Source of the DNA: a virus | Taxonomy: Duplodnaviria > Caudoviricetes | Reading direction: 5' to 3' (one strand) | Length of the DNA stretch: 64,000 bases | Virus record (IMG/VR): IMGVR_UViG_3300047565_000101 | Location: 32,001-96,000 of that record | Part shown: one piece after another, positions 1-64,000 of the stretch | How the letters are laid out: each line of letters opens with the position of its first letter | Position numbering within the stretch: the stretch's first letter is position 1 | Position numbers and translations under genes: made by a program | The notes under the pieces: model-generated | What the model saw: only the letters and a program-made list of their open reading frames with translations | Database searches by the model: none | What the model was told of the DNA's origin: nothing

Positions 1-489
1 ATAGCCAAGGTTAAAGTGTTTCATAGACTCTAGATTAATGCCTCTAGACTCTAGATAATCCCTAGCGCTTTTATTACCAGCTAAATCAGCATGCAGTCTA
101 TCGAGTGTATCCTGTGGGAATTCTTCAAACTCTGGCTTGTCCTCCATTAAGTCTTTTAATGCTTCATCAAATGCGTCTACCTTTGCAGACTCGTAGCCAG
201 CAATATACCTTAATGCCTGAAAATCATTCTTTTGCAAGACACGCTTTACTAGGTCTAATAGTGTCCCTGATTCAGCGCATGAAGGATTAAAGCAGATCCA
301 TGCGCCAGACTCAAGGTTAATGCTGCAGCTTGGGCTATGTGTATTTGAATGAAATGGACAAAAGAATGACATCTCATGGTTAGCCTCATGACTAATATTA
401 AGTCCAAGCGATCTAACTACTGATCGTGTGTGACCTTGGGTGTACTGCGTGGAACTAGCTTCCCTTGTGTTATACCCTCGTATTCCCAT
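1..489 (-). CDS. dnaG: DNA primase, N-terminal part (CHC2 zinc finger); runs off the window edge
   Basis: Manual translation MGIRGY...FFCPFHSNTHSPSCSINLESGAWICFNPSC...ARDYLESRGI...FNLGY; downstream of the helicase. Confidence 0.85.
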   Translation of the reverse strand, partial: MGIRGYNTREASSTQYTQGHTRSVVRSLGLNISHEANHEMSFFCPFHSNTHSPSCSINLESGAWICFNPSCAESGTLLDLVKRVLQKNDFQALRYIAGYESAKVDAFDEALKDLMEDKPEFEEFPQDTLDRLHADLAGNKSARDYLESRGINLESMKHFNLGY

Positions 490-740
490 GCCTTCTTCTT
501 TCCTACGTATATGGCGTAAATGCCTAATTCAAAAAACCATTTATTGTCTTTATGATTGTACTCTGTTATCCAGATTGGGTCAAGGTCTAATACCTTTAAG
601 TATCCCGCATCTCTTATTTGATGTTCAATTGTATTTGTCGCTGCTACTCTTGCCAGTAAAGCATATGAGTCATCTACGAATTCCCCCTCTAAAACAAAAG
701 GCTTAATTACCTTTGTCGTCATTTTGGAATGGGTTTTCAT
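417..740 (-). CDS. hypothetical protein (start may be 722)
   Basis: ORF overlapping both helicase and primase. Confidence 0.6.
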   Translation of the reverse strand: MKTHSKMTTKVIKPFVLEGEFVDDSYALLARVAATNTIEHQIRDAGYLKVLDLDPIWITEYNHKDNKWFFELGIYAIYVGKKKAWEYEGITQGKLVPRSTPKVTHDQ

Positions 741-1947
741 AAATCTCCTTTACAACACCTCTGTTAATATCCCAATCAAGATAAACTGCAAACTCTGATC
801 CATGTCGGTTCTTGCGTGAAACAACCTCAATCATATTTGTTCCAGTATACTTATGAACAGCAATAGCCATATCAGCATCATACTCAATTGCCTTAGACCA
901 TGCAACCTGAGATAGCATTGGTGGAGCATCTTGATCTGTAACATCATCCATGGTTGCTGCAGTAATATCAATTACTGGAATATTATTACTCATAGCAAGC
1001 ATCTTAAACTCACGTGAGATATTCATGTTTCTTTCAGTAGCGCCACCGCTTCGCTTTGTATCTGAGAACAGCTGGTGATAGTCAAGAATAACTAGGTCTG
1101 GCTTATGCTGGTCAATCTTTGCCTGTACTGTATTTGCACTGACTTCACCCATACCTTCGTTTGATACAAGAATAAATCCATTCTTGTTCTCGAACTTCTT
1201 ATTTCCCCATGACTTCAAGTCATCAATATTAATGTCACCCTTAGCAAAGTCACTTGCCTTAAATAGACCAGAGCCCATCATGGTATATATACGGTTACGC
1301 ATATCCTCTGGAGACATTTCGAGAGAAATGATCATAGGCTTAAATCCTTGCTCCCATGCCTTACATGCAAGGTACGATGTAAACCAAGTCTTACCACGCC
1401 CTGGCCATCCAATAGCTACGATCAAGTGTCCTGGTGCCATTCCTGTTGGGTATGCCTTATCAATTGCATCAAATCCAGTAAGAATTCCTGGGCTTCCACC
1501 CATTGCTGCTGATCGCTCCTGCAATGCGATAATATGTCTTTCTGCTGCATCAATATCAGTAACATCTACGTCTCTAACATTGCTTGTAAACTTTGCCAAC
1601 TGAGAAAGCTCATACTGCATTTCAGAGATTACTCTAGATGCAGCATTTTCTTTAATAGCAGAACCGCTTTGAAGGATAATATTCTTCAGGCGAGATGTAA
1701 GAAATTCATTCTTAAGTTTATCTAAGTAGTAGCCAGTCTCAGCCTTTGTATCTACTGGATCAAAGTCTTTAAAGCGCTCCATAAGAACGCCAACTTCTGG
1801 TACAGCCTTAAACTTATAGTAGTAAGCCTTTAATGAATCCCAGATATCCTTATGCGATGTAAATAGGTCATCAACGCTTCCAGCTAATAGTGTGCTGATA
1901 TCCTTGTTCTTGCATACGGATGATATTAGTTCCGCCTCTGTATTCAT
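703..1947 (-). CDS. dnaB: DnaB-like replicative helicase
   Basis: Walker A GWPGRGKT, SLEM, Walker B LVILDYHQL, IEYDAD, KNRHG. Confidence 0.93.
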   Translation of the reverse strand: MNTEAELISSVCKNKDISTLLAGSVDDLFTSHKDIWDSLKAYYYKFKAVPEVGVLMERFKDFDPVDTKAETGYYLDKLKNEFLTSRLKNIILQSGSAIKENAASRVISEMQYELSQLAKFTSNVRDVDVTDIDAAERHIIALQERSAAMGGSPGILTGFDAIDKAYPTGMAPGHLIVAIGWPGRGKTWFTSYLACKAWEQGFKPMIISLEMSPEDMRNRIYTMMGSGLFKASDFAKGDINIDDLKSWGNKKFENKNGFILVSNEGMGEVSANTVQAKIDQHKPDLVILDYHQLFSDTKRSGGATERNMNISREFKMLAMSNNIPVIDITAATMDDVTDQDAPPMLSQVAWSKAIEYDADMAIAVHKYTGTNMIEVVSRKNRHGSEFAVYLDWDINRGVVKEIYENPFQNDDKGN

Positions 1948-2285
1948 TATTCTCCGCCTTCAACTAATAGTTTGGTCGCTTCCATTAACTTGCGACGCTT
2001 TTCCTTATCCTTCAACTGCTCTTTACGCATGGTGTCTAGCTTATCAAAATTGTAAAGAAAAAACAAGAGGGGATGATTTGATTTAGATGTCTTAAAGTAA
2101 TACTCTAAAAGATCCATCCCTGTTTCAAAACCAACGCTATCTATAACATCCTGCATAGCCATCTTGTCTCTGAATTTATTTACAGTAACATTACGGTTAT
2201 ACTTTTGCTTATATAGCTCCTGGTATTTCCACAGCATAATATATGCCTCTTGATTTTTACTTGCCACTCTTAAGCTCTTCCTCAA
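1947..2285 (-). CDS. hypothetical protein (likely GTG start at 2267)
   Basis: Translationally coupled ORF. Confidence 0.65.
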   Translation of the reverse strand: MRKSLRVASKNQEAYIMLWKYQELYKQKYNRNVTVNKFRDKMAMQDVIDSVGFETGMDLLEYYFKTSKSNHPLLFFLYNFDKLDTMRKEQLKDKEKRRKLMEATKLLVEGGE

Positions 2286-2478
2286 CCTCTTGTGTCTTCT
2301 GGATGAGCTTATTTTCTACAAACTTGTATACACGCTCAGTTGCAGAGTCTGTTGTCTCTCCATCACGCACAAAGTCTTCAATACCGATACCGATCTTGAT
2401 ACTCTCATAGTTACCAAGATTACGAGTAAACGATAGGTCTATCTTTACTTTTGTCTCTGACATCATTCCGCCTTCCAT
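2257..2478 (-). CDS. hypothetical protein
   Basis: Coupled ORF in the operon. Confidence 0.65.
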   Translation of the reverse strand: MEGGMMSETKVKIDLSFTRNLGNYESIKIGIGIEDFVRDGETTDSATERVYKFVENKLIQKTQEVEEELKSGK

Positions 2479-2945
2479 ACTGGTACGAAGTTTCCTTCTT
2501 CTGTTTTAGTATACAATATTAAATTGTTTTTGAGAATAGCTCGAAGCTCTGCTTTAGATGGAACCTCGCTGCTATGGCCTGCATCTAATATAAACTGATG
2601 GATATCAATAATATCAGATTCGCTGAGCATATACTTGTACCACTCAGAATCTGGATCCCCAATTGGATAAACCTTTTGAGGAACCTTTACTTTACCGTCT
2701 AGTATATAGTCTTGTATAGTAACCTTATGTTTATTTAATACTACGCCAGCCTGCTTAATTGTGTAAGCAGCCTCCATGTATTTCTCTACCTGAGCATAAG
2801 AATACAACACTCGCTTTTTATCTGGGTAACACCAGGCAATCAGCTCATCCTTAGCTCTTGAACGACTTATTACTTTATGTACTTTATCGTTTAAGAAGAA
2901 ATAGACAAACTTTTTGCGTGTAGGTTTTCTTTTCCTTCTAGCCAT
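2463..2945 (-). CDS. hypothetical protein, possible MerR-like HTH DNA-binding protein
   Basis: Segment YTIKQAGVVLNKHKVTIQDYILDG resembles a wHTH. Confidence 0.5.
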   Translation of the reverse strand: MARRKRKPTRKKFVYFFLNDKVHKVISRSRAKDELIAWCYPDKKRVLYSYAQVEKYMEAAYTIKQAGVVLNKHKVTIQDYILDGKVKVPQKVYPIGDPDSEWYKYMLSESDIIDIHQFILDAGHSSEVPSKAELRAILKNNLILYTKTEEGNFVPVWKAE

Positions 2946-3079
2946 AATCCCATCTTACTAGTAGCCTTATTGATCATCCATCTTTTACCACACATAATGC
3001 AAAATAGCTCTATGTGTAAATTTTGAGAAAATACACGGTCTACAAAAACTCTACCGTTGCACTTTAAACAATTCATCAT
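2891..3079 (-). CDS. small zinc-ribbon protein
   Basis: CLKC...CIMC. Confidence 0.65.
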   Translation of the reverse strand: MMNCLKCNGRVFVDRVFSQNLHIELFCIMCGKRWMINKATSKMGLWLEGKENLHAKSLSISS

Positions 3080-3885
3080 AAGCTAAACTTCTTCCCATCT
3101 ACATAGCATGTATAGTCTTTTGAAATCTCAATAATCTGAATATGTGGCTTATCGCCATTTTCAATATGAGCAATAGCAAAAGCCTTTTGCCAGTTATGAT
3201 TATTGGTGTACTTCATTCCATCGCTGTCTTCGTCGCACATGTGACCAATTTCATATCCACGAAGAGTTTCGCCTTCGCCTTTATTTCTAAGCTGGAATGT
3301 CTGATAAAAAGTACCCGCTCTATGTGAGTGACCACGAATAATAGATACCCCAAAGTTTTCAACATCCTTGCGAACTGATTCGCCAGCATTCTGTGAAATA
3401 GCATTACCATGGTGAACGTGAATATCTCCAAAACGAAGCTTTGGAGCCTCGTTGTAATAGATATATTCATAGCCCAATGTGTCTAATGACCATAATGATT
3501 CTGGAGTTACATCCTTGGCATACTCTGGAAGCTTCTTGTCTAAGTATTCAAAAATTCTAATGTCGTGATTTCCAAGTGCTGAGAATAACTGTGCATTTGG
3601 CAGCATCTCTCTTGTCTTAGCATAGAAGTCTCTTGCGCCCTTAGCCTCATGTCGCATCATAGGAATGATTAAATCCTTGCTATCATCCTTGTGAAGCTGC
3701 ATAAACTCTGCAGATCTTCCTTCTGTATATTTGCTATAGCATGCCTGATCATCAGTATCTCCAAGATAATCTACAACGTCTGGCTTAAACCACTTCATGA
3801 CCTTAAACCACAAAGCAATGGCCTTATCGTCTTGATATGGGAACTGCTGATCGGATGAAAGCATCCACTTTAAATCGTTACTCAT
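3076..3885 (-). CDS. calcineurin-like metallophosphoesterase
   Basis: SDQQ, GDTDD, GNHD, HHG and GHSH motifs. Confidence 0.85.
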   Translation of the reverse strand: MSNDLKWMLSSDQQFPYQDDKAIALWFKVMKWFKPDVVDYLGDTDDQACYSKYTEGRSAEFMQLHKDDSKDLIIPMMRHEAKGARDFYAKTREMLPNAQLFSALGNHDIRIFEYLDKKLPEYAKDVTPESLWSLDTLGYEYIYYNEAPKLRFGDIHVHHGNAISQNAGESVRKDVENFGVSIIRGHSHRAGTFYQTFQLRNKGEGETLRGYEIGHMCDEDSDGMKYTNNHNWQKAFAIAHIENGDKPHIQIIEISKDYTCYVDGKKFSL

Positions 3886-3900
3886 TTTATCCTTTACGTT

Positions 3901-3924
3901 AAAAGGTCACACGAATGTGACCTT
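3901..3924 (-). terminator. putative intrinsic terminator
   Basis: AAGGTCACA-TTCG-TGTGACCTTTT hairpin after the tail operon. Confidence 0.55.
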
Positions 3925-3969
3925 ATAGACTATGCATAGTATAACATAGTTTAGGAACCTGTCAACAGG

Positions 3970-4368
3970 TTAGTATTTTCTTTGTGCAATGTGCCAGTTT
4001 AGCCAAAGCTTAGATAGTTCTAAGTTAGACTTAACTGTTAATGTAAATGTTCCGTTAGCAACACTACTTGGATTAATTGTAATCTGTGCGCCTTTGGTAT
4101 TTGATCCAGGACTTGCAACAACAATAGCTCCATCTGTGAAGTTTGTTACGGCAATAGGCTCTGTAGTAATAGATACGTTAGCCTTTATGTTCTCTAGCGA
4201 TACCCTACCACAATCTGTAGCAACAGTATAATTTGCAGTACCAGTTGAATTCTTCAGCTTTGTTGTTTCTTCAAATAATGTCTTTACGTTTGACTGTAGC
4301 TCCATTAGCTTTTGTGGGTCTAGTGGGGCACCGTCATTGAATGTAACTGGTGTGTATTGGTCTGGCAT
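3970..4368 (-). CDS. hypothetical protein, possibly virion
   Basis: ORF at the end of the tail operon. Confidence 0.6.
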   Translation of the reverse strand: MPDQYTPVTFNDGAPLDPQKLMELQSNVKTLFEETTKLKNSTGTANYTVATDCGRVSLENIKANVSITTEPIAVTNFTDGAIVVASPGSNTKGAQITINPSSVANGTFTLTVKSNLELSKLWLNWHIAQRKY

Positions 4369-4772
4369 TATAGATCTTCTCCTAATTCATGCATATTAGC
4401 TTCTGCATCTGATACCTCTATAAGCTTGGATCTATCTAACCCATACTTACTAAATACATCAGGACTATTAATATGCCGTCTTTTATTTTGAGATACTAAA
4501 TACATTTTACCATCTGCAATGTTCTTTATCAAGGTGCCGTCTCTAAATCCAAGCTTGCCAACAAGCTTAAAGTTGGCTAATGCGGACTCTGCTGCGTTAA
4601 CCGTTGGAAAGCTCCATGACTCAGCAGCACGATCAGATATCAGCTTAAATCGCTTATTGTCTTTAATCCAATAAGTAGCCTTATCTGTTTTAACCGCTAT
4701 TCCAGATGGGAAATTAGTTGGTGATGTTATCAAGATGGGCTGAATATTCTTGCTCTGCCAGAACTTTTGCAT
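4368..4772 (-). CDS. hypothetical protein with an internal two-fold repeat
   Basis: G..VK....TYWI...KRF / GTLIK....MYLV..NKRR repeats. Confidence 0.6.
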   Translation of the reverse strand: MQKFWQSKNIQPILITSPTNFPSGIAVKTDKATYWIKDNKRFKLISDRAAESWSFPTVNAAESALANFKLVGKLGFRDGTLIKNIADGKMYLVSQNKRRHINSPDVFSKYGLDRSKLIEVSDAEANMHELGEDL

Positions 4773-4905
4773 CTCTCTCCTGTACCATTTGTGTAATTTC
4801 TGCTCTTAATACGGCTACCTGTGTCTCATATGAAGAGACGATCTCGCCAATTCTTTGTTGCAATGCAACAATTACAAGCTCATGCTTATCCATGTTACTC
4901 AACAA
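4714..4905 (-). CDS. small coiled-coil protein
   Basis: Coupled ORF. Confidence 0.55.
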   Translation of the reverse strand: MLSNMDKHELVIVALQQRIGEIVSSYETQVAVLRAEITQMVQERDAKVLAEQEYSAHLDNITN

Positions 4906-5119
4906 TCGTTAGGGTAGCTGCTTCTGCTTCTAAAGCAGACTGTCTTGCATTTTCTCTGCTTAGCTGTGCATTAATCCCATCAATAGTATCTTGATTAGGG
5001 TTTTCCACCGCCTGCTCAGCAATTAGGCTAAGCTGTAGATTGTAACGATTAGATACGCATGTTTTAATATGCTGGTTAATCATGTTCATCTTTTCATTAT
5101 CAGTTAATTCTGCTGTCAT
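4895..5119 (-). CDS. hypothetical protein (leaderless start MTAEL)
   Basis: TGGTATAAT lies 6 nt upstream of ATG 5119. Confidence 0.6.
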   Translation of the reverse strand: MTAELTDNEKMNMINQHIKTCVSNRYNLQLSLIAEQAVENPNQDTIDGINAQLSRENARQSALEAEAATLTIVE

Positions 5120-5126
5120 TTTAAAA

Positions 5127-5399
5127 TTATACCACGTCTTCCGTATTTTGAATAGCTCCCCACTTACCAAGCGGGCATGATGCATGCGGAAGCTTTGTCT
5201 TTTCAGTCATAAAACATCCACACTTCTTACATGTCTTTGTAAGCTGGATCAATGAAGGACAAGAAAGACATAGGTTATACCTATAGTCTCTTGTCTCATC
5301 ATCTACGTGCTCAATTTTAGGATTAATTAAATCCCAAGGACGTACAGAGTCTCCAGCATTCTTCTCTTTCCAAAGTTGCCAAGGTGACTTATCTGACAT
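5127..5399 (-). CDS. small Cys-rich protein
   Basis: CxxC, CKKCGC and CPLGKW motifs. Confidence 0.7.
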   Translation of the reverse strand: MSDKSPWQLWKEKNAGDSVRPWDLINPKIEHVDDETRDYRYNLCLSCPSLIQLTKTCKKCGCFMTEKTKLPHASCPLGKWGAIQNTEDVV

Positions 5400-5630
5400 T
5401 TATGCTCCAGGTGTAGGTTCTACTGGTGCTGTAAATTCACCAGTCTCTGCATTGTACCCTGAGCCGACTGAAATATTATGTGACTCAGACGCAAGCTGCT
5501 CTGTTACATTTAGAACGAGTGGATTACTCAAAAAAATTGAGGATAGTCTTTCATCTGTATGAAGAATATCAGCAACCTCTCCATCAACAATAAATGCTAG
5601 CTTGATTGGTGGTAATTCGTTTTCTGCCAT
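5400..5630 (-). CDS. hypothetical protein
   Basis: ORF with AAGGAG RBS. Confidence 0.65.
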   Translation of the reverse strand: MAENELPPIKLAFIVDGEVADILHTDERLSSIFLSNPLVLNVTEQLASESHNISVGSGYNAETGEFTAPVEPTPGA

Positions 5631-5679
5631 GTTATTTCTCCTTTGTTTTATATATTATACTATACTACTTAGATCCTGT

Positions 5680-8280
5680 CTAGCTTGGCAGGATCTGTAA
5701 ATTGTCTACATAATTAGCCTCATTATAAGGGGTATGCATTTTAATAATTCCAGCTGCGACTCCAGATGTGCTAGATGATGGGGCTGACCCAGTAATAGAA
5801 AGCGTGTTTCCAATTTGAGTAGAGCCGTTAAATGCGCTAACTAATATAGAGTTTCCGCTTGTCACAAGAACTAGATTTGGAATATTAACGTATCCAGATG
5901 TGCTAGACGCTACTTGCAATGACCCCTCTTCTGATACAGAAGAGCCATTTGATTTATTTACTTTAATATAACTACTGTAGGTAGATCCAGCTACAGAAAC
6001 TATTGTATTCCATGAATATGTAGTAAAATTAGTTGGAGTACTATCTCTTGTAAACCACTGTTTTCCAGTTACTGTTGTAACTGAATTTGATCTTGTGCTC
6101 CAAGAATATGTTGTTGTAGCGGTTCCAGTAGTGCTTCTCTTATTCCATGAATATGTTGTGTAAGCTGGTGATGATGCTGACCAAAGAGTACCGCTGTAAG
6201 TAGTAGTTGACTGAATAACAGTATAAAAATAGGATCCTGGTGAGCCATAACATTCTCCACATCTAAGACCAACATCTGATGGTCCGTATGGGAGTGTTCC
6301 TGTGGATCCACAACTGCCTCTATTAAATACATACGAGCCACAAAAATAGGTAGTAGATGAAGTACATCCTGTAGAACATCTTTGTCCCTCATTATTTCCA
6401 TATGCAGGACAAGAGCTAAATCCACTAAAACTATCAGAGCATGTTGAAGGTACGGCTGGTGTATATACAGAGTTACATCCACAAACATCACCAGGACCAG
6501 TACCAGATGCTGGGCAACCAGTTGTATTTGATCCACCAGTCTGGTCGCATGCATAGCTTGTTGTTGTTGTAGAAGTACAGTTACAAGCTCCTCCAGGAGT
6601 TTGATTATTACTGTTCGTGCAACTTGACCCACTACTGCCTGGTTCTGTACAAGCATAGTATGTTGTTGAATAGTCAATGCAATTGCAGTATTGACCAGGA
6701 CCAGTACCAAATCCTGAGGACGGGCAAGCTGTACCTACTTCAGATAATGTTGTTGAACATGCATACTCAGAACCAGACTGTGATACGCATCCACATGCAT
6801 CACCAACGTTTGTTCCAATAGTAGGGCAGCCAGTTCTGTTTGAGCCACCAGTGCCAGTACAAGATGTTCCAGATGTAGAAACCTGATTATAGTATGTAGA
6901 TGCTGCCCACCATGAATTTGCAGAAGTTACCCAGAATGCAACTCCATACCCACCGCCATTATTAGGATAATTAAGCCCTCCTATTATGTCATACTTGCCT
7001 CCAGCTTCAATTGCCTGCATTGGATTATCTGTGTAGTTTGATGACACAGATACCGATGAGTATGCTCTATTATTTAATACTGCCCAATAACTTCCATAGT
7101 TTGACCTGCTTGAGTCATACTGCAATCCAGTACTAGTTGTTCCTAATCCACCACTTGCGTTGGATCTATTGAATGTATCGCTCATGTCATCTACATATGC
7201 AGTAATTCCTGGGGAGTAGTAGTAGTAATGAGTAACACCATCGAGTGCAGTTACATCATCTTGTGTATAGAATCTTCTGCTAATATAGGTAAAGTCAGTT
7301 TGTGTGATTGTTCTTGGTGAAGACACTGCAGCTACTGCTAAATCTGTTGTAGTACCACTGCTTGGCACAGATGCACTATTTAAATACACAAGTCTTGTAT
7401 CGACATTTAATGCATTGGAATAAGATCCTGGTGAGCCTTTGTATACGAGAGTTCCAAACTCACCTGTTCCACTTCCCTTTGTTGGGGCAGAATTTTGAGT
7501 AGGGGCAACTGGTGTATTTGTTGAGGTATTTAAAAGATATGCTGGATTTCCTAAATAGCCCTGATAAGTATTACTTACTCCAGTTATTGGTATAACCTTA
7601 AAGTCATAGCTTGTGCTAGGAGAAAGGCTGTCAATTGTTGTATTTGTGCCAGATATAACTTTACTGTAAACATAAGAAGAGTCTACACTTCTCTTATAAT
7701 AAACTAAATACTTTTGTGCATTAGGAGATGATGTCCAGCTAAAAGAAATATCAGTATATGTTATTGTGCCAACTGTTATTACAACATTTTCTGGCCCGTA
7801 TACTGAGGTTGAATCAGATTCATTTGTTGTAGTAGCAGATGGAGATGTTTTTGTAGCCTCGATTACAAATCTATACTTATTTTCAACATTTGGTGATACA
7901 TCAGATGGACTGTCGTCTAATTGATAAGTAACAGTTTCATATGAGCCAACTGATGGATTTACTATATCTAGCCCAGAATCAATTGTGCTCCATGTTGCAC
8001 CAGCATCTATGCTTTTTTCAAATCTATAGTTTAATACATCAGCATTTTCCCAGTGATAATATTTACCAGTTAATGTAATTAGCCATGAAGTTGAATTTGT
8101 GGACTGTGTAATCTCTGAGTCATCTGCTGTACTGGGAACAATTGTAGAGCTGAAGAATAGCTTCCAAGCTCCAGAAACCTTAAGATATCCCTGTGCCACA
8201 TTTTTCCATACACCATCAACTTTTAATTTAATTGAAGCTATGTTTTTCCAAGCTCCATCAACCTTTAGCTTAGCTGTCAA
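5680..8280 (-). CDS. tail fibre / receptor-binding protein with FN3 domains and six Cys4 modules
   Basis: KVDGAWK N-terminal repeats, FN3 motif LSPSTSYDFKV, Cys-rich repeats; last large gene of the tail operon. Confidence 0.7.
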   Translation of the reverse strand: MTAKLKVDGAWKNIASIKLKVDGVWKNVAQGYLKVSGAWKLFFSSTIVPSTADDSEITQSTNSTSWLITLTGKYYHWENADVLNYRFEKSIDAGATWSTIDSGLDIVNPSVGSYETVTYQLDDSPSDVSPNVENKYRFVIEATKTSPSATTTNESDSTSVYGPENVVITVGTITYTDISFSWTSSPNAQKYLVYYKRSVDSSYVYSKVISGTNTTIDSLSPSTSYDFKVIPITGVSNTYQGYLGNPAYLLNTSTNTPVAPTQNSAPTKGSGTGEFGTLVYKGSPGSYSNALNVDTRLVYLNSASVPSSGTTTDLAVAAVSSPRTITQTDFTYISRRFYTQDDVTALDGVTHYYYYSPGITAYVDDMSDTFNRSNASGGLGTTSTGLQYDSSRSNYGSYWAVLNNRAYSSVSVSSNYTDNPMQAIEAGGKYDIIGGLNYPNNGGGYGVAFWVTSANSWWAASTYYNQVSTSGTSCTGTGGSNRTGCPTIGTNVGDACGCVSQSGSEYACSTTLSEVGTACPSSGFGTGPGQYCNCIDYSTTYYACTEPGSSGSSCTNSNNQTPGGACNCTSTTTTSYACDQTGGSNTTGCPASGTGPGDVCGCNSVYTPAVPSTCSDSFSGFSSCPAYGNNEGQRCSTGCTSSTTYFCGSYVFNRGSCGSTGTLPYGPSDVGLRCGECYGSPGSYFYTVIQSTTTYSGTLWSASSPAYTTYSWNKRSTTGTATTTYSWSTRSNSVTTVTGKQWFTRDSTPTNFTTYSWNTIVSVAGSTYSSYIKVNKSNGSSVSEEGSLQVASSTSGYVNIPNLVLVTSGNSILVSAFNGSTQIGNTLSITGSAPSSSTSGVAAGIIKMHTPYNEANYVDNLQILPS

Positions 8281-8281
8281 T

Positions 8282-9670
8282 TTATGAAGTCCAAACTAAT
8301 AGCACATCGCCATTTGAGCTTCTATCTGTTAAATAAACACTGGAGTCAGCCGTAAATCCACCCTGTGTAATGGTATACATATTTCTAAGACCCCCTGAAT
8401 TAACATTTGCAGTACCAGCTACTTGAGCAGATTTTGCTACCTCAACCTGTCTTCCAGACTCATCTCCAAGATATACTCTACCCCCATTTGTTGAATCTGT
8501 TGTTAATATGTTTGTTCCAGCGATAAAATCTTTTATTTGGAAAGATGATCCAGTAGATGAGATTACAATGTCTGAGCTTAAAAATATGTTTCCTCCATTA
8601 ATCATAGAGATTGTTGCGCTATTACTAATTGAAATAAGAGCTCCGTCATCAGTAATCAACCAGCCATCTGTGTCAGATCCTATGTATCCAGATGTAGCAT
8701 TTACCGTACCAGTAATAGTTAGATCTGTTCCGTCCCATGTCATATTCTTATCTGTTGTTCCGACTTTAAATACACCAGTGTTATACCAATAATTGTCTGT
8801 ACCCATGTAAAGACCATCATTTGTACTGTTTACATTTGTTCCGATCTTCATGCTACCAGCCGACATATATCCGCTAAATTCTCCAGCTGTCGCTGTGATT
8901 GTTCCCTTAATTGAAAGATCGCCATTAGTGTCAAATGATAATATTGCGCCAGCTACTGTTCCGCCTGATCCAAATACTTCAAGAGGATTACCAGTTCCAC
9001 GAATAATTACGTGCTTGCCAGAGGTTGAACCTACTGTAATTGTTGAGCTTGAGCTAAGAGTTCCAGTTGCAATCTTGTCAGCTGTTACAGTTATAATTCC
9101 GCTATTAGAAACTTTGCCAACTCTTACTGGGTTTCCTGTTGCAGCAACTGCTGATGATGCGTCACCAGCTCTATTGAAAGCAACGATTTTAATATAGTAA
9201 TCAACATCATACGATATCGTTAGTGATCCATTAACAACTGTATCTACTCCTAGATAGACAGAGTTATTATTATTTGCAAAATCTAATACATCAACAAAGT
9301 TAGCACTAGGACCAGAATCTGCTGGTGTAAATGAAGAAGATGTGCCAATATAAATCTTTGCATAGTCAGACTGATTTGACTGATTTGCACCAGTTGAAGT
9401 CTTTCCATTCCAAGATACTTCAATTGCACCTAGGACTGGTCTTACCGTTGGTGTTGATGGGTCTGATGGTGCAGCTAGCTCTATCGCTGGGACTTCTACA
9501 TTTTTAACAGCTGACCAATTGCTAAATGTGCCATCTTTATATTTCCATCTAAATTGAATTGGGTATGCGTCTGCTACATCCGTTAGAGCAAGGTCAGTAA
9601 TAGTAACATTAAAATAGTTACCATTTTCAAATGACTCAGAGGTGTCTTTTAGCAGATCTTCATATGCCAT
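8282..9670 (-). CDS. minor tail protein (FN3-like plus beta-rich fibre)
   Basis: Position, G/S/T-rich sequence, VTADKIATGT motif. Confidence 0.65.
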   Translation of the reverse strand: MAYEDLLKDTSESFENGNYFNVTITDLALTDVADAYPIQFRWKYKDGTFSNWSAVKNVEVPAIELAAPSDPSTPTVRPVLGAIEVSWNGKTSTGANQSNQSDYAKIYIGTSSSFTPADSGPSANFVDVLDFANNNNSVYLGVDTVVNGSLTISYDVDYYIKIVAFNRAGDASSAVAATGNPVRVGKVSNSGIITVTADKIATGTLSSSSTITVGSTSGKHVIIRGTGNPLEVFGSGGTVAGAILSFDTNGDLSIKGTITATAGEFSGYMSAGSMKIGTNVNSTNDGLYMGTDNYWYNTGVFKVGTTDKNMTWDGTDLTITGTVNATSGYIGSDTDGWLITDDGALISISNSATISMINGGNIFLSSDIVISSTGSSFQIKDFIAGTNILTTDSTNGGRVYLGDESGRQVEVAKSAQVAGTANVNSGGLRNMYTITQGGFTADSSVYLTDRSSNGDVLLVWTS

Positions 9671-9671
9671 A

Positions 9672-10604
9672 TTAGAACCCCAGCTCTAGCCTATACTCTA
9701 CATCTACTTGACGACCAGCCTGCTTTGTTAATACTGTAGACAAAACAGATCTACTTATTATTCCAAATGCTGGGTCAAATGTGTCCTCATCATTAATTCT
9801 AATTCCATCAAATCCAACAGAAGTCGTTCCGCCAGACTCTTCTATTTCTATCTTTAATTTAGATATTGTTGATTTGTCTGGTGTTCCATACGCAACAAGA
9901 TCTCCAATTGAAGCAGATGCTAGCTTATATCCAGTGCCAGAAGGAACCGTAAAGTCTAGAGTGTATCCATTTCCAGTTGATGTCTCAAAGTATAAAGTTA
10001 TTGCGGAAACGTAAGCATCATTCTTATAAAAAGCAATTGTTGCAGTATCATTTGCGCTGTATCCAGAGATATCTAATGTAGTGTTATAGGTATAGACATC
10101 TGCAGCCATTGTTGCCAGGCTATCTCCGATCTTTGCATTTGATGTAGTTAGAGTAGCAGTGTTTCCAACGCTATCCGTCCAATCAATTACATTATCAAAG
10201 TCTGCTAGGAACTTGCTATCATAGTTATTTGTTGTGGTTCTTACTGCTGGGTATAGACCGACTTCTGATATGACACCAGCCACATCCTGCGGAAGCGTTG
10301 TCTTATATACAACGGAATATGTAGTTGTATCATCAACTGTTCGTATGTCTGTGCTTCCAAATTCAATTGGGAGTCTATAGAATTCAAATCCTAACCTCGT
10401 ATCATTTTCTGTTGCGGTAGTTGGGTCTACTCCAAATGCTAGGTCTTTTCCTAGATTAGCGATATTGCCAGCTACAAAATTAGTTAAATATCTTTTACCA
10501 AACTTAGTAATTACATTTGGTGAGCGATAGATTTCTTTGCCATCTTCATAAAATATATATGTACCTTTAATCATATTAAGCAAACGGATTGTAAATCCTT
10601 GCAT
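9672..10604 (-). CDS. minor tail / baseplate protein (start probably near 10574)
   Basis: NVITKFG...ISEVGLY tail-collar-like motifs; position. Confidence 0.6.
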   Translation of the reverse strand: MQGFTIRLLNMIKGTYIFYEDGKEIYRSPNVITKFGKRYLTNFVAGNIANLGKDLAFGVDPTTATENDTRLGFEFYRLPIEFGSTDIRTVDDTTTYSVVYKTTLPQDVAGVISEVGLYPAVRTTTNNYDSKFLADFDNVIDWTDSVGNTATLTTSNAKIGDSLATMAADVYTYNTTLDISGYSANDTATIAFYKNDAYVSAITLYFETSTGNGYTLDFTVPSGTGYKLASASIGDLVAYGTPDKSTISKLKIEIEESGGTTSVGFDGIRINDEDTFDPAFGIISRSVLSTVLTKQAGRQVDVEYRLELGF

Positions 10605-11013
10605 CCACCCCCACTACATTTTCTGGAAAAGAAAACGAATTTCTTACCTTAATTACTGCTTTAGCCTTGCTGTTTCCAAGAGTATCCTTATATTGAGTAA
10701 CTACAATGCTCTCAATATCGGAAAGATCTGGCGTATCGGTTCTAGTTAAATATTCAGAAATATCCGACTCAGTAATTGTAGCATCTGTTTTGCTGGAAGG
10801 CAATCCTGGAGCTACTAAACTTGTTGGGCTAGAGAGGGATGACGATATTGGATAGGATGGCTCTGGCTGTCCTGCTACCTGGTTAGCATCTACAATTAGG
10901 ACCTTACTAGGATCCATCCATATTGATAGCCTACTGTCCTTTTTGATAATAGGCTTAGCAGCTTGAACAACTCTCGCTGCTGGTATTCTCTTATTATCTA
11001 TATTCTCTAGCAT
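10576..11013 (-). CDS. hypothetical virion protein
   Basis: Leaderless ORF in the tail module. Confidence 0.55.
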   Translation of the reverse strand: MLENIDNKRIPAARVVQAAKPIIKKDSRLSIWMDPSKVLIVDANQVAGQPEPSYPISSSLSSPTSLVAPGLPSSKTDATITESDISEYLTRTDTPDLSDIESIVVTQYKDTLGNSKAKAVIKVRNSFSFPENVVGVDARIYNPFA

Positions 11014-11037
11014 CTTATCATTATATCATTTACAGAA

Positions 11038-12731
11038 CTAAAGTGTTCTGCAAACAATACTTGTCTCCAATCCATCCTGATAGGAGTGTGATATTTCAGT
11101 AATTATAAACTTTGCAGTCTCAGAAATTCCTTGGTATGAATACTTAATTGAAATCATGTCTCCGACTGAAAGTAATGGGTTTCCAAATGTTGAAAATGAA
11201 ACAAGCTTGCTTTTATTAATGACAACAGACTTTATCCAATTTGCTAGATTTTTGACATCTGGCTCTGTTTGAAGCCACTGTGACTCAAATATAACTGGCT
11301 CTTGATTTGAAAAATCTGACTCTTCATCTGTTTTATATACTAGAGTTCCAGAATCTCCAATGCTATTGCCAAATACCATCAGCATATTTGTTCCGTTATC
11401 AGCAAGTGGCACAGTTGTAGAAGTATTATTTAGAATAAAAGCCTCTGCTCCAAAACTTGAAAGCTTTGATCCAATTATATTAACTGCATCATTTTCTCCA
11501 GATGACCAACCAATAGGGAACGAAGGATTTTCAAATCTTTGCTTAACATATGCAATTTCTCTAACCACTGATCCAAATTCTTCAACGACCTTCTTAGTCT
11601 TATATGTTGATATTGCGTCAGATGCGTTATTTGAGTTATACATCAAATTCCCGTAGGCTGTATCTAGTAGATCATTTGAGAACTGGCCCTTATAAAGATT
11701 AATATCTACATCTGTGGACAGGTATCTTGCTTCATCTATAGATGCTGCATAAACATAATCAAATGCCACCTTGCCCTTGATGGACATAACTCCAATTGCT
11801 TGAGTTGGTGCTATTATTGAATTTAGTGGCTCGCCTGCAGTGTATGAATTTGTGTCAGACGCTATTATCTTAAATCCATTAATAAATACTGTTATATTAA
11901 CTGCATCTCCACTGACCTTTACTTTAATATCTAGGTTATACGTGTTCCCGCCGTAAATTCCGTCAAAGATGTTTGCCTTGGCTGTCTGTGTGTCAGCTAA
12001 AACCTTAAGTCCAGAAGTAGTGGACTTGACTATGCGGACCGACTTTCTTCCTTGAGCACCAGATGATGCTGTGCTTTCTACAATTACATAGTAGCCAGAC
12101 TTACCTTCATTTGATAAAAAGAATCCTAGGCCTCCAGATTGGCTTGTTTCATTTTGGGCATTGTTCATAAATATACTTGTGCCAAATGTATAATAAGCAG
12201 GAGTATATGATTTAAGTATAGCCTGAGCCCATGTTGGGGCTGAGATAGAGGACTGTGTTGATGTCGTAGTATTTACTCCATCGAAGGATTTATAAGCCAC
12301 AGCAAATTCATTCTTTTTTCCGCCAGGATATGCTATCTCAAAATATGACTTAGCGCTAGTTAATTTTTGAGGATCAATACCACTTGATATAACAGTTCCG
12401 CCAAGAGATGTTGAGGATAGCTTATATTGCAATATGGTCTGGCTGTTTCCAAGCTGGCTTCCATTCTTGCCCTGTATTTTAAAGTTGTATATGCCGCCCG
12501 CTACAAGGCCCGTCACAGCCACTGGAAGGGCCGTAGCGTTGACTGTAATGGCAGAGCCTATGTTTGTACCAGAAGAATTAACCTGCTGGGCTGTAACCAC
12601 GTAGGCGGGTGCATCAACGGTAGCCATAAGCTTAACACTAGTTAAAGAATCTTGCTCATAAACAAATGCTGGTCCATCTGGATTATACGTTGAGTAATTT
12701 CCATCTTCGCCTGTTTCTACGATTATTGTCA
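11038..12731 (-). CDS. tail tip / hub protein
   Basis: C-terminal GNPLLSVGDMI...ITEISH typical of tail hub proteins; ATGA overlap with the upstream gene. Confidence 0.65.
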
Positions 12732-14759
12732 TGTCCAGCTTACCGTCCTTCCGTACCATCCATCCAGCTTATATACCGCTGGATCATGCTTTACCGCAGT
12801 GGTTCCAAGAGCACCTCTTGTTTTAATTAAATATCTACCACTAGGTTTAAAATAAGATGACCCAATTGGGTCGTCTGGGTTAGAAAAACCTGGCTTAGAT
12901 AAAGCTAAATACTTATTTGCATCTGCCATGCTCTTTAAGAACTGATGGGTCACTGTGCCGTCAAGCAAAACAATATCGTATCCAATTCCATCATACTCGA
13001 TAATCTCAGAATCAACTAATATGTATCCAGCATAATTAAAGAATTGAAGCTGAGAGCTGTAAGCATCCAGGGAGAATATATCTATAACAAACTCTGTGCT
13101 GTTTAATTCAATGGCATTCTTGAGAGATCCTGCGCTCAGATAGTTTACAGGTGATGTCCATAGGTCAGATGAGCTTTGTGTATAATTAGATACAATTGGT
13201 GTGTGCCATAATACCTGTACACTATTTGCAGATGCAATATCTTTCTTTGCAAAATCAGCAATATTTGGAAGGGTATCTCCATCTTGATCATATGTAAATG
13301 TCCAGACAGAAGATCTTCCGTCCTTATCATATAAATAGTCTCTGCTGTAGAACTGGAGGACATTGTATTCATCCATTACAGCATTCATTTGTATGTCTCT
13401 ACATAAAGCTTGAATAGCTTCCCATGCTGTGGTTCTATTGTCCGTCCACCAATATATAATTTGTGGAACAGATGTATCATTTGCCTTCAAGTTAAATTTA
13501 TAGTTTGTAAATCCAACGGAGTCTAGTAGATTTCTAAGAATCGCTGTTACTGGAAACTTCTCGCAAAGCAAATCTGGGCACAGGGTATCCATCAAATATT
13601 TTGTAGAATCGAGTCCAGTTACTCTTGTGTATCCATGCTCATCAATAGTAAAGGAGTCTGCATAGTAAACTCCATGTGGTGTAATATCATACTTAGATCC
13701 AGTTGACCCAAGGGCTCCATTTTCATGGTATGTCTTGATATAAGGAACAATCTCAGCATTCTTTGTCATGTAAATTAAAGAAGAGTCAAATGATGTGCTT
13801 TCTCTATTATATTCAATTATTTGTAATGCAGACTGATCGTACTTTGCTAATCCAATTTGAAGAGAGTTTGATGTAACCTTTCCAACTGGCAAGATATCTT
13901 CCGATGAAGAAGAAGATTCCTTTTTAACTGAGAATGATGCTATGTCGGAAGAAATATCCTTTATCCATCTAGCGGATATCTCTATAACTCCTACATACTT
14001 TCCTCCGCCTGGATTCGTAGCGGTAACACGAATTGACTTAATGGAAAGAGGTATATCAAAAGATAGGGTATTTTGATTTACCTCTGCACCGTCTACTGCA
14101 GTCCATGATCCACCAGATAAATATATATAAGCATACCCACTAGTTGGTGGGGTGCCAGCATTAACAACTGTTACAGTTGAGTTATCTGATTTTGTAATAA
14201 CTACTGTATACGCAGAAGGTAATGCGTGAAACTTTTCAAACTTGACTATAATCTTATTTACAAGAGCTTCTTTATTGCCAGCAGGAATATCTCCAGTCTT
14301 GCCAGCATTTGACCATGTTGTTGAAGTTTGCTTGTATTGTACAGTTAGATCTATATTTGTATCTTTTGCGCCAATCCAATATTTATAATTAACGCTTATT
14401 CCTGGGTAGTACACTCTAGCTTTTGAGTCCGATCTGCTTGATCCAAAATAATCAACAGTTCTATATGGAGTGTATGACGCTGTGTCAGTTGAAGACATAA
14501 CATAATATTTAGCACCAGAATAAACTGGTCTAAATGGCTTTACGATTGAATCTACTGGGAATAGCTTCTTGAATGGATTAGCGGTGCCTGTTGGCCAATC
14601 TGTAATCTTGCTAATATATGTGCTATCTGATGTTGCTGACGTTACTGTAATCCCGTCTATAATTGAATTCATATTTAATTCTAGGGTGCAGCCAAGGGAA
14701 GTCTTTACAGTTGTTTCATTCTTATAGATATTCTTAAGATTATCAGAGGAGGTTAGCAT
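12729..14759 (-). CDS. minor tail protein (Tal/hub-like)
   Basis: Second gene after the tape measure; TAWEAIQALC motif. Confidence 0.65.
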   Translation of the reverse strand: MLTSSDNLKNIYKNETTVKTSLGCTLELNMNSIIDGITVTSATSDSTYISKITDWPTGTANPFKKLFPVDSIVKPFRPVYSGAKYYVMSSTDTASYTPYRTVDYFGSSRSDSKARVYYPGISVNYKYWIGAKDTNIDLTVQYKQTSTTWSNAGKTGDIPAGNKEALVNKIIVKFEKFHALPSAYTVVITKSDNSTVTVVNAGTPPTSGYAYIYLSGGSWTAVDGAEVNQNTLSFDIPLSIKSIRVTATNPGGGKYVGVIEISARWIKDISSDIASFSVKKESSSSSEDILPVGKVTSNSLQIGLAKYDQSALQIIEYNRESTSFDSSLIYMTKNAEIVPYIKTYHENGALGSTGSKYDITPHGVYYADSFTIDEHGYTRVTGLDSTKYLMDTLCPDLLCEKFPVTAILRNLLDSVGFTNYKFNLKANDTSVPQIIYWWTDNRTTAWEAIQALCRDIQMNAVMDEYNVLQFYSRDYLYDKDGRSSVWTFTYDQDGDTLPNIADFAKKDIASANSVQVLWHTPIVSNYTQSSSDLWTSPVNYLSAGSLKNAIELNSTEFVIDIFSLDAYSSQLQFFNYAGYILVDSEIIEYDGIGYDIVLLDGTVTHQFLKSMADANKYLALSKPGFSNPDDPIGSSYFKPSGRYLIKTRGALGTTAVKHDPAVYKLDGWYGRTVSWT

Positions 14760-15232
14760 TATACCTCTTCCAATGACATTGACACATTATAGTGAGCTTG
14801 AACTCCACGCTTTTGAAGTACGGAATTAAATGATGTGAATACAACATTGTACTCTTCGTATCCCGAAGACTCCTGATTTGTTCCGTCTTTTGCGTAGTTT
14901 ATTCTAATTCGGAAAGAATCTCTTCCTTCTGTACTCTTATAAAATGTTTTTAAATCTTCCGCTCCCCAATATCCATCTACAGTAAATTCTCTGTATGCTG
15001 GAAGTAGATCCCAAGAAACATCAAAGACAGCCTTATCAGCTACAAAATGCTTTCTTAGTGTTCCATTTGACATTCTTTGTGCATTTTCAATACGGTTATT
15101 ACCCTCAGTAAACTCTGATCTATTATGCTCTGAAACCTTATTAAACTGAAGGGTTGTTACAGGTGGGTTAGCCAATGGATCCTTTGCCTCGATTTGAAGC
15201 AATGTTCCTTTAGGTAGCGTTAAATAGCTCAT
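14759..15232 (-). CDS. distal tail protein-like
   Basis: Immediately after the tape measure; RMSNGTLR motif. Confidence 0.6.
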   Translation of the reverse strand: MSYLTLPKGTLLQIEAKDPLANPPVTTLQFNKVSEHNRSEFTEGNNRIENAQRMSNGTLRKHFVADKAVFDVSWDLLPAYREFTVDGYWGAEDLKTFYKSTEGRDSFRIRINYAKDGTNQESSGYEEYNVVFTSFNSVLQKRGVQAHYNVSMSLEEV

Positions 15233-18200
15233 ATTCTCTTGACCCCAGGCTTTCCTTCTGCTGCAAAATTAACATCCTTGATATTCTTCATAGCAGTAAT
15301 TGTCTTTCTTGTCACAACCTCAGAAAGCTGCTCCATGTTCATATCTGTTCCGCTAATATTATTTATAATTGTTATTCCACCCATTTTACCATTTGATGAA
15401 TTATTAGCAAGGCTTACTGAGTTAGATGCTAAATTATACATTGGCATATTAAACTTATGGGTTGGAATTATGTCGGCTGTCTGATTAAACTTAATAATCT
15501 CTGGGCCATTCTCTCCTACAAGGGCAACTGTTCCAGCCATTCCACGCATGCCGTTCCACCCCTTTGCCTTAGGAGTCATGCCCTTCTTTAATGTTTTTCC
15601 AGGCTCTTGATCTGTTCTATATCTAACACCAGTATTTGTTACAACATACTCTATTCCATTTTGTGTAACAAGTCTGTTTGCGATAGCCTTTGTTTCAACC
15701 TGTCCAGTTGTTGCAGATACGGTTGTAGTAGTAGTCTTTGGGCCATCTGTAACCTTTTTCCCAGTAAATGTTTCAACTGCTAATGTAAACGCATCTACTG
15801 CTTTATCAAACTTTGTTCCAGCCTTTGCGAGAGTCAAAGTTTCACTAGAAAGATCTGAGAATATTCTTTGGTATGGCTTACCCATATCATTTAAGTCGGA
15901 AGGACCTGGTGCAGACTTTAATCCACCAGGAGAATATTTCTTTTCCATTTCCATTGCTGCTGCCTTAAGGCTAGCATTCGAGCTAGACTTTGCATTGTTT
16001 AATACAGCTGCAATTTCTTTTCCAGCTTCCGCTGTGTACTTACCGCCATGCTTTGCAATTATAGAAGCTAGCTCGCTTGAAAGAGCTTCGGCCTCAGCTG
16101 CTACAGCTGCCTTATTTTCTGATGCGCTTTGTGAGGATGCAACTGCTTTTGCTACTGAGTCTTTCTGATCTTGTAGTCTTTGAATCTGATCCTCAAGCTT
16201 CTTAATATCTGCGTCGTACTTATCGTTAATAGACTGACGAGCGAGCTCTCTTTGTCTATCGGCAGAAAGCTGTTCTATTGAAAGCTTTTCTTGTGCAGCT
16301 TGAGCCAAGTTACCAGTAGCGAGTGCTTGCTGATATCTAATTTGAGCTTGCTTAACCTGTGTTTCAAAATTTTGTGACTTCTCTTGAATATCAAGTATTT
16401 CAAGTCTCTTGTCTCTTTCTTCCTCAAGCTTATCAATTAATTTCTGCTTAGCCTTAATCTGATCATCAATTGATTGTGAGTCCTGCTTAGCTGCATTATT
16501 TGCAGCCTTTGCAGCCTTATCAGCAGCAGCTCTTGCAGCAACAGCAACCTTTCCGATTGATGTCTGCTTATTAATAACTTTAGTAGCAGACTCACTAACT
16601 CTTTCATATCCAGCAGCAACATCAACAGCCTGATCTGGTGTGAGTAGCCCTATATCAACTGTTGTGCTTAATCCACTTAAGTAAAGTCTATACTTTGCAA
16701 ATACACTTAGAATTGTCTCTGCATTTCCAAGCATTGAACCAAGTGCTAGGTCTTGGCTCTTAAGCAATGTCAATGTATTTTGATCCATTGGAAGAGTAGC
16801 TGTTTTTGTTGCCTTTAACTTTTCAAAAGTTAGCTCTAATGACTTTGCCTGATCAACAACTTGTCCATCAACCTTAGTTCCTACAAGAGACTGTCTATAT
16901 GACTCAAAGCTACTAATTACATTATCTAGTCCACGCTGAAACTCTTCCGCATTAAATGTTTGTGGGTCTGAGAGCTGCTTTCCAAGCAATGACAATGAGT
17001 GTGTGGCAGCGCTTGACTTATCTATGATGGACTTAAATCCCTTTGATGATATGGCTGAGAATGCTTGGTTTGCCTTATCTGAGGCTGAAATAATTGTATA
17101 AATCTTATTTGTAGCTTCTTGAACGCTCATGCCCATTGCAACAAACTGAGCCTTCATTGAAGATGCTAAATCTACAACCTTGCTATCGTCTGCCTTATTA
17201 AAGATTGATACTGTTTCTTTTGCATTTTTCTTAGCAGATGCAATGCCTTCTTTAAGCTCCTTGATTGTTAAAGTTAATCCAGATACTCCAGAGCCACTGA
17301 ATGAATCGTAAGCTGTCTCAACCTTTGCCTTGCTTAGCTCAAGCTGCTTATTCATTTCCTTAATCTTATCTGATATACTTACATACTTTAAGCCAACTTC
17401 AGCAAGGGCTGACTTTGTTCCTCCGTACATTGCACGATTTACTTCACCTGCATCTTCTGCGCTCTTTCTCCACATTTGAAGACCCTTAACCATCATGAAT
17501 AAGGATCCGATAACAGCTCCTGGTATTGTTAGCCTACCGAGTATTGATGCAACCTTAGTTAAAGTAGGTAAGAATCCTCCAACCATCTTAAGTCCTGATA
17601 GCATTGGAAGAATATTAGAGGCAATCATAATTGCTGTTCCAGCACCACCACCGACTGCCTGGCCAGCTGCCATTCCAGCCATTCCAATTCCCATTTGAGT
17701 GCCTAGACCCATAGTAGGAAGGCCGTTACCAAACATGCTCTTACCATATGAATTTTTTAGACCAGCTCTATAAGCTCCAACTGCTCCACCAGCATTGTAA
17801 CCAGGAACCATTCCACCCTTATTTAGATGAATCATTCCTCCACGATTTCTCATGGCTCTTGAACCAGTTTTTCTAATAGCTGCGCCTATTGGATCAAAAC
17901 CAAGCTGCAATGACTTAAGAAGTCCGAATGAGCCACCTCTTCTTACGAGTGGCATTCCTACGTTTGTTTTTCTTCCAGCATGTGGTAAGAACTTATCTGG
18001 GAACTTAGAAGTATTTGGATTTCTATCCACTAGCTGTAATTCATCTATTGGAATATGAGCATAACTTAACTTCTTGCCATCTCTTTGTCCAGCTGGAACA
18101 GCTTGTCTTTGTGTTTCATAAGACAATCCATGCTCATTGGAGGTTATTGCTCTAGTAGCCTCATGTCTTATTTTAAATGGCTTCTGACCAGGAACCTTGA

Positions 18201-21200
18201 CTATAATATTATTTTCATTCTTTGGATCAGCAGCAAACTCTATTTCTTTTCCATACTTAGATGAAAGAGTAGATATTAGTGCACTTCTTCTTTGATCAAT
18301 TGTTCCTTCTCCAGGGAATGAGAATCTCATTGCACCAGTGCTGGCTAGTACCTTTATTGCATCTTTAGATAGGCCCGCCTTTAAGTAAGCTGCAGTTAAA
18401 TGCTTTCCAAATTGCATTTCAGTCAAAGGATCTTGAGGGTTGCCGATTGAAGATGACAATGAGCTTAATATAATGCTCTTTTGATCATCAGTGATTGATC
18501 CATAGCCAGCTTTACTCATTAACCTACTAGCCATATCAAAGGCACCTGGCTGAGAGAATTCAGACAAGAATGCTGCTCCAGGTATTCCTCTTCCACCACG
18601 TGTTGTTAAATTAGATTGACCATGCATCATTGGGTATACAGAATTCTGTAACATTGGGATGCTAATTCCTGCATGCTCCAAGAGAGCCATTACCTTATAT
18701 TGCTCGCCTCTGCCTAGCTTAGATGCATTGTTTAGTGCATCATAAACGCTTGTGTTATCCTTCTTTATAGCACCATTAGAACCAATATTATATCCTGGTC
18801 CAGTAGAGCCAGAACCATTAATTGCTTGAAGCAATGGCAGGTTAGCTCTTGTTGATTTAGCATTTACAACAAACTCTCCAGGAGTAAGCATAGCTGGAAC
18901 AACATCTGCATTTACATTTGGGCCTGGAACAATGTTGCCATCATTTAGTGTATAGACATATCCACCACTATTCAATCTCTTTGGCTTAGTTGTTTCGATA
19001 CTATAACCACCACCAGAAGTTCTAACGCCAAGAGCTCCTGCAATTTTATTAACTAAAGTAGAAGTAGAGGACTTATGGAAAAGCTCCTTCATATTTGACT
19101 TTCCAGTCTTTGGATCAATAACTGGCTGTGATGTCAATGGAACTGTTGTGAGATTTGCCACTCTTCCTTGAGAAATTGCTACAGCTTGTGTTGTTTCAAC
19201 AATCATTTTTTCTACAGCTATATTTAAATCAATAATCTTTTGTCTTGCGACATCAACCTTTATTTTGCCTGCCTGTAGATCTGCGACAATAAGAGATGCT
19301 TCTTGTGCAGCACCAGTTGTAATGTTAGTAATCTGTGGAAGAAGTGCTTGATAAGAAGCTGAGAGCTCTGATGTAATGGCACCAGTTGAAGCAACCTCCT
19401 TCTTAAGAACTGCAATTTCTTCCTTTGACTGCATTGCTAGGGCACCAGTCATAGAGTGCCACTTTGCAGCTTCCGCTGCAACTACTCCAACCGACTTGCC
19501 CTTTCTAGCTGTGACATTCTCAAATAAAGGCATGTCATCATTCATATAAACCTGCGGTGTTGCACCAAGATTTCTATTCAATGGAATTGGATTTGGGACC
19601 ATTCCGAATATAGTCTGATTCATCTTCTGCTGTTCTGTCATTCCAGAAACAGGGTTCATGTGTGCGCTTGCTCTACTTCCAGCTGGACCAATTAATGGGT
19701 GCTCTGGGTTAGCAACTCTTGATGCGCCTTGAATAATTGTATTACCTTGTACTGTAGATATAGTTGGCTGTACTGATACGCTACCAGATGCGGCTTTTTG
19801 CTGAAGGATTGTTAACTGATCATTTACACCCTGAAGAGCTGCCTTGAGAGCAAGTGCTGCCTCTGCATCGCTATAGAATGTCTTCTCAATTAAATCTCCA
19901 GCCTTTTGAGCTGCTACCATCTCTGGTGTTAATAATTTAAATCCTTCTCCACCCTTAAAGAGTGCCTTGAAGTGACCAATTCCCTTGATAATATATCCAA
20001 AGAAGTTTGCAAACACACCAGTTAACATAATAAGTGGACCAGCTAAAGCTGTAAATCCACCAATAATTGTAATAATATTTTTAAGAGGCTCAGGCATCTT
20101 ATTAATAAAGTCTAATACCTTATTAACAACTCCGATAATACTTGTTCCAATAGTAAGGAACTTATCTCCAACTTCCGCCATGTTTGCCTTGAGCGTTTCT
20201 AATGCTCTTGCATACTTACCTGCTGCCGACTCTGTTACTTGCGCTAATTCTCCAGTTGCTATCTGCTGAAGATCTGCTGAGCTTGCCTTCATCAAATCAA
20301 GAACCTGAAGTGTCTGGCTTCCTTGCTTTCCAAGATTCTCAAACAATGCGTTCATTCTTGAGAACTGGAACTTACCAAATAGCTGCTCAATAGCCTGCTG
20401 CTTTTGAAGCGGATTAAGCTTATCTAGTGCCCCCTGTAAATCTAATAATGTCTGCGTTACATTGCCAGCATTATTATTTACAATTCCAAGCAAGTCTATT
20501 CCAAAGCTCTTGAATTGTCCTACTGCAACCTTAGTTGGGTTAATGAGAGAAGCAAGACCAGACTTTAATGCGTTTGCACCTTCTGTTGCATTGATTCCGC
20601 CTTCACGCATTGCTGTTAGGTATAAAGCTAAGTCTTTTACATCTCCGCCAAGACCCTTTACTACTGGGCCAGCTTTTGGAATCGCTTCAACTAAGTCAGA
20701 AAGGCTTGTTGAGGTTTGGTTTTCAACTGCGTTAAGAAAGTTAATTGATTGAGAAAGCTCTTCTGTATTTTGCTTAAATGCGCTTTGAATAGCAAGAGTT
20801 GCCTTCATAGCCTCTTGCCTATCAACTTCACCAAGTACTGAAAGTCTAGTTGTTTCTTCTACCGATCTAAGTAGTTCATTTCCAGTCTTACCAGTTGCTG
20901 CAATATCTGCTGCAAGAGCAATAGTATCTTTAAATGAAACGCCCATTGATGCAGAAAGCTCTTTAGCTGTCTGAGATACATCGTCTCTAACCTTCTGAAG
21001 GTTTGTCGAGGAAGTCTTTGAAAGATCTCCGTAAACCTTAGTGAGTCTTGTTAATTCTTTATCTACTTCTCTAAATGCCTTTGCAGCTGCCATTCCGAAG
21101 CCAGCAATTGGCACAGTAAGTCCAACTGTAAGCTGTCTACCAGCCCACTGAGTATTCTTACCCCAGTTAATTAATTGAACTCCGCCATCTTGCACAACCT

Positions 21201-21687
21201 TGTTATAGATCTGCATTTCAGTTCTAGCAAGCAGCGTCTTATTCTTTATATTATCCAATCCCTTTGGGACATGGACATTAAACTTCATCATGCCATCGGC
21301 TGCCTTGCCTAATGGCTGTACTACTGCATTTTGTAATGCTACTTGCTGCTGAGCGAGATCTCTAATTAAACCGCCAGAGGTTCTGGTATGCTCTTGCCAT
21401 GTCTTAAAATAATCACGTAGCTTGAGCTTACCAGAATCCAGCTGTTTTCCAAATTTTTGTACATCATCTGAAACAGTAACAAAGTGTGTAGAGAATTGAC
21501 CAGTTGCTCTAAGAGTATCTCCTAGCGCCTTCTGTGCTGCATTTGCTTGTGATGCCAATGCTGTATTGGTCAAAGCAACTTGCTGCTTAAATTTAGCTAA
21601 TGCTGCCGAGGTTCGTTGCACATCTGCAATCAAACCTGAAAAGTCGGACGTTGCAACTATATTCGTTACAATTTGTTCATCAGCCAT
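15229..21687 (-). CDS. tail tape measure protein (TP901-type core) with internal insert
   Basis: 2152 aa, Ala-rich helical; GANALKSGLASL core, hydrophobic segments, follows the tail chaperones. Confidence 0.93.
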   Translation of the reverse strand: MADEQIVTNIVATSDFSGLIADVQRTSAALAKFKQQVALTNTALASQANAAQKALGDTLRATGQFSTHFVTVSDDVQKFGKQLDSGKLKLRDYFKTWQEHTRTSGGLIRDLAQQQVALQNAVVQPLGKAADGMMKFNVHVPKGLDNIKNKTLLARTEMQIYNKVVQDGGVQLINWGKNTQWAGRQLTVGLTVPIAGFGMAAAKAFREVDKELTRLTKVYGDLSKTSSTNLQKVRDDVSQTAKELSASMGVSFKDTIALAADIAATGKTGNELLRSVEETTRLSVLGEVDRQEAMKATLAIQSAFKQNTEELSQSINFLNAVENQTSTSLSDLVEAIPKAGPVVKGLGGDVKDLALYLTAMREGGINATEGANALKSGLASLINPTKVAVGQFKSFGIDLLGIVNNNAGNVTQTLLDLQGALDKLNPLQKQQAIEQLFGKFQFSRMNALFENLGKQGSQTLQVLDLMKASSADLQQIATGELAQVTESAAGKYARALETLKANMAEVGDKFLTIGTSIIGVVNKVLDFINKMPEPLKNIITIIGGFTALAGPLIMLTGVFANFFGYIIKGIGHFKALFKGGEGFKLLTPEMVAAQKAGDLIEKTFYSDAEAALALKAALQGVNDQLTILQQKAASGSVSVQPTISTVQGNTIIQGASRVANPEHPLIGPAGSRASAHMNPVSGMTEQQKMNQTIFGMVPNPIPLNRNLGATPQVYMNDDMPLFENVTARKGKSVGVVAAEAAKWHSMTGALAMQSKEEIAVLKKEVASTGAITSELSASYQALLPQITNITTGAAQEASLIVADLQAGKIKVDVARQKIIDLNIAVEKMIVETTQAVAISQGRVANLTTVPLTSQPVIDPKTGKSNMKELFHKSSTSTLVNKIAGALGVRTSGGGYSIETTKPKRLNSGGYVYTLNDGNIVPGPNVNADVVPAMLTPGEFVVNAKSTRANLPLLQAINGSGSTGPGYNIGSNGAIKKDNTSVYDALNNASKLGRGEQYKVMALLEHAGISIPMLQNSVYPMMHGQSNLTTRGGRGIPGAAFLSEFSQPGAFDMASRLMSKAGYGSITDDQKSIILSSLSSSIGNPQDPLTEMQFGKHLTAAYLKAGLSKDAIKVLASTGAMRFSFPGEGTIDQRRSALISTLSSKYGKEIEFAADPKNENNIIVKVPGQKPFKIRHEATRAITSNEHGLSYETQRQAVPAGQRDGKKLSYAHIPIDELQLVDRNPNTSKFPDKFLPHAGRKTNVGMPLVRRGGSFGLLKSLQLGFDPIGAAIRKTGSRAMRNRGGMIHLNKGGMVPGYNAGGAVGAYRAGLKNSYGKSMFGNGLPTMGLGTQMGIGMAGMAAGQAVGGGAGTAIMIASNILPMLSGLKMVGGFLPTLTKVASILGRLTIPGAVIGSLFMMVKGLQMWRKSAEDAGEVNRAMYGGTKSALAEVGLKYVSISDKIKEMNKQLELSKAKVETAYDSFSGSGVSGLTLTIKELKEGIASAKKNAKETVSIFNKADDSKVVDLASSMKAQFVAMGMSVQEATNKIYTIISASDKANQAFSAISSKGFKSIIDKSSAATHSLSLLGKQLSDPQTFNAEEFQRGLDNVISSFESYRQSLVGTKVDGQVVDQAKSLELTFEKLKATKTATLPMDQNTLTLLKSQDLALGSMLGNAETILSVFAKYRLYLSGLSTTVDIGLLTPDQAVDVAAGYERVSESATKVINKQTSIGKVAVAARAAADKAAKAANNAAKQDSQSIDDQIKAKQKLIDKLEEERDKRLEILDIQEKSQNFETQVKQAQIRYQQALATGNLAQAAQEKLSIEQLSADRQRELARQSINDKYDADIKKLEDQIQRLQDQKDSVAKAVASSQSASENKAAVAAEAEALSSELASIIAKHGGKYTAEAGKEIAAVLNNAKSSSNASLKAAAMEMEKKYSPGGLKSAPGPSDLNDMGKPYQRIFSDLSSETLTLAKAGTKFDKAVDAFTLAVETFTGKKVTDGPKTTTTTVSATTGQVETKAIANRLVTQNGIEYVVTNTGVRYRTDQEPGKTLKKGMTPKAKGWNGMRGMAGTVALVGENGPEIIKFNQTADIIPTHKFNMPMYNLASNSVSLANNSSNGKMGGITIINNISGTDMNMEQLSEVVTRKTITAMKNIKDVNFAAEGKPGVKRI

Positions 21688-21695
21688 ATATTATT

Positions 21696-21992
21696 CTATA
21701 CCCCTTGGTATCCTAGGCCCATTCCAATTCCAAATCCTTCACCCATTGCAGTACTGCCTTGTAGTGAAACTATGTCATCTGATCCTGCATTGATTCCCAT
21801 AGCTTTTCTTTGAATATCTTCGAAGGTAGGACCCTCCTCTTCTGTTGTTTCATTTAAGTCAACACCTTGAAGTGATGCCAGGAATCTCCTTTTATCATCT
21901 TCCGTCTTCTGCATTGCCTTAAACGTTTGTATCAGCTCTGGCATGGATAAGTTTTCTTCTAACTCTTCGTAATTTTTCCAATTACCGAGCAA
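21696..21992 (-). CDS. tail assembly chaperone, GT C-terminal part reached by -1 frameshift
   Basis: The -1 frame is open from the slippery site at 22058-22064 (PSSGSGSGWSELDLAALEGEVFLLGNW...). Confidence 0.8.
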   Translation of the reverse strand: MLGNWKNYEELEENLSMPELIQTFKAMQKTEDDKRRFLASLQGVDLNETTEEEGPTFEDIQRKAMGINAGSDDIVSLQGSTAMGEGFGIGMGLGYQGV

Positions 21993-22021
21993 GAAGACCT
22001 CACCCTCTAAAGCGGCTAAAT

Positions 22022-22354
22022 CTAGTTCTGACCAGCCAGAACCGCTGCCGCTAGAAGGTTTGGGTCATCCATCTTGATGCCTCCACAAACTTCTAGAATT
22101 CTATTGATTGTTGGAACATCCAATAGATCTTCAAACGCATCTCTATCCTTAACAATTTCTGGCAGCTGCTTTTCTAATGCTACTGCACATGCGTTAATAA
22201 GAATATCGAGAGTCTCATCTTCTGTTTCTGCTGAGCCAGTCTTATTGATCTCAACCATGAATTTTCTTAGTTCTTTAATTGATAGTGGTTTTAGCTTTAC
22301 GACTGTTCCATCCTGTAATGGAATCTCTTCTGTATCGTATACTGTAGTTGCCAA
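22022..22354 (-). CDS. tail assembly chaperone G
   Basis: Lies between the major tail and tape measure genes; slippery heptamer near its 3' end. Confidence 0.85.
   Translation of the reverse strand: MATTVYDTEEIPLQDGTVVKLKPLSIKELRKFMVEINKTGSAETEDETLDILINACAVALEKQLPEIVKDRDAFEDLLDVPTINRILEVCGGIKMDDPNLLAAAVLAGQN
22058..22064 (-). other. programmed -1 frameshift site C CCA AAC
   Basis: X XXY YYZ heptamer in the correct phase; the -1 frame has TGA just before it and is open after it. Confidence 0.8.
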
Positions 22355-22412
22355 TTTATCCTCCTAGGATTCGTCTTAATTATTATAACAAAGAGATGTT
22401 ACTAATACAAAC

Positions 22413-22440
22413 AGAAAACCCCCATTTCTGGGGGCTTTCC
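22413..22440 (-). terminator. intrinsic terminator after the major tail gene
   Basis: CCCCCAGAAATGGGGG hairpin followed by TTTTCT. Confidence 0.65.
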
Positions 22441-22460
22441 TATATTTAATTATTATTAAA

Positions 22461-23144
22461 TTATGCAGATGCTCTAAAGCGGTCTACGATCTTACCGTAC
22501 TCTGATCCAGAATATGTTGCATCTGGGAGAAGACGGAAAGTAACTGGGAATGAAGTTGGTGTATTACGTGCGAGTGAGAACTGTGACTGCTGTACAGAAA
22601 GCACACGACGACCATAATATACACGCTCTGTATTTGGAGATGTCGCTGTTGGAGCTGGTCCTACTGCGATGAGCTGACGCTCTGTTGGAGCCTCAAGGAG
22701 AGCTCCACCTGCAATATTAAGAGTTTCGTTTCCTGTTGCTGAAAGTGTTCCAGAACGGCTGCTTGACTTCTGACCGAAAACAGTCATAACGTTAAACAAT
22801 GTACCTTCTGAGAGCTCTGTTGCGAGCATAACTTCCATTGACTCCTTGAACAGCTTAGCTGTATCGAGGAGCTGATCTACTGTTACTGAACCGTATGTTG
22901 GGTTGTAAGTAATCTGAAGACCGTTGTTTGTAAATCCAACGTTTGTGTAACCATTTGCTACAGTTGAACCAACAACTGCTGAACGAAGATCACCGTTTCC
23001 ATCGACTGCAGAACCATTTGAACCTGTTGCGAATGAACTGAGTCCTGTTGGGTCTAATACTGCATATTCGCTATCTGTTGAATCTAGAGTAGTAATATTA
23101 AGCGGTGCTGCACCGATAATAATATTCTTAGCATTAAATGCCAT
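22461..23144 (-). CDS. major tail protein
   Basis: NIIIGAA...VGFTNNG...VDQL pattern; position. Confidence 0.85.
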   Translation of the reverse strand: MAFNAKNIIIGAAPLNITTLDSTDSEYAVLDPTGLSSFATGSNGSAVDGNGDLRSAVVGSTVANGYTNVGFTNNGLQITYNPTYGSVTVDQLLDTAKLFKESMEVMLATELSEGTLFNVMTVFGQKSSSRSGTLSATGNETLNIAGGALLEAPTERQLIAVGPAPTATSPNTERVYYGRRVLSVQQSQFSLARNTPTSFPVTFRLLPDATYSGSEYGKIVDRFRASA

Positions 23145-23243
23145 TTTAACCTCCTGTTAAAATATTTCTTTTATTTCAAAATTTTGGCTGGCTAGGCCCT
23201 TTCCTCTAGTATAATTTTAAGCCATAAATGGCACTAAAGCAAA

Positions 23244-23753
23244 CTAGGCAAATCTGCCAGAGCCGTCAGTAATTCTTGAGTATTTAACCTCAAGGACTAC
23301 ATCTGATGAGAGGAATCCAGCTAGTTCTTTTGATGGCTCAGTTGGGGATATATCTGCCACATAGATACTATGGAATTTAAATCCTGAAGGAAGGCTTGTG
23401 TCTGCATTTACTTCCTTTGCAGTAACATCCATTCTTCTGAATATATCGATCATCGCATTTCGAATCTCATTTATCTCTGAGAAGTCTGTCGCAAATATTG
23501 TAAACAGGACTTGCTCATTACATATTAGCCAGTTATCGTCATAGGACATTCCTACCTTATCGTAGATAATATGCTTCTTCCCGCTCAAATACTGGTTGAA
23601 GTCTGGAGATTGTTGTACTGGTATTATCGGAATAAATGTATCTCCGAGGGAATCTGAATAATAGTCTGAATCATTCATGACCTCAAGGTCTAAAAGGTTA
23701 TTCCATAAGAACAATCTTAAATTATATACTGCATCTTTCTTGTAATCAGCCAT
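23244..23753 (-). CDS. tail terminator-like protein
   Basis: Synteny and size. Confidence 0.6.
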   Translation of the reverse strand: MADYKKDAVYNLRLFLWNNLLDLEVMNDSDYYSDSLGDTFIPIIPVQQSPDFNQYLSGKKHIIYDKVGMSYDDNWLICNEQVLFTIFATDFSEINEIRNAMIDIFRRMDVTAKEVNADTSLPSGFKFHSIYVADISPTEPSKELAGFLSSDVVLEVKYSRITDGSGRFA

Positions 23754-24538
23754 TATATTCTACCTCCGAATGCTGAAGATACAGCCATGTCTGCCTGCGA
23801 AGCTAAGCTATTAGCAGAAAAGCTGTAACTAACTTTTTTAATATTTACTGGAAGCTTCATAGCCTGTGTTAATGAGCTGTTAAATAATCTATGTACGCCA
23901 GACTTTTTAATTGATAGATTAACTAAATTACCAGTAAAAAATAATTTATAAGCAACCTTATAGGATCCAGTTGTAGCATTGCCACCAGGCCTTAGAACGG
24001 TCACTGAAGCCCCTTTGGGCATGAAAACAGTATAACCACCCTTGGCTTCGAATACGAGCCTCTCAGAGGCCTTAGGAGCGATTTTAACGGGGTCTCCCTT
24101 TTCCATCACAAAAGCTTTCTTAATAAATACATGTCTATTTTTTGTGCTTCTTGAAGGAACAAATGTTTTAGAGTCTAGAAAATCTGTAGTAATATTAAAT
24201 GATAGTCCAGATGGCTTATTTAAATACAACTTAAATAATCTATTATTTTTATTTCCAGTTTTCTTCCATTCGTAAACATGGTGAAACTGCTTAGGTTTAA
24301 TTCTTGCCTGAGCATCTAAATAGAGGCCGAAGTCTTTTTCGATTTGCTCAAATATTACTTTAGAAAATGCATTTTGGAATTGTTTATTCTTTGTTATTTT
24401 TGCAACAACATTAGCTTGATAAAATATAGCAGCAGATATCTGTGCAACCGTACTATCCTTTAAATGACTTCCTGGCTTGGATGTCATTAATGGCTGTAGT
24501 CTACTTGCTGCAGAAAGCAATAATGCGCTAGATTCCAA
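23753..24538 (-). CDS. neck / tail completion protein
   Basis: Basic protein with HHVYEW motif; synteny. Confidence 0.55.
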   Translation of the reverse strand: MESSALLLSAASRLQPLMTSKPGSHLKDSTVAQISAAIFYQANVVAKITKNKQFQNAFSKVIFEQIEKDFGLYLDAQARIKPKQFHHVYEWKKTGNKNNRLFKLYLNKPSGLSFNITTDFLDSKTFVPSRSTKNRHVFIKKAFVMEKGDPVKIAPKASERLVFEAKGGYTVFMPKGASVTVLRPGGNATTGSYKVAYKLFFTGNLVNLSIKKSGVHRLFNSSLTQAMKLPVNIKKVSYSFSANSLASQADMAVSSAFGGRI

Positions 24539-24953
24539 TTTGCTGATTCTCCGATCTCTTAGCGGTTGTGTTATATGCAATAACTCCGCCAAATGGATCA
24601 GTTACTGGGGTAACTCCGACTACCTCAAATACGGTTGGTGTCTCTGATGGGTAGTCAAGCTCAGTCCAAATATGGACTCCATCTTTTGTTCTTATATTGG
24701 TAATCTTATGCCTTATGTTTAATTTGTTAACAGTTCTAATCTGAATCATCTGATCATTGGTATAGCGATTATTAAATTCCTGCCTGTCGCTTCCTCTTGA
24801 TGATGTAGAGTTGCTAATAATGCCTTTTGCAAAGCAGTCTACAGATCTATCAAAATTCCATTCTTTCTTAATGGAGCCAGTTGAAGGATCTTGTGTTTCA
24901 GATTGGGAGTATACATCCAATCTCATAGGCAATAATGATTCGATTATATCCAT
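24528..24953 (-). CDS. head closure / head-tail adaptor
   Basis: Synteny; QDPSTGSIKKEW motif. Confidence 0.65.
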   Translation of the reverse strand: MDIIESLLPMRLDVYSQSETQDPSTGSIKKEWNFDRSVDCFAKGIISNSTSSRGSDRQEFNNRYTNDQMIQIRTVNKLNIRHKITNIRTKDGVHIWTELDYPSETPTVFEVVGVTPVTDPFGGVIAYNTTAKRSENQQIGI

Positions 24954-25942
24954 TAAATTGCTACCATGCTGGTAACAACATAAGGTGACAATAGCTTGTC
25001 TGCGTAGAGATTACCAGTTCCATTTTGTGCAGCTCCAGTATATTCAAACTTCCAGTCAAATGCGCTGATGCTCTTAACATACTTGTTTCGCCACTCTGTA
25101 TCTTTTTCAAAGAATTGCTTCATTAACACTATACAGGCTTCTTGAATATCAGAAGGAACCTTTGACCAACCGAATCTTCCTTCCACTGTATATCTGTATC
25201 CATCTCTAAAACTACTTCCATCCCCACGATCATAAATTGTAGGAGGAACCATTCCGTTGGCTGTGTATACAACATTATCTGTCAGCTCTTGTCTATTTAC
25301 ACGAATTCCGTAGCCAGACTCTGATATAACTGGAGAATAGACCCAGTTGTCTACATCATTAATATTGTCTACTAGCAGTACATCATTTTCGTATAGCTTG
25401 TGAATTGAATTTATCTTGTATGGTAGAGGAAGGATATCTGATCCAAATCCGTATACGACCTGCTTGTCATCATACAGATAAAATGATTGCTCTGTGAAAT
25501 CTTCAATAAGCTTACGAGCATATCTTTCCGCTAATTGCATTTCGTAATATGTTTTATAGTTAGGGTCAGACGGATCTGTACCGACATTCATCTGGTCCCA
25601 GGCGTCTGAAAGATTTACATATGGTGTTACTACATCTACGTACTGGGAGTGTGAGGCTTCAGTACCATCTACCTGATACTCCCAGACGATCTTAAACGTT
25701 CTGTTTCTTTGACAAAACTGAAAGGGAATTACTATCTGGTACGTTCCCTCATCGTTGTCTAATTTGGTGGCAGTAATTACATCTAGGTCATCAGTAGATA
25801 ATACTAATGGATCTAATGTTTGATCTCCAGTCACATCATAAATTGTTGCTGTTACAACATCATCATCTGCTGCGATAATTTCTCCGCCCCAGAATATCTT
25901 TGTTTTAATTGGTGCTGTTTGATCTATGTAAATTTGTGCCAT
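24953..25942 (-). CDS. head-tail connector protein
   Basis: GWSKVPSDIQEAC...ADKLLSPY gp6-like motifs. Confidence 0.7.
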   Translation of the reverse strand: MAQIYIDQTAPIKTKIFWGGEIIAADDDVVTATIYDVTGDQTLDPLVLSTDDLDVITATKLDNDEGTYQIVIPFQFCQRNRTFKIVWEYQVDGTEASHSQYVDVVTPYVNLSDAWDQMNVGTDPSDPNYKTYYEMQLAERYARKLIEDFTEQSFYLYDDKQVVYGFGSDILPLPYKINSIHKLYENDVLLVDNINDVDNWVYSPVISESGYGIRVNRQELTDNVVYTANGMVPPTIYDRGDGSSFRDGYRYTVEGRFGWSKVPSDIQEACIVLMKQFFEKDTEWRNKYVKSISAFDWKFEYTGAAQNGTGNLYADKLLSPYVVTSMVAI

Positions 25943-25952
25943 TTATTGAGAT

Positions 25953-26345
25953 TTAGTGGTAAAACTCCTGGACCTCATTTGGGGTAGCCAGTCTAAATCC
26001 CTCCTCCTTATCAAAAATTGCTTGTGCATCATTTTTACTCATAGCAACGAAAGGATGCTCTTTTGTAAAAGTAAAGCCAATAATATCATATCTAAAATTA
26101 GCTCTAGTCATCTTGACCAAAACTGTGTCTTCTGGGCTCAACTCTTTTTGTGCCTTTGGCTTGATCTCATCTTCGAGATCTTCCTCTTCTTCACGATCAA
26201 GAGTCTTTTCATAAATTGTCCAGCTAACACCTTCATCAGCCAATGCTGCAATAATGTCTGCCTTATTCTTTAAGCCTTCTGTATCTACGCCGAAGTCTTC
26301 TGCGACCTTTTTTAACTCTGAAACCTTAAGTGTTTCAAATGACAT
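25953..26345 (-). CDS. hypothetical protein with Rho-N-like helical domain
   Basis: LKVSELKKVAEDFGV...KADIIAAL. Confidence 0.6.
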   Translation of the reverse strand: MSFETLKVSELKKVAEDFGVDTEGLKNKADIIAALADEGVSWTIYEKTLDREEEEDLEDEIKPKAQKELSPEDTVLVKMTRANFRYDIIGFTFTKEHPFVAMSKNDAQAIFDKEEGFRLATPNEVQEFYH

Positions 26346-26395
26346 AATTTCTCCTTAGTCTAAGTTCTTTAATTATAGCATTGATAAATTAAAAT

Positions 26396-26427
26396 GAAAA
26401 GCCCCCGAATTTCTTCGGGGGCAATTC
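26396..26427 (-). terminator. intrinsic terminator after the capsid gene
   Basis: GCCCCCGAAGAAATTCGGGGGC followed by TTTT. Confidence 0.75.
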
Positions 26428-26447
26428 TTTGGTATTTAGCTAATTAA

Positions 26448-27497
26448 TTAGCTAGCAACCTTAACGTTCTTAACAACGACCCAGGCATCTGCCTGCTCGA
26501 TCTGAACACCAACACGGGTATAGAGTGTATACTCGATTGAGTCCTTACGTGGCCAGAAGAAGCGGTAGACTGTAACGTCACGCTTGATACCAACAACAAT
26601 GTTGTTAGGGAATGTCAAGTGGATGTCACCGTGGCTGCCTGTCTCTCCTGAGTAGTCGCCGTCCTGTGTCTCGTTGAGAAGTGGGACTTCAACAATTGGA
26701 ATACCGAATGCATATGGTGCAACGTAACCAGCTGGGCCACCAAGTGGCTGTACATCGCCACGGATGATGCTTGAAGCAATATCCTGTGGGATTGTCTGGT
26801 TTGTTCCGATGCTGTTTGCATAGAGGAAGTCCTGGATAAGGTTTGATCCTGCAAGGAAGCGAAGGTCTGTGCGACGCTGCTTGTACTTACGTGGAAGTGC
26901 CTTAAGTGCTGAGTTAAAGATTGCACGTGATACTGCAGCTCCGCCAGCGTCTACGACGTGACCATTAGCCTTAGCCTTCTTAACAACACCATCAAATGAC
27001 TTATAAAGTGCATCTGATGTAAGAGCTGTATTACCATTGAGGATTACATCTTCAATGTCGTTACCTGCCTGTGTTGCCATCATTCGTGCGATGTGATCTT
27101 CTAGATCTGGACCCTCGATATTATCTTCGAGTGACTCTGTTGAAAGCTCCCAATCTAAACGGAGCTTCTTTGTTGAGAGAGAAATCTTGGAGAATGTGAC
27201 TGCAGAGTTAGCTGCTGTGTCATCACCTTCGGTTGCAAGCTTCATAAGCTTCTCACCTACGCCAATACGATCAATCTCGGTTGTATCTGACTTCATACGA
27301 ACTGTACGAGCGACCTTACCGATTACGGTAGCGTCGAACATATAGTCTAGGAAGCGAGCTGACTGCTCTGGGTTAAGCAAACCGCCGTTACCCTCAGCAC
27401 CAACATGGATACCTGTTGTAGAATCTGCTGATCCTGACATAGAACCTGTTGCTGTTGTGTTTGCTGCGATTGTTTTTTCTAACATTTCATTGCTCAT
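26448..27497 (-). CDS. major capsid protein (HK97 fold)
   Basis: GGLLNPEQ, ELSTESLEDNIEG and ILNGN motifs; high-expression codon usage. Confidence 0.92.
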   Translation of the reverse strand: MSNEMLEKTIAANTTATGSMSGSADSTTGIHVGAEGNGGLLNPEQSARFLDYMFDATVIGKVARTVRMKSDTTEIDRIGVGEKLMKLATEGDDTAANSAVTFSKISLSTKKLRLDWELSTESLEDNIEGPDLEDHIARMMATQAGNDIEDVILNGNTALTSDALYKSFDGVVKKAKANGHVVDAGGAAVSRAIFNSALKALPRKYKQRRTDLRFLAGSNLIQDFLYANSIGTNQTIPQDIASSIIRGDVQPLGGPAGYVAPYAFGIPIVEVPLLNETQDGDYSGETGSHGDIHLTFPNNIVVGIKRDVTVYRFFWPRKDSIEYTLYTRVGVQIEQADAWVVVKNVKVAS

Positions 27498-27513
27498 TAT
27501 TTTTTCACCTACC

Positions 27514-28827
27514 TTATTTGACTAGTTCATTTACGGAACCGAGGAAAGAACCGTTCCATCGTGATTTTTTGATTGTAACTTCCTGAGATCCGCCAAGATC
27601 TAAGGACTTCTTAATTGCTGTCTCTGCTTCAACAGCATCGACACGCTTCTGGACACCATCAATGGTGCCTCTTATATCTTCAACAGCCTTGCTAAGAATA
27701 GCATGCTGTTCTGCCAACTCTGTAAATCGGCTATCAACGCTCTTGCTGAATGAATCAACAGTAGTTGTGATAGCTCCAACCTGCTCTGCATTTGCAGAAC
27801 TAGCCTTACTAAGAGTCTCTGAGAAAAATACCTTTAGGTCGCCAAGCATCTTTGCAAAATCAGGTTCATCAACCTCAACTTCGGATACGTTGGCTGCTTT
27901 TTCCAGAGTTTCGGCAGGAGCGTCTTCAACAACTGGAGCCTCTTCGACTGCAGGTGTTTCTTCAGCAACAACTGTTTCTTCGACAGCTGGTGCTTCTTCT
28001 ACGGCAGTAACTTCTGCTACTACGTTTTCTGTATTTTCTGACACTGTATTACCTCCTTCTGCGTTTGCCTGTTTTGCAATTGTTTGTGCAGGCAACGATA
28101 ATCTTGATCTGAATGAATCAAGAATTCTATTTATTTCTTTGCTCTTATTAACATCATTACTCTCAACCCAACCAATTAATTCTGCTGGCTTACCAGTGAT
28201 TGGTGAATCATATGCGGAATCCTTAGAGATAAATACCTTATCTGATTCTTCGCAATAAAAAATATTTTCTGTTTGTGTCTCTGCTGCAATTCCCTTGAAT
28301 ACGAATTGTCCGTTCATCTTTTGAACCGATAGGATGTTACATAGTTCATTTGCTGGTGAGTCTACGATTGATAGCTCCATCAAAGCATACTTCTTAATAA
28401 ATCTAACTGCCTGTCCTGTTGACTTGTTTACTTCGTTATCTGACTCTATAATCTTTCCGCCGATTGAGAATCCAGTTAGAGTTCCGTCAAGAACCTTTTC
28501 CCAAGTATCCTGTGCACCCTTTGAAACATATGCATCTACATAAACGCCATTATAAAATTCACCAGTTGTCTGATCATAGAAAGTTTCTGGTCTGAATGAG
28601 ATCATCTTTCCAACAGCATTAGATCCATGCATCTCACGAATGTTTCCACGGAAATTTTCAAATGCTTCGAGACTTGCTTCTGCTGTTACAAGGTCTCCAG
28701 TTTGATCAACGTTGTCCAGGGTTGCGAATCCAGACACAGTTCTCTTCTCACGATTAACTTTTGTAAATGGGACGGAAAGAGTAATGTCGTTTCCGCTTGA
28801 AGACCATAATGATTTCTCGATGTTCAT
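27514..28827 (-). CDS. prohead protease fused to scaffold
   Basis: IREMH, GFSIGG and ELSIVDSPAN motifs; acidic coiled-coil C-terminus. Confidence 0.9.
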   Translation of the reverse strand: MNIEKSLWSSSGNDITLSVPFTKVNREKRTVSGFATLDNVDQTGDLVTAEASLEAFENFRGNIREMHGSNAVGKMISFRPETFYDQTTGEFYNGVYVDAYVSKGAQDTWEKVLDGTLTGFSIGGKIIESDNEVNKSTGQAVRFIKKYALMELSIVDSPANELCNILSVQKMNGQFVFKGIAAETQTENIFYCEESDKVFISKDSAYDSPITGKPAELIGWVESNDVNKSKEINRILDSFRSRLSLPAQTIAKQANAEGGNTVSENTENVVAEVTAVEEAPAVEETVVAEETPAVEEAPVVEDAPAETLEKAANVSEVEVDEPDFAKMLGDLKVFFSETLSKASSANAEQVGAITTTVDSFSKSVDSRFTELAEQHAILSKAVEDIRGTIDGVQKRVDAVEAETAIKKSLDLGGSQEVTIKKSRWNGSFLGSVNELVK

Positions 28828-28880
28828 ATCCTTAATTTTATTACGCTATATATAAAAAGGCAAATAGTAGTCGATTGCGA

Positions 28881-30461
28881 TTAATCGACTTGACTACCGT
28901 CACCCTTTGCATTTCTTCCTTCACCAGAAATATCTGGCGATGTGGCTTCTCTATCCTTGTCTCTTGTTCTTGAATTATTAGCTTGGGCTCTTATTTCCGC
29001 CTGTGCCTGTGGCTTTAAATCAACTGGGACATCTCCACCATCTAGTGGGATCATGCCCTTTCTAATTCTAACCTCATTAGGGACAATGACCTTCATTCTC
29101 AAATATCTTTCATCAATCTTAGACTGAGTATCCTCGTCTGTGAGTGTCAATTCATTGAATTTAAGAGAGAGGGCATCTGTCTTTTCGCTAAATATATTAT
29201 TAATCTTTTTCTCAAGAATCATCTGAGCTGGTCGGCAGACCTGCTCTTTAAATGTCTTGTCAGCATCTCTTGCAACTGCTAGATTTACTCCCTCTGGAGT
29301 ACCAATTTTATTAATAGGAACACGATGAGCTAAAAGAATTTGATCACGGTTCATTAAGTGGTACTTTGTAAATGAAGACTCTTGAGCTCCTGACTCAATT
29401 GGCTCCATTTTGAATTCTGACTTCTCATCTGGTTTATCTGCTGGAAGCGGAATATATAGAGATCTATGATTCTTGCCCTTTAGTCCAACCTGGAAAAATT
29501 CTAGAAGCTTTCTTTCTGACTCTGGTGAAAGCTTTGCTCCCTTTACTGTGATAATATATCTTGGAACCGCCTTATTTTCAAAGTAGTCCAAGTTATACTT
29601 TCCTGCAAATTCATTTCCAGCTAAAGCATTCTGTGCAGCAATAATATCTGGTACACCATAGTAGTTATTCTGTGGGGTGTACTTCTTAAGATGAATAATC
29701 TCATTAGGTCTATCTAGTCCGCCAGCAATTGGATTAGGTGTGTCCTGATCTCCGAAGTTTCTAAAGAATACAGCCTTGCCATAAAGCAATTGAACAAATC
29801 CATCACGTAGTCTTCTAATACGCATTGTCTTTGCAGGGATATGTCCGATATATCCGATACCACCATTTGTTGTTCTTCCAATTTCAATAAAGCCATTACC
29901 AGTTGCCTCAAGGTCGGTATAAGCCTTAATTAAAGTTTCAGTAAAAGTCTCTTCTTCATTTGTAGATTCAAGCCAAGCCTCAAGATCTTGTCTTAGCTTA
30001 TTTAGCTTTTTGCGAGCTCTCTCTAATTGCTTCTCATCTGCAATGGAATCAAATGCATCATTTGTTCTCTGTGTTTCAACAAAAGAATAACCTAGGCCAA
30101 CAATATTTGAAACCTTTGCATTAATCGCTGCATAGTTGTATGTAGAAATCTCATATACTTTTGAAAGGTACTCAAGATTATATGGTGGCTGAACAAGGTC
30201 AAACATAGCATAACCGCTAATTGCTTGAGCTAATAAATTCTGCTGGGTGCCTGCTCCATCTACACCATTAAATGCCTTTGTGAATTCACGTGACATCTTG
30301 CGTCTAAAAGCTGGGCTTAATCCATGAAGCTTTTGAAGATCCTCTTTGCCCATATTAAATGGGTCTGTTGAGATCTCATCCTTAACAGTATTGAACTTAT
30401 TCCAGTCATCAACATTGCTAAGCTGGATCATATCGTCTTCTTTGTCTTCAATAAATTCCAT
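28881..30461 (-). CDS. portal protein
   Basis: EIIHLK..YYGVPD, YFENKAVP, AHRVP and PNEVR motifs. Confidence 0.92.
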   Translation of the reverse strand: MEFIEDKEDDMIQLSNVDDWNKFNTVKDEISTDPFNMGKEDLQKLHGLSPAFRRKMSREFTKAFNGVDGAGTQQNLLAQAISGYAMFDLVQPPYNLEYLSKVYEISTYNYAAINAKVSNIVGLGYSFVETQRTNDAFDSIADEKQLERARKKLNKLRQDLEAWLESTNEEETFTETLIKAYTDLEATGNGFIEIGRTTNGGIGYIGHIPAKTMRIRRLRDGFVQLLYGKAVFFRNFGDQDTPNPIAGGLDRPNEIIHLKKYTPQNNYYGVPDIIAAQNALAGNEFAGKYNLDYFENKAVPRYIITVKGAKLSPESERKLLEFFQVGLKGKNHRSLYIPLPADKPDEKSEFKMEPIESGAQESSFTKYHLMNRDQILLAHRVPINKIGTPEGVNLAVARDADKTFKEQVCRPAQMILEKKINNIFSEKTDALSLKFNELTLTDEDTQSKIDERYLRMKVIVPNEVRIRKGMIPLDGGDVPVDLKPQAQAEIRAQANNSRTRDKDREATSPDISGEGRNAKGDGSQVD

Positions 30462-30463
30462 GG

Positions 30464-30811
30464 CTAGTTTTGCCCTCCGCTTTTAAGAGCTTTCATCTCG
30501 TCCTTATAGTTTCCAATATCAAATGGATCTGGTACGAGTCCCCACTCTAGTCTTTTCTTTTGATACTCAAATTCTTCATCATCAATTTTTCTTTTGCCTG
30601 GAAGGAACTTGGGCTGACCGTCATCTATTCCGTAGCCACGAACTGCTTCTGCTAGCAAGGATATTCTTTGCTTATTGCCAATCTTTGAAGTAATTGATAG
30701 ATAGTTTCCATCATCGTCACCAATCCAGCGTCCATCTGGCATTTCCCATACGTATATGCCAAGCGTAGTCTCATCGTCAATTACCTGTTGATTTATTTTT
30801 TGAATGTCCAT
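30464..30811 (-). CDS. hypothetical protein
   Basis: Leaderless ORF upstream of the portal gene. Confidence 0.65.
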   Translation of the reverse strand: MDIQKINQQVIDDETTLGIYVWEMPDGRWIGDDDGNYLSITSKIGNKQRISLLAEAVRGYGIDDGQPKFLPGKRKIDDEEFEYQKKRLEWGLVPDPFDIGNYKDEMKALKSGGQN

Positions 30812-30873
30812 AGATATACATTCTACCATTCTTCTCTATACAAGTCCAGATTTTGTCACGTACGATGACAGAA

Positions 30874-32613
30874 TTATACGTTTTGTACAACTATCCAGTC
30901 ATTATTATAGGCTTTAACTGGGCTTTCTGTCAGCGTAATTGTCGCATCTTCAACCAGCACAAGGCTGTTTCCAGTGTATGCATTGTAATGATCCTGCGTG
31001 TCCTCTAAAGAAAACTGGTCTTCATAAGTAGCTATATTCTGATATAAAGCTTCTACGGCACCATAGAGAGAGTGGTTAAATTTAATTACATTTGAAATTG
31101 GCTGTGTAAACACTATAACAACATGATGTAGCTGGCCAGTCTTAAATACGTTAGAAACGCTTGTTTCAGATACCTTATCAACACCATTTACATATATGGC
31201 AGAAATATTAGACTTTGATATTGTGCCAGAATTTCTCCAAGAATAATTAGCAGCAAAATAATTAGTGTCCGCTACTGCTGATACTAGGCCACTATCAGTT
31301 AATGCATATGGGGTATAGAAAAATTCTAATGTATTTACAAGCATATCTGTTGTTATATAGAACCCTGAGTCTTGAACGGTCTTTACTCCATTGAGGTCAT
31401 TTCTGGACAAAATTGGATAAAGCTTGCTTCCAAGGTCAACCTCAAGAGAAGTAACATTTGAATCATCTTCAATCTTTGACAGGTAAGATGGATAATTTGT
31501 AGCATATATCTTTTGGTCATTATAGAATCGCATAGTCAAGTACGTTATCTCTGGGTTATACTTGCTATCATCTGACGTGCTTAATGTAACTCTTATATAT
31601 AGAATTCTTTCATCAGAGAAGCCCACATCACCAATTATATATTGTGGAATGGATCTTCCATTAACACACTCTACATAGGTTTCTCCATCAATACTTGTTT
31701 CTACTGTTACTAGCTCTCCGCCGTCCCATTCTATATAAGAGTCATCTATAGTCAATCCAGATGGAATAGAAATAACATCATCAAATGATACTGACTGGAT
31801 GTCGCCATTTTCAGTAGTAATTTTTAATGACTTTTTTACTTCATCATATTCTAATAAATCTGAAGCAAAGTATGAAAAGCTTTTATTTCCTGGATAGGAA
31901 TAGGAATACTGCTTTGATATTCCGTTATCAAATATCTCAAATAAATGTCCATTATTAGGAGCTACTACCTGAAGTGCTGGCATCCCGCTTCCATACACAT
32001 AGTGAACATAAATCCTGTTGCCACTAAGAGAGTACTTATATAAGGATACGCAATTTATTAAGAATGTGCCAGATGTTGCCTGACTCTTTAATGTTATAGA
32101 ATCGGCAGTAAATTTATCAGATGAAGTTTGAACAGTAGAAACAATTAAGCCATCTACGTATAGCTGAATTGAATTAATTGAATATACTGCTACAACATGA
32201 ATTACTTTATTCGGATTGGGGACATGGTATCTTATGTTTGTATGAGATACATCAAACACTAAAGATGTCTTGTCCCAGAAGACTCCGATACCTTCTACTG
32301 AATCCGCAACAATTGGCATAATAGTCGTAGACCCTAAATCATTTGGCTTAAACCAAAATTCTATTGAAAATGCATTGTAGTCATTTCCAGATGTGCCTAT
32401 GTCTGTGATCTCAGGGTACGTGGCATAACTTGAACTTGAAATACTAGTGGCAGTTAGACAGCCAGTTGTGATTGGAACAAGGTCAGTTATTCTTGTTCCA
32501 GTAAAAGTGCCATCTAAATTAAATGAAGATAAATCAGATGCTGATGATCCAGTATCATCCATCAAATAAAAAAATGACGGGCTGTCTGCTAGGACTGCTG
32601 ATTTATAGGACAT
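30874..32613 (-). CDS. virion protein with LamG/concanavalin-like domain
   Basis: FSIEFWFK, HVVAVY and LYVDG motifs. Confidence 0.7.
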   Translation of the reverse strand: MSYKSAVLADSPSFFYLMDDTGSSASDLSSFNLDGTFTGTRITDLVPITTGCLTATSISSSSYATYPEITDIGTSGNDYNAFSIEFWFKPNDLGSTTIMPIVADSVEGIGVFWDKTSLVFDVSHTNIRYHVPNPNKVIHVVAVYSINSIQLYVDGLIVSTVQTSSDKFTADSITLKSQATSGTFLINCVSLYKYSLSGNRIYVHYVYGSGMPALQVVAPNNGHLFEIFDNGISKQYSYSYPGNKSFSYFASDLLEYDEVKKSLKITTENGDIQSVSFDDVISIPSGLTIDDSYIEWDGGELVTVETSIDGETYVECVNGRSIPQYIIGDVGFSDERILYIRVTLSTSDDSKYNPEITYLTMRFYNDQKIYATNYPSYLSKIEDDSNVTSLEVDLGSKLYPILSRNDLNGVKTVQDSGFYITTDMLVNTLEFFYTPYALTDSGLVSAVADTNYFAANYSWRNSGTISKSNISAIYVNGVDKVSETSVSNVFKTGQLHHVVIVFTQPISNVIKFNHSLYGAVEALYQNIATYEDQFSLEDTQDHYNAYTGNSLVLVEDATITLTESPVKAYNNDWIVVQNV

Positions 32614-32642
32614 AAAATTATTATAGCATACCTAAAGTATTA

Positions 32643-33527
32643 TTATGTTTGAACATTAAATGCAGACAAGGTACTTCCTTGATCATGACTTGGAACCTTT
32701 ACAATACCAACTAATGTAGTTGCTGGTCTTACTTGAAGATCAGCTGTTGATGTTATTGTGTCTCCAAGCTGAGTCGACATCTGTACATCAGAATATGCTT
32801 TTATAGTTATTTCAGCCCCATTTGTTTGAACTGAAATTGCGGCTGGCAAAGAGCTCAGAGTTACCGAAGACAGGCCGTCTCCAGATGGCTCTTTTCTTAT
32901 CATTTGCAAATGATGCTCGACACCATTACAAGTTGCACAATTGCAAGAGTAAGGATTGCAAGAATAATACCCTCCACATGAAAAATATGTATATGTCGTT
33001 TGGCAATTACATGAGCTTGATGACGTGCATAAGGCAGGCCCTTGATATATTCCAGTTGTTCTGTCATAGCAATCAGAACCGCTTCTAATTGTATTTGAAT
33101 ATCCTGCCCCAGAGCATGAATAAACGTTACAACATGTCTGACAGCTTGTAGAAGAACTACTGCAAGTTTTGCAACTGTCGCAGTAACACGAACTATAACA
33201 GGTACTACAATTGCAACTGTAGGATGTTTGAGACGTATGTGCTACTGCTGCATACCATGAACCAGCAGAAGATATCCAAAATGCTATTCCTGTTCCAGCA
33301 GAAGGTTGTGCTGTTGCTGTAAAGCTAGGCCTAGAAACTTTTACGTATGAAATTGGATATTCTGATGCAGCTGTGCTTGACGATACAGTAGAGCCTGTTG
33401 ATGACCAGATGCCACTTAATTGCTTCCATCCATTTTTTAACCCAGATGATAAACTAAATGAATCAGAAAAATAAGCAAATGCCTTGAGTCTTGATGAGAC
33501 TACTGATCTTCTGCGTGACCTTATCAT
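32643..33527 (-). CDS. virion protein with Cys-rich insert (paralog of the 5680-8280 C-terminal domain)
   Basis: GIAFWISSAGSWYAA vs GVAFWVTSANSWWAA; about 20 Cys. Confidence 0.65.
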   Translation of the reverse strand: MIRSRRRSVVSSRLKAFAYFSDSFSLSSGLKNGWKQLSGIWSSTGSTVSSSTAASEYPISYVKVSRPSFTATAQPSAGTGIAFWISSAGSWYAAVAHTSQTSYSCNCSTCYSSCYCDSCKTCSSSSTSCQTCCNVYSCSGAGYSNTIRSGSDCYDRTTGIYQGPALCTSSSSCNCQTTYTYFSCGGYYSCNPYSCNCATCNGVEHHLQMIRKEPSGDGLSSVTLSSLPAAISVQTNGAEITIKAYSDVQMSTQLGDTITSTADLQVRPATTLVGIVKVPSHDQGSTLSAFNVQT

Positions 33528-34999
33528 GCATCAATATCTCCAGTTAGAATCCATGCGTTAGATGCTCTTTTTTCTAACATTACAGATGAGTACTTAGTTC
33601 TTGATTTTGTATAGCTATCAGTTGAAACTAATGTCGCTGGCGATGTAACGGAAAAGCTTAATCTTCCATCCCCCATTTGTCTGTACTCAATTGTTGATCC
33701 AATTGGAAATGTGGAATCAGTAGCATCATCTGGTATAGTTATCGTTACTGTACTTGAGTTTGTAAACTCTGTAATCTTATAAAGATCTTCAGATGCTACA
33801 GTATGCGACGTTCCAGTAATTGCAGTTCCGTATGATATTAAATTAACAAAATCTTTTGTTGCTATAACTGAGGTATCTACATTAAATGTGTTTGAGGGAT
33901 CTTCCTCTAGTCCAGTCCCCGCTGTTATTACCTGTGCAGCGTTGAACTGAGTATAGGATATATTTGTTGTTCCTATGGTAATGGTGCCAGTTGTACTTAA
34001 TATATACCCATTCCCGCCAAATGTTCCTTGTTCAACAAAACAGAAATCTCCATAAGAAAGCTCTCCAGATGGGGAATTATCTGCGTCTGTTGCTCTAGTC
34101 AAAACCCATGCGGTAGAACTATCACCAACTGTTGTAACGACATATATACCATTTTGCTTAGCATCTGTTTGACTTCTTACAAGAATTCTTTCGCCAGATG
34201 AGACTTCGTGATTATCAATTGTTAAAGCTTCATTTGTTGAATTATTTGTTAATGTAGCGCCAAATCCAGATGTTCCATTGCTATATGTAGCGGACAGATT
34301 GGAGCCTGTTGCACAATGTACCGCTGCATGAAAGTTTAATCCAGAAGCTATGTTATCTACATATGACTTGGTTGCTGCATGTAATGAAGATGTAGGGTTT
34401 GCATGTAATGTGAGAGCTCCTGTCAGAGTTCCGCCAGCAGTCGTCAGAAGTAAAGAAGTATCGGATATGCCATGGACACCAGTTGTATCAGATGAATGTG
34501 AAGAAAGCTCTGAGTCTCTAGCAATTGATGATGGGATTTGTGAATCTGGAATTAATCCGCTTGAATCAAGTGAAGCAACTCCATTTGCGCTGGCTCTGTC
34601 GGATAGAAGAATATAATCTTCAAGGCTATTATCTATATCTCCTTGAGTTATATTTGCGTATGAAAGCTCAGACCAATTGTCACCAGTTCCAAATTTAAAA
34701 TGTAGGGTATCTGTCTCTAATCCTATTTGAGTGGCAAGTAATACTGGGTCCTGTGATGTCCAGTCAGCTGCAGTTTTTCTTACTATTGTTGTTCCGCTTA
34801 CTGTTTCAATTTGCTCAAGTCTATACTCTAGCGAGTCAGATGCGCTGGATCCATTAATTCCAACCTTTGCTTCTATCGCCTCAATTGCATCATATATATT
34901 AGCATGAACCGTAGCATGATTAAATGTTGGTGAATTCAACAAAGAGCCAGCAGGTGGGTTTGAAAATGAATCTAAACTTGTAGGAAATTGAGTTGCCAT
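33524..34999 (-). CDS. fibre-like virion protein with Mtd-N-like module
   Basis: TAADWTSQDPVLL..IGLETDT and AATKSYVD motifs; C-terminal WILTGDI. Confidence 0.7.
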   Translation of the reverse strand: MATQFPTSLDSFSNPPAGSLLNSPTFNHATVHANIYDAIEAIEAKVGINGSSASDSLEYRLEQIETVSGTTIVRKTAADWTSQDPVLLATQIGLETDTLHFKFGTGDNWSELSYANITQGDIDNSLEDYILLSDRASANGVASLDSSGLIPDSQIPSSIARDSELSSHSSDTTGVHGISDTSLLLTTAGGTLTGALTLHANPTSSLHAATKSYVDNIASGLNFHAAVHCATGSNLSATYSNGTSGFGATLTNNSTNEALTIDNHEVSSGERILVRSQTDAKQNGIYVVTTVGDSSTAWVLTRATDADNSPSGELSYGDFCFVEQGTFGGNGYILSTTGTITIGTTNISYTQFNAAQVITAGTGLEEDPSNTFNVDTSVIATKDFVNLISYGTAITGTSHTVASEDLYKITEFTNSSTVTITIPDDATDSTFPIGSTIEYRQMGDGRLSFSVTSPATLVSTDSYTKSRTKYSSVMLEKRASNAWILTGDIDA

Positions 35000-35025
35000 A
35001 TAACTAAATTATACACCAAATTAGT

Positions 35026-35616
35026 TTAAATAGACCAGAACCCAGGAGATATGTACTTATATCCAGATGCTACTGGCATAGACTGATGAAAGAATGGAGG
35101 CTTAGACGGGAATATAACTATGCTGCCTGCTCTAGGCTTTATTGTAATATCTTGATCTTCAAACCTAATATGCCCGCCCTCATAATTATCATTAAGATAG
35201 CATACGACTGATATAGTCTGTGGCCCCTCAGATCCATTTGAATCAGTATGCTTTCCCATTGATGCACCTGGCTTATACTTGCTTATAGAAAGTGGAGCTA
35301 GTTTACCAATTTCAATTCCATGTTTTAGTCCGTAGTCTTCAGACGCTTCTACTATCGCATTAAAAAGCTCCCAATAAATATCGGAATAACCATCATTCTT
35401 TCTATCTGGGCTCAGGTGATCAGACATTCTCTTTTGATAGCCAAATGCTAGACTTTCATTTCCCTCGGCACCAGATGGGTACCAGGTTTTCCATTTTGGA
35501 ATAGTGGAATTAGGATCAGACAAAATATCAAGAAGCTCTATATCTTCAATAATTGATGGTCGAATCATATTATGATATACGTGAATCTTCTCATGAGGAT
35601 ACTCACAATTAAGCAT
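35026..35616 (-). CDS. 2OG-Fe(II) oxygenase, prolyl-4-hydroxylase-like
   Basis: HTD...YLNDNYEGG...H...KY. Confidence 0.9.
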   Translation of the reverse strand: MLNCEYPHEKIHVYHNMIRPSIIEDIELLDILSDPNSTIPKWKTWYPSGAEGNESLAFGYQKRMSDHLSPDRKNDGYSDIYWELFNAIVEASEDYGLKHGIEIGKLAPLSISKYKPGASMGKHTDSNGSEGPQTISVVCYLNDNYEGGHIRFEDQDITIKPRAGSIVIFPSKPPFFHQSMPVASGYKYISPGFWSI

Positions 35617-36337
35617 ACTTATTACCCTTTTCCCATTCTTCTTTTTGTTTGGCTTGAGCAATTCTAACTTGTCGCTCTTCCTCTTTCCATCTTTCAATTG
35701 TTTCATCATCATATTCAAGGTCTGCGAAGTCCCAAAATGAAACCATTGTATATCGTGTTCCCTTTGTAATCTCAGAAACACCATGAAGATTCTCTACTCC
35801 ACCAGGAAAGGTATATAAAGAATATGCATTTGGCTTAAAGGATATGTCATGCTCTGGGAAATAAAGCTGACCTCCTTCATAATCATCATTTAAATATAGT
35901 ATTGCTACATATTTATTTATTTCAAAAGCATTAGGCTCTCCATCATTATTAGAGTTGTCCGAGTGTACATTAGCAAATCCACCAACATCCCATTTCTGTG
36001 CATGCGAAGTGTTTGCACGAACTTCTCTATTAAATACAGATGTCACAGCCTCCTGGAACTTATCTTTAATATCAGAAAAGAAAGTGCCAGTAAGTCCAAA
36101 ACTTTTTAAGAACTCTGGCTCTGCCTTGATGCCTTTACCAGATGATCCATAGAATGCAATATCGCCCCAGTCTATTCCACACTCTTCAAAAAACTTGATC
36201 ATCTTTAATGCGGTTTCTGGCATTACAAAATTTGATATCTCAACAATTTTATTCTCTGGCACATTTAAGGCGCCTTTGCTATTCGGCTCATCCTTGTAGT
36301 AAATGAATTTTGACTTATCTATACTTTCAATGATCAT
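35609..36337 (-). CDS. 2OG-Fe(II) oxygenase, prolyl-4-hydroxylase-like
   Basis: HSD...YLNDDYEGG...HGV...RY. Confidence 0.9.
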   Translation of the reverse strand: MIIESIDKSKFIYYKDEPNSKGALNVPENKIVEISNFVMPETALKMIKFFEECGIDWGDIAFYGSSGKGIKAEPEFLKSFGLTGTFFSDIKDKFQEAVTSVFNREVRANTSHAQKWDVGGFANVHSDNSNNDGEPNAFEINKYVAILYLNDDYEGGQLYFPEHDISFKPNAYSLYTFPGGVENLHGVSEITKGTRYTMVSFWDFADLEYDDETIERWKEEERQVRIAQAKQKEEWEKGNKYA

Positions 36338-37011
36338 GGTTGTTTGTCTCCAGTATGCTTTAATATTGTCCAAAAGAATGGTATTACATATCTAATACCA
36401 GACTCAATCTTTGTAACCCCGTGAATATAATTCATATCTCCTGGAAAGAAGTATGCGCTTCCCTCTTTTGGCTTAAACTGAATTCCCTGATTAGGAAAGT
36501 ATAGCTCTCCGCCCTCGTAATCTTCATTTAAATAAAATAAACCAGCGATATCATACCAAGGAAAGTCATTTGGCTTTCCAGCATTATCACCTTCATGCAA
36601 TTCTTTATCTGCGTGAGGCATTTGAAGTTGACCTGGGAACCATCTTACAATAGCTGGGCTTGTTGGAATAGCATCTACCTTAAAAAAGTTATCTACTTCT
36701 ATTTTTAGTCTATCAACAAGCTTTAGTATTACTCTACTAATCTCTGGGTCCTCTTGGTCTAAAGATCTTCCTGTTGCTACTCTATCTTTCCAATACTCTG
36801 AGTCATAAATTACTGTTCCGTCTTCATTGTAATGCGTCTCAGTCACATCCCAATGAGTTATATTCTTTGCAGCATTAAGCAAAAATCGATGCTCTTCCTT
36901 TGTCATAAAACTTTCTCTGGCCTGAATGTTATTTGAAGAGTCGCCAAAGAATCCTGACGGAGTTATAGAAAATCTATTATTTGAATGATTATTAGAGTAG
37001 TTACTATTCAT
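36334..37011 (-). CDS. 2OG-Fe(II) oxygenase, prolyl-4-hydroxylase-like
   Basis: HAD...YLNEDYEGGE...HGV...RY. Confidence 0.9.
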   Translation of the reverse strand: MNSNYSNNHSNNRFSITPSGFFGDSSNNIQARESFMTKEEHRFLLNAAKNITHWDVTETHYNEDGTVIYDSEYWKDRVATGRSLDQEDPEISRVILKLVDRLKIEVDNFFKVDAIPTSPAIVRWFPGQLQMPHADKELHEGDNAGKPNDFPWYDIAGLFYLNEDYEGGELYFPNQGIQFKPKEGSAYFFPGDMNYIHGVTKIESGIRYVIPFFWTILKHTGDKQP

Positions 37012-37030
37012 ATATCTATTTTACCATTTC

Positions 37031-37762
37031 TTATTCATATGACCTTTTTGACCAAATCTTATTCTTATATACTCCGCCATTTATAACCCTATACTTCTTT
37101 GCATTTTCCATATTGCTTTTAATCATAGAATGATGGTCTGGAACTAAATAATCAGATGTCCAGTCTTCTCTTTTAAATGGAAGCATCTGCGCGTATGGTG
37201 TTCCAGCTGGTATAACTCCAGTCCATCCTTCTCTAATAAAGAATGGCATTGAGCCTGGAAGATTAACCTTGTCATTATCTATAATTCCAGCTACTGTCAT
37301 AAATGGCAGATCATATCTATTGAAAGGTGATGAGTAAAGCACACTATACCCCTCAGGAGCCTTTACAGCCCATTCTGGGAACCAAGCGAAGTGTTCCCTA
37401 TAGAAACCATAGGGGTGCTCGAATTGAGGCATCTGAGGCCTTACAGAGCAAAAATCACGATATCTCTCATCCAATACCCTGCAATCAATATTTCCGTTTT
37501 CATTCACAAAGAACTCTATATCGCATGGTGTTACTAATGCATATCCAGTTGCCATTATATCGAATAACGCTGGACAGGCCTTCCATGTAGGAACCTTACC
37601 TCCGTCTGGACCGATCCAAAAATCATTTGTTCTTGGATCTACTGCAAATCTATCAGCATCACGAAACCATGAAGGAATAAATTTAATAATTGAGCTTGGC
37701 TTGTTTATATCTGATTTATTAAGCCAAGGTCTATTTGCAATAAAATGCATTTTATTCGACAT
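37031..37762 (-). CDS. conserved hypothetical protein (beta-rich; paralog of 52338-53048)
   Basis: KACP..D.MATGY..PCDI, GIIDND and GTPYAQ.LPFKRE motifs. Confidence 0.7.
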   Translation of the reverse strand: MSNKMHFIANRPWLNKSDINKPSSIIKFIPSWFRDADRFAVDPRTNDFWIGPDGGKVPTWKACPALFDIMATGYALVTPCDIEFFVNENGNIDCRVLDERYRDFCSVRPQMPQFEHPYGFYREHFAWFPEWAVKAPEGYSVLYSSPFNRYDLPFMTVAGIIDNDKVNLPGSMPFFIREGWTGVIPAGTPYAQMLPFKREDWTSDYLVPDHHSMIKSNMENAKKYRVINGGVYKNKIWSKRSYE

Positions 37763-38474
37763 GATTTTTCCACTTACTATTGTTGACAACCTGAAGCTTT
37801 AAAGCTTTTACTTCATGTTCTCCGACCTTTTCGCCTTTTTCATTGACTGCATCTCTATACCAGTCTGTCCATTTCCCAGCCTTATTTATTACTTGAGCAG
37901 CTTCGCCATAAGATCTTAATCTATTATTATATTCATCATTTTCAATAAAGTCTAATATCTCTACGGACTCTTCTTTCAAAGATGTTAATGATATAGGTAT
38001 TATAGTTGCAATTGGCTGACCTGCTTTGATTGTAATAACCTTATTTGGCGTTCTAGCTTTTATTGCTAAAGGAAACTCTGCCTCTAGAAATGAAGTGCTT
38101 ATCAATGAAGATATCACTTCAAAATCTTCATAAAAATAGTTCTGCGGAGTAATTGTTAATACGCTTATATTTTTATCTGACCTCAATATTAAACCAGTAT
38201 TAAAGCTTACACTAGACTGCCCTCTGCCTGTATATGTTTTATCAGCACCGTCTAATATTTGAATATGGTCTGATCCAGTATCATTTATGCCATCCCAAAT
38301 AAAACTAACGTCATAAGGGGCAGAAAGAGTCCATCCGATAGTATTTGCAGTTGTTACAGGATAGCAATGATATGCATGTCTGGCTGGTGTTTCCTCCATC
38401 CAGTCTCTTTGAGCTGATAACGGCTGTATCACCAGAGCATCATCGTGTCTTTTGTATGCCCTTAATATAGACAT
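37752..38474 (-). CDS. DUF6065-like protein
   Basis: RDWM...AYHCYP..AN..GW and GQPIA motifs. Confidence 0.6.
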   Translation of the reverse strand: MSILRAYKRHDDALVIQPLSAQRDWMEETPARHAYHCYPVTTANTIGWTLSAPYDVSFIWDGINDTGSDHIQILDGADKTYTGRGQSSVSFNTGLILRSDKNISVLTITPQNYFYEDFEVISSLISTSFLEAEFPLAIKARTPNKVITIKAGQPIATIIPISLTSLKEESVEILDFIENDEYNNRLRSYGEAAQVINKAGKWTDWYRDAVNEKGEKVGEHEVKALKLQVVNNSKWKNHVE

Positions 38475-39157
38475 TAAGATCCAGTTTCTTGATAGAACTC
38501 TGGCTTGTGATACTTATCGCTGTAATCAAGCATTGTTACTAATGAATACTTTGTGCCACTAAGTACTTTCTTTGCCTGATGAGGATACATAAAGTTTGAT
38601 GGGAATAGTACTGTGTCTCCAGCCTTTGGCTTGTAGTTTACTCCCTGGAGCCTGAAGAATATTTCTCCACCTTCATAATCGTCATTCAAATATGTAACAA
38701 GAGAAAGTGTGCAATTATAGGAATATCCATGATCATGGTGTTCCATAAAGTGCTGACCTTCTCCATATCTAATAAAATTAAAAGCTTCCCAATATCTTAA
38801 ATTATTGATGTTAAATCTTTTTGAGTAGTCTTCTACGGCTGGAAACTGTGCATCATAGCAATCTTGCCATATTTGCTGAAGCTTAAGAGAGGCATCTGAA
38901 GGATCCCCAGCTATATCTGATTTCTTAAACTTAAAGTCAACGCAATCTCTATACTCTGGCATTCTCTGTCTATATCCGACATATGCATCTTCCCACTTAT
39001 ACTGATTAGCTTTACTATTTAGAACATCTTCTAATCTATTAATAACATCAAGCTCTGGCTTTACTGTATCATGATAGACTAAAATTCCAGCACCTACTTC
39101 TTCTACACTACTCCATGTTGGAACTATAGTTGAGCTATTTGATGCATTTACATCCAT
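38474..39157 (-). CDS. 2OG-Fe(II) oxygenase, prolyl-4-hydroxylase-like
   Basis: HHD...YLNDDYEGGE...FPSNFMYPH...KY. Confidence 0.9.
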   Translation of the reverse strand: MDVNASNSSTIVPTWSSVEEVGAGILVYHDTVKPELDVINRLEDVLNSKANQYKWEDAYVGYRQRMPEYRDCVDFKFKKSDIAGDPSDASLKLQQIWQDCYDAQFPAVEDYSKRFNINNLRYWEAFNFIRYGEGQHFMEHHDHGYSYNCTLSLVTYLNDDYEGGEIFFRLQGVNYKPKAGDTVLFPSNFMYPHQAKKVLSGTKYSLVTMLDYSDKYHKPEFYQETGS

Positions 39158-39897
39158 TATATAACCTGTCCATTCTGATTAATTCTAACACCATAAAGAT
39201 TGTCTTTATGGGCTAAGTCATTGATATCCATCATTACAACTACGCAATACTTAGTTCCAGATTTAATTGGAAGTGATGCATGCTCGTATGCATAGTTAGA
39301 TGGGAATATTGCTATATCTCCATACCCTGGCTTTACAGTAGTATTATCAAGTCTAGGGAAAAATATCTCTCCGCCCTCGTAATCTTCATTTAAATATATT
39401 ACAGCAGATACTGCACACTTATACATAGGTCCATCATCTGCATGGATTCTAAAGTGCTTGCCCTCTCCTTCATACTTTACAAAGTTAAAGATCTCATAGA
39501 AATTAACATTAATTCCCCAGTATCTTGCGTAGTCATCTACGCATCTTCTAAGTCCATTAAAAATCTCATCATAGATTTCATGTAGCTCTGCGTTTGATTC
39601 ATTCTTTTCTCCGAGAGACTTATGATTCATTTTAAAATCAACACAATCTCTTGCCTTCTTAACAGGAGCATCATCATTAGTCACTTTTGCTTCGTTCCAT
39701 CGATATGAACCATTGCTATCAAGATACTTATTTAAAACATCAATATACTTGTCAATCTTATCTTTAGAAAATGCATGATGATAAACATTAAGCCCAAAAC
39801 CTGGATTAGATACACGAATTCCATCAAAATTTTTATCTGGCATTCTTGTGCCAGTAGACTCTGTTCTATCTTTTTCAAACCACTCGTTATTTTCCAT
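39157..39897 (-). CDS. 2OG-Fe(II) oxygenase, prolyl-4-hydroxylase-like
   Basis: HAD...YLNEDYEGGE...FPSNYAYEH...KY. Confidence 0.9.
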   Translation of the reverse strand: MENNEWFEKDRTESTGTRMPDKNFDGIRVSNPGFGLNVYHHAFSKDKIDKYIDVLNKYLDSNGSYRWNEAKVTNDDAPVKKARDCVDFKMNHKSLGEKNESNAELHEIYDEIFNGLRRCVDDYARYWGINVNFYEIFNFVKYEGEGKHFRIHADDGPMYKCAVSAVIYLNEDYEGGEIFFPRLDNTTVKPGYGDIAIFPSNYAYEHASLPIKSGTKYCVVVMMDINDLAHKDNLYGVRINQNGQVI

Positions 39898-39966
39898 TGT
39901 AGCCTCCAATACACATTATAGCATTTGTGATTTTCGGTTACAATAGGTTTTAATGCAGTTTATAGC

Positions 39967-41226
39967 TTATGAGATGACTATATTATTTTCTGCAATATAC
40001 CACTGGTATGGTGTAGTTCTGATGTCGTACACATCTCTATTTACTTCAACTTGAATAGAGTCAACCTTAACGCTTGATATAGTTTTATTTTCTACATCAA
40101 TATTAATTATTGTGTCTCCAATTTCAATTTCAGCAACCAACAGATTGATGAATTTTCCATCTCTATCTACGATTATTGGCTGAGCTGCGGAGTAGAAAAC
40201 ATTTGTATCGTTAAATGCGATTACATCCTTGACATCCTTGTCTACACTGACGACATCAATCTCAATAAAGCTTATATTTGAATCAGTAGGAGTATCAATA
40301 ATATTATCTCCATCTAATCCAGCTGGATCAATTGTTAAAAGTTTATCTCCAGCTTGAATTAGCTTTGCTGCTACATAGCCTCTATCTGCAGTTAATATGC
40401 GTGTTTCGCCATCAATACACTTATATCCCTTAAAGTATGGGAAGTATGGGCCAAATGAAGGCGGGAAGTATGGGAATGAAGGTGGGAAAAATGGGAAGTA
40501 TGGAAAGTAAGGTGGGAAGTATGGTGGGAAGTATGGGAAGAATGGGAAGTATGGAGGGAAGAATGGCGGGAAGAATGGTGCTGTCGTTGTAATACTGTTT
40601 GAGTTTGCTGAATAAGCAGCGCTTCCATTACCATTTGTAGCAAGAATCTGATATGTTTGAGCTGTTCCAGCTGTTTCATCAATTGTACGTGATGTAGCAG
40701 AAGCATCCGCTGAATATGTTGGTCCGTCTGAAGACTTAATTGTGTATCCAGATATAGCTTTTCCGCCTGTTGCTGGAGATGCCCATGATACAACATCTTG
40801 ATTAGCATTTGGAGATGTAGCTGTTGGGGCAGACATAATAGCTGGAACAGTTGTAACAGTTACAGATGAAGATGTCACAGAATCTGATGATCCAGAAGCA
40901 TTTACTGCCACTACTGTAAATGTGTATGCTGTGTCTGACTTTAAACCCTCAAAAGTATATACAGTTGAATTATCTCCAGTTTCAACCGTATAAGTTGTTG
41001 GAGTTGTTGTAATTGTATAAGATGTAGCAGGAGGAGATGTTAGTGGAAGACCCCACTGTATTTCTACTGCACCTCCAGTTCCAGATGCGCTGGCAGCAGA
41101 TGTTGTATTTGCTGTAGCCAAATATGGTCTATTTGTTCCAACATCAGTGACAGTTAATGAGGTTACTTCCGATGGCTCTAAAAAGTCATTGGATTGAGAT
41201 GAATGTCTACCTGCTCTTTTGCTCAT
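39967..41226 (-). CDS. FN3-repeat protein with Pro/Phe/Tyr tract and C-terminal Hint domain
   Basis: FN3 motif GLKSDTAYTFTVVAVN; PFFPPFFPPYFP tract; Hint blocks CIDGETRI..G...A..I..GD and VYDI...YIAENNIV. Confidence 0.8.
   Translation of the reverse strand: MSKRAGRHSSQSNDFLEPSEVTSLTVTDVGTNRPYLATANTTSAASASGTGGAVEIQWGLPLTSPPATSYTITTTPTTYTVETGDNSTVYTFEGLKSDTAYTFTVVAVNASGSSDSVTSSSVTVTTVPAIMSAPTATSPNANQDVVSWASPATGGKAISGYTIKSSDGPTYSADASATSRTIDETAGTAQTYQILATNGNGSAAYSANSNSITTTAPFFPPFFPPYFPFFPYFPPYFPPYFPYFPFFPPSFPYFPPSFGPYFPYFKGYKCIDGETRILTADRGYVAAKLIQAGDKLLTIDPAGLDGDNIIDTPTDSNISFIEIDVVSVDKDVKDVIAFNDTNVFYSAAQPIIVDRDGKFINLLVAEIEIGDTIINIDVENKTISSVKVDSIQVEVNRDVYDIRTTPYQWYIAENNIVIS
40432..40578 (-). repeat. 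low-complexity coding repeat of (Y/F/S)FP(P) units
   Basis: Tandem degenerate CCATACTTC / CCATTCTTC units. Confidence 0.9.
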
Positions 41227-41266
41227 ATTTTCCCTGTCTACTTATATTTATTATACTATATTTATT

Positions 41267-43147
41267 TTATGCCGTAAGATCGCCATAAACAAGCCATGTA
41301 TTTGTATCACGCTTGAATAATGTCGCTGTTGACCATTGGGTTCTAAGTTTTAGTCCTGGAGTTGAATTTACTGTAACTCCAGAGTCTCCAGCAATTGTAA
41401 CCTGCCCAGTAGATGTCTGGCAAATATCAATTGATGCTCCAATTGGGAAGGCCACGGCTGAATTTGTTGGAATTGTAATTGTAGTTCCAGATGAAGAAGC
41501 TACCTCGATCATAGAGTCTCTTTCGCTTAGACTTGAAAGAGTATATGATTCAGTCTTATTAATAATAGGAGTTCTTGAAGGAACACCTTCCTTTGTCTGC
41601 GCTCCGTCAGAAAATTCAATTCCGCCGACCTTCATGGTGTCATATGTGACTCCAGAAAAATCAATTGCGTTATCTACTGGCTCTGGGGCATTAGAAACCA
41701 ATTTCCATTTTCCGTCTGAAGCATCACGAACAACACCTGTGTGGAAATGTCCAGTCTGAACATCTCCATATGCACCAAATATACCAATATCTAGAGCGTC
41801 TGTATCAAACTGCTCTGATGCAAGATATATAAGTGAGTCTGTGACCTCAAGGTTTGCTGTATCGACTGTAGTTGTAGTTCCATTAACAGTTAGGTTTCCA
41901 GTAATTGTTAAGCTGTCTACTGTTCCTCCTGCAGTTGTAAGAAGAACAGATGTGTCAGCTATACCGTGAATATCGGTTGTGTCAGAAGCATGTGATGAAA
42001 GAGTTGACGATGAAGCCTTTGCATCTAGTTGTGTCTGAATTGCAGAGGTTACTCCGTCAAGATAAGATATTTCTGTTGCAGAAACAGTTGATGATGATCC
42101 AGTTACTTTTTTAAGTTCAAAACCAGTATTTCCGTAGCCATCATTATTATATGAGTATGTTTCGTCAATTGTTGCATCAAGTGATCCGAACACGGTATCT
42201 ATGTTAACTACTGTCCAAACCTTTGAGTTAATTTCTGTTTCACCGCTCTTATATGCTTGAACTGTGTCTCCAACTTGGACTCCAGCACTATTTGGGAACG
42301 GATACTTATAAAAGTTAATTCCAGTAACACCTGCTGAAACAGGGTAAGTGGAAACTTCAAAACCTGTTTCTGTTCCAACGACAGTGTATCCAGAACTAAC
42401 GGTTATTGTAGGGCTAGAGAGAGTCTTATTAGAAATAGTCTGAGTTCCTGTTGTTGTAACAAGAAGGGACGTGTCTGCAATTCCATGAATATCTGTTGTA
42501 TCAGTAGCGTGACTTGAAAGAGATGTTGATGAAGCCTTTGAATCAAGCTGAGACTGGATTCCAGAAGTAACTCCATTTATATAGCTAATTTCAGTTGAAG
42601 ATACATCTCCAATTGTAGTTGTTGAAGGAAGAACTACGTCTCCAGTAAATGTTGGACTTGCCTTGGGAGCTTTTGCTGCATCTAAATCTGATATATCTGT
42701 TGTATGACCAGATACTGTAGATGCTAATGTTCCAGCAGCAGTATTAATATCTGATATATCTGTTGCAATTCCAGTTACTGTTTCTTCAAGAGTTCCAATT
42801 TGCCCTGATAGATCTTCATCTAATGCGTTTACAGCGCTTGTAACGCTAGAAACTGTAGCGTAATAAGTATCATCAATTTGTGTATTTGGAACTTTTGTAC
42901 TTGAATTAAGTGATGCAACACCGTTTGCAGCACCTCTATCTGATAGCAATATATAATCTTCAAGCGATGTGCTTAGGTCTGCTGGTGTAGTATTAGCATA
43001 GTCTGTGATGCTATTCCAGTTATTGCCATTTCCAATTTTAAATTGAAGTGTATCTGTTTCAATACCAATTTCACCTGCAAGCAATACTGGATTTGCGCTT
43101 GTCCAGTTTGCAGCGGTATCTCTTCTAAGTTGAATTCTAATTGCCAT
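41267..43147 (-). CDS. fibre-like virion protein with Mtd-N-like N-terminus
   Basis: IQLRRDTAANWTSANPVLLAGEIGIETDT; C-terminal WLVYGDL. Confidence 0.75.
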   Translation of the reverse strand: MAIRIQLRRDTAANWTSANPVLLAGEIGIETDTLQFKIGNGNNWNSITDYANTTPADLSTSLEDYILLSDRGAANGVASLNSSTKVPNTQIDDTYYATVSSVTSAVNALDEDLSGQIGTLEETVTGIATDISDINTAAGTLASTVSGHTTDISDLDAAKAPKASPTFTGDVVLPSTTTIGDVSSTEISYINGVTSGIQSQLDSKASSTSLSSHATDTTDIHGIADTSLLVTTTGTQTISNKTLSSPTITVSSGYTVVGTETGFEVSTYPVSAGVTGINFYKYPFPNSAGVQVGDTVQAYKSGETEINSKVWTVVNIDTVFGSLDATIDETYSYNNDGYGNTGFELKKVTGSSSTVSATEISYLDGVTSAIQTQLDAKASSSTLSSHASDTTDIHGIADTSVLLTTAGGTVDSLTITGNLTVNGTTTTVDTANLEVTDSLIYLASEQFDTDALDIGIFGAYGDVQTGHFHTGVVRDASDGKWKLVSNAPEPVDNAIDFSGVTYDTMKVGGIEFSDGAQTKEGVPSRTPIINKTESYTLSSLSERDSMIEVASSSGTTITIPTNSAVAFPIGASIDICQTSTGQVTIAGDSGVTVNSTPGLKLRTQWSTATLFKRDTNTWLVYGDLTA

Positions 43148-43584
43148 TATGCGTTACCTCCGTCAAGTATATCATTAAATGATGTTGAATACGCATTTCC
43201 TGCGTCATAGGATACTATTGAGCTATCTACAAAAGTACCATAATTTATATATCCAACTGTTCCATCATAATTATGCACGTGATCCAGCAATGCTTTAGGA
43301 CCACCTACATCAGACCAACTTGTGCCATTATATGTTTTAATTACATTTTCAACTGTATCAAAATATACATCGCCTTCTGCTGGTGATGATGGTGCTGAGC
43401 TTAATGTTCTAATTGAGCTAGCAGCTGTTGCTCCACCAGCCTGTGATAACTCAACCCAATTAGTGCCATTATAAAACTTTAGAGCATTTGTCGAAGAATT
43501 AAAATAAATAGCACCCTCAGTACCGCCAGAAGGATCTGAGTCCAAAACTGGCGGAACTATCGGTGTTAAAAATTTCTTTGACAT
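43147..43584 (-). CDS. virion protein
   Basis: Repeated G.(I/V)YF.....KxYNGT.W modules. Confidence 0.65.
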   Translation of the reverse strand: MSKKFLTPIVPPVLDSDPSGGTEGAIYFNSSTNALKFYNGTNWVELSQAGGATAASSIRTLSSAPSSPAEGDVYFDTVENVIKTYNGTSWSDVGGPKALLDHVHNYDGTVGYINYGTFVDSSIVSYDAGNAYSTSFNDILDGGNA

Positions 43585-43587
43585 TTA

Positions 43588-45249
43588 TTATCCTACTACT
43601 ACCACTCGATATTGATTTGATGTAGGAGCAGATGAGAATTTAATTGTTAGGGTATCTGCTGTTGCATGCTCAACATCAACCTCTACCTCTGCATATGGAG
43701 ATGCTGTTTCATATACACGAGCAGTAACATCTCTAGTATTTAAGCTATGTGTTACTGTATATGATGTTGCTGATCCGTCTCCAATTGAAACTGAATATTT
43801 TCTAACTCCATAACCTTCAGAGAAGTTAAGGTAGCCAGTAGCTATATCAAAACCAGTTCCAGCATTAATTGTCGCAGCTCCATTAGAGAATACAAGACCT
43901 TCTCCAAGAACTACCTTAATTCCATTGCTGTCTATATCTAGACCCGCTGCTGTATTTACAGTAGCATTGATTATGTTTCCATCAAGCTCAATTGAGTTTG
44001 ATCCAACATATGTTCCCTGTCCAGAGAACTGCACCCACTCTTGACCAGTAAAGTCTGTTAAGTAGTGGTTTGATTGTACCCATGAGGTTGAGCCGTATTG
44101 AGTTCCTTCAATAACAAATACTGAAGCTCCAACTAATTCACCAAATGCATCTGCATCTGTTGCTCTGACTGCTACAAGAATTGGGTCATTAAACTGAAGA
44201 ACATAAATACCGTTTTCTGAGTCTGTAGTCTGACCAGTAAGCAATATTCTATAGCCAGCGTCATTTGAATCAAGCGCCCCGTGACCATCAATTACAACTC
44301 CTGCTACATCTCCTGAAATATCAATATTTGATGTTGCAAGAAGATTTACTGATTGCTTCCAGTTTAATCCAGCTACTGCTGAATCTACATAACGCTTATT
44401 TGCCGCATCTTGTGCATCAACTGGATCTGCAAGGTTTGTTACCTTATTATTATCTGCATCTAGATGTGCATCTAATACTGTTCCAGATCCTAGTGTCTTG
44501 TTTGTAAGTGTTTGTGAATCTGATGTTGTTACAACAGTTGAGTCAATATCTACTGTTAATGTTCCCGCCGAGTCATTATATGTTACATCAATTCCAGTTC
44601 CGCCATTTAATAGGCCTGCTGTAATATCCTGTACACGCTCAGCATTTAGTGTTACTGCACCATCTGTTACAGTAAAGTCTGTTGAGTTAAAGCTTGCAAT
44701 ACCCTTATTTGATGATGTTGCGTCTTCTGCTGAAATAGTTACTGTATCTACTGTAGCAACTGGGCCAACCTCAACATTAATGCCTTCACCGCCAACAAAT
44801 GCTAAGGTCTCTGTTAGAAGGTCTACTGAACCAGTTCCAGTATCTCCAGAAACATTTAATGTTGTAGCAATATCTTCTGAGCCTGCAGCTGTTAAGCGGC
44901 CTTGCTCATCAACTGTAAATGTTGGAATTGCTGTTGCTGATCCATAGCTTCCAGCTGTTACTGCTGTATTATCAAGATCAATTGTTGTTGTTCCAGCTGA
45001 GTCATTATATGTTGCTGTTAGGCCAGTGCCTCCAACTACAGCAGAGCCAATTACATCTTGGATTACTTCTGTTGAGCCAGAAGCTGGGATCCATGAAGAT
45101 CCATTATAAAAGTATAGTACGTTTGTGCTTGTGTCAAAGTATATTTGACCAGCTACTGGGCTAGATGGCGCAGAGCTGAGATTTTGAATTCTAGCGTTTA
45201 AGAGCTCATTTTTATTGAGGTCTAAACTAACTACAAATTTTCTTGCCAT
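43588..45249 (-). CDS. fibre / decoration-like virion protein
   Basis: [16 protein letters not shown] and HSLNTRDV modules. Confidence 0.7.
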
Positions 45250-45261
45250 GTTTATCTCCTT

Positions 45262-45705
45262 TTAGGACAGGTACGCTGTCCCTGAAAATGGTTGCGCCAT
45301 TGTCAGTGTTATTGTATTTGTATTATTATAATCTATTCCAGTCTCTAATACATCTCCTGCGCTTGTCTTAACTGTTACATTAGGATTAAAGCCTAGATTA
45401 TGTGTTATGGAAACCGAATATACTCCACTTACTGGGCCTGTTACTTGTGATAATTCCCAGGACGTAGTATATGAAACTTCTGTGTTTAATTTATATGAGG
45501 TTGCGCCAGACCATGTTATATCAGATGGCTTTGGACCATAAAACATGGTTGTATCTAGATCATAGTAGAAATCTCCAGCTAGCCCCAAATTATTTGCAGG
45601 GACCCCTGAACCATTTAATATTCCTTTACCTCTTGGGCCCTGTGGACCAGGTGATGAAACTATTACATTGTTTACTGTCTCAGTTACGATTACTTTTTCT
45701 GCCAT
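45262..45705 (-). CDS. virion protein with a short collagen-like motif
   Basis: GPQGPRG; HNLGFNPNV. Confidence 0.6.
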   Translation of the reverse strand: MAEKVIVTETVNNVIVSSPGPQGPRGKGILNGSGVPANNLGLAGDFYYDLDTTMFYGPKPSDITWSGATSYKLNTEVSYTTSWELSQVTGPVSGVYSVSITHNLGFNPNVTVKTSAGDVLETGIDYNNTNTITLTMAQPFSGTAYLS

Positions 45706-46055
45706 TATATAGTCACCGACCTACTCAAAGAAATAAAGCCTTCCAACATCTTAGTTTTATTTCCATTAGAATCAACGATCATAATGTCATAAGATGACTT
45801 TGGATAGAATAGCTTATTCGTTTGAGTAGGTGTAGCAACTATTTCAAGAAGTCCTTCTGGACCATCAATTGTAATTCCACCAGATGGAGATGTTAGCGTA
45901 AACGCTATCTTGCTTCCACCCTTTGTATCTCTAACCTGCATTTTTGCAGTCGCACCAGTAAGATCGATGGGAGTAACCTCATCATCCTCTGTGTACTGAA
46001 TCTGAAATCTGAAAGTAGTATTTTGATCTACTTCCCAATTCTTTTGTTTTGCCAT
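45705..46055 (-). CDS. virion structural protein (BppU-N-like)
   Basis: PIDLTGATAKMQVR...YDI pattern. Confidence 0.6.
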   Translation of the reverse strand: MAKQKNWEVDQNTTFRFQIQYTEDDEVTPIDLTGATAKMQVRDTKGGSKIAFTLTSPSGGITIDGPEGLLEIVATPTQTNKLFYPKSSYDIMIVDSNGNKTKMLEGFISLSRSVTI

Positions 46056-46128
46056 TTGCCAAAATCTCCTAAAATAGGAAAACTCCTGTACTTATTTTAG
46101 CACAAGAGTCTTCCTAATTAGTTATATA

Positions 46129-46371
46129 TTACTTATTTGTAAAACCAAAGTTTTTATCGTTTGGATTTAGAGCCTTTAGAATAACTGGAGCTACTGCTGC
46201 AACGCCTGCAGCAAGCAAATCCTTTGGATTTGTGTTTCCAGTCATATAAAGAGCCATAGCAGCAGCCAAGAATGCTCTACCGTATGTTCCTAATGCGTTA
46301 AGAATCTGTTCTTGCATTGTAACTTTCCCATCTTTGTTTAGATCAGCCTTATCAAATTTCTTTGTAGCCAT
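46129..46371 (-). CDS. small membrane protein, putative holin, with an EF-hand loop
   Basis: Two hydrophobic helices, LNPND..FG C-terminus, DLNKDGKVTMQE loop; RBS before 46371. Confidence 0.55.
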   Translation of the reverse strand: MATKKFDKADLNKDGKVTMQEQILNALGTYGRAFLAAAMALYMTGNTNPKDLLAAGVAAVAPVILKALNPNDKNFGFTNK

Positions 46372-46433
46372 GTCGATCTCCTTTGTGGCACCTTGCCAAC
46401 GGATTTGAGCTTTCACCCAATACTATTCTACCA

Positions 46434-48377
46434 TCAGGACGATATATCTACAATTTCACAATTGCCGTCTGATGTACATGCTAGCGTTTGAGTACCACTT
46501 GTACCGTCTTCTGTTTCATAGAAAGATAAATCTTCCCATCGAATGCTTTCTGGCATTCTAGCTAGCAATTCTTCATATTCTTCCTTTGTAACTTCCTGGT
46601 ATGGAGCCTGCTTGTATGTATGATCAGAGTGAGGCAGGAATGAAATTCCAGAAACCTCATCAAAGTGCTTGTATACCCAAGCTCCAACTTCCATCCACTC
46701 TTCCTCTTTTACAGAAACTGTAATTGAAGGCTTATGTTCACACCAAGCACGTTGATAAACAAGCCAAATATTCAAGTGATCAATTGCAGTTAAATCATTT
46801 CTTGTAATTGCGCCTTCTGGTGCCTTTACTGGGAATGAGAAAACAGAAGTGTCATTTGGCTTCATAACATCATCTTCTACTGGGATACCAACCTCAGTCA
46901 AGAATGTTGTAATTGGGTCCTTCTTGTCTCCACGTACTGTTCTAATGTAGTAATCAGAATGCCATGCATGCATTCCTGAGCTAACCCCGACCAATTGAGA
47001 TACTGTTCCAGAAGGCTTTACACATGTAATAGCTGCAGACTCAGGAATCCCAATTTTCCCTGCCTCTTCTGAGTTAATTGTTCTTGCATACTCACGAAGT
47101 CCAGTTAAAACTTCTTCAAGCTTTGCAAGATTTTCCTTACCAGAAAAGAACTTGTGGCCAAACTGTCCTGTGAGTGAAACTCCAAGAAGTCGTTCTTCTT
47201 CTGTATTATCCTTCCAGATCTTTCTTAAGTACTTAAAGTCTGTCAGTGTTGATTGCCATGTACCAAGAATTGTTGCAAGGCGTACTTTATTTGAAACATC
47301 CTCAATTGTATCCTCTTCACGTAATACGACTTCTGAAAGATTACAAAACTGGTAAGGACGTAAAATAATTTCTGAGCATGGGTTCGTTCCATAATGGACT
47401 TCAGGGTCTCTACGACCATACTTAGCTGCTTGCGCCTGCGCTGCTGCAACATTATAGATTCCACGTTCGCCAGACTTCGAGTCATATAAAGATTTCCATT
47501 CCGCTATGAACTGCTCCATATCTGGCTTACGAGAATATGCAACAGAGTTGTTTGATAATGCACGTTGAGAATTGTTTTCCCACCAATTGCCAGCCTTAGC
47601 CTGAGCCATTTCAATATCGTTGATATTTGAAAGAGAAATCATTGCTGATCTACGAACTCCTCCAACTACAACAATCTCACCAATCTTACACATAATATCA
47701 TGTGCTTCAATTGGCTTAAGCTGACGACCTGCTGCTGACTTAAACTTAGCAATTGTAAAATCAAAAAGATTAATTAGTGGTTGTGGGCCAGATGATCTTC
47801 CACCCATTGTCTTTAAACGTGCACCTGCTGGACGAAGCTTGCTTACATCAATAGCTGGAATCTGTCCAGACCAAAGCAATGCAAGAAGTTCACGATACGC
47901 CTTTGCCCATCCTTGCTTTGAATCTTCAACTGTAATAACTGTTGTAGACTTATCAAAAGAATCTGGGACGGCGGGAAGCTTATTAACATACTTATACTCA
48001 ACAGAGAATCCAACGCCTGTTCCACACATAAGAATATACATTGTTTCATCAAATGATCTTGGTGAATCTACTGGAACGAATGAGCAGTTATATCCAGCAA
48101 CATGATCTCTATCTAGAGCTGCACCAGCGGTCATTACAGAACGCATTGATGGCATAACATTTCTATTAAATACAGCTGACTTTAATTCTTCAACAATCTT
48201 TGTATCTGGAACATAGTTCATTGTTTTGAGGTGTGACAGCATGAAATCAAAATATCTATCAACGGTCTCACCCCATACTTCTCTACGATTCTCTTCTGGT
48301 ATCCAACGTGCATATCTTGAGAGAGCGATAAAATTCTCATAAGGATTTTCAATAGTTCTTGACATTTTTGGTGACAC
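46434..48377 (-). CDS. nrdJ: class II (adenosylcobalamin) ribonucleotide reductase
   Basis: NCSF, GGVRRSA, NPCSE and TCVKPSGT motifs; C-terminal Cys pair. Confidence 0.93.
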   Translation of the reverse strand: MSPKMSRTIENPYENFIALSRYARWIPEENRREVWGETVDRYFDFMLSHLKTMNYVPDTKIVEELKSAVFNRNVMPSMRSVMTAGAALDRDHVAGYNCSFVPVDSPRSFDETMYILMCGTGVGFSVEYKYVNKLPAVPDSFDKSTTVITVEDSKQGWAKAYRELLALLWSGQIPAIDVSKLRPAGARLKTMGGRSSGPQPLINLFDFTIAKFKSAAGRQLKPIEAHDIMCKIGEIVVVGGVRRSAMISLSNINDIEMAQAKAGNWWENNSQRALSNNSVAYSRKPDMEQFIAEWKSLYDSKSGERGIYNVAAAQAQAAKYGRRDPEVHYGTNPCSEIILRPYQFCNLSEVVLREEDTIEDVSNKVRLATILGTWQSTLTDFKYLRKIWKDNTEEERLLGVSLTGQFGHKFFSGKENLAKLEEVLTGLREYARTINSEEAGKIGIPESAAITCVKPSGTVSQLVGVSSGMHAWHSDYYIRTVRGDKKDPITTFLTEVGIPVEDDVMKPNDTSVFSFPVKAPEGAITRNDLTAIDHLNIWLVYQRAWCEHKPSITVSVKEEEWMEVGAWVYKHFDEVSGISFLPHSDHTYKQAPYQEVTKEEYEELLARMPESIRWEDLSFYETEDGTSGTQTLACTSDGNCEIVDISS

Positions 48378-48450
48378 CTTTTCTCCGCCTAACGGTTAAT
48401 TAAATTTTGTGAAGTATAAGTGTACCAAACTTTTTTTTAATGGTCTAGGT

Positions 48451-49440
48451 CTACGAGAACTTTTTTACAATATGGTCAAAAGCATTATTGGTCAACTGAT
48501 TCCAGTTATATTCATCATGAATTTTACTAGCCTGCGCCATATAGTAACTTGAATATGGCTTAAAGTTTGATGCCACATCAAACATAAGGGCTCTTAAATC
48601 CTGATAGTCTGGCTCAAACACTTTTCCTTCATGAGGGAATGGCCAAGGAGAATCTATCAATGTTGACTTTAGCTTTAGTGGTCCAAGATACTTTTTATAA
48701 TGAGCCCACTCTCCAACGCATATTGTTGGCATTCCAGTAGCAAGAGCTTGAAGCGGAATAAATCCAAAGCCTTCACCATAGCTAGGGTATACAAGAACAT
48801 CATGATCATAATAAAGTTGCAACATTTCTTCTTGACTATAGTCATCAGTAATTATTTTTATGTTGCTATACATCTGGTCTGGTAAACCGATGATCTCTCT
48901 ATCAATATAGTTGTTAAATAATCTCGTTGTATTATTCTTATACGCTTTTATTGTTAATGAGTACCCTGGCTTATTCCCATACAAACTAACAAATGCATCA
49001 ACTACCATTTGTCCAGCTTTTCTTGGTGCTGGCTCTCCTACATGCAGAAACTTAATCGTTTCTGATTCCGCTCTTTTGCGTGGCTTCCACATTGGATCTA
49101 TTCCATGTGCATAAACCCTTACATCTTTTATTCCGTTATCTTCAAAAACATTTGCACACCAGTCTGATGTTGTCCAGATTTCATCACAAGCCATCATGTT
49201 TGGCTTCCACTCTTCTGGCACTACAGTTGACTCCCATGGAGTGTATCCAATCTGATACTGGTTTCTATGCATCTTAAAATGTGTTGGCTGAGAGAAGTTT
49301 AGCTGTACTGGAGCAGATGGAGCTTGATATGGAGTTTGATGTCCAAGCTCATTTAATGAATCTATTATAGAATGAGCTGCTGATCCATATCCAACAGACT
49401 TGTTAAAGTTTGCTCTAAGCGTAGAAAATGAAATTTGCAT
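48451..49440 (-). CDS. GT-B (GT4-like) glycosyltransferase
   Basis: PRKAG, PSYGEGFGFIPLQALATGMP. Confidence 0.88.
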   Translation of the reverse strand: MQISFSTLRANFNKSVGYGSAAHSIIDSLNELGHQTPYQAPSAPVQLNFSQPTHFKMHRNQYQIGYTPWESTVVPEEWKPNMMACDEIWTTSDWCANVFEDNGIKDVRVYAHGIDPMWKPRKRAESETIKFLHVGEPAPRKAGQMVVDAFVSLYGNKPGYSLTIKAYKNNTTRLFNNYIDREIIGLPDQMYSNIKIITDDYSQEEMLQLYYDHDVLVYPSYGEGFGFIPLQALATGMPTICVGEWAHYKKYLGPLKLKSTLIDSPWPFPHEGKVFEPDYQDLRALMFDVASNFKPYSSYYMAQASKIHDEYNWNQLTNNAFDHIVKKFS

Positions 49441-49520
49441 ATAAATCTTTTCAGTTGACTAACTTGACAGTAACTTACTGACAATGATACTATTATAGTT
49501 CGTTATCTCTAAAGGAGGAA

Positions 49521-50084
49521 ATGCCAATGGAGAATAAAAAACAGCAGTTAAGCGATGTTGTACATCACTGGACAGCAATCATAATGGTAACATTATTTTT
49601 GTTTCCCGTCCAGCCAGCAACAGCCTTACCTGCACCAGCAGTAAAAACTGAATACCAATTAAAGCAAGCGACGTTGCATAGACTAAGTACTACAAAATAC
49701 ACGGCTAAGCAGCAGCTCACAGAGAAAGATCTTATAGGCCTTCTTAAGGCGGTAGGATTTGAAGGTACAGGTCTTAAAAAAGCTTGGGCCATAGCAAAGA
49801 GGGAATCTAATGGACGACCACTTGCATATAACGGAAACAGAAAAACTGGAGATAGTTCCTATGGAATATTTCAAATTAACATGATAGGAAGTCTGGGAAC
49901 AGATAGACTAGAATTGTTTAAGGAGAAATTTAACATGAAAACTAAAACTGAGTTATTCGACCCAGTAACAAACGCAGAGATAACGTACTACATGACCAAT
50001 GGCGGAAAAGATTGGTCAAGCTGGAAGGGCCTAACCCCTAAAGCTAAGGAATGGCTTAAGCTATTCCCGAATAACCTAGCATGA
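49521..50084 (+). CDS. lysozyme-like / lytic transglycosylase with N-terminal signal or anchor
   Basis: AIAKRESNG, YGIFQIN, DPVTNA and WSSW motifs. Confidence 0.8.
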   Translation: MPMENKKQQLSDVVHHWTAIIMVTLFLFPVQPATALPAPAVKTEYQLKQATLHRLSTTKYTAKQQLTEKDLIGLLKAVGFEGTGLKKAWAIAKRESNGRPLAYNGNRKTGDSSYGIFQINMIGSLGTDRLELFKEKFNMKTKTELFDPVTNAEITYYMTNGGKDWSSWKGLTPKAKEWLKLFPNNLA

Positions 50085-50305
50085 GAGGTATAATGCACAT
50101 ACAATATGTGTCTAAATACATAGCTCTTTCTGAAGAGGGCCTTGTTTCTAAGATGGAATGTCCACTAGACCAAGGTCCTCTTTTTTGCAATCAAGATCAT
50201 GATGAGTCTGTATTCTTATATTGCTTATCATGTGATTACAAAAAGACTCTTGGAGCTTCAAATTTGGACAAAATTAAAAAAGAGGTAGAAGATGCTTTGC
50301 GGTAA
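50081..50305 (+). CDS. small zinc-binding hypothetical protein
   Basis: CPLD...CLSC. Confidence 0.6.
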   Translation: MRGIMHIQYVSKYIALSEEGLVSKMECPLDQGPLFCNQDHDESVFLYCLSCDYKKTLGASNLDKIKKEVEDALR

Positions 50306-50397
50306 CGATAAAGTAAAAATTGAATATGAACATGATCCTATTCCAGTTACAGATAACGCTGGAAGAGAAATTTTTTGGGAAGATATAGGGAGAAAAG

Positions 50398-50643
50398 ATG
50401 ACTGAAGATAACAAAGAGTCAAGTCTAGAAGAAAACCTAGATATGGCACAATATATAATGCTTCATAGAATATATGACATCCTAACGCTACTAGCAAATA
50501 ATATAGTTGGATCTGATAAGACGTCAAAGATGGTACAGTATCATGAGCAAGGATTCCTATTAGGACCAAACCCATCCTACTCGGCAGATGTTGAAAACAT
50601 AGAAGAAAATTCTTATCAAGAAACTATTGACTTAGAGCTGTAG
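50398..50643 (+). CDS. hypothetical protein
   Basis: ORF with RBS. Confidence 0.6.
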   Translation: MTEDNKESSLEENLDMAQYIMLHRIYDILTLLANNIVGSDKTSKMVQYHEQGFLLGPNPSYSADVENIEENSYQETIDLEL

Positions 50644-50655
50644 TTTTCGTACAAT
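50627..50655 (+). promoter_or_regulatory. sigma70-type promoter
   Basis: TTGACT-17-TACAAT. Confidence 0.7.
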
Positions 50656-50661
50656 TAGATT

Positions 50662-50742
50662 TGAGTAGAGCATCCACCAATGCTCCTCATTTGCACTTAT
50701 GTGCAGTAACCCCAATTGGATCCGCCTCCGATTGGGGTTTTT
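50662..50742 (+). ncRNA. candidate three-hairpin small RNA
   Basis: Own promoter, three stems, U-tail, no ORF. Confidence 0.55.
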
Positions 50743-50747
50743 ACTTA

Positions 50748-51380
50748 TTAAAATACATCTGGCTCTGACCAAACAAATGCTGGTAATGCATACCTCGTAG
50801 GACCAGGACCAACTTCTTTTACGCCATGCCAATACTCTTCCGTAGAAGGAAATACAACCATGCTTCTTCTTGGAGGCCTAATAGCAATTTGTTTTTCTGA
50901 GAAGTAAAGCTCCCCATCAGTATAGTTATCGTTTATATATATTACAGCAGCCCACTTCATTTTATCGTCTACGTATTGATCATAATGACCTTTTAGCTCA
51001 GATCCAGTATACTGTCTTTGGATAACACCAAAGGATCTAAATGAGTATTCGCAGTCCTTATCAAATAATGCCTTTAGCCTTTGATCTAGCCTATATTCTC
51101 CAATAATTCCAGCAACGTAAACCACCTTATCGTTCCAATTATGAGTTACCTCAAGCTTTGTTTCATTCAGATCTCTTGTGCCGTATCTAGACTCTGATCT
51201 ATCTTCTATGCCCTTTACGTAGGTTCCCAGCCAATCTTCTTGTGTTCTAGTTTCAGCAAAATTATATAAAAATTCGCATTCTTCTTCTGTTATAAAGTTT
51301 TTAATCAAGAATACGTTTGGGTCAAGCTGCTCAAATTCAAATCCAGCATCCTGTATATTTTTAGCATTAATTTCAGACAT
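50748..51380 (-). CDS. 2OG-Fe(II) oxygenase, prolyl-4-hydroxylase-like
   Basis: HYD...YINDNYTDGE...HGV...RY. Confidence 0.88.
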   Translation of the reverse strand: MSEINAKNIQDAGFEFEQLDPNVFLIKNFITEEECEFLYNFAETRTQEDWLGTYVKGIEDRSESRYGTRDLNETKLEVTHNWNDKVVYVAGIIGEYRLDQRLKALFDKDCEYSFRSFGVIQRQYTGSELKGHYDQYVDDKMKWAAVIYINDNYTDGELYFSEKQIAIRPPRRSMVVFPSTEEYWHGVKEVGPGPTRYALPAFVWSEPDVF

Positions 51381-51438
51381 AAGCTAATTATACACCAATG
51401 GCAATACTGTCATTATAAAGAAATGGTATAATTGAAAT

Positions 51439-51591
51439 ATGCAGACAAATAAAAAAGTTGAGATTGTAGCAGAAAAGCTGCGTCAACTGGTTCCTGACTT
51501 CACAATGTCAGAGAGCTATGTCAATGCCGCACAAATAATAGATGCGGTAGAGTCTGTAAATACAGAAGAGATTTGTGAGCCTACAGCATGA
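51439..51591 (+). CDS. small hypothetical protein (50 aa, leaderless)
   Basis: TGGTATAAT upstream; ATGA overlap with the methyltransferase. Confidence 0.5.
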   Translation: MQTNKKVEIVAEKLRQLVPDFTMSESYVNAAQIIDAVESVNTEEICEPTA

Positions 51592-52220
51592 TTAAGTATC
51601 CAAGTGGTAGCTGGGAAACCGACTTAAAAATTCCAGGAAGTTTTGTTAGAGACTATAATGATCTTATTGAAAATATTCTACAAGTAGATTCACCAATAAG
51701 ATTCTTTAAAAATGAAAGACTTTACATTCTATGGGCATATGCTCAGCACCTAGCTGATCTGGATGGCGACTTTGTTGAATGTGGAGTATACACTGGAACA
51801 TCTGCATTCTTTATGGCAAAACATTGCAAGACTAATCTTCATCTTTTTGATTCCTGGGAAGGTGTTAAAGATTTTACTGAATTTGACAATGATTTCTATA
51901 GAGAGAACTCATTTGAGATAAGCATTGATGCAGCTAAGAATACATTAGACTCTTTTGACAATGTTATCTTCCATCATGGAGAAGTTCCTTTTGAGTTTGA
52001 TCAGGTAGAGAAGATATCATTGCTTCACATTGATCTTGATAACTATAATCCAACAAAAATTGCGTTAGAGAACCTTTGGTCAAAGGTTATCGATGGCGGA
52101 GTTGTAATAGTAGATTTTCATGACTCATTTGCAACTGGTGCTGAGAAGGCAACAAGAGATTTCTTTGCAGATAAAGATATCTTGTTAATGCCTACTGGCA
52201 AAGCCATTATAGTAAAATGA
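51588..52220 (+). CDS. TylF/MycF/NovP-family O-methyltransferase
   Basis: GDFVECGVYTG, LFDSWEG and LLHIDLD motifs. Confidence 0.85.
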   Translation: MIKYPSGSWETDLKIPGSFVRDYNDLIENILQVDSPIRFFKNERLYILWAYAQHLADLDGDFVECGVYTGTSAFFMAKHCKTNLHLFDSWEGVKDFTEFDNDFYRENSFEISIDAAKNTLDSFDNVIFHHGEVPFEFDQVEKISLLHIDLDNYNPTKIALENLWSKVIDGGVVIVDFHDSFATGAEKATRDFFADKDILLMPTGKAIIVK

Positions 52221-52337
52221 CAAGAGATCACTTTAACCAAGCTTTTAACTCACCTTACTTTCAATCTGACTATTACAGAAATGAAACTGAGGCTGGAAGG
52301 GCTGAAGGAAAGATACTAAAGATTATAAATAAAATAT

Positions 52338-53048
52338 TTAGACGTACTTCTTAATAGACCTAAGCTTTGACTTGTATGCTCCATAAAACTTTGGAATAAA
52401 GTGTTTAATCTGACTTGCTAACTTTACTTCATAATCTTCTTGAGTTCCTATAACCATAGAGAACTCTTCTCTTTTAAATGGGAATACTTGAACTAATGGT
52501 GTTCCCTGCTTTATAATACCTTTAAACCCCTTTTTAATCGCAATAGAAAAATAGCCCTGAGATACGTATTTATCAGTATCAATTATTCCTGGAAGGGCTG
52601 CAAAGTTATCATTATCAGGGTGAGAAGTCGGGATAAAAAGAGAGCTATACCCTTCCTCTGTTGATACATACCATAATGGATCTACTCTAAATATGCTTCT
52701 ATGATATGAGCTATCTAATGTATAGTTTAGATACTGTTCATAAGGATGAGTGTTTGTGATATTGCTCTTAAATATATCTACGCCTTGCTGATCAACTAAA
52801 TATGGAGCTCTTATGTCTAATACATCTGGGTCTGTTGCATCTACATATATATCACAAGGAAAGTATAAAGTGTATCCAGCTGTCATTACATCAAATATAG
52901 ACATGCATCTTTTGATTGTAGATTGAAACTCTGTATTGTTTGGATCTTCTTTCTTATACCATTCTGGCAAAGACTTTGACGCTGGCGTTGGCTGTATAGT
53001 CCATTGAGCAACAGAATTATTAAGCGGATAAAAAGTTATTAGGCTCAT
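52338..53048 (-). CDS. conserved hypothetical protein (paralog of 37031-37762)
   Basis: KRC...D.MTAGY..PCDI, GIIDTD and GTPLVQVFPFKRE motifs. Confidence 0.7.
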   Translation of the reverse strand: MSLITFYPLNNSVAQWTIQPTPASKSLPEWYKKEDPNNTEFQSTIKRCMSIFDVMTAGYTLYFPCDIYVDATDPDVLDIRAPYLVDQQGVDIFKSNITNTHPYEQYLNYTLDSSYHRSIFRVDPLWYVSTEEGYSSLFIPTSHPDNDNFAALPGIIDTDKYVSQGYFSIAIKKGFKGIIKQGTPLVQVFPFKREEFSMVIGTQEDYEVKLASQIKHFIPKFYGAYKSKLRSIKKYV

Positions 53049-53194
53049 GCCCAGAAGTCTTCTATGTCGTCTTCTTCGTCGTCCCAACTAATATTAAATA
53101 TCTCTAGCTCTTGTGTTTTATTAAATGAGTAAATTAGACCAATAGCAGCCACAAAAAGTGCGACGAGAACAGAACCAACAATTGCTTTTTTCAT
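53045..53194 (-). CDS. small membrane protein with acidic tail (49 aa)
   Basis: MKKAIVGSVLVALFVAAIGLIY...DDEEDDIEDFWA; coupled at both ends. Confidence 0.55.
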   Translation of the reverse strand: MKKAIVGSVLVALFVAAIGLIYSFNKTQELEIFNISWDDEEDDIEDFWA

Positions 53195-53484
53195 TTATTC
53201 CTCTTTTCAATCTTATTTGTCTTTCGTATATGAGTGCGAACTCGGTGGCAATTAGAACATACCACTTCACATTTCTTAATCTCTTCATCTATCTTTTTCT
53301 TAGATAGTGTTTGAATCAACTCGGCTACATTCTTATGCTTTACGCCACGTACATGATCGAAGTCCATCACATAATATGGATACTGTATTTTACAGTCGGC
53401 GCAAGGATGCTTCTCCTTGTAGTCTCTTATATATTGAGCAAGGTAAGCCTTTTGCTTGGCTATTGAGACCTTTTCAGTCTTCAT
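53191..53484 (-). CDS. HNH endonuclease-like protein
   Basis: CADC, DFDH and CSNCH motifs. Confidence 0.8.
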   Translation of the reverse strand: MKTEKVSIAKQKAYLAQYIRDYKEKHPCADCKIQYPYYVMDFDHVRGVKHKNVAELIQTLSKKKIDEEIKKCEVVCSNCHRVRTHIRKTNKIEKRNK

Positions 53485-53569
53485 TGCTACTATTATAGTA
53501 TATTGATCTTATTAAGTGCAAAATGCAGTGCGCCGAAAGTAGAGAACACATTTTAGCTTTTCATATTTG

Positions 53570-53644
53570 TAGGCCTAATCGGATTTGAACCGATACTCGA
53601 TTGTATATAAGACAATTGCTTTCACCAGATTAAGCTATAGGCCC
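53570..53644 (-). tRNA. tRNA-Ile (anticodon UAU)
   Basis: Acceptor stem GGGCCTA/TAGGCCT, D-loop GG, anticodon arm ATTGT-CTTATAT-ACAAT, T arm ATCGG-TTCAAAT-CCGAT; no encoded CCA. Confidence 0.9.
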
Positions 53645-53829
53645 ATGAGATAAACTTGATAAGCTATCCCACATATATGAACCATGATCATTGTAATGCC
53701 TATCCACAATATTGTCTTAATCTTAGTCAACTACTTTCTATATATATTTATATTCTTTTAAGTATTTAATCTTTTATAGTATACTTCCAGATTTAGAGCA
53801 TACAACCCCTATACCCCTTCAAGTTTTTT

Positions 53830-54015
53830 AAAAATAAAAAAACAAAAAAGGAACCCCGAAATTGTCAATTTATAAGATCGCAATTCATCGGTTGAACTTC
53901 CAACGAAATGAGGCGGGAAGCCAGGATTGCATAATCTAGAAGCATATATTACACTTCCGTCATTATCGCACTTGGAGTTTAACCCCTTGATATAATCTCC
54001 GAAAACTGTCCAAGG
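53830..54015 (-). ncRNA. candidate structured ncRNA, about 185 nt
   Basis: Promoter at 54021-54050, several stems, long U-rich end, no convincing ORF. Confidence 0.4.
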
Positions 54016-54020
54016 CTAAA

Positions 54021-54050
54021 AGTATAACATTAAGAAATTATGGCAGTCAA
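54021..54050 (-). promoter_or_regulatory. sigma70-type promoter
   Basis: TTGACT-18-TATACT. Confidence 0.6.
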
Positions 54051-54151
54051 GGTAAGATGAGAAAGTTATTTAAAGGGCCTTCTCAGGGCCTCTAGCCACA
54101 TTTACCAGGTCTGAGTACCAAAGATGACCTCAAAGTGGCTCAAATCGGCTC

Positions 54152-54259
54152 CTAGGCCTTTTTAAGACATGTTTTAAAATGATTGGCAAGACTCATATGG
54201 GCAAAAGAAGACTTTACTTGAATCTCCTTGCCACATTTGTCGCAGATCACTATACGCAT
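54152..54259 (-). CDS. 35-aa zinc-finger microprotein
   Basis: MRIVICDKCGKEIQVKSSFAHMSLANHFKTC. Confidence 0.5.
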   Translation of the reverse strand: MRIVICDKCGKEIQVKSSFAHMSLANHFKTCLKKA

Positions 54260-54307
54260 TGCATAAGTCTAGCATAAGACTAGTCAATTAAAAATACTTA
54301 ATGTATA

Positions 54308-55156
54308 ATGATATCTATGAAGGCTACGAGATTACATGACAAGATGTTTTACTACACCGACCTTTTGACTGATGAAGAAAAAAATCGGGTTAATGAGATC
54401 ATGGAATCAATGCAGGGCTGGGAAAGAATATTCGACGATGGTCATGAATATGATCCTAATATAGCACATCAAGACGAAAGCGACTTTCAGTCAATTATGA
54501 TCATGTATCGAAAAGAGATTATTCCACCAGCTGAGAAAGAGCTGAGAGATATCATTGATTCAGCCTATAGAAAAGCACATGCTCACTATGTATCCGAGTT
54601 TGGCATAACTGGAGACAATCCAGTGCATCCATTTAACTCAGTAGATAAGCACATGCCTGGAACAGCTTATGCTACCCATATTGATAGTGCTCCAATTGGA
54701 GTAGAATCTTTCACAATGCTCTTTTATCTCAATGATGCCTATACAGGAGGAGAAATTGCTTTTTCTCTTCCCCGCCAAAATTATAAATTTCACGTAGTTA
54801 ATGGAATTGTTGTAAATGGTCCAAGATCTCACCGTAGTCCTGAAGATCCTAAGAATGCACCGCTTATTGATTTCTGGTTAAAGCCTGAAGCATTCTCAAT
54901 TATTATCTTCCCGCCTCTATATCCGTATATTCACACAGTTCACACTATCACTAGTGGATTCAAGTATTTGATCAAGGGACATTGGCAAGTTAATAAAGCA
55001 GATATCAAACACTGGTCTGCCAGCCCATATGAAGGATTTAGTGATGATGAGATTGCAAGTAAGTCTGACATGAAGATGCGTCATGGACTTATGTATGAAG
55101 CTATGCTCGAAAATAAAGAGCTAGTTCCTGAAGATGTCAAAGAATACTATATCTAA
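54308..55156 (+). CDS. 2OG-Fe(II) oxygenase, prolyl-4-hydroxylase-like
   Basis: HID...YLNDAYTGGE...YIHTV...KY. Confidence 0.85.
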   Translation: MISMKATRLHDKMFYYTDLLTDEEKNRVNEIMESMQGWERIFDDGHEYDPNIAHQDESDFQSIMIMYRKEIIPPAEKELRDIIDSAYRKAHAHYVSEFGITGDNPVHPFNSVDKHMPGTAYATHIDSAPIGVESFTMLFYLNDAYTGGEIAFSLPRQNYKFHVVNGIVVNGPRSHRSPEDPKNAPLIDFWLKPEAFSIIIFPPLYPYIHTVHTITSGFKYLIKGHWQVNKADIKHWSASPYEGFSDDEIASKSDMKMRHGLMYEAMLENKELVPEDVKEYYI

Positions 55157-55431
55157 TATATTCTAGTCGACTGCTATTTCAGATTTAGCAAAATGTTAAT
55201 AAAATTTTATTTTTGAAAAATGTCTCTACATAGAGACCATACCAAAGCTGCTGAGAAAATAGCCCATAGTAATATCATTAGATCCATCATGTCTATTATT
55301 ATACCCCGCCTTTTATTCCAGTTGACTACTATCTCGTTTTTAGCAAAATGTTAATAGAGATTTTATTTGTATGATACACACATATAGAAATGTCCGTTTT
55401 GTCCGATAGTCCGCCCATATGACTGGTCATA

Positions 55432-55447
55432 TGTGAGCCATATCACA
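55432..55447. promoter_or_regulatory. CRP/GlxR-type box, first of at least 10
   Basis: TGTGA-gccata-TCACA; others at 55905, 56527, 56650, 57565, 59228, 59332, 60100, 61328 and 62545. Confidence 0.7.
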
Positions 55448-55494
55448 AACTATTTTCTTGAAATGTCCGACATGTCCGATTTTGGATTTGATAT

Positions 55495-55517
55495 TTGTCA
55501 GTCCCCCATGTTAAGCT
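55495..55517 (+). promoter_or_regulatory. PafBC/RecA-NDp-type promoter 1
   Basis: TTGTCAGTC-N8-TAAGCT. Confidence 0.7.
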
Positions 55518-55550
55518 TTATATATAAAGTTAAAGAAGAAAGGAGTTCAC

Positions 55551-55727
55551 ATGAACTCACTATATATGCCAGCGGATAGCCTTAAGCCTATCCTCCACCG
55601 TCCTACTACTATGGGACAAGGTGCAACACCTTGCACGAACTGTAACGAAACAGTTCAATTCAATACATGGAATCGACGATATGAAAATGTCGCAACAGGT
55701 TCTATCCGTTGTGCGGAGGCTAAGTAA
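55551..55727 (+). CDS. small early protein (58 aa)
   Basis: AGGAG RBS; CTNC motif. Confidence 0.6.
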   Translation: MNSLYMPADSLKPILHRPTTMGQGATPCTNCNETVQFNTWNRRYENVATGSIRCAEAK

Positions 55728-55903
55728 TGACTAACAAGAATTGGACAGAAATCACCATGAAGAATGGTAAGTTCCTTGAGGGTGTAGTAACTATCGAAAC
55801 CGATACACATGTATCACTATATAAACTACCTTTCCCTATCGCTAAGAAGAACATAGCGACACGAAACGAACGCCGTTTGGTAATCACCACCCAAGCCTAC
55901 TAG
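55727..55903 (+). CDS. small early protein (58 aa)
   Basis: TAATG coupling. Confidence 0.6.
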   Translation: MTNKNWTEITMKNGKFLEGVVTIETDTHVSLYKLPFPIAKKNIATRNERRLVITTQAY

Positions 55904-55936
55904 GTGTGAGCAACACCACACCAAATAGCCTTGCAA

Positions 55937-55959
55937 TTGTCAGACTTATCTGATACCTT
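55937..55959 (+). promoter_or_regulatory. PafBC-type promoter 2
   Basis: TTGTCAGAC-N8-TACCTT. Confidence 0.65.
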
Positions 55960-55994
55960 AATCTTATTGAACTACTAAAGAAAGAAGAAACAAA

Positions 55995-56165
55995 ATGTCA
56001 TACGCAAGCGATTCAGTATATGGTCACTCATACTCTAAGTGGGATACTATTCAAGAAGATGTAGCAGATATGTATCTTGATGATGTCGAAGATGTCGAAG
56101 AAGATTTTGACCTTGATGATGTAGAAGATGTAGAGTTTGACCTAGATGAGTGGGAGGAGATGTAA
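55995..56165 (+). CDS. highly acidic 56-aa protein
   Basis: ...YLDDVEDVEEDFDLDDVEDVEFDLDEWEEM. Confidence 0.65.
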   Translation: MSYASDSVYGHSYSKWDTIQEDVADMYLDDVEDVEEDFDLDDVEDVEFDLDEWEEM

Positions 56166-56223
56166 TGACTATCCTCTTACTAATAACTGTCCTTTATTCT
56201 TTCCTAATGATTGGATTCATGAA

Positions 56224-56427
56224 ATGAGCGAGGGTATCTTCACAATAGAATTAGGATCGCATGGCTTTATGCTTGATACTGATTGGGCTTATGTATCTCT
56301 ATCATGGGAGCTACTAATCTCCACCGCCGTTATTATTGTCGGTGCTAAGGTATACAATAAGATAAAGAATAGTAAGAAAGAAACTCCCCTACTAGTTGAT
56401 GACAATGATGATTGGATGACAAAATGA
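56224..56427 (+). CDS. small membrane protein
   Basis: MSEGIFT start; one TM helix. Confidence 0.55.
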   Translation: MSEGIFTIELGSHGFMLDTDWAYVSLSWELLISTAVIIVGAKVYNKIKNSKKETPLLVDDNDDWMTK

Positions 56428-56691
56428 CCAGAGCAATTACTAGCCTAGTTCAAACCTTTATCGCTATCCCCGCCCTATATATGGCGAGAATCGTAGGGCG
56501 TGAGGTAATCGCAGACATGCGAGAGATGTGGCAAGAATCACATTAGCCTAACGGCGTGTCGCCTTGACAAAGTCGGCATCCGCCCCTAGCTTTTTGAGGG
56601 CGCTGTCAAGTCGAATTACGGCGTGTCGCAAAAAAATCCTGAAAATTCCTGTGATCTTAAACACACGACACACCTAGCGATATCACACAAT

Positions 56692-56714
56692 TTGTCGGTG
56701 GGGTGCGCTACAAT
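56692..56714 (+). promoter_or_regulatory. PafBC-type promoter 3
   Basis: TTGTCGGTG-N8-TACAAT. Confidence 0.8.
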
Positions 56715-56745
56715 TCTCATATCAACACAACGAAAGGTGGACACC

Positions 56746-56907
56746 ATGTCTTCACTATATCCAATCCGCTCTATATGCGGAAACACAACCTCATACCTAG
56801 ACGGGTATGACCTTGCACATAACAATGCAGTTATCTGTTGCGATAATTGCGAAAGCATTTTGATGTGCCGTAAGGCGTGGCTCTCAATGTATGCAGGGGG
56901 TAAGTAA
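56746..56907 (+). CDS. small Cys-containing protein
   Basis: GAAAGG RBS; MSSLYPIRSICG. Confidence 0.6.
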   Translation: MSSLYPIRSICGNTTSYLDGYDLAHNNAVICCDNCESILMCRKAWLSMYAGGK

Positions 56908-57252
56908 TGACTATCTACGCTATCACTTCAGACTATGAAGCACCTTATGAATATTTTGCTAACAAGGTAGACGCTATTCGTGCCCTAGGTGAGGGCAAGG
57001 CTTACAATATTAAGTTTGATTACATCATAGAAATTGAGGTTAAATAAATGATTACTCTAAATTGCCGCTCATGCGATGAGCCAATGGAATCTATGTGGTT
57101 TGATTCAAGCGACATAATCGAATGTCCAGACTGTTGGGGGGATTTTGAATAATGGAAAAAGATATTTTTGGTTTTGCCGATGCTATCGAAATTGACCACC
57201 TCACCGATGAAGAAATGAAAACTATTCTAGAAATGTTTGGAGATAAAAACTA

Positions 57253-57432
57253 ATGATGACTAAAAAAGACTATGAGCGTTTCGCTTATCTACTTAACTCT
57301 ATCAATAATGGCTTTCCCGATTTTGAGGCTAAGCGTTTTCTAGTTAACAATATGTGTGAGATATTCGAAACGGATAACCCCCGTTTTGATCGTGCTAAGT
57401 TTAAAGAGGCGGTGTATGCTACATCACAGTAG
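57253..57432 (+). CDS. small protein of the MTxKDY...DNPRFD family
   Basis: Manual translation; paralog of 58346-58531. Confidence 0.65.
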   Translation: MMTKKDYERFAYLLNSINNGFPDFEAKRFLVNNMCEIFETDNPRFDRAKFKEAVYATSQ

Positions 57433-57627
57433 CTACACGGCGTGTCGGCTTGACAAAAGCTGATCCGCCCGCAAAAGCGTGGGGGACTGGTCACATTTAA
57501 GAAATGACCATTTTTTCCCTGAAATTTCGGCGTGTCGATTTGACAGACAATTCGGACATTTTGATGTGACTCTAATCACACGAACATCGTTCCATATTGT
57601 GAGATAAATGCGTGTCGGATTAACAAT

Positions 57628-57650
57628 TTGTCAGACCCCTAGGCTATAAT
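57628..57650 (+). promoter_or_regulatory. PafBC-type promoter 4
   Basis: TTGTCAGAC-N8-TATAAT. Confidence 0.8.
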
Positions 57651-57683
57651 ACTCTTATACAAACAAACGAAAGGTGACAACTT

Positions 57684-57887
57684 ATGTCAGCAAATGTCTA
57701 CTCTGTCCGTGACTTGCTTATCGGCAAGCGTTACAACTCTTCAACTCTTTCAGGCGTGATTCTTTCCGCCGAAGACCACCCTCATGCCGTATGGTATGAG
57801 GGTTGCGATTCTTACCTCGTAGAGGTTAAGCCAGATAATTCTATCGGCACAACTTTCCGCACAGTTGCCGTAAAGGTAGGTGCATAA
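57684..57887 (+). CDS. small early protein
   Basis: RBS after promoter. Confidence 0.7.
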   Translation: MSANVYSVRDLLIGKRYNSSTLSGVILSAEDHPHAVWYEGCDSYLVEVKPDNSIGTTFRTVAVKVGA

Positions 57888-58010
57888 TATGGGAAGCCTA
57901 GAATTCTTTAAAATAGATGAAGACGGCGCAGGCTGGGTTTCATTCAATGAATTATCAGATGAAAAGAAACTAGAAATTGAAATAGAATTATTTCAGGAAG
58001 GTGCGCTCTA

Positions 58011-58217
58011 ATGTATAAAGTAACTTGCCAATATGATTTCGAAGAAAGTCCTCATTGGACTGGTCGCTATGATGACGAAATGGAAGCATGGCGCAATTTC
58101 TTTCTCTTCACCGATTGGGGAATGGCTAACGAATACTCAACTGTAAATATTTATACACCGTCAGCAAAATGCTACACAAAGATTTTTTACCGAGATGGAA
58201 GGGTCGTAACAAAATGA
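58011..58217 (+). CDS. small early protein
   Basis: Coupled ORF. Confidence 0.65.
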   Translation: MYKVTCQYDFEESPHWTGRYDDEMEAWRNFFLFTDWGMANEYSTVNIYTPSAKCYTKIFYRDGRVVTK

Positions 58218-58345
58218 GCATGCTATTAATCCCAACACGGGCAGGATATATTTATGAATGCCCTGAATGCGCTAGACGATTTGACCCTAGCGATATTATT
58301 GACTCATTAGAATTGACAACTGGACACGATTGCGAGGCTAAATAA

Positions 58346-58531
58346 ATGATGACTAGAAAAGACTATATCGCTACCGCCGAGATTCTAAAGTATATGAGCA
58401 ACAAAACTCACCCCGCTTTATTCTCTAAGGTTGTTACAGATTTTGCGGAGATGTTTGCAAAAGATAATCCCCGCTTTGATGTTGTTCGATTCCATGAGGC
58501 TAGCAACTACGAAATGAAAGTGGTGAAATAA
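58346..58531 (+). CDS. small protein of the MTxKDY...DNPRFD family
   Basis: Paralog of 57253-57432. Confidence 0.7.
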   Translation: MMTRKDYIATAEILKYMSNKTHPALFSKVVTDFAEMFAKDNPRFDVVRFHEASNYEMKVVK

Positions 58532-58798
58532 TGTTGAAGGATATTATTGCTAATGAATGTTTAGACTGTGGAGAGATTGCTTTCGTGTTTGATAATGATG
58601 GGTGGATCGAATTGATGGGGTGCGCTTGCGTTGATGGCATGAATGATTTAGATTGGGTGAATGAGCCATAAAATAAATTAAATTAGACGGCGTGTCGACT
58701 TGACAAAAGTCGATGCTGCCCGCAAAGGAGCGGGGTCGGGCGTGTCGTTAAGAAGATGATCTAGATCACCCTGGAATTTACGGCGTGTCGTTTTTGAT

Positions 58799-58821
58799 TT
58801 GTCGGTCACACATGGTATAGT
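58799..58821 (+). promoter_or_regulatory. PafBC-type promoter 5
   Basis: TTGTCGGTC-N8-TATAGT. Confidence 0.8.
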
Positions 58822-58849
58822 TCTCTTAAATCAAACGAAAGGTCAACTC

Positions 58850-59023
58850 ATGAAAACTATTGAACTTCTTGGCAACCGTGATGAGGTTGTTATTCTTTAC
58901 ACCGCTCTCGTTAATCTCATGGACATCATTGAAGATAACGGCAATGCATACGGCATGGCTCAGCCAACAGCAGATTTACTTGAGCAGATTACATATATCA
59001 AGAACACATGGGAGGAAAACTAA
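58850..59023 (+). CDS. small early protein
   Basis: GAAAGG RBS; MKTIELL. Confidence 0.6.
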   Translation: MKTIELLGNRDEVVILYTALVNLMDIIEDNGNAYGMAQPTADLLEQITYIKNTWEEN

Positions 59024-59232
59024 TGGAATACAAAGTATATTGCATGGCTGGTGACAACTGTGGCCAGTATATCATTCTAGATGACTACGAATATGGTTTC
59101 TATGATAACGACTATATTTGCGGTGATTGTCAGAATGCTGAAGATATGGATCTTCATGATTGGTATGATGACGGAGATGACAGTTATTCCCTCGCTTCCG
59201 CTGGCTTTGGCTCAGACGAAGACTATATGTGA
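59023..59232 (+). CDS. acidic Cys-containing protein ending SLASAGFGSDEDYM
   Basis: Coupled ORF. Confidence 0.65.
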   Translation: MEYKVYCMAGDNCGQYIILDDYEYGFYDNDYICGDCQNAEDMDLHDWYDDGDDSYSLASAGFGSDEDYM

Positions 59233-59383
59233 TTCAATTCACACCCTTCCCGCTTGACAAAGCGGGTTAGGGCCCCTAGATCTATGGGGGCAAAACTCTT
59301 GTTACGTCAAGTTACGACACACCCTGGAAATTGTGGTGTTTATCACATTCTAAATATGCGACACGCCGAGGATGGATTAGGAT

Positions 59384-59406
59384 TTGTCGGTGCAACACGC
59401 TATAAT
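59384..59406 (+). promoter_or_regulatory. PafBC-type promoter 6
   Basis: TTGTCGGTG-N8-TATAAT. Confidence 0.8.
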
Positions 59407-59435
59407 ACTCTCATACCAACAACGAAAGGCAACAA

Positions 59436-59693
59436 ATGACAACTTCAACAATTAACTTCGTTAAGTTTCCGTTTACTTATCAGGGCGTGAACTTTGTATC
59501 TCGTATCTCAGAGGAATCTCGTTTTCTTCCGCAAATTAAGGCTATGGGGCAGGCGTTTATTGATATGAATATTTCAGCAATAGATGAAGTTATGCCAGAC
59601 CTAGTATCACTTAGCATTAACCAATTAAATGAGCGACTTGCTCATATCAACGACGGTGGAACAGAAATGTTTCTAGAATTGGAAGGTAACTAA
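59436..59693 (+). CDS. hypothetical early protein
   Basis: RBS after promoter. Confidence 0.7.
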   Translation: MTTSTINFVKFPFTYQGVNFVSRISEESRFLPQIKAMGQAFIDMNISAIDEVMPDLVSLSINQLNERLAHINDGGTEMFLELEGN

Positions 59694-59695
59694 TA

Positions 59696-59971
59696 ATGGG
59701 ATACACAACAGCGCTATCACTTGCAGAAGATGTGTCTATTGACGCAGGACTTGCTTATCACTTACAGGCTAATCATTACCCGCCCGTCCCTGTATCTATG
59801 GTGGATGCTTGCATCGAAGCCATCGACGCATACCATGAAGAGGACTATCAGCGACTAATCGAACTTCCAGCTGGCGTATCATGGCGTGGAGAAACTTCAT
59901 GCCCTGCATCAGCAATCGTAGAAGCGCATCACCTAGATGCTTGGCTACCACAGGAGGAATACTATGAGTAA
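59696..59971 (+). CDS. hypothetical early protein
   Basis: HLQANHYPPVP...HHLDAW. Confidence 0.7.
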   Translation: MGYTTALSLAEDVSIDAGLAYHLQANHYPPVPVSMVDACIEAIDAYHEEDYQRLIELPAGVSWRGETSCPASAIVEAHHLDAWLPQEEYYE

Positions 59972-60104
59972 TCTTTATTCTATCTTATCAGAGCTTCACC
60001 CGAACGGTGACTTTACAGAATCTGATCTATGGGATGCTATCGCAGAATCAGAGGGAGTAGATGTCTACTCAATTATGGACGGAGACCTAACAGACTATCT
60101 GTGA
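59964..60104 (+). CDS. small acidic protein (46 aa)
   Basis: GGAGG RBS; manual translation. Confidence 0.55.
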   Translation: MSNLYSILSELHPNGDFTESDLWDAIAESEGVDVYSIMDGDLTDYL

Positions 60105-60132
60105 TTTAATTCACAGCCACAGGGCTAGACAA

Positions 60133-60155
60133 ATGTCAGACCCCACTGCTATAAT
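60133..60155 (+). promoter_or_regulatory. PafBC-type promoter 7
   Basis: ATGTCAGAC-N8-TATAAT. Confidence 0.75.
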
Positions 60156-60190
60156 ACTCGCATAACAACAACTAATAGAACGGAAGCAAA

Positions 60191-60368
60191 ATGACAATCA
60201 ACCAAAAGACATACGAAGTAGGCGACCTATTCACGACTCTTTCATCAGGCGTGACAGGTACAATTACTGAAATCGTCAAGAACGCATCTGGCTCGGTGCG
60301 TGTTAAGTTAGATACAGATAAGGGAGAACGCTGGACAACAGTTTCAGCCGACTCGCTTTCATAACTAG
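60191..60368 (+). CDS. small SH3/KOW-like protein (end approximate)
   Basis: YEVGDLF...GVTGTITEI...VRVKL...RWTT. Confidence 0.55.
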
Positions 60369-60434
60369 ATAATCGAAACAGGTGCAGTTTGAGGGAGTTC
60401 TCGCACAATGTCGTAAGTAAGAACCCTCACTAAT

Positions 60435-60457
60435 TTGTCAGACAACCATGTTATACT
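60435..60457 (+). promoter_or_regulatory. PafBC-type promoter 8
   Basis: TTGTCAGAC-N8-TATACT. Confidence 0.8.
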
Positions 60458-60491
60458 AACCAACTAAACCAACCAACGAAAGAGGAATAAA

Positions 60492-60893
60492 ATGGCTAGA
60501 GGCGTATCAGTTAAGGTAGCAACAACTAAGGTAATCAAGGCTCTTGAAACAAAGTTGGCAGAAGGCAAGTCTGCTATGACTAACAATGAGAAGAAGCGCA
60601 AGGAATACGAAAAGACAGAGAAGGCCTGGTCTAAGGAAGTTGCCGATATTGTCTTTAAGCAAATCTCAAAGGCAGAAGTAAATGCACATGAGAACTGGCG
60701 TGGAGAAACAAACATCAACATTACAGTTCCTGCCAATGTAATCAAACTTCCTGAGAAGCCTTCTATTGACCTAGAGCGTGAACTAGGTGCGTATGAGATT
60801 CAGGAGATTGAGAACGCAATTCGTATTCTCAAGATGACAGATGAGGAAACAGTAAATGCTGCGACCTTCAACAAGTTGTCACAGTATCTATAA
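60492..60893 (+). CDS. hypothetical early protein
   Basis: GAAAGAGG RBS. Confidence 0.75.
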   Translation: MARGVSVKVATTKVIKALETKLAEGKSAMTNNEKKRKEYEKTEKAWSKEVADIVFKQISKAEVNAHENWRGETNINITVPANVIKLPEKPSIDLERELGAYEIQEIENAIRILKMTDEETVNAATFNKLSQYL

Positions 60894-60931
60894 ATAAATA
60901 AAGTTGGTGGGGCTGTTATTCCTTACCAAAA

Positions 60932-60958
60932 CGACCTGAGTAAGTCGCCAAACTGCTC
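60932..60958 (+). ncRNA. H-type pseudoknot motif, copy 1
   Basis: CGAC-CTGAGTAA-GTCG-CCAAAC-TGCTC. Confidence 0.55.
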
Positions 60959-60993
60959 ACACCTTAGGGTGTCCCTACTAACAAAGGCAACAA

Positions 60994-61230
60994 ATGAAAA
61001 ATCGTTATCGTATTGAAATTTACGACGACATCAAATCAAATGATTTGACAATCAACACAGACACCTTCACAGATATTCAAGGTCTGCGAAATTATATGCA
61101 CAAGAACATTTCAAAGTTTAGCACCAAGGTTCGTGCATATGTTTATGACAATCAAGAAAACAAGAAAGTTCTAGCAGCTTTCTTACCAATGGAAACAGTT
61201 CAAGCTTTAAAGAATAAAGTTTCCGTATAA
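60994..61230 (+). CDS. hypothetical early protein
   Basis: ORF with RBS. Confidence 0.7.
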   Translation: MKNRYRIEIYDDIKSNDLTINTDTFTDIQGLRNYMHKNISKFSTKVRAYVYDNQENKKVLAAFLPMETVQALKNKVSV

Positions 61231-61381
61231 TACTAAGAGCTGGGGATCTCTTTAAACTCCCCGCCTTGCCCCCAAAGGTATGGGGGCATTTTAGCTGTTA
61301 CGTCAAGTACCAAAACACCCTGAAAATTGTGGGATCGATCACATTCTCAGCATCTGAGATAGAATGTAATTAGACTATCAT

Positions 61382-61404
61382 TTGTCGGACCCGCCTGTTA
61401 TAAT
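61382..61404 (+). promoter_or_regulatory. PafBC-type promoter 9
   Basis: TTGTCGGAC-N8-TATAAT. Confidence 0.8.
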
Positions 61405-61435
61405 TGCCTAATCAATCAAACGAAAGAGGAAAATC

Positions 61436-62449
61436 ATGGCTCATAATCTCGAAACTGTAAACGGTGAAGTTGCTTTCGCATTGCGTGGTGCACCTGCATG
61501 GCATAATCTCGCAAACCGCATTTTCTCTAAGGATGAGGAAGTTTCGACTCAACTCATGCTCGATGAGGCTAAACTTTCCAATTGGAATGTTCGCCTCTCT
61601 CCACTAACTGATCACATCTCTGAAGAGTGGAGCGATGTTTCAAACTCTCACCTTGTATTGCGTACTAATCCTTTTAATGGCGGAACTGATGTTCTAGCTA
61701 ATGTTGGAAAGCGTTATAAGGTAGTTCAGAATGAGGAACTATTTCAATTCGCTGATTCAATTCACGATGCAGACCCTAATTGCCGTTGGGAGTCTGCTGG
61801 CTCTTTGCGTAATGGTAAAGTCGTATTCGGTACTGTTGAAATTCCTCGCACAATGGTTTTAGACCCACAAGGTGCGAACGATGAGACAAAGCTTTATCTT
61901 ATCGTATGGACATCACATGACGGTTCTGTTGCTGTTCAGGCTGCTGTAACCCCTGTTCGTGTTGTATGCCAAAACACTTTGAATCTTGCAATGCGTAATG
62001 CAAAGCAATCATTCAAGATTCGCCACACGCAAACCGCAGAAGGTAAGATTCAAATCGCACGTGAGACTCTTGGCTTAACTCTAGGCTACTTTGATGAATT
62101 CGAAAAGCAGGCTAAGGCACTATTCGAAACATCTGTTACCGATGCAAAGTTTCACGATATTATTCGTGCAATGTATCCAAAGCCTGCTGAAGATAAGTCA
62201 AAGCAGGCTCTCACAAAGTGGGAAAATAAAGTTACTCTCATCGATGACATTTATTTTAACTCACCAACTCAGACTAACATCAAGGGCACCGCTTGGGGTG
62301 TAGTTAATGCGCTTACTGAGCGCCTAGACTACTTCCGCTCAGGGCGTGGCAACTCTGAAACACTCATGGCGGGTGCATCAGGCTTTGACCCAATTCTTAC
62401 CGCTGAGAAGAATAAAATCGTAAAGCAGGTAATGTCCCTAGCGGGTTAA
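61436..62449 (+). CDS. DUF932 family phage/plasmid protein
   Basis: PAWHNL, YKVVQN, ESAGSL, SHDGS, PVRVVCQNTL, RHT and GTAWG motifs. Confidence 0.85.
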   Translation: MAHNLETVNGEVAFALRGAPAWHNLANRIFSKDEEVSTQLMLDEAKLSNWNVRLSPLTDHISEEWSDVSNSHLVLRTNPFNGGTDVLANVGKRYKVVQNEELFQFADSIHDADPNCRWESAGSLRNGKVVFGTVEIPRTMVLDPQGANDETKLYLIVWTSHDGSVAVQAAVTPVRVVCQNTLNLAMRNAKQSFKIRHTQTAEGKIQIARETLGLTLGYFDEFEKQAKALFETSVTDAKFHDIIRAMYPKPAEDKSKQALTKWENKVTLIDDIYFNSPTQTNIKGTAWGVVNALTERLDYFRSGRGNSETLMAGASGFDPILTAEKNKIVKQVMSLAG

Positions 62450-62454
62450 TAACC

Positions 62455-62481
62455 TCTCCTGAGCATGAGATAAAACTGCTC
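62455..62481 (+). ncRNA. H-type pseudoknot motif, copy 2
   Basis: TCTC-CTGAGCAT-GAGA-TAAAAC-TGCTC. Confidence 0.55.
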
Positions 62482-62586
62482 ACGCTACGGCGTGTCGGCT
62501 TGACAAAAGCCGATCAGGGCCCCCAATGTTACGGGACGGGGTGATGTGTTACGAATCACATTTTAAATCCCTGGAATCCTTGCTAT

Positions 62587-62609
62587 TTGTCAGTGGTGTC
62601 CGCTATAAT
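62587..62609 (+). promoter_or_regulatory. PafBC-type promoter 10
   Basis: TTGTCAGTG-N8-TATAAT. Confidence 0.8.
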
Positions 62610-62616
62610 ACTCCAC

Positions 62617-63183
62617 ATGACAACGAACTGGAACAAGTACACATACGTATGCAACACATGCGATGGTCTATTTGAAATGACCATCCAGGCAACCAGAACA
62701 ATCGATCAAAAGCTTTGCCCATCTTGTTTTAATACAATGACATATTTGTCAGTGGCAGATGCTACAATACCTTCTACAACAACAACGAAAGAGGAACCAA
62801 TGATTGAAAACGCATTACCTGAAGTAACTGCTAAAATTGCAGAACTCGAAGCAACTCTTAAGAACCACCAGAACTGCGATTACTGGAAGTCAGAGAATGG
62901 TCGCATCGGTTCACAACTAATTAATCTAATCAATACTGCATATGAGAACGATGCAGAGGCGTCAGAGATTCTAGAATCAATCTGTGAAATCATTGACTAC
63001 AATCCTGTCAAGACAGTACAGTTTGAGGGCGTAATCCACTTCTCAGGTTCTATCGATATTCCAATGAACGAGGTTGCAGACTTTGACCTCACCTCCGCCC
63101 TTGAAGATGTCTACGTAGACATTAACAACGGCAACGTGGTTATCGATAACTACGAACTCTACTCAGTAGAGGAGCCTTACTAA
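62617..63183 (+). CDS. zinc-ribbon plus acidic-domain protein; second in-frame start at 62800
   Basis: CNTC...CPSC; internal promoter and RBS. Confidence 0.65.
   Translation: MTTNWNKYTYVCNTCDGLFEMTIQATRTIDQKLCPSCFNTMTYLSVADATIPSTTTTKEEPMIENALPEVTAKIAELEATLKNHQNCDYWKSENGRIGSQLINLINTAYENDAEASEILESICEIIDYNPVKTVQFEGVIHFSGSIDIPMNEVADFDLTSALEDVYVDINNGNVVIDNYELYSVEEPY
62746..62768 (+). promoter_or_regulatory. PafBC-type promoter 11 (intragenic)
   Basis: TTGTCAGTG-N8-TACAAT followed by ACGAAAGAGG RBS. Confidence 0.75.
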
Positions 63184-63404
63184 TGTATTTTGAACTCACC
63201 GCACCCAACCAGTCTGCCCTGAAAGGGGCATTCTGGGAGGCGGATGTAATTGGTCTTGACCCTGAATGGATTAAAGACACTCTAACATTCGTAGTTGGAA
63301 CTGGAACAATTGAGAAGGTCTCAAAGCTGCGAGATAAATTTAATCTAATTGAATCATACACATCAGAATACGAGCCCTACCATGCATACAAAGGAAGCAA
63401 ATGA
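63183..63404 (+). CDS. hypothetical protein
   Basis: Coupled ORF. Confidence 0.65.
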   Translation: MYFELTAPNQSALKGAFWEADVIGLDPEWIKDTLTFVVGTGTIEKVSKLRDKFNLIESYTSEYEPYHAYKGSK

Positions 63405-63583
63405 GAATCAGTTGTGATCGATGCGGAATATCTGCAGAGGCAAAGTATGTAGTTAAACTAATTGAAGGCGAATTAGCATTCTGCGGACACCATTATAATA
63501 AGTACAAAGAAGGTCTTGACAAAATAGCGTTTGAAGTAGTAGAATTAGCAACTCAACCAGAACTAGTAGAGGCGGAAGTATAA
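63401..63583 (+). CDS. small zinc-binding protein
   Basis: CDRC...FCGHH. Confidence 0.65.
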   Translation: MRISCDRCGISAEAKYVVKLIEGELAFCGHHYNKYKEGLDKIAFEVVELATQPELVEAEV

Positions 63584-63966
63584 TGGGAGACAGAGCAAAC
63601 TTCGGATTCAAGCAGTCTAACGGTGAAACAATTATTCTCTATGGTCATTGGGCAGGCCACGACATGCTTAAGAATTTGGCAAAAGCCGTAGAGACAGCAC
63701 GTCCTCGTTGGATAGATGAGGCATATGCAACACGTATTGTTGTCTCTCAATTGGTTGGCAATGATTGGACCAGCGAGACAGGTTGGGGGCTCTCAGTAAA
63801 TACTATTCTAGACAATGAGCACAAGATTCCTGTTATCGATTGGCGCAGTGGTACCTTTAGCCTTCATGAAGAGGGCGACTGGAATGAAGACACCAAGGTC
63901 CGTGGAATGTTGGATGAGCCAATGTTCACAATGACACTGGAGAACTTCATCAAGAAATATATTTAA
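63583..63966 (+). CDS. hypothetical protein
   Basis: MGDRANF...LYGHWAG; coupled ORF. Confidence 0.7.
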   Translation: MGDRANFGFKQSNGETIILYGHWAGHDMLKNLAKAVETARPRWIDEAYATRIVVSQLVGNDWTSETGWGLSVNTILDNEHKIPVIDWRSGTFSLHEEGDWNEDTKVRGMLDEPMFTMTLENFIKKYI

Positions 63967-64000
63967 CTAAATAAAATGGTGCCTCTATAGTCGACATCTC

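Follow-up and report, generated by a model that had tools for sequence, protein, structure and literature searches.

The chlorovirus PBCV-1 reportedly encodes a prolyl 4-hydroxylase (P4H; A085R) that takes the virus's own Pro-rich repeats as substrate (Eriksson et al. 1999). As at the locus described here, which lies among the tail-fibre genes of an uncultured lake phage, a collagen-type P4H-like 2OG oxygenase and Pro-rich repeat sequences are encoded by the same virus, though in our case the substrate role is a proposal. PBCV-1 is, however, a giant virus of eukaryotes that has a single enzyme, repeats of the (Pro-Ala-Pro-Lys)n type and no adjacency of the genes, whereas the phage system has 5-9 oxygenase paralogues and two DUF6065 genes in a cassette directly behind the substrate gene, and its repeat is Pro-aromatic and capped by a Hint domain. 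The PBCV-1 enzyme was absent from the PDB sequence matches of the phage oxygenases. A similar order of events is found in the Skp1 pathway of Dictyostelium and Toxoplasma, where prolyl hydroxylation by PhyA is followed by glycosylation by Gnt1 (PMC3515798, PMC11570480), and in the maturation of plant extensins and other HRGPs: a P4H-type oxygenase acts, and a sugar is then placed on hydroxyproline. One relative of our phage carrying a PF11397 gene (L063) and another carrying a GT61 gene look similar, but the Skp1 substrate is a single proline where ours would be a repeat tract, and the tract has no Ser-Pro(n) motifs, so that the extensin-like label given by an earlier, sequence-only reading does not apply to the motif.

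RiPP clusters share the layout of the locus: the substrate gene leads, genes for tailoring enzymes follow in the same orientation, and the scheme includes a step of proteolysis or self-cleavage. In some relatives radical SAM/SPASM enzymes and Cys-rich tails add to the likeness. The product considered here is nevertheless a 419-aa FN3 protein in a virion module, with no leader peptide, recognition element or exported small product; since it is of this size, has folded domains and lacks a leader, the pathway, called RiPP-like in the sequence-only reading, falls outside the strict definition of a RiPP. For the Hint domain, the nearest counterparts are the BIL and Hedgehog Hints (Clostridium thermocellum BIL, PDB ID: 2lwy; Tetrahymena BUBL BIL2, PDB ID: 6y75; Hedgehog HhC, PDB ID: 1at0), which have the same fold, a position-1 Cys directly after the released part and a non-splicing, terminal use. 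The chemistry would, as in those proteins, proceed via a thioester resolved by water or another nucleophile; BIL2, for instance, transfers its N-extein to lysine (PMC8616854). The phage domain differs in lacking the block B His, the terminal His-Asn and a C-extein, in that its activity is predicted, and in its N-extein, a Pro/aromatic repeat on a fibre-module protein. Peptidase_S74 chaperones of phage tail spikes and fibres are likewise C-terminal fibre-module domains expected to remove themselves after their job, but their fold differs and they use a Ser-Lys dyad rather than a Hint thioester.

We analysed a window of 64,000 nucleotides, and every element named in the sequence-only reading (the ORF, FN3 domains, tract, Hint, oxygenases and two unknown proteins) was found in it (Table 1). 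We propose that the precursor, P0002, belongs to a virion appendage and that its tract would be hydroxylated by the phage's own oxygenases and exposed by Hint autocleavage, a reading to which we assign a probability of roughly one half. A literature search for such a phage system found no published description, nor did a tblastn search of GenBank phages turn up a cultured relative; metagenomes contain more than 476 homologues of P0002 with the same architecture. New here is the evidence from about 180 related contigs on the co-variation of tract and cluster, the C-terminal forms, the Hint nucleophile, the inserted genes and the DUF6065 fold.

Table 1. Features of the locus and its surroundings, with coordinates in the window.
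Feature	Position	Strand	Evidence
Mtd_N-type tail-fibre gene (context)	41267..43147	-	Pfam Mtd_N E 9e-15; PHROG tail-fibre families; synteny
P0002 precursor gene, FN3 x2 + Pro/Phe/Tyr tract + C-terminal Hint	39967..41226	-	ORF and translation, 419 aa
FN3 domain 1, aa 50-115	40882..41079	-	Pfam PF00041, E 1.2e-10, above cut-off
FN3-like domain 2, aa 135-209	40600..40824	-	PF00041 E 0.0015, 19 bits, below cut-off, 75/84 model positions
Pro/Phe/Tyr tract, aa 217-265 (proposed hydroxylation substrate)	40432..40578	-	composition; 42-nt period
Cys270 codon, Hint position 1 (proposed N-S acyl-shift nucleophile)	40417..40419	-	sequence
Hint (BIL/Hog-like) domain, aa 270-419	39970..40419	-	family profile vs PDB, AF2, Foldseek
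Oxygenase 1 (PF13640)	39157..39909	-	Pfam E 1.9e-10; HxD...H + K; probable start ATG 39897, GGAGG before it
Oxygenase 2 (PF13640)	38474..39157	-	Pfam E 1.1e-14
DUF6065 protein	37752..38474	-	Pfam PF19541 E 8.7e-30
Divergent DUF6065 paralogue	37031..37789	-	phrog_7084 E 3e-30; probable start ATG 37750
Oxygenase 3 (PF13640)	36334..37011	-	Pfam E 4.2e-8; catalytic triad kept
Oxygenase 4 (PF13640)	35609..36373	-	Pfam E 5.2e-8; catalytic triad kept; probable start ATG 36337
Oxygenase 5 (PF13640)	35026..35784	-	Pfam E 1.6e-14; catalytic triad kept; probable start ATG 35616
Second fibre-like gene, closes cassette	33524..34999	-	PHROG tail fibre / head decoration families; synteny
Sixth PF13640 oxygenase (possible displaced cassette member)	50748-51380	-	search of phage's own genome
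TylF-type O-methyltransferase (possible displaced cassette member)	51588-52220	+	search of phage's own genome

The tract, previously put at about 50 aa with some 20 Pro, measures 49 residues by composition count (20 P, 18 F, 8 Y, 2 S and 1 G) and is built from the unit P(P)-[F/Y/S]-F repeated 14 times; outside it P0002 is 4% P and 2% F. Tandem Repeats Finder gives a 42-nt (14-aa) period in its DNA, and tract length in relatives ranges from about 20 to 163 aa, often in 14-aa steps. Both FN3 domains were recovered, the second below threshold. Downstream on the same strand, the five predicted HxD...H oxygenases all score above the Pfam cut-off for PF13640 2OG-Fe(II) oxygenases, with the motif and its K/R intact in each; the ORF list over-extends some starts in the cassette, for which the likely true ATGs are tabulated. 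Their nearest solved relatives are collagen peptidyl Pro/Lys hydroxylases, at weak similarity (E 1e-3 to 6e-7 for solved P4Hs). Oxygenase 2 is closest to the Bacillus anthracis collagen-type P4H (PDB ID: 3itq/5hv0; E 4e-4 with the single sequence, 6e-5 with a profile) and also matches a mimivirus lysyl hydroxylase (PDB ID: 6ax6), the family profile of oxygenase 3 is nearest to prolyl 3-hydroxylase 1 (P3H1, PDB ID: 8k0e; E 6e-7), followed by P4H (6e-5) and PiuC, and oxygenase 5 matches a PKHD hydroxylase and the lysyl hydroxylase LH3 (E ~1e-3). PF13640 enzymes also take non-protein or non-proline substrates. The two beta-rich unknowns are now a DUF6065 protein (PF19541 E 9e-30) and a divergent paralogue, which matches Pfam DUF6065 only at E 0.19, shares phrog_7084 with its neighbour and has DUF6065 clusters as Atlas neighbours. 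The AF2 model of the former (pLDDT 88.2) is a beta-barrel with a C-terminal helix, and its predicted fold is dUTPase-like: VIA-align gives Z 10-11 to dUTPases and Foldseek E 5e-5, and all 14 VIA-align entries at Z of at least 8 have the dUTPase fold (dUTPases and herpesvirus dUTPase-like proteins).

The co-occurrence of tract/Hint genes with oxygenase clusters, a check put forward with the sequence-only reading, was examined by seeding with the enzymes in 98 non-duplicate IMG/VR loci whose upstream flank spans 1 kb or more. In 86 of these, a PF-tract ORF of the same orientation is found no more than 1.5 kb upstream; in nine of the 12 exceptions it lies 2-5.5 kb upstream with extra genes between, and in the other three the flank is too short to tell. 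Across the roughly 180 contigs, a Pro-rich-tract gene precedes the cluster wherever the flank suffices. Conversely, among loci with at least 5 kb downstream, the cluster follows all 97 Pro-rich tracts and none of the five Pro-poor ones (no Pro-rich tract without a cluster, no Pro-poor tract with one). The cluster also follows the tract in divergent Pro-rich members and in contigs binned into MAGs. On a tree of the FN3 domains the Pro-poor forms occupy three positions (parsimony, 3 changes), though these switches are not strictly independent events, and tract Pro count correlates with oxygenase number (Spearman 0.44, n=69).

The compared loci all come from a single broad lineage of phages, where the tract and the cassette are neighbours on the DNA, so linkage and module exchange could produce co-variation without functional coupling. 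The cassette might then be an auxiliary island unrelated to the tract, acting on other virion or host proteins, nucleic acids or small molecules, and next to it by inherited synteny. Lone PF13640 genes are indeed present at other sites in this genome as well as in Pro-poor relatives, the slot also collects metabolic genes in relatives (GMP reductase, a PLP Cys/Met enzyme, an SDR), and aquatic phages without such tracts commonly carry 'orphan' 2OG-Fe(II) oxygenase genes (for example, PMC3037559). We nevertheless regard this as unlikely, as the comparison of Pro content with cluster has no exception and switches at three tree positions, adjacency outlasts both reshuffled gene order in the cluster and swapped C-terminal modules, the inserted genes are mostly of protein- or glycan-tailoring types, and the nearest solved enzymes are peptidyl hydroxylases. 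Far less probable still is that the enzymes act on the aromatics of the tract (Phe/Tyr beta-hydroxylation) or on residues outside it. Of the 49 residues, 26 are Phe or Tyr, 2OG oxygenases that beta-hydroxylate amino acids exist, and some relatives' cassettes include TauD and an Asp/Asn beta-hydroxylase; however, the Pro-poor tracts ('PFGxFGF', e.g. 'PFGVFGF') stay Phe-rich and lack the PF13640 cluster, and PF13640 enzymes, like their closest solved relatives, are hydroxylases of prolyl or lysyl residues.

Hydroxylation of the tract, as we propose it, is joined to release by the C-terminal domain, which has the Hint/BIL fold, an assignment that is firm at the family level. With a single sequence it is weak (PT-HINT, E 0.004), but a profile of 28 Hint domains finds the BIL domain 2lwy at E 6e-13, plus mini-inteins, and the AF2 model (pLDDT 89.8) matches BIL2 (PDB ID: 6y75), inteins and Hedgehog (PDB IDs: 1at0; 6tyy) in Foldseek at TM ~0.7. 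The N-terminal Cys and the IVIS end noted earlier were both borne out: the junction reads KGYK followed by C270IDGETRI, with Cys270 the sole Cys of P0002 and Lys269-Cys270 the proposed scissile bond, and the protein ends in NNIVIS. Judged by its residues, the domain cannot splice, because it has neither His-Asn nor a C-extein. Block F (VYDIR) is kept, including its Asp; block B reads SAAQ instead of TxxH, and since its histidine is missing, even cleavage is something we infer. Given SAAQ and the missing terminal Asn, the domain may be slow or inactive.

It is therefore possible, if doubtful, that the Hint is a catalytically inactive C-terminal structural or binding module (a tip or docking domain) which stays attached, leaving the tract as an internal linker. 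Gln occupies the block B position in 94 of 154 distinct family domains, and in 38 relatives a Cys-rich, knot-like tail fills the same slot, resembling an exchange of terminal binding modules. Against this, position 1 is a nucleophile in 153/154 (Cys in 126, Ser in 27), while His-Asn persists in only 38 of the 154 and the block B His in 53; the nucleophile is the sole Cys of P0002, the block F Asp is retained in P0002, and a bulky -1 residue, which can compensate for the lost block B histidine in the N-S acyl shift (PMC6333167), predominates in the family, occurring in 75 of the 94 members with Gln. The slot has three C-terminal forms across relatives, namely Hint, short Cys-rich tail, or the tract itself: 33 proteins end at the tract without a Hint, which is the form expected from Hint cleavage, while the tailed relatives mean that a free tract C-terminus is not universal.

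The position of P0002 in a fibre module suggests that it is part of the virion; adhesion, camouflage and grazing resistance, the functions put forward in the sequence-only reading, are hypothetical. The Mtd_N-type gene precedes it in almost all relatives, and Peptidase_S74 fibres adjoin the cassette in relatives. An 'O6' oxygenase and TylF genes lie inside the relatives' clusters. Between substrate gene and oxygenases, relatives have inserted a PF11397 Skp1-type GlcNAc-transferase (in L063), in another relative a GT61 enzyme with a sugar nucleotidyltransferase, and Sulfotransfer_2, a TylF O-methyltransferase, radical SAM/SPASM, TauD and Asp/Asn beta-hydroxylase genes. The glycosylation or methylation of the tract suggested earlier thus finds transferases in relatives' cassettes, but GT2 (PF00535) and PF11397 searches of this phage's genome found no glycosyltransferase, the PF11397 control giving no signal. 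The core of that reading, a tract serving as hydroxylase substrate and a Hint exposing its C-terminus, gains from the co-variation, the Hint-less relatives, the nucleophile and the inserted enzymes, both parts being predictions from sequence.

In the pathway we propose, P0002 would be made as a precursor and matured in two ways. The five oxygenases would hydroxylate prolines of the P(P)-[F/Y]-F tract, the paralogues probably dividing sequence contexts or ring positions between them, given that P4H is the closest match for one family and P3H for another. Cys270 would perform an N-S acyl shift, the thioester being resolved most simply by water, which would leave about 269 aa as the mature FN3-FN3-tract protein, with the tract as its free C-terminus, and discard the 150-aa Hint. 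The DUF6065 proteins, constant members of the cassette, are probably non-oxidative, and a binding or scaffolding role would be a guess; tract hydroxylation in itself gives no reason for 5-9 paralogues or for two DUF6065 proteins. Since the enzymes occur in relatives only where the repeat is Pro-rich, the repeat protein is probably the target of the phage's own hydroxylases. Hydroxylation would make a very hydrophobic polyproline-type rod soluble and stiff, and in relatives the new hydroxyls would offer sites for sugar, sulfate or methyl.

The precursor protein P0002 carries one FN3 domain recognised by Pfam at E 1e-10 and a second that stays sub-threshold (E 0.0015), followed by a 49-residue tract (residues 217–265) made up of 20 Pro, 18 Phe, 8 Tyr, 2 Ser and 1 Gly, compared to 4% Pro and 2% Phe in the rest of the protein. 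The tract can be divided into 14 units of the form P(P)-[F/Y/S]-F, with a periodicity of 42 nt (14 aa) in the DNA, and leads through KGYK to Cys270, the only cysteine of P0002, which opens the C-terminal domain as CIDGETRILT; the protein ends in NNIVIS. The sequence-only reading had described this protein and the genes that follow it accurately at every element, its count of about 20 prolines included. The five HxD...H 2OG-Fe(II) oxygenases that it placed downstream on the same strand all lie above the Pfam cut-off (34–56 bits compared to 27 for PF13640) and keep both the metal-binding triad and the basic residue: in an alignment of six oxygenases H156, D158 and H210 are invariant, and the K/R of SGT[KR]Y is the basic 2OG-binding residue. 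The two beta-rich proteins that it had noticed beside them are a DUF6065 protein and its divergent paralogue.

The source record (IMG/VR; bases 32001–96000 studied here) is 104.8 kb long with an estimated completeness of 97%. All genes from 1 to about 48 kb lie on the minus strand and make up the structural module, within which the block holding the cassette is flanked on both sides by tail-fibre genes of the Mtd_N type (Pfam, PHROG). Neither megablast with the region nor tblastn with P0002 found a match among GenBank phages, and thus no cultured relative is known. A homologue of the Cys-rich 294-residue protein encoded just past the second fibre gene is found after the cassette in one related locus (L014). 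No attenuator or terminator of the kind that sets RiPP-like expression ratios was found between precursor gene and enzymes, where the intergenic RNA fold has a z of -0.8, and scans of the precursor–oxygenase intergenic region for promoters and terminators gave counts at the level of shuffled sequence; the promoter-like site in this gap is for that reason a lead only. The sixth oxygenase and the TylF-type gene form a divergent pair at 50.7–52.2 kb, about 10 kb from the cassette, and may be displaced members of it, since both types occur inside the cassettes of relatives.

Features of the window, and of related loci (L-numbers) fetched for comparison
Feature	Location	Strand	Remarks
Major capsid protein	26448-27497		~58% identity to Streptomyces BE-cluster phage MCPs
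294-aa protein	32643-33527	-	just past second fibre gene; very Cys-rich centre, ~20 Cys, CNCSTC...CNCATC
DUF6065 paralogue, divergent	37031-37789	-	Pfam E 0.19, below cut-off; PHROG 7084 at E 3e-30, same as DUF6065 gene
DUF6065 protein (PF19541)	37752-38474	-	104 bits, cut-off 26.6, E 9e-30; between oxygenases 2 and 3
Promoter-like site TTGTAA-17-TATAAT with upstream TG	39915-39943	-	in 57-nt gap between precursor gene and oxygenase 1; then GGAGG, ATG at 39897
P0002 ORF, 419 aa	39967-41226	-	ORF call, translation
Sixth PF13640 oxygenase	50748-51380	-	Pfam score above cut-off
TylF-type O-methyltransferase	51588-52220	+	own-genome search
Larger fibre-like proteins with tract and Hint	L007:2566-5190; L021:1911-5231; L142:2-2827
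Second FN3-Hint paralogue	L008:12106-13290; L011:17353-18522
PF11397 GlcNAc-transferase-family protein	L063
GT61 glycosyltransferase and sugar nucleotidyltransferase/HAD protein	L037
Sulfotransfer_2 proteins	L125, L136
TylF O-methyltransferases	L107, L100
Radical SAM/SPASM	L107:3891-4958; L108:3005-4006		between tract gene and oxygenases
TauD and Asp/Asn beta-hydroxylase family oxygenases			accessory genes of relatives
Glutathione-peroxidase-like protein			accessory gene of relatives
SDR (adh_short, ~222 aa)	42 related loci, e.g. L110:14929-15594		closes oxygenase cluster in many

Strong comparative support for a functional link between tract and enzymes comes from relatives. We gathered loci seeded on P0002, on the DUF6065 paralogue and on oxygenase 2, together with contigs bearing divergent family members, and classified their ORFs by phmmer against the window proteins. 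Among non-duplicate enzyme-seeded loci with at least 1 kb of upstream flank, 86 of 98 show a same-strand PF-tract ORF no more than 1.5 kb upstream; in nine of the 12 exceptions it lies 2–5.5 kb upstream, separated by inserted genes, and the flank of the other three is too short to tell. All loci seeded on Pro-rich members have the cluster directly downstream, even at 24–43% identity to P0002, and the clusters of relatives hold 4–9 oxygenases and usually two DUF6065-type genes. Where the tract is Pro-poor (PFGVFGFS type), relatives still have the FN3 region, their place in the fibre module and even a Hint domain. None of the five contexts of this kind whose flank is long enough (L012, L019/L020, L171/L172, L173 and L174/L175) has the PF13640/DUF6065 cluster; one to four small genes occupy its place and are followed by ribonucleotide reductase; in L012 these genes include an Asp/Asn beta-hydroxylase-family protein and one with a weak sulfotransferase match. 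When only loci with at least 5 kb downstream are considered, the co-occurrence that the sequence-only reading proposed to test holds without exception: 97 Pro-rich tracts have the cluster and none lacks it, and five Pro-poor tracts lack it and none has it.

On a tree of the FN3 region (MAFFT alignment, FastTree) the Pro-poor forms fall at three separate places, two of them with local support of 0.81–0.99, and parsimony gives three changes. Tracts with more prolines tend to be accompanied by more oxygenases (Spearman 0.44, n=69, phylogeny not corrected for). As the Pro-poor tracts remain rich in Phe and yet lack the cluster, the pattern points to proline rather than to the aromatic residues as what matters, and hydroxylation of aromatics in place of proline is accordingly very improbable. 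A second alternative is that tract and cassette are merely linked, with no function joining them: they are adjacent within a single broad lineage, so that exchange of one linked module by recombination would account for the pattern equally. Set beside the co-variation, we consider this unlikely, and the tract is probably the substrate of the oxygenases. All contigs retrieved by a scan of genome contigs for DUF6065 were phage-like and had been binned into MAGs from five phyla; none gave a cellular context for a homologue. The cassette itself lies on short contigs in MAGs of Acidimicrobiaceae, Flavobacteriales, Luteolibacter, Beijerinckiaceae and Bacteroidia (L180–L187); these are almost certainly mis-binned phage DNA, and the MAG labels are thus uninformative on the host.

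The enzymes themselves resemble peptidyl hydroxylases, though at a distance. Searched against the PDB, the family of oxygenase 2 matches the Bacillus anthracis P4H (E 6e-5) and the mimivirus lysyl hydroxylase, that of oxygenase 3 matches prolyl 3-hydroxylase 1 (E 6e-7), P4H and PiuC, and oxygenase 5 matches a PKHD hydroxylase and LH3. Similarity to the solved P4H, P3H and LH enzymes is weak (E 6e-7 to 1e-3), and the nearest solved relatives all act on collagen-like substrates. This weak similarity, taken with the co-variation with tract proline, makes the oxygenases candidate peptidyl prolyl hydroxylases, and the presence of P4H-leaning and P3H-leaning paralogues is a weak hint of differing regiochemistry.

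For the C-terminal domain, single-sequence evidence of a Hint fold is weak (PT-HINT E 0.004, Intein_splicing E 0.008, BIL 2lwy E 0.26), and we therefore collected related C-terminal domains and built a family profile from an alignment of 28 sequences, the P0002 domain and 27 from related loci. Against the PDB this profile matches the Clostridium BIL 2lwy at E 6e-13 and more than 12 mini-inteins. An AlphaFold2 model computed on the same alignment (mean pLDDT 89.8) retrieves Tetrahymena BIL2, many inteins and the Hedgehog autoprocessing domain in Foldseek, with E down to 5e-7 and a TM of about 0.7. By profile and predicted model together, the Hint fold can be regarded as settled, as can the claim that the domain has its N-terminal Cys and lacks His-Asn. 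Block A (Cys1) and block F (VYDIR) are present, the TxxH of block B is replaced by SAAQ, and the protein stops after IVIS, with neither the terminal His-Asn nor the C-extein of a splicing intein; splicing is thus excluded, leaving only N-terminal acyl-shift chemistry possible.

Across 154 distinct family Hint domains, position 1 is Cys in 126 and Ser in 27, with a single exception, while the fourth position of block B is His in 53, Gln in 94 and Glu in 4, and the terminal His-Asn is kept in just 38, followed by 1–4 residues, for example K (some members end ...THNK, His-Asn plus one residue). The near-universal nucleophile, set against the frequent loss of His-Asn and of the block B His, argues that selection preserves the N-terminal nucleophile and lets the C-terminal machinery decay, as would be expected if the retained function is cleavage or transfer at the tract–Hint junction. 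That the Hint is instead inactive and retained as a terminal module strikes us as doubtful, and for cleavage by the Hint we see a slightly better than even chance. The residue at -1 is bulky in 75 of the 94 members with a block B Gln and is Lys in P0002. A bulky -1 residue can offset loss of the block B His in the N–S acyl shift (Friedel et al., PMC6333167); such compensation here is suggestive only.

A word-indexed search yielded more than 476 homologues of P0002, all metagenomic, sharing the FN3 region and a Pro/aromatic tract of about 20–163 residues that often steps by 14; a whole-library phmmer search returned mostly giant multi-FN3 proteins and is unusable as a family count. Among 105 complete distinct proteins from related loci, the slot after the tract is filled by a Hint in 34 and by a Cys-rich tail (3–12 Cys within 7–59 residues) in 38, and is essentially empty in 33, where 1–43 and mostly no more than 20 residues separate the end of the tract from the stop. 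By sequence, the tract-terminal relatives look like a hard-wired version of the product of Hint cleavage. Larger fibre-like proteins of 874–1106 residues have their own Pro/aromatic tract and C-terminal Hint, some with a 'PTFPTFPTF' variant of the tract, and the tract–Hint unit is thus a portable C-terminal module found beyond the FN3 protein. In two loci a second FN3-Hint paralogue, almost without a tract, follows the cassette and is itself followed by one more PF13640 oxygenase.

We put at about 0.5 the probability of a mechanism that combines these parts. P0002 would be made as a precursor, the five oxygenases would hydroxylate its tract prolines, and the Hint would carry out an N–S acyl shift at Lys269–Cys270, the thioester being resolved, probably by water, to leave an FN3-FN3-tract protein of about 269 residues with a hydroxylated tract at its C-terminus. 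The earlier interpretation is partly supported: comparative evidence for its outline is strong, and its RiPP-like and extensin-like labels fail. The gene layout is like that of RiPP clusters and the logic like that of the Skp1 and extensin pathways, but membership fails on defining features: P0002 has 419 residues and two folded FN3 domains and belongs to the structural module, unlike the short leader–core precursors from which RiPPs release a small peptide, and its tract is P(P)-[FYS]-F rather than the Ser-Pro(3-5) of extensins and HRGPs. Searches of this phage genome for Hyp O-glycosyltransferases (GT2 and PF11397) were empty, the PF11397 control giving no signal.

BIL and Hedgehog domains are the precedents for the Hint part, and in Hedgehog the chain is transferred to cholesterol. 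BIL2 forms an isopeptide bond to lysine (PMC8616854). By analogy, the Hint could join the hydroxylated tract, activated at its C-terminus as a thioester, to a specific nucleophile such as a lysine of another virion protein or a host-envelope component, which we regard as a long shot. If so, the FN3-tract appendage would be covalently anchored, the phage would encode an ATP-independent protein ligation coupled to a dedicated hydroxyproline-forming battery, and in relatives the Cys-rich tails would serve as another means of anchoring, by disulfide or thioether.

Relatives carry further genes, either inserted behind the tract gene and ahead of the oxygenases or located inside the clusters. None of these is found in the cassette of this phage, and the SDR is absent from the phage as a whole. 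One encodes a member of PF11397, a family that we take to be built around the Skp1 hydroxyproline GlcNAc-transferase. The Skp1 hydroxyproline glycosylation pathway has been described (PMC3515798, PMC11570480). A small number of the accessory genes, those for GMP reductase and a PLP Cys/Met enzyme, are clearly metabolic. The tract protein of L108 has a 4-Cys tail, and together with the radical SAM/SPASM gene of that locus recalls thioether-forming peptide maturases.

High-confidence structure prediction gives the DUF6065 protein a dUTPase-like fold. Its model (pLDDT 88.2) is a dUTPase-like barrel that matches with VIA-align Z of 10–11 over 112–132 aligned residues and Foldseek E of 5e-5, and 14 dUTPase-fold entries, among them dUTPases and herpesvirus dUTPase-like proteins, reach a VIA-align Z of at least 8. 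As sequence identity to dUTPases is 9–17% and the PDB profile search reaches the WSSV dUTPase only at E 0.5, the assignment is by fold alone and we claim no enzyme identity. A cupin/DSBH oxygenase was considered and rejected in view of this barrel. Invariant residues include R23, W25, H33, R84, H220, E221 and K223.

Few unexplained genes are as common in aquatic phage genomes as those for 2OG-Fe(II) oxygenases, and here a conserved battery of them is tied to one concrete, genetically adjacent candidate substrate, with a natural control, the Pro-poor relatives without the battery, backing the link. Co-expression followed by mass spectrometry would therefore test the function directly. For a virus that hydroxylates Pro-rich repeats of its own, the nearest precedent is the P4H of PBCV-1, which is not among the oxygenase matches obtained here, and in the literature we found no description of this phage system, of DUF6065, of hydroxyproline in phage virions or of actinophage 2OG oxygenase clusters. 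The enzymes and the self-cleaving tag could interest protein engineers. If the mechanism is true, it would be, to our knowledge, the first hydroxyproline formation on a bacteriophage structural protein, and would bring a new class of Pro-aromatic repeat material and a new role for the Hint domain, that of capping a virion protein until it is removed; given the sugar, sulfate, methyl and radical-SAM steps added in relatives, the cassette would then be a modular tailoring platform.

Follow-up and report, generated by a model that had tools for sequence, protein, structure and literature searches.

The small-gene cassette of an uncultured phage clade is lined with promoters of the type read by the actinobacterial activator PafBC, and we think it likely that these promoters are built for the host sigmaA polymerase together with PafBC, in a cassette rewired from the ordinary -35 type. 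Since the motif is of the type that PafBC reads, the phage probably uses the host single-stranded DNA (ssDNA) alarm for its cassette genes, which this alarm would probably switch on. The DNA analyzed, here called the window, is a stretch of 64,000 nucleotides (positions 32,001 to 96,000 of IMGVR_UViG_3300047565_000101; Duplodnaviria; Caudoviricetes) from a near-complete phage genome of 104.8 kb. An earlier note on this DNA had proposed that the phage is wired to the host DNA-damage sensor or to a WYL mimic of its own. The motif class, the replacement of the -35 element and the pafBC genes of candidate hosts, with the same motif on repair genes, lend partial support to the first part of this proposal, while the mimic is not supported.

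The promoter array

All 11 exact copies of TGTCRG-N10-TANNNT claimed earlier were found, although each had been placed one base early; the true TGTC starts are 55496, 55938, 56693, 57629, 58800, 59385, 60134, 60436, 61383, 62588 and 62747. The window holds 13 matches against 0.95 +/- 0.89 expected, a count reached in 0 of 100 shuffled windows, and the two extra matches (9076 and 56337) lie within coding sequence without a leader and are probably due to chance. Scanning the whole genome gave 16 plus-strand matches and 1 minus-strand match, including 3 further array copies past the window end (window-equivalent 64210, 64886 and 65272), and the cassette of each phage genome appears to carry about 14 PafBC-type promoters. 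The features are as follows, in window numbering.

55400..64000, on to about 66,700, + strand: small-gene cassette, by position the counterpart of the BE terminal repeat
55496..55517, + strand: PafBC-type promoter (-26 element plus -10), heads ORFs 55551-55727 and 55727-55903
55938..55959, + strand: PafBC-type promoter, heads ORF 55995-56165
56337..56358, + strand: exact motif match, probably chance, in coding sequence without leader or ribosome site
56693..56714, + strand: PafBC-type promoter, heads small ORFs 56746 to 57432
57629..57650, + strand: PafBC-type promoter, heads small ORFs 57684 to 58671
58800..58821, + strand: PafBC-type promoter, heads ORFs 58850 to 59232
59385..59406, + strand: PafBC-type promoter, heads ORFs 59436 to 60104
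60134..60155, + strand: PafBC-type promoter, heads ORF 60191-60364 (57 aa)
60436..60457, + strand: PafBC-type promoter, heads ORF 60492-60893
61383..61404, + strand: PafBC-type promoter of the DUF932 gene, motif in 43/44 distinct orthologous upstream regions
61436..62449, + strand: DUF932 gene, 337 aa, about 51% identical to terminal-repeat gene 2 of phage Samisti12
62588..62609, + strand: PafBC-type promoter, probably leaderless, ATG 62617
62747..62768, + strand: PafBC-type promoter within the 62617 reading frame, heads a downstream start near 62800

The spacing is as invariant as had been described, with alternative spacers of 7, 8, 9, 11, 12 and 13 giving 0 to 4 matches each. A GAAAG-type ribosome site had been noted after most copies and indeed follows 9 of the 11; the site at the 60134 copy is a variant, and the 62588 copy appears to be leaderless. 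Leader lengths and this probable leaderless promoter fit transcription beginning about 7 nt downstream of the -10. The statement that every promoter in the array carries the motif needs one qualification, since past the window the cassette ends with two genes, an Lsr2-like gene of 46 aa and an ORF of 95 aa, that have ordinary -35/-10 promoters.

The genes driven by the motif are mostly orphan small genes, and the only cassette families named by Pfam, PHROGs and the ESM Atlas are DUF932, DUF1281_C and Lsr2-like. Judged by position only, the cassette genes would be the first expressed. The replication and virion genes of the clade retain ordinary promoters. Between operons there are modules of GGCGTGTCG plus tandem hairpins (56553, 57439, 58689, 59253 and 62489); their TTGACA was considered as a -35 and rejected, as it is mostly hairpin loop and lacks a properly spaced -10.

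The motif agrees exactly with the published PafBC consensus, tGTCgg(N10)tA(N3)T with the element at -28..-23 (PMC8635444), which supports its assignment as a PafBC -26/-10 hybrid promoter. In 80 related phages, whose counts are not independent given their close kinship (80-95% DUF932 identity), there were 1140 plus-strand and 3 minus-strand matches, and the 1140 matches with a 10-nt spacer compare with 3 at 9 nt and 2 at 11 nt. All 7 near-complete relatives carry 13-20 copies, nearly all within one block. When promoters were picked by -10 and ribosome site only, with the motif unused (n=299), TGTCRG was present in 285 (95%) and the GTC triplet in 294. TTGAC occurred in just 2 of these 299 and information at -37..-32 was <0.1 bit, showing that the motif replaces the -35 across the clade; among 648 promoters, none had a perfect TTGACA at -35. 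The -26 element holds 1.7-1.9 bits per base while spacer and genes vary. LexA boxes were found near just 2 of the 1140 phage promoters. The same array was absent from 16 cultured DUF932-bearing actinophages, which have 0-3 motif copies each and whose recognizable promoters are of the ordinary type.

Many of the promoters also have CRP/GlxR-like palindromes upstream, with centers given relative to the inferred start.

55432..55447: center -84.5, 55496 promoter
55905..55920: center -53.5, 55938 promoter
56650..56665: center -63.5, 56693 promoter; second box 56527
57565..57580: center -84.5, 57629 promoter
59332..59347: center -73.5, 59385 promoter; second box 59228
60100..60115: center -54.5, 60134 promoter
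61328..61343: center -75.5, 61383 promoter
62545..62560: center -63.5, 62588 promoter

Across the clade, such boxes occur in 540 of 924 promoter regions, and their centers peak at -54.5, -64.5, -74.5 and -84.5, a period of 10 bp. In Escherichia coli, class I CRP sites (TGTGA-N6-TCACA) are centered at -61.5, -71.5 and -82.5, and the phage peaks are about 3 bp off these positions. Of 5 acI genomes, 4 encode CRP, and cAMP-CRP is a probable second input at the phage promoters. The arrangement suggests that CRP can cooperate with sigma adaptation, of which we found no earlier description.

Candidate hosts and the reader of the -26 element

The WhiB gene of the phage places its host in the Actinobacteria, a resolution to phylum. 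One contig of a related phage, carrying 9 such promoters, was binned in a single Nanopelagicales MAG, a weak indication that the hosts are Nanopelagicaceae/Nanopelagicales. DUF932 had 4 matches among 401 Nanopelagicales genomes (best, 55-57%), and the surface-protein-like gene of the phage had none in 301 genomes of the class and 101 of the family.

The earlier note had asked for pafBC in the host, and a tandem WYL pair is present in 81/81 genomes of the candidate-host family Nanopelagicaceae. One such pair matches the solved PafB (E 2.7e-32) and PafC (1.5e-32) and retains both DNA-reading arginines. Across the phylum, HTH_PafC reached the Pfam cut-off in 102 of 151 sampled genomes. The motif lies upstream of acI recA in 27 of 30 genomes, with 3 more having C at -28, and these promoters share the spacer bias of the phage promoters; upstream of its -10, the 62747 promoter is nearly identical to the acI recA promoter. 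In single candidate-host genomes, the same motif precedes dinB, ssb, a RecB-like nuclease, a DEDD exonuclease and yneA.

No WYL mimic was found in the whole phage genome or in 40 relatives. The phage genome yielded no HTH_PafC, sigma region 2 or tyrosine or serine integrase, and acI PafB/PafC profiles had no match among the phage proteins. With no detectable WYL, PafC-HTH or sigma gene, a phage WYL mimic is unlikely. The clade is apparently lytic.

The explanation that we favor is that host PafBC, inserted into sigmaA RNA polymerase, would read the phage promoters by "sigma adaptation." Within the -26 element, PafB would contact the GTC, and PafC would grip sigmaA region 4, so that a -35 would not be needed. 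The cassette of the clade, by position the counterpart of the BE terminal repeat, would have switched from ordinary -35 promoters to the PafBC class. The activator of PafBC is ssDNA (PMC11804915), and a low PafBC-independent level of expression would be followed by a strong rise once ssDNA activates PafBC. Possible sources of this ssDNA are phage DNA that is resected at its ends or attacked by nucleases, replicating phage DNA, degraded host DNA and damage already present, and cAMP-CRP would probably add a second input at those promoters, many of them, that have a box upstream on one helix face. Within this model, we infer the host, PafBC binding, the timing, the ssDNA source and the role of CRP. 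Injected phage DNA is double-stranded and PafBC requires ssDNA, which counts against injected DNA as the trigger.

A wider reading, which we put forward only tentatively, is that a lytic clade that lacks its own regulator for the first gene block might use the host ssDNA alarm, through host processing of incoming DNA, and cAMP-CRP to launch takeover or anti-defense genes and to gate infection on cell state.

Other readings of the promoters

It is improbable that a non-WYL activator of the phage reads the -26 element, as MotA/AsiA do at T4 middle promoters, a precedent discussed in PMC8635444. Candidates exist, as the phage encodes WhiB, a protein of 48 aa that weakly resembles HTH/sigma region 4 (E 1.9e-4) and many conserved ORFs without a known family. 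However, WhiB-type genes are also found in cultured relatives that have no array, and Samisti12, which likewise lacks it, has homologues of the 48-aa protein as well as of the WhiB region. The WhiA box (GACAC in WhiA/WhiB-activated promoters) lies upstream of a -35 at variable spacing (PMC10243135), and WhiA and WhiB were rejected as readers since their geometry is wrong for an element fixed at -26 with no -35. No PafB-like HTH was found in the phage, and the motif mirrors that of host recA down to the spacer bias, so that binding by host PafBC would be expected in any case. Boxes of the type GGCGTGTC are separate from the -26 element and scattered in position.

We judge it equally doubtful that these are constitutive extended -10 promoters, perhaps activated by CRP, with the -26 element a minor booster or a relic. 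An extended -10 is present in 209 of 359 distinct promoter cores (58%) and the -10 is within one mismatch of TATAAT in 303 (84%), so the promoters may fire without PafBC, and the 10-bp phasing of the CRP-like boxes is in keeping with such a scheme. Against this, the extended -10 is absent from 42% of the cores, and from the 59385 promoter of the window, and the conservation of the -26 element, present in 95% of promoters, is far above that of the extended -10. The strong, often extended -10 boxes and the phased CRP-like boxes leave room for non-PafBC inputs.

It is very improbable that the sites are mainly decoys soaking up active PafBC (and CRP) and blunting the host damage response, with transcription secondary. 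In favor of decoys, one copy of the phage genome has about 14 strong sites, while an entire acI genome has roughly 10-14 exact matches, and PafBC is reportedly, from the title of a 2025 paper by Rafique et al. cited in PMC12848934, linked to mycobacteriophage resistance. Against them, nearly all sites point one way and are followed, 20-45 nt downstream, by a start codon that has a ribosome site, and decoys would need neither the strand bias nor the leaders. PafBC also binds the motif within the polymerase complex.

Significance and comparison with known systems

In the literature searched, which covers few subscription papers, we found no account of a PafBC regulon in a phage. WYL proteins are known to serve the host as sensors that activate repair and anti-phage genes, and if host PafBC does read the array, a lytic phage has turned the WYL alarm to its own use for a whole gene block. 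The system makes it possible to test directly whether PafBC-activating ssDNA arises during phage infection, the clade provides several hundred natural variants of the PafBC-type promoter, and the cassette marks orphan genes worth testing for anti-defense activity.

The phage is colinear with Samisti12 (Streptomyces cluster BE; Stanwilliamsviridae), with identities of 57% for the terminase and 56% each for capsid, portal and polymerase. The cassette lies between the same flanking genes as the BE terminal repeat, and both are rich in small genes that have promoters of their own and include DUF932 and Lsr2-like genes; in BE phages, this first-entry cassette is a direct terminal repeat of 10,666 bp. 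The Samisti12 repeat, in contrast, has ordinary -35/-10 promoters and one PafBC-like site per repeat (8038-8059).

Actinobacterial PafBC promoters of the recA P1 type have the same bipartite motif, 10-nt spacing and invariant GTC (PMC8635444, PMC11804915) and, like the phage promoters, carry no -35 information. What sets the phage apart is the presence of about 14 copies in 10 kb, in a phage without a detectable integrase and mostly before orphan small genes. Compared with the host recA promoter, the phage promoters have a near-consensus, often extended -10 instead of a weak one, lack the LexA box that recA has, and often carry phased CRP-like boxes upstream. In T4 middle promoters, an upstream element likewise replaces the -35 in a separate class served by the housekeeping polymerase, but the activators are encoded by T4 itself and sigma region 4 is remodeled, whereas in this clade no activator was found and the element is that of the host. 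Lambda induction and Bacillus phage GIL01 are examples of phages tied to the host SOS response via LexA or RecA, and they share with this clade a coupling of gene expression to the host DNA-damage signal. These phages are temperate, and repression is relieved for induction, while the present clade, in which no integrase was found, would rely on positive activation by a LexA-independent sensor.

Architecture of the promoter array and its cassette

The window contains 13 matches to the pattern TGTCRG-N10-TANNNT, every one on the plus strand, where 0.95 would be expected, and the 11 copies reported in the earlier note are present, each starting one base later than given there. Across the whole genome there are 16 plus-strand matches and 1 minus-strand match, and 14 copies, 3 of them past the window end, head genes of a single small-gene cassette. 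The last two cassette genes have ordinary promoters, and ordinary TTGACA-N17-TANNNT promoters also occur elsewhere in the genome. Three of the promoters are embedded in the reading frame upstream of them (window 62747, and L003:12086 and L003:12472, in the continuation of the record past the window, equivalent to window 64886 and 65272), so the motif has been preserved within coding sequence. The element had been taken for a PafBC promoter, which agrees with the published consensus tGTCgg(N10)tA(N3)T; there, GTC is read by R46 and R50 of PafB, sigmaA region 4 is held by PafC, and no -35 is used (PMC8635444).

The virus record comprises 104,800 bases, is rated 97% complete, and its first bases recur 208 bases from its end. 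The phage encodes WhiB, suggestive of an actinobacterial host; we infer a freshwater origin. Searches for tyrosine and serine integrases were negative for this genome and for four near-complete relatives. The genome is colinear, in inverted orientation, with that of Streptomyces phage Samisti12 (cluster BE). Samisti12 carries a homologue of the window-50398 gene beside the edge of its 10,666-bp terminal repeat, and a DUF932 gene and an Lsr2-like gene occur both in that repeat and in our cassette, which is therefore its positional counterpart; from this position, the cassette would be expressed early. The features concerned are as follows.

Features in and near the cassette (window positions unless marked L003)
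53569-53644, minus strand: tRNA-Ile, TAT anticodon (10 further tRNAs lie outside the window)
56553, 57439, 58689, 59253 and 62489: repeated inter-operon module
57253-57432 and 58346-58531: two paralogous genes of 59-61 aa, no known family, kept in 3/3 relatives tested
61436-62449, plus strand: DUF932 gene, 337 aa
L003:11460-12140 (window-equivalent 64259): DUF1281_C (Api92-like) gene, PafBC-type promoter
L003:13453-13593 (window-equivalent ~66250): Lsr2-like protein, 46 aa (phrog_6269, E 5e-7), ordinary promoter, at the cassette end

The DUF1281_C and DUF932 families are typical of plasmid leading regions. The inter-operon module contains GGCGTGTCG, the reverse of the WhiA box, then a hairpin with variable stems and TTGACAAA in its loop, a second, GC-rich hairpin, CCTGRAA and a CRP-like box; these modules are probably terminators combined with an unknown binding site. 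The AT-rich gap just ahead of the cassette holds an imperfect 55-bp direct repeat (window 55159-55213 and 55314-55368), possibly at a genome end or origin.

Conservation among uncultured relatives

The PafBC-type promoter array is a real, clade-wide feature. A scan of 80 related uncultured IMG/VR phages gave 1140 sense-strand copies of the motif and 3 on the opposite strand, against 3 and 2 matches when the spacer is set to 9 and 11; because the relatives are closely akin, the tallies given here do not amount to independent observations. A promoter set free of circularity, in which only ribosome site and -10 served as anchors (299 distinct promoters), has TGTCRG at -28 to -23 in 285, the GTC triplet in 294, and less than 0.1 bit of information at -37 to -32. 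With TTGAC in only 2 of the 299, the earlier proposal that the motif stands in for a -35 holds. The motif is present in 43 of 44 distinct DUF932 upstream regions, and a more distant contig (DUF932 identity 52-55%) has 9 copies. Each of seven near-complete relatives carries 13-20, almost all within one block.

Candidate readers of the promoters

PafBC activation requires single-stranded DNA of at least 6 nt, and neither RNA nor cAMP activates it (PMC11804915). We consider it likely that host PafBC and sigmaA polymerase activate the cassette in response to single-stranded DNA, above some basal firing; CRP probably provides a second input. Candidate sources of such DNA are replication, damage already present, the breakdown of host DNA, and resection or nuclease attack acting on the phage DNA, so the cassette could serve either as a first-entry block or as one that is delayed and conditional.

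Nanopelagicales are a candidate host order, tentatively linked by a single contig of a related phage that was binned with one MAG. WYL genes are present in 81/81 genomes of the Nanopelagicaceae (acI), with tandem pairs among the matches listed. One acI pair matches the solved PafB and PafC with both arginines retained; in Planktophila versatilis this pair is located ahead of tatC and a gene for a helicase. Of 151 genomes from across the phylum, 102 reach the HTH_PafC cut-off, a tally including 7 unpublished ones (G729, G745, G773, G792, G810, G840 and G864) that were used for no other result. The motif lies ahead of recA in 27/30 acI genomes and as a C variant in the remaining 3, in a sample apparently rich in close relatives; in single acI genomes it precedes dinB, ssb, yneA and genes for a RecB-like nuclease and a DEDD exonuclease. 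Its genome-wide count shows no clear enrichment over a reversed control, as expected for a small regulon. The candidate host and the phage favour the same spacer bases, with TGGC following the hexamer and CTGC ahead of the -10.

Other acI loci with the motif
L213 of strain IMCC19121 (G005:C1:822749-825327): 6 copies in 2.6 kb ahead of small orphan genes, some divergent; judged by sequence, a host island wired like the phage cassette
L153 and L156 (genomes G004 and G001): motif 24 nt ahead of a 160-aa gene whose sequence we read as carD (no NCBIfam match at the cut-off used)
L181 and L203: motif ahead of cytosine methyltransferase genes

Reading by a phage activator of unknown kind is an unlikely alternative on the searches made here. 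The phage-encoded WYL mimic once envisaged outside the window did not appear: neither the phage nor any of 40 relatives (7 of them at least 90% complete) yielded a WYL domain, and searches with HTH_PafC, sigma region 2 and profiles made from acI PafB and PafC gave no matches. The phage's 48-aa HTH-like protein and its WhiB-region genes have counterparts in Samisti12, a phage without the array.

Promoter design bears on a second alternative. In acI, recA is usually driven from a weak -10 with a LexA box behind it, whereas LexA boxes are absent from the phage promoters; of 359 phage cores, 303 differ from TATAAT at no more than one position and 209 carry an extended -10. That these promoters, with their near-constant upstream hexamer, are of a constitutive extended -10 type is about as improbable as a phage activator. 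Upstream of 540/924 promoter regions there are CRP/GlxR-like palindromes, whose centres are most frequent at -54.5, -64.5, -74.5 and -84.5 (best period ~10 bp). At nine different promoters of this genome, the coordinates place box centres at -53.5, -54.5 (twice), -63.5 (twice), -73.5, -75.5 and -84.5 (twice). This phasing suggests a second regulator on one helix face, at putative CRP/GlxR-like boxes, and a CRP gene is present in 4/5 acI genomes searched. That the motif copies, placed as they are ahead of genes, are decoy sites is very improbable.

Comparison with cultured phages

The PafBC promoter class is already known, and one paper, by its title, reportedly ties PafBC to mycobacteriophage resistance. 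In the literature searched, no apparently lytic phage was described as relying on this class wholesale. The change to this promoter class characterises the clade, because the relatives carry the array, 16 cultured actinophages have 0-3 copies each, and Samisti12, unlike this clade, drives its terminal-repeat genes from ordinary promoters. Single PafBC-like promoters of cultured phages are amenable to work in laboratory hosts.

Single PafBC-like promoters in cultured phages
L086:8038-8059: Samisti12, in the terminal repeat
L258:91: Microbacterium phage Pickles13, ahead of an ssb gene
L273:1661: mycobacteriophage Huphlepuff
L275:1377: Microbacterium phage Magritte
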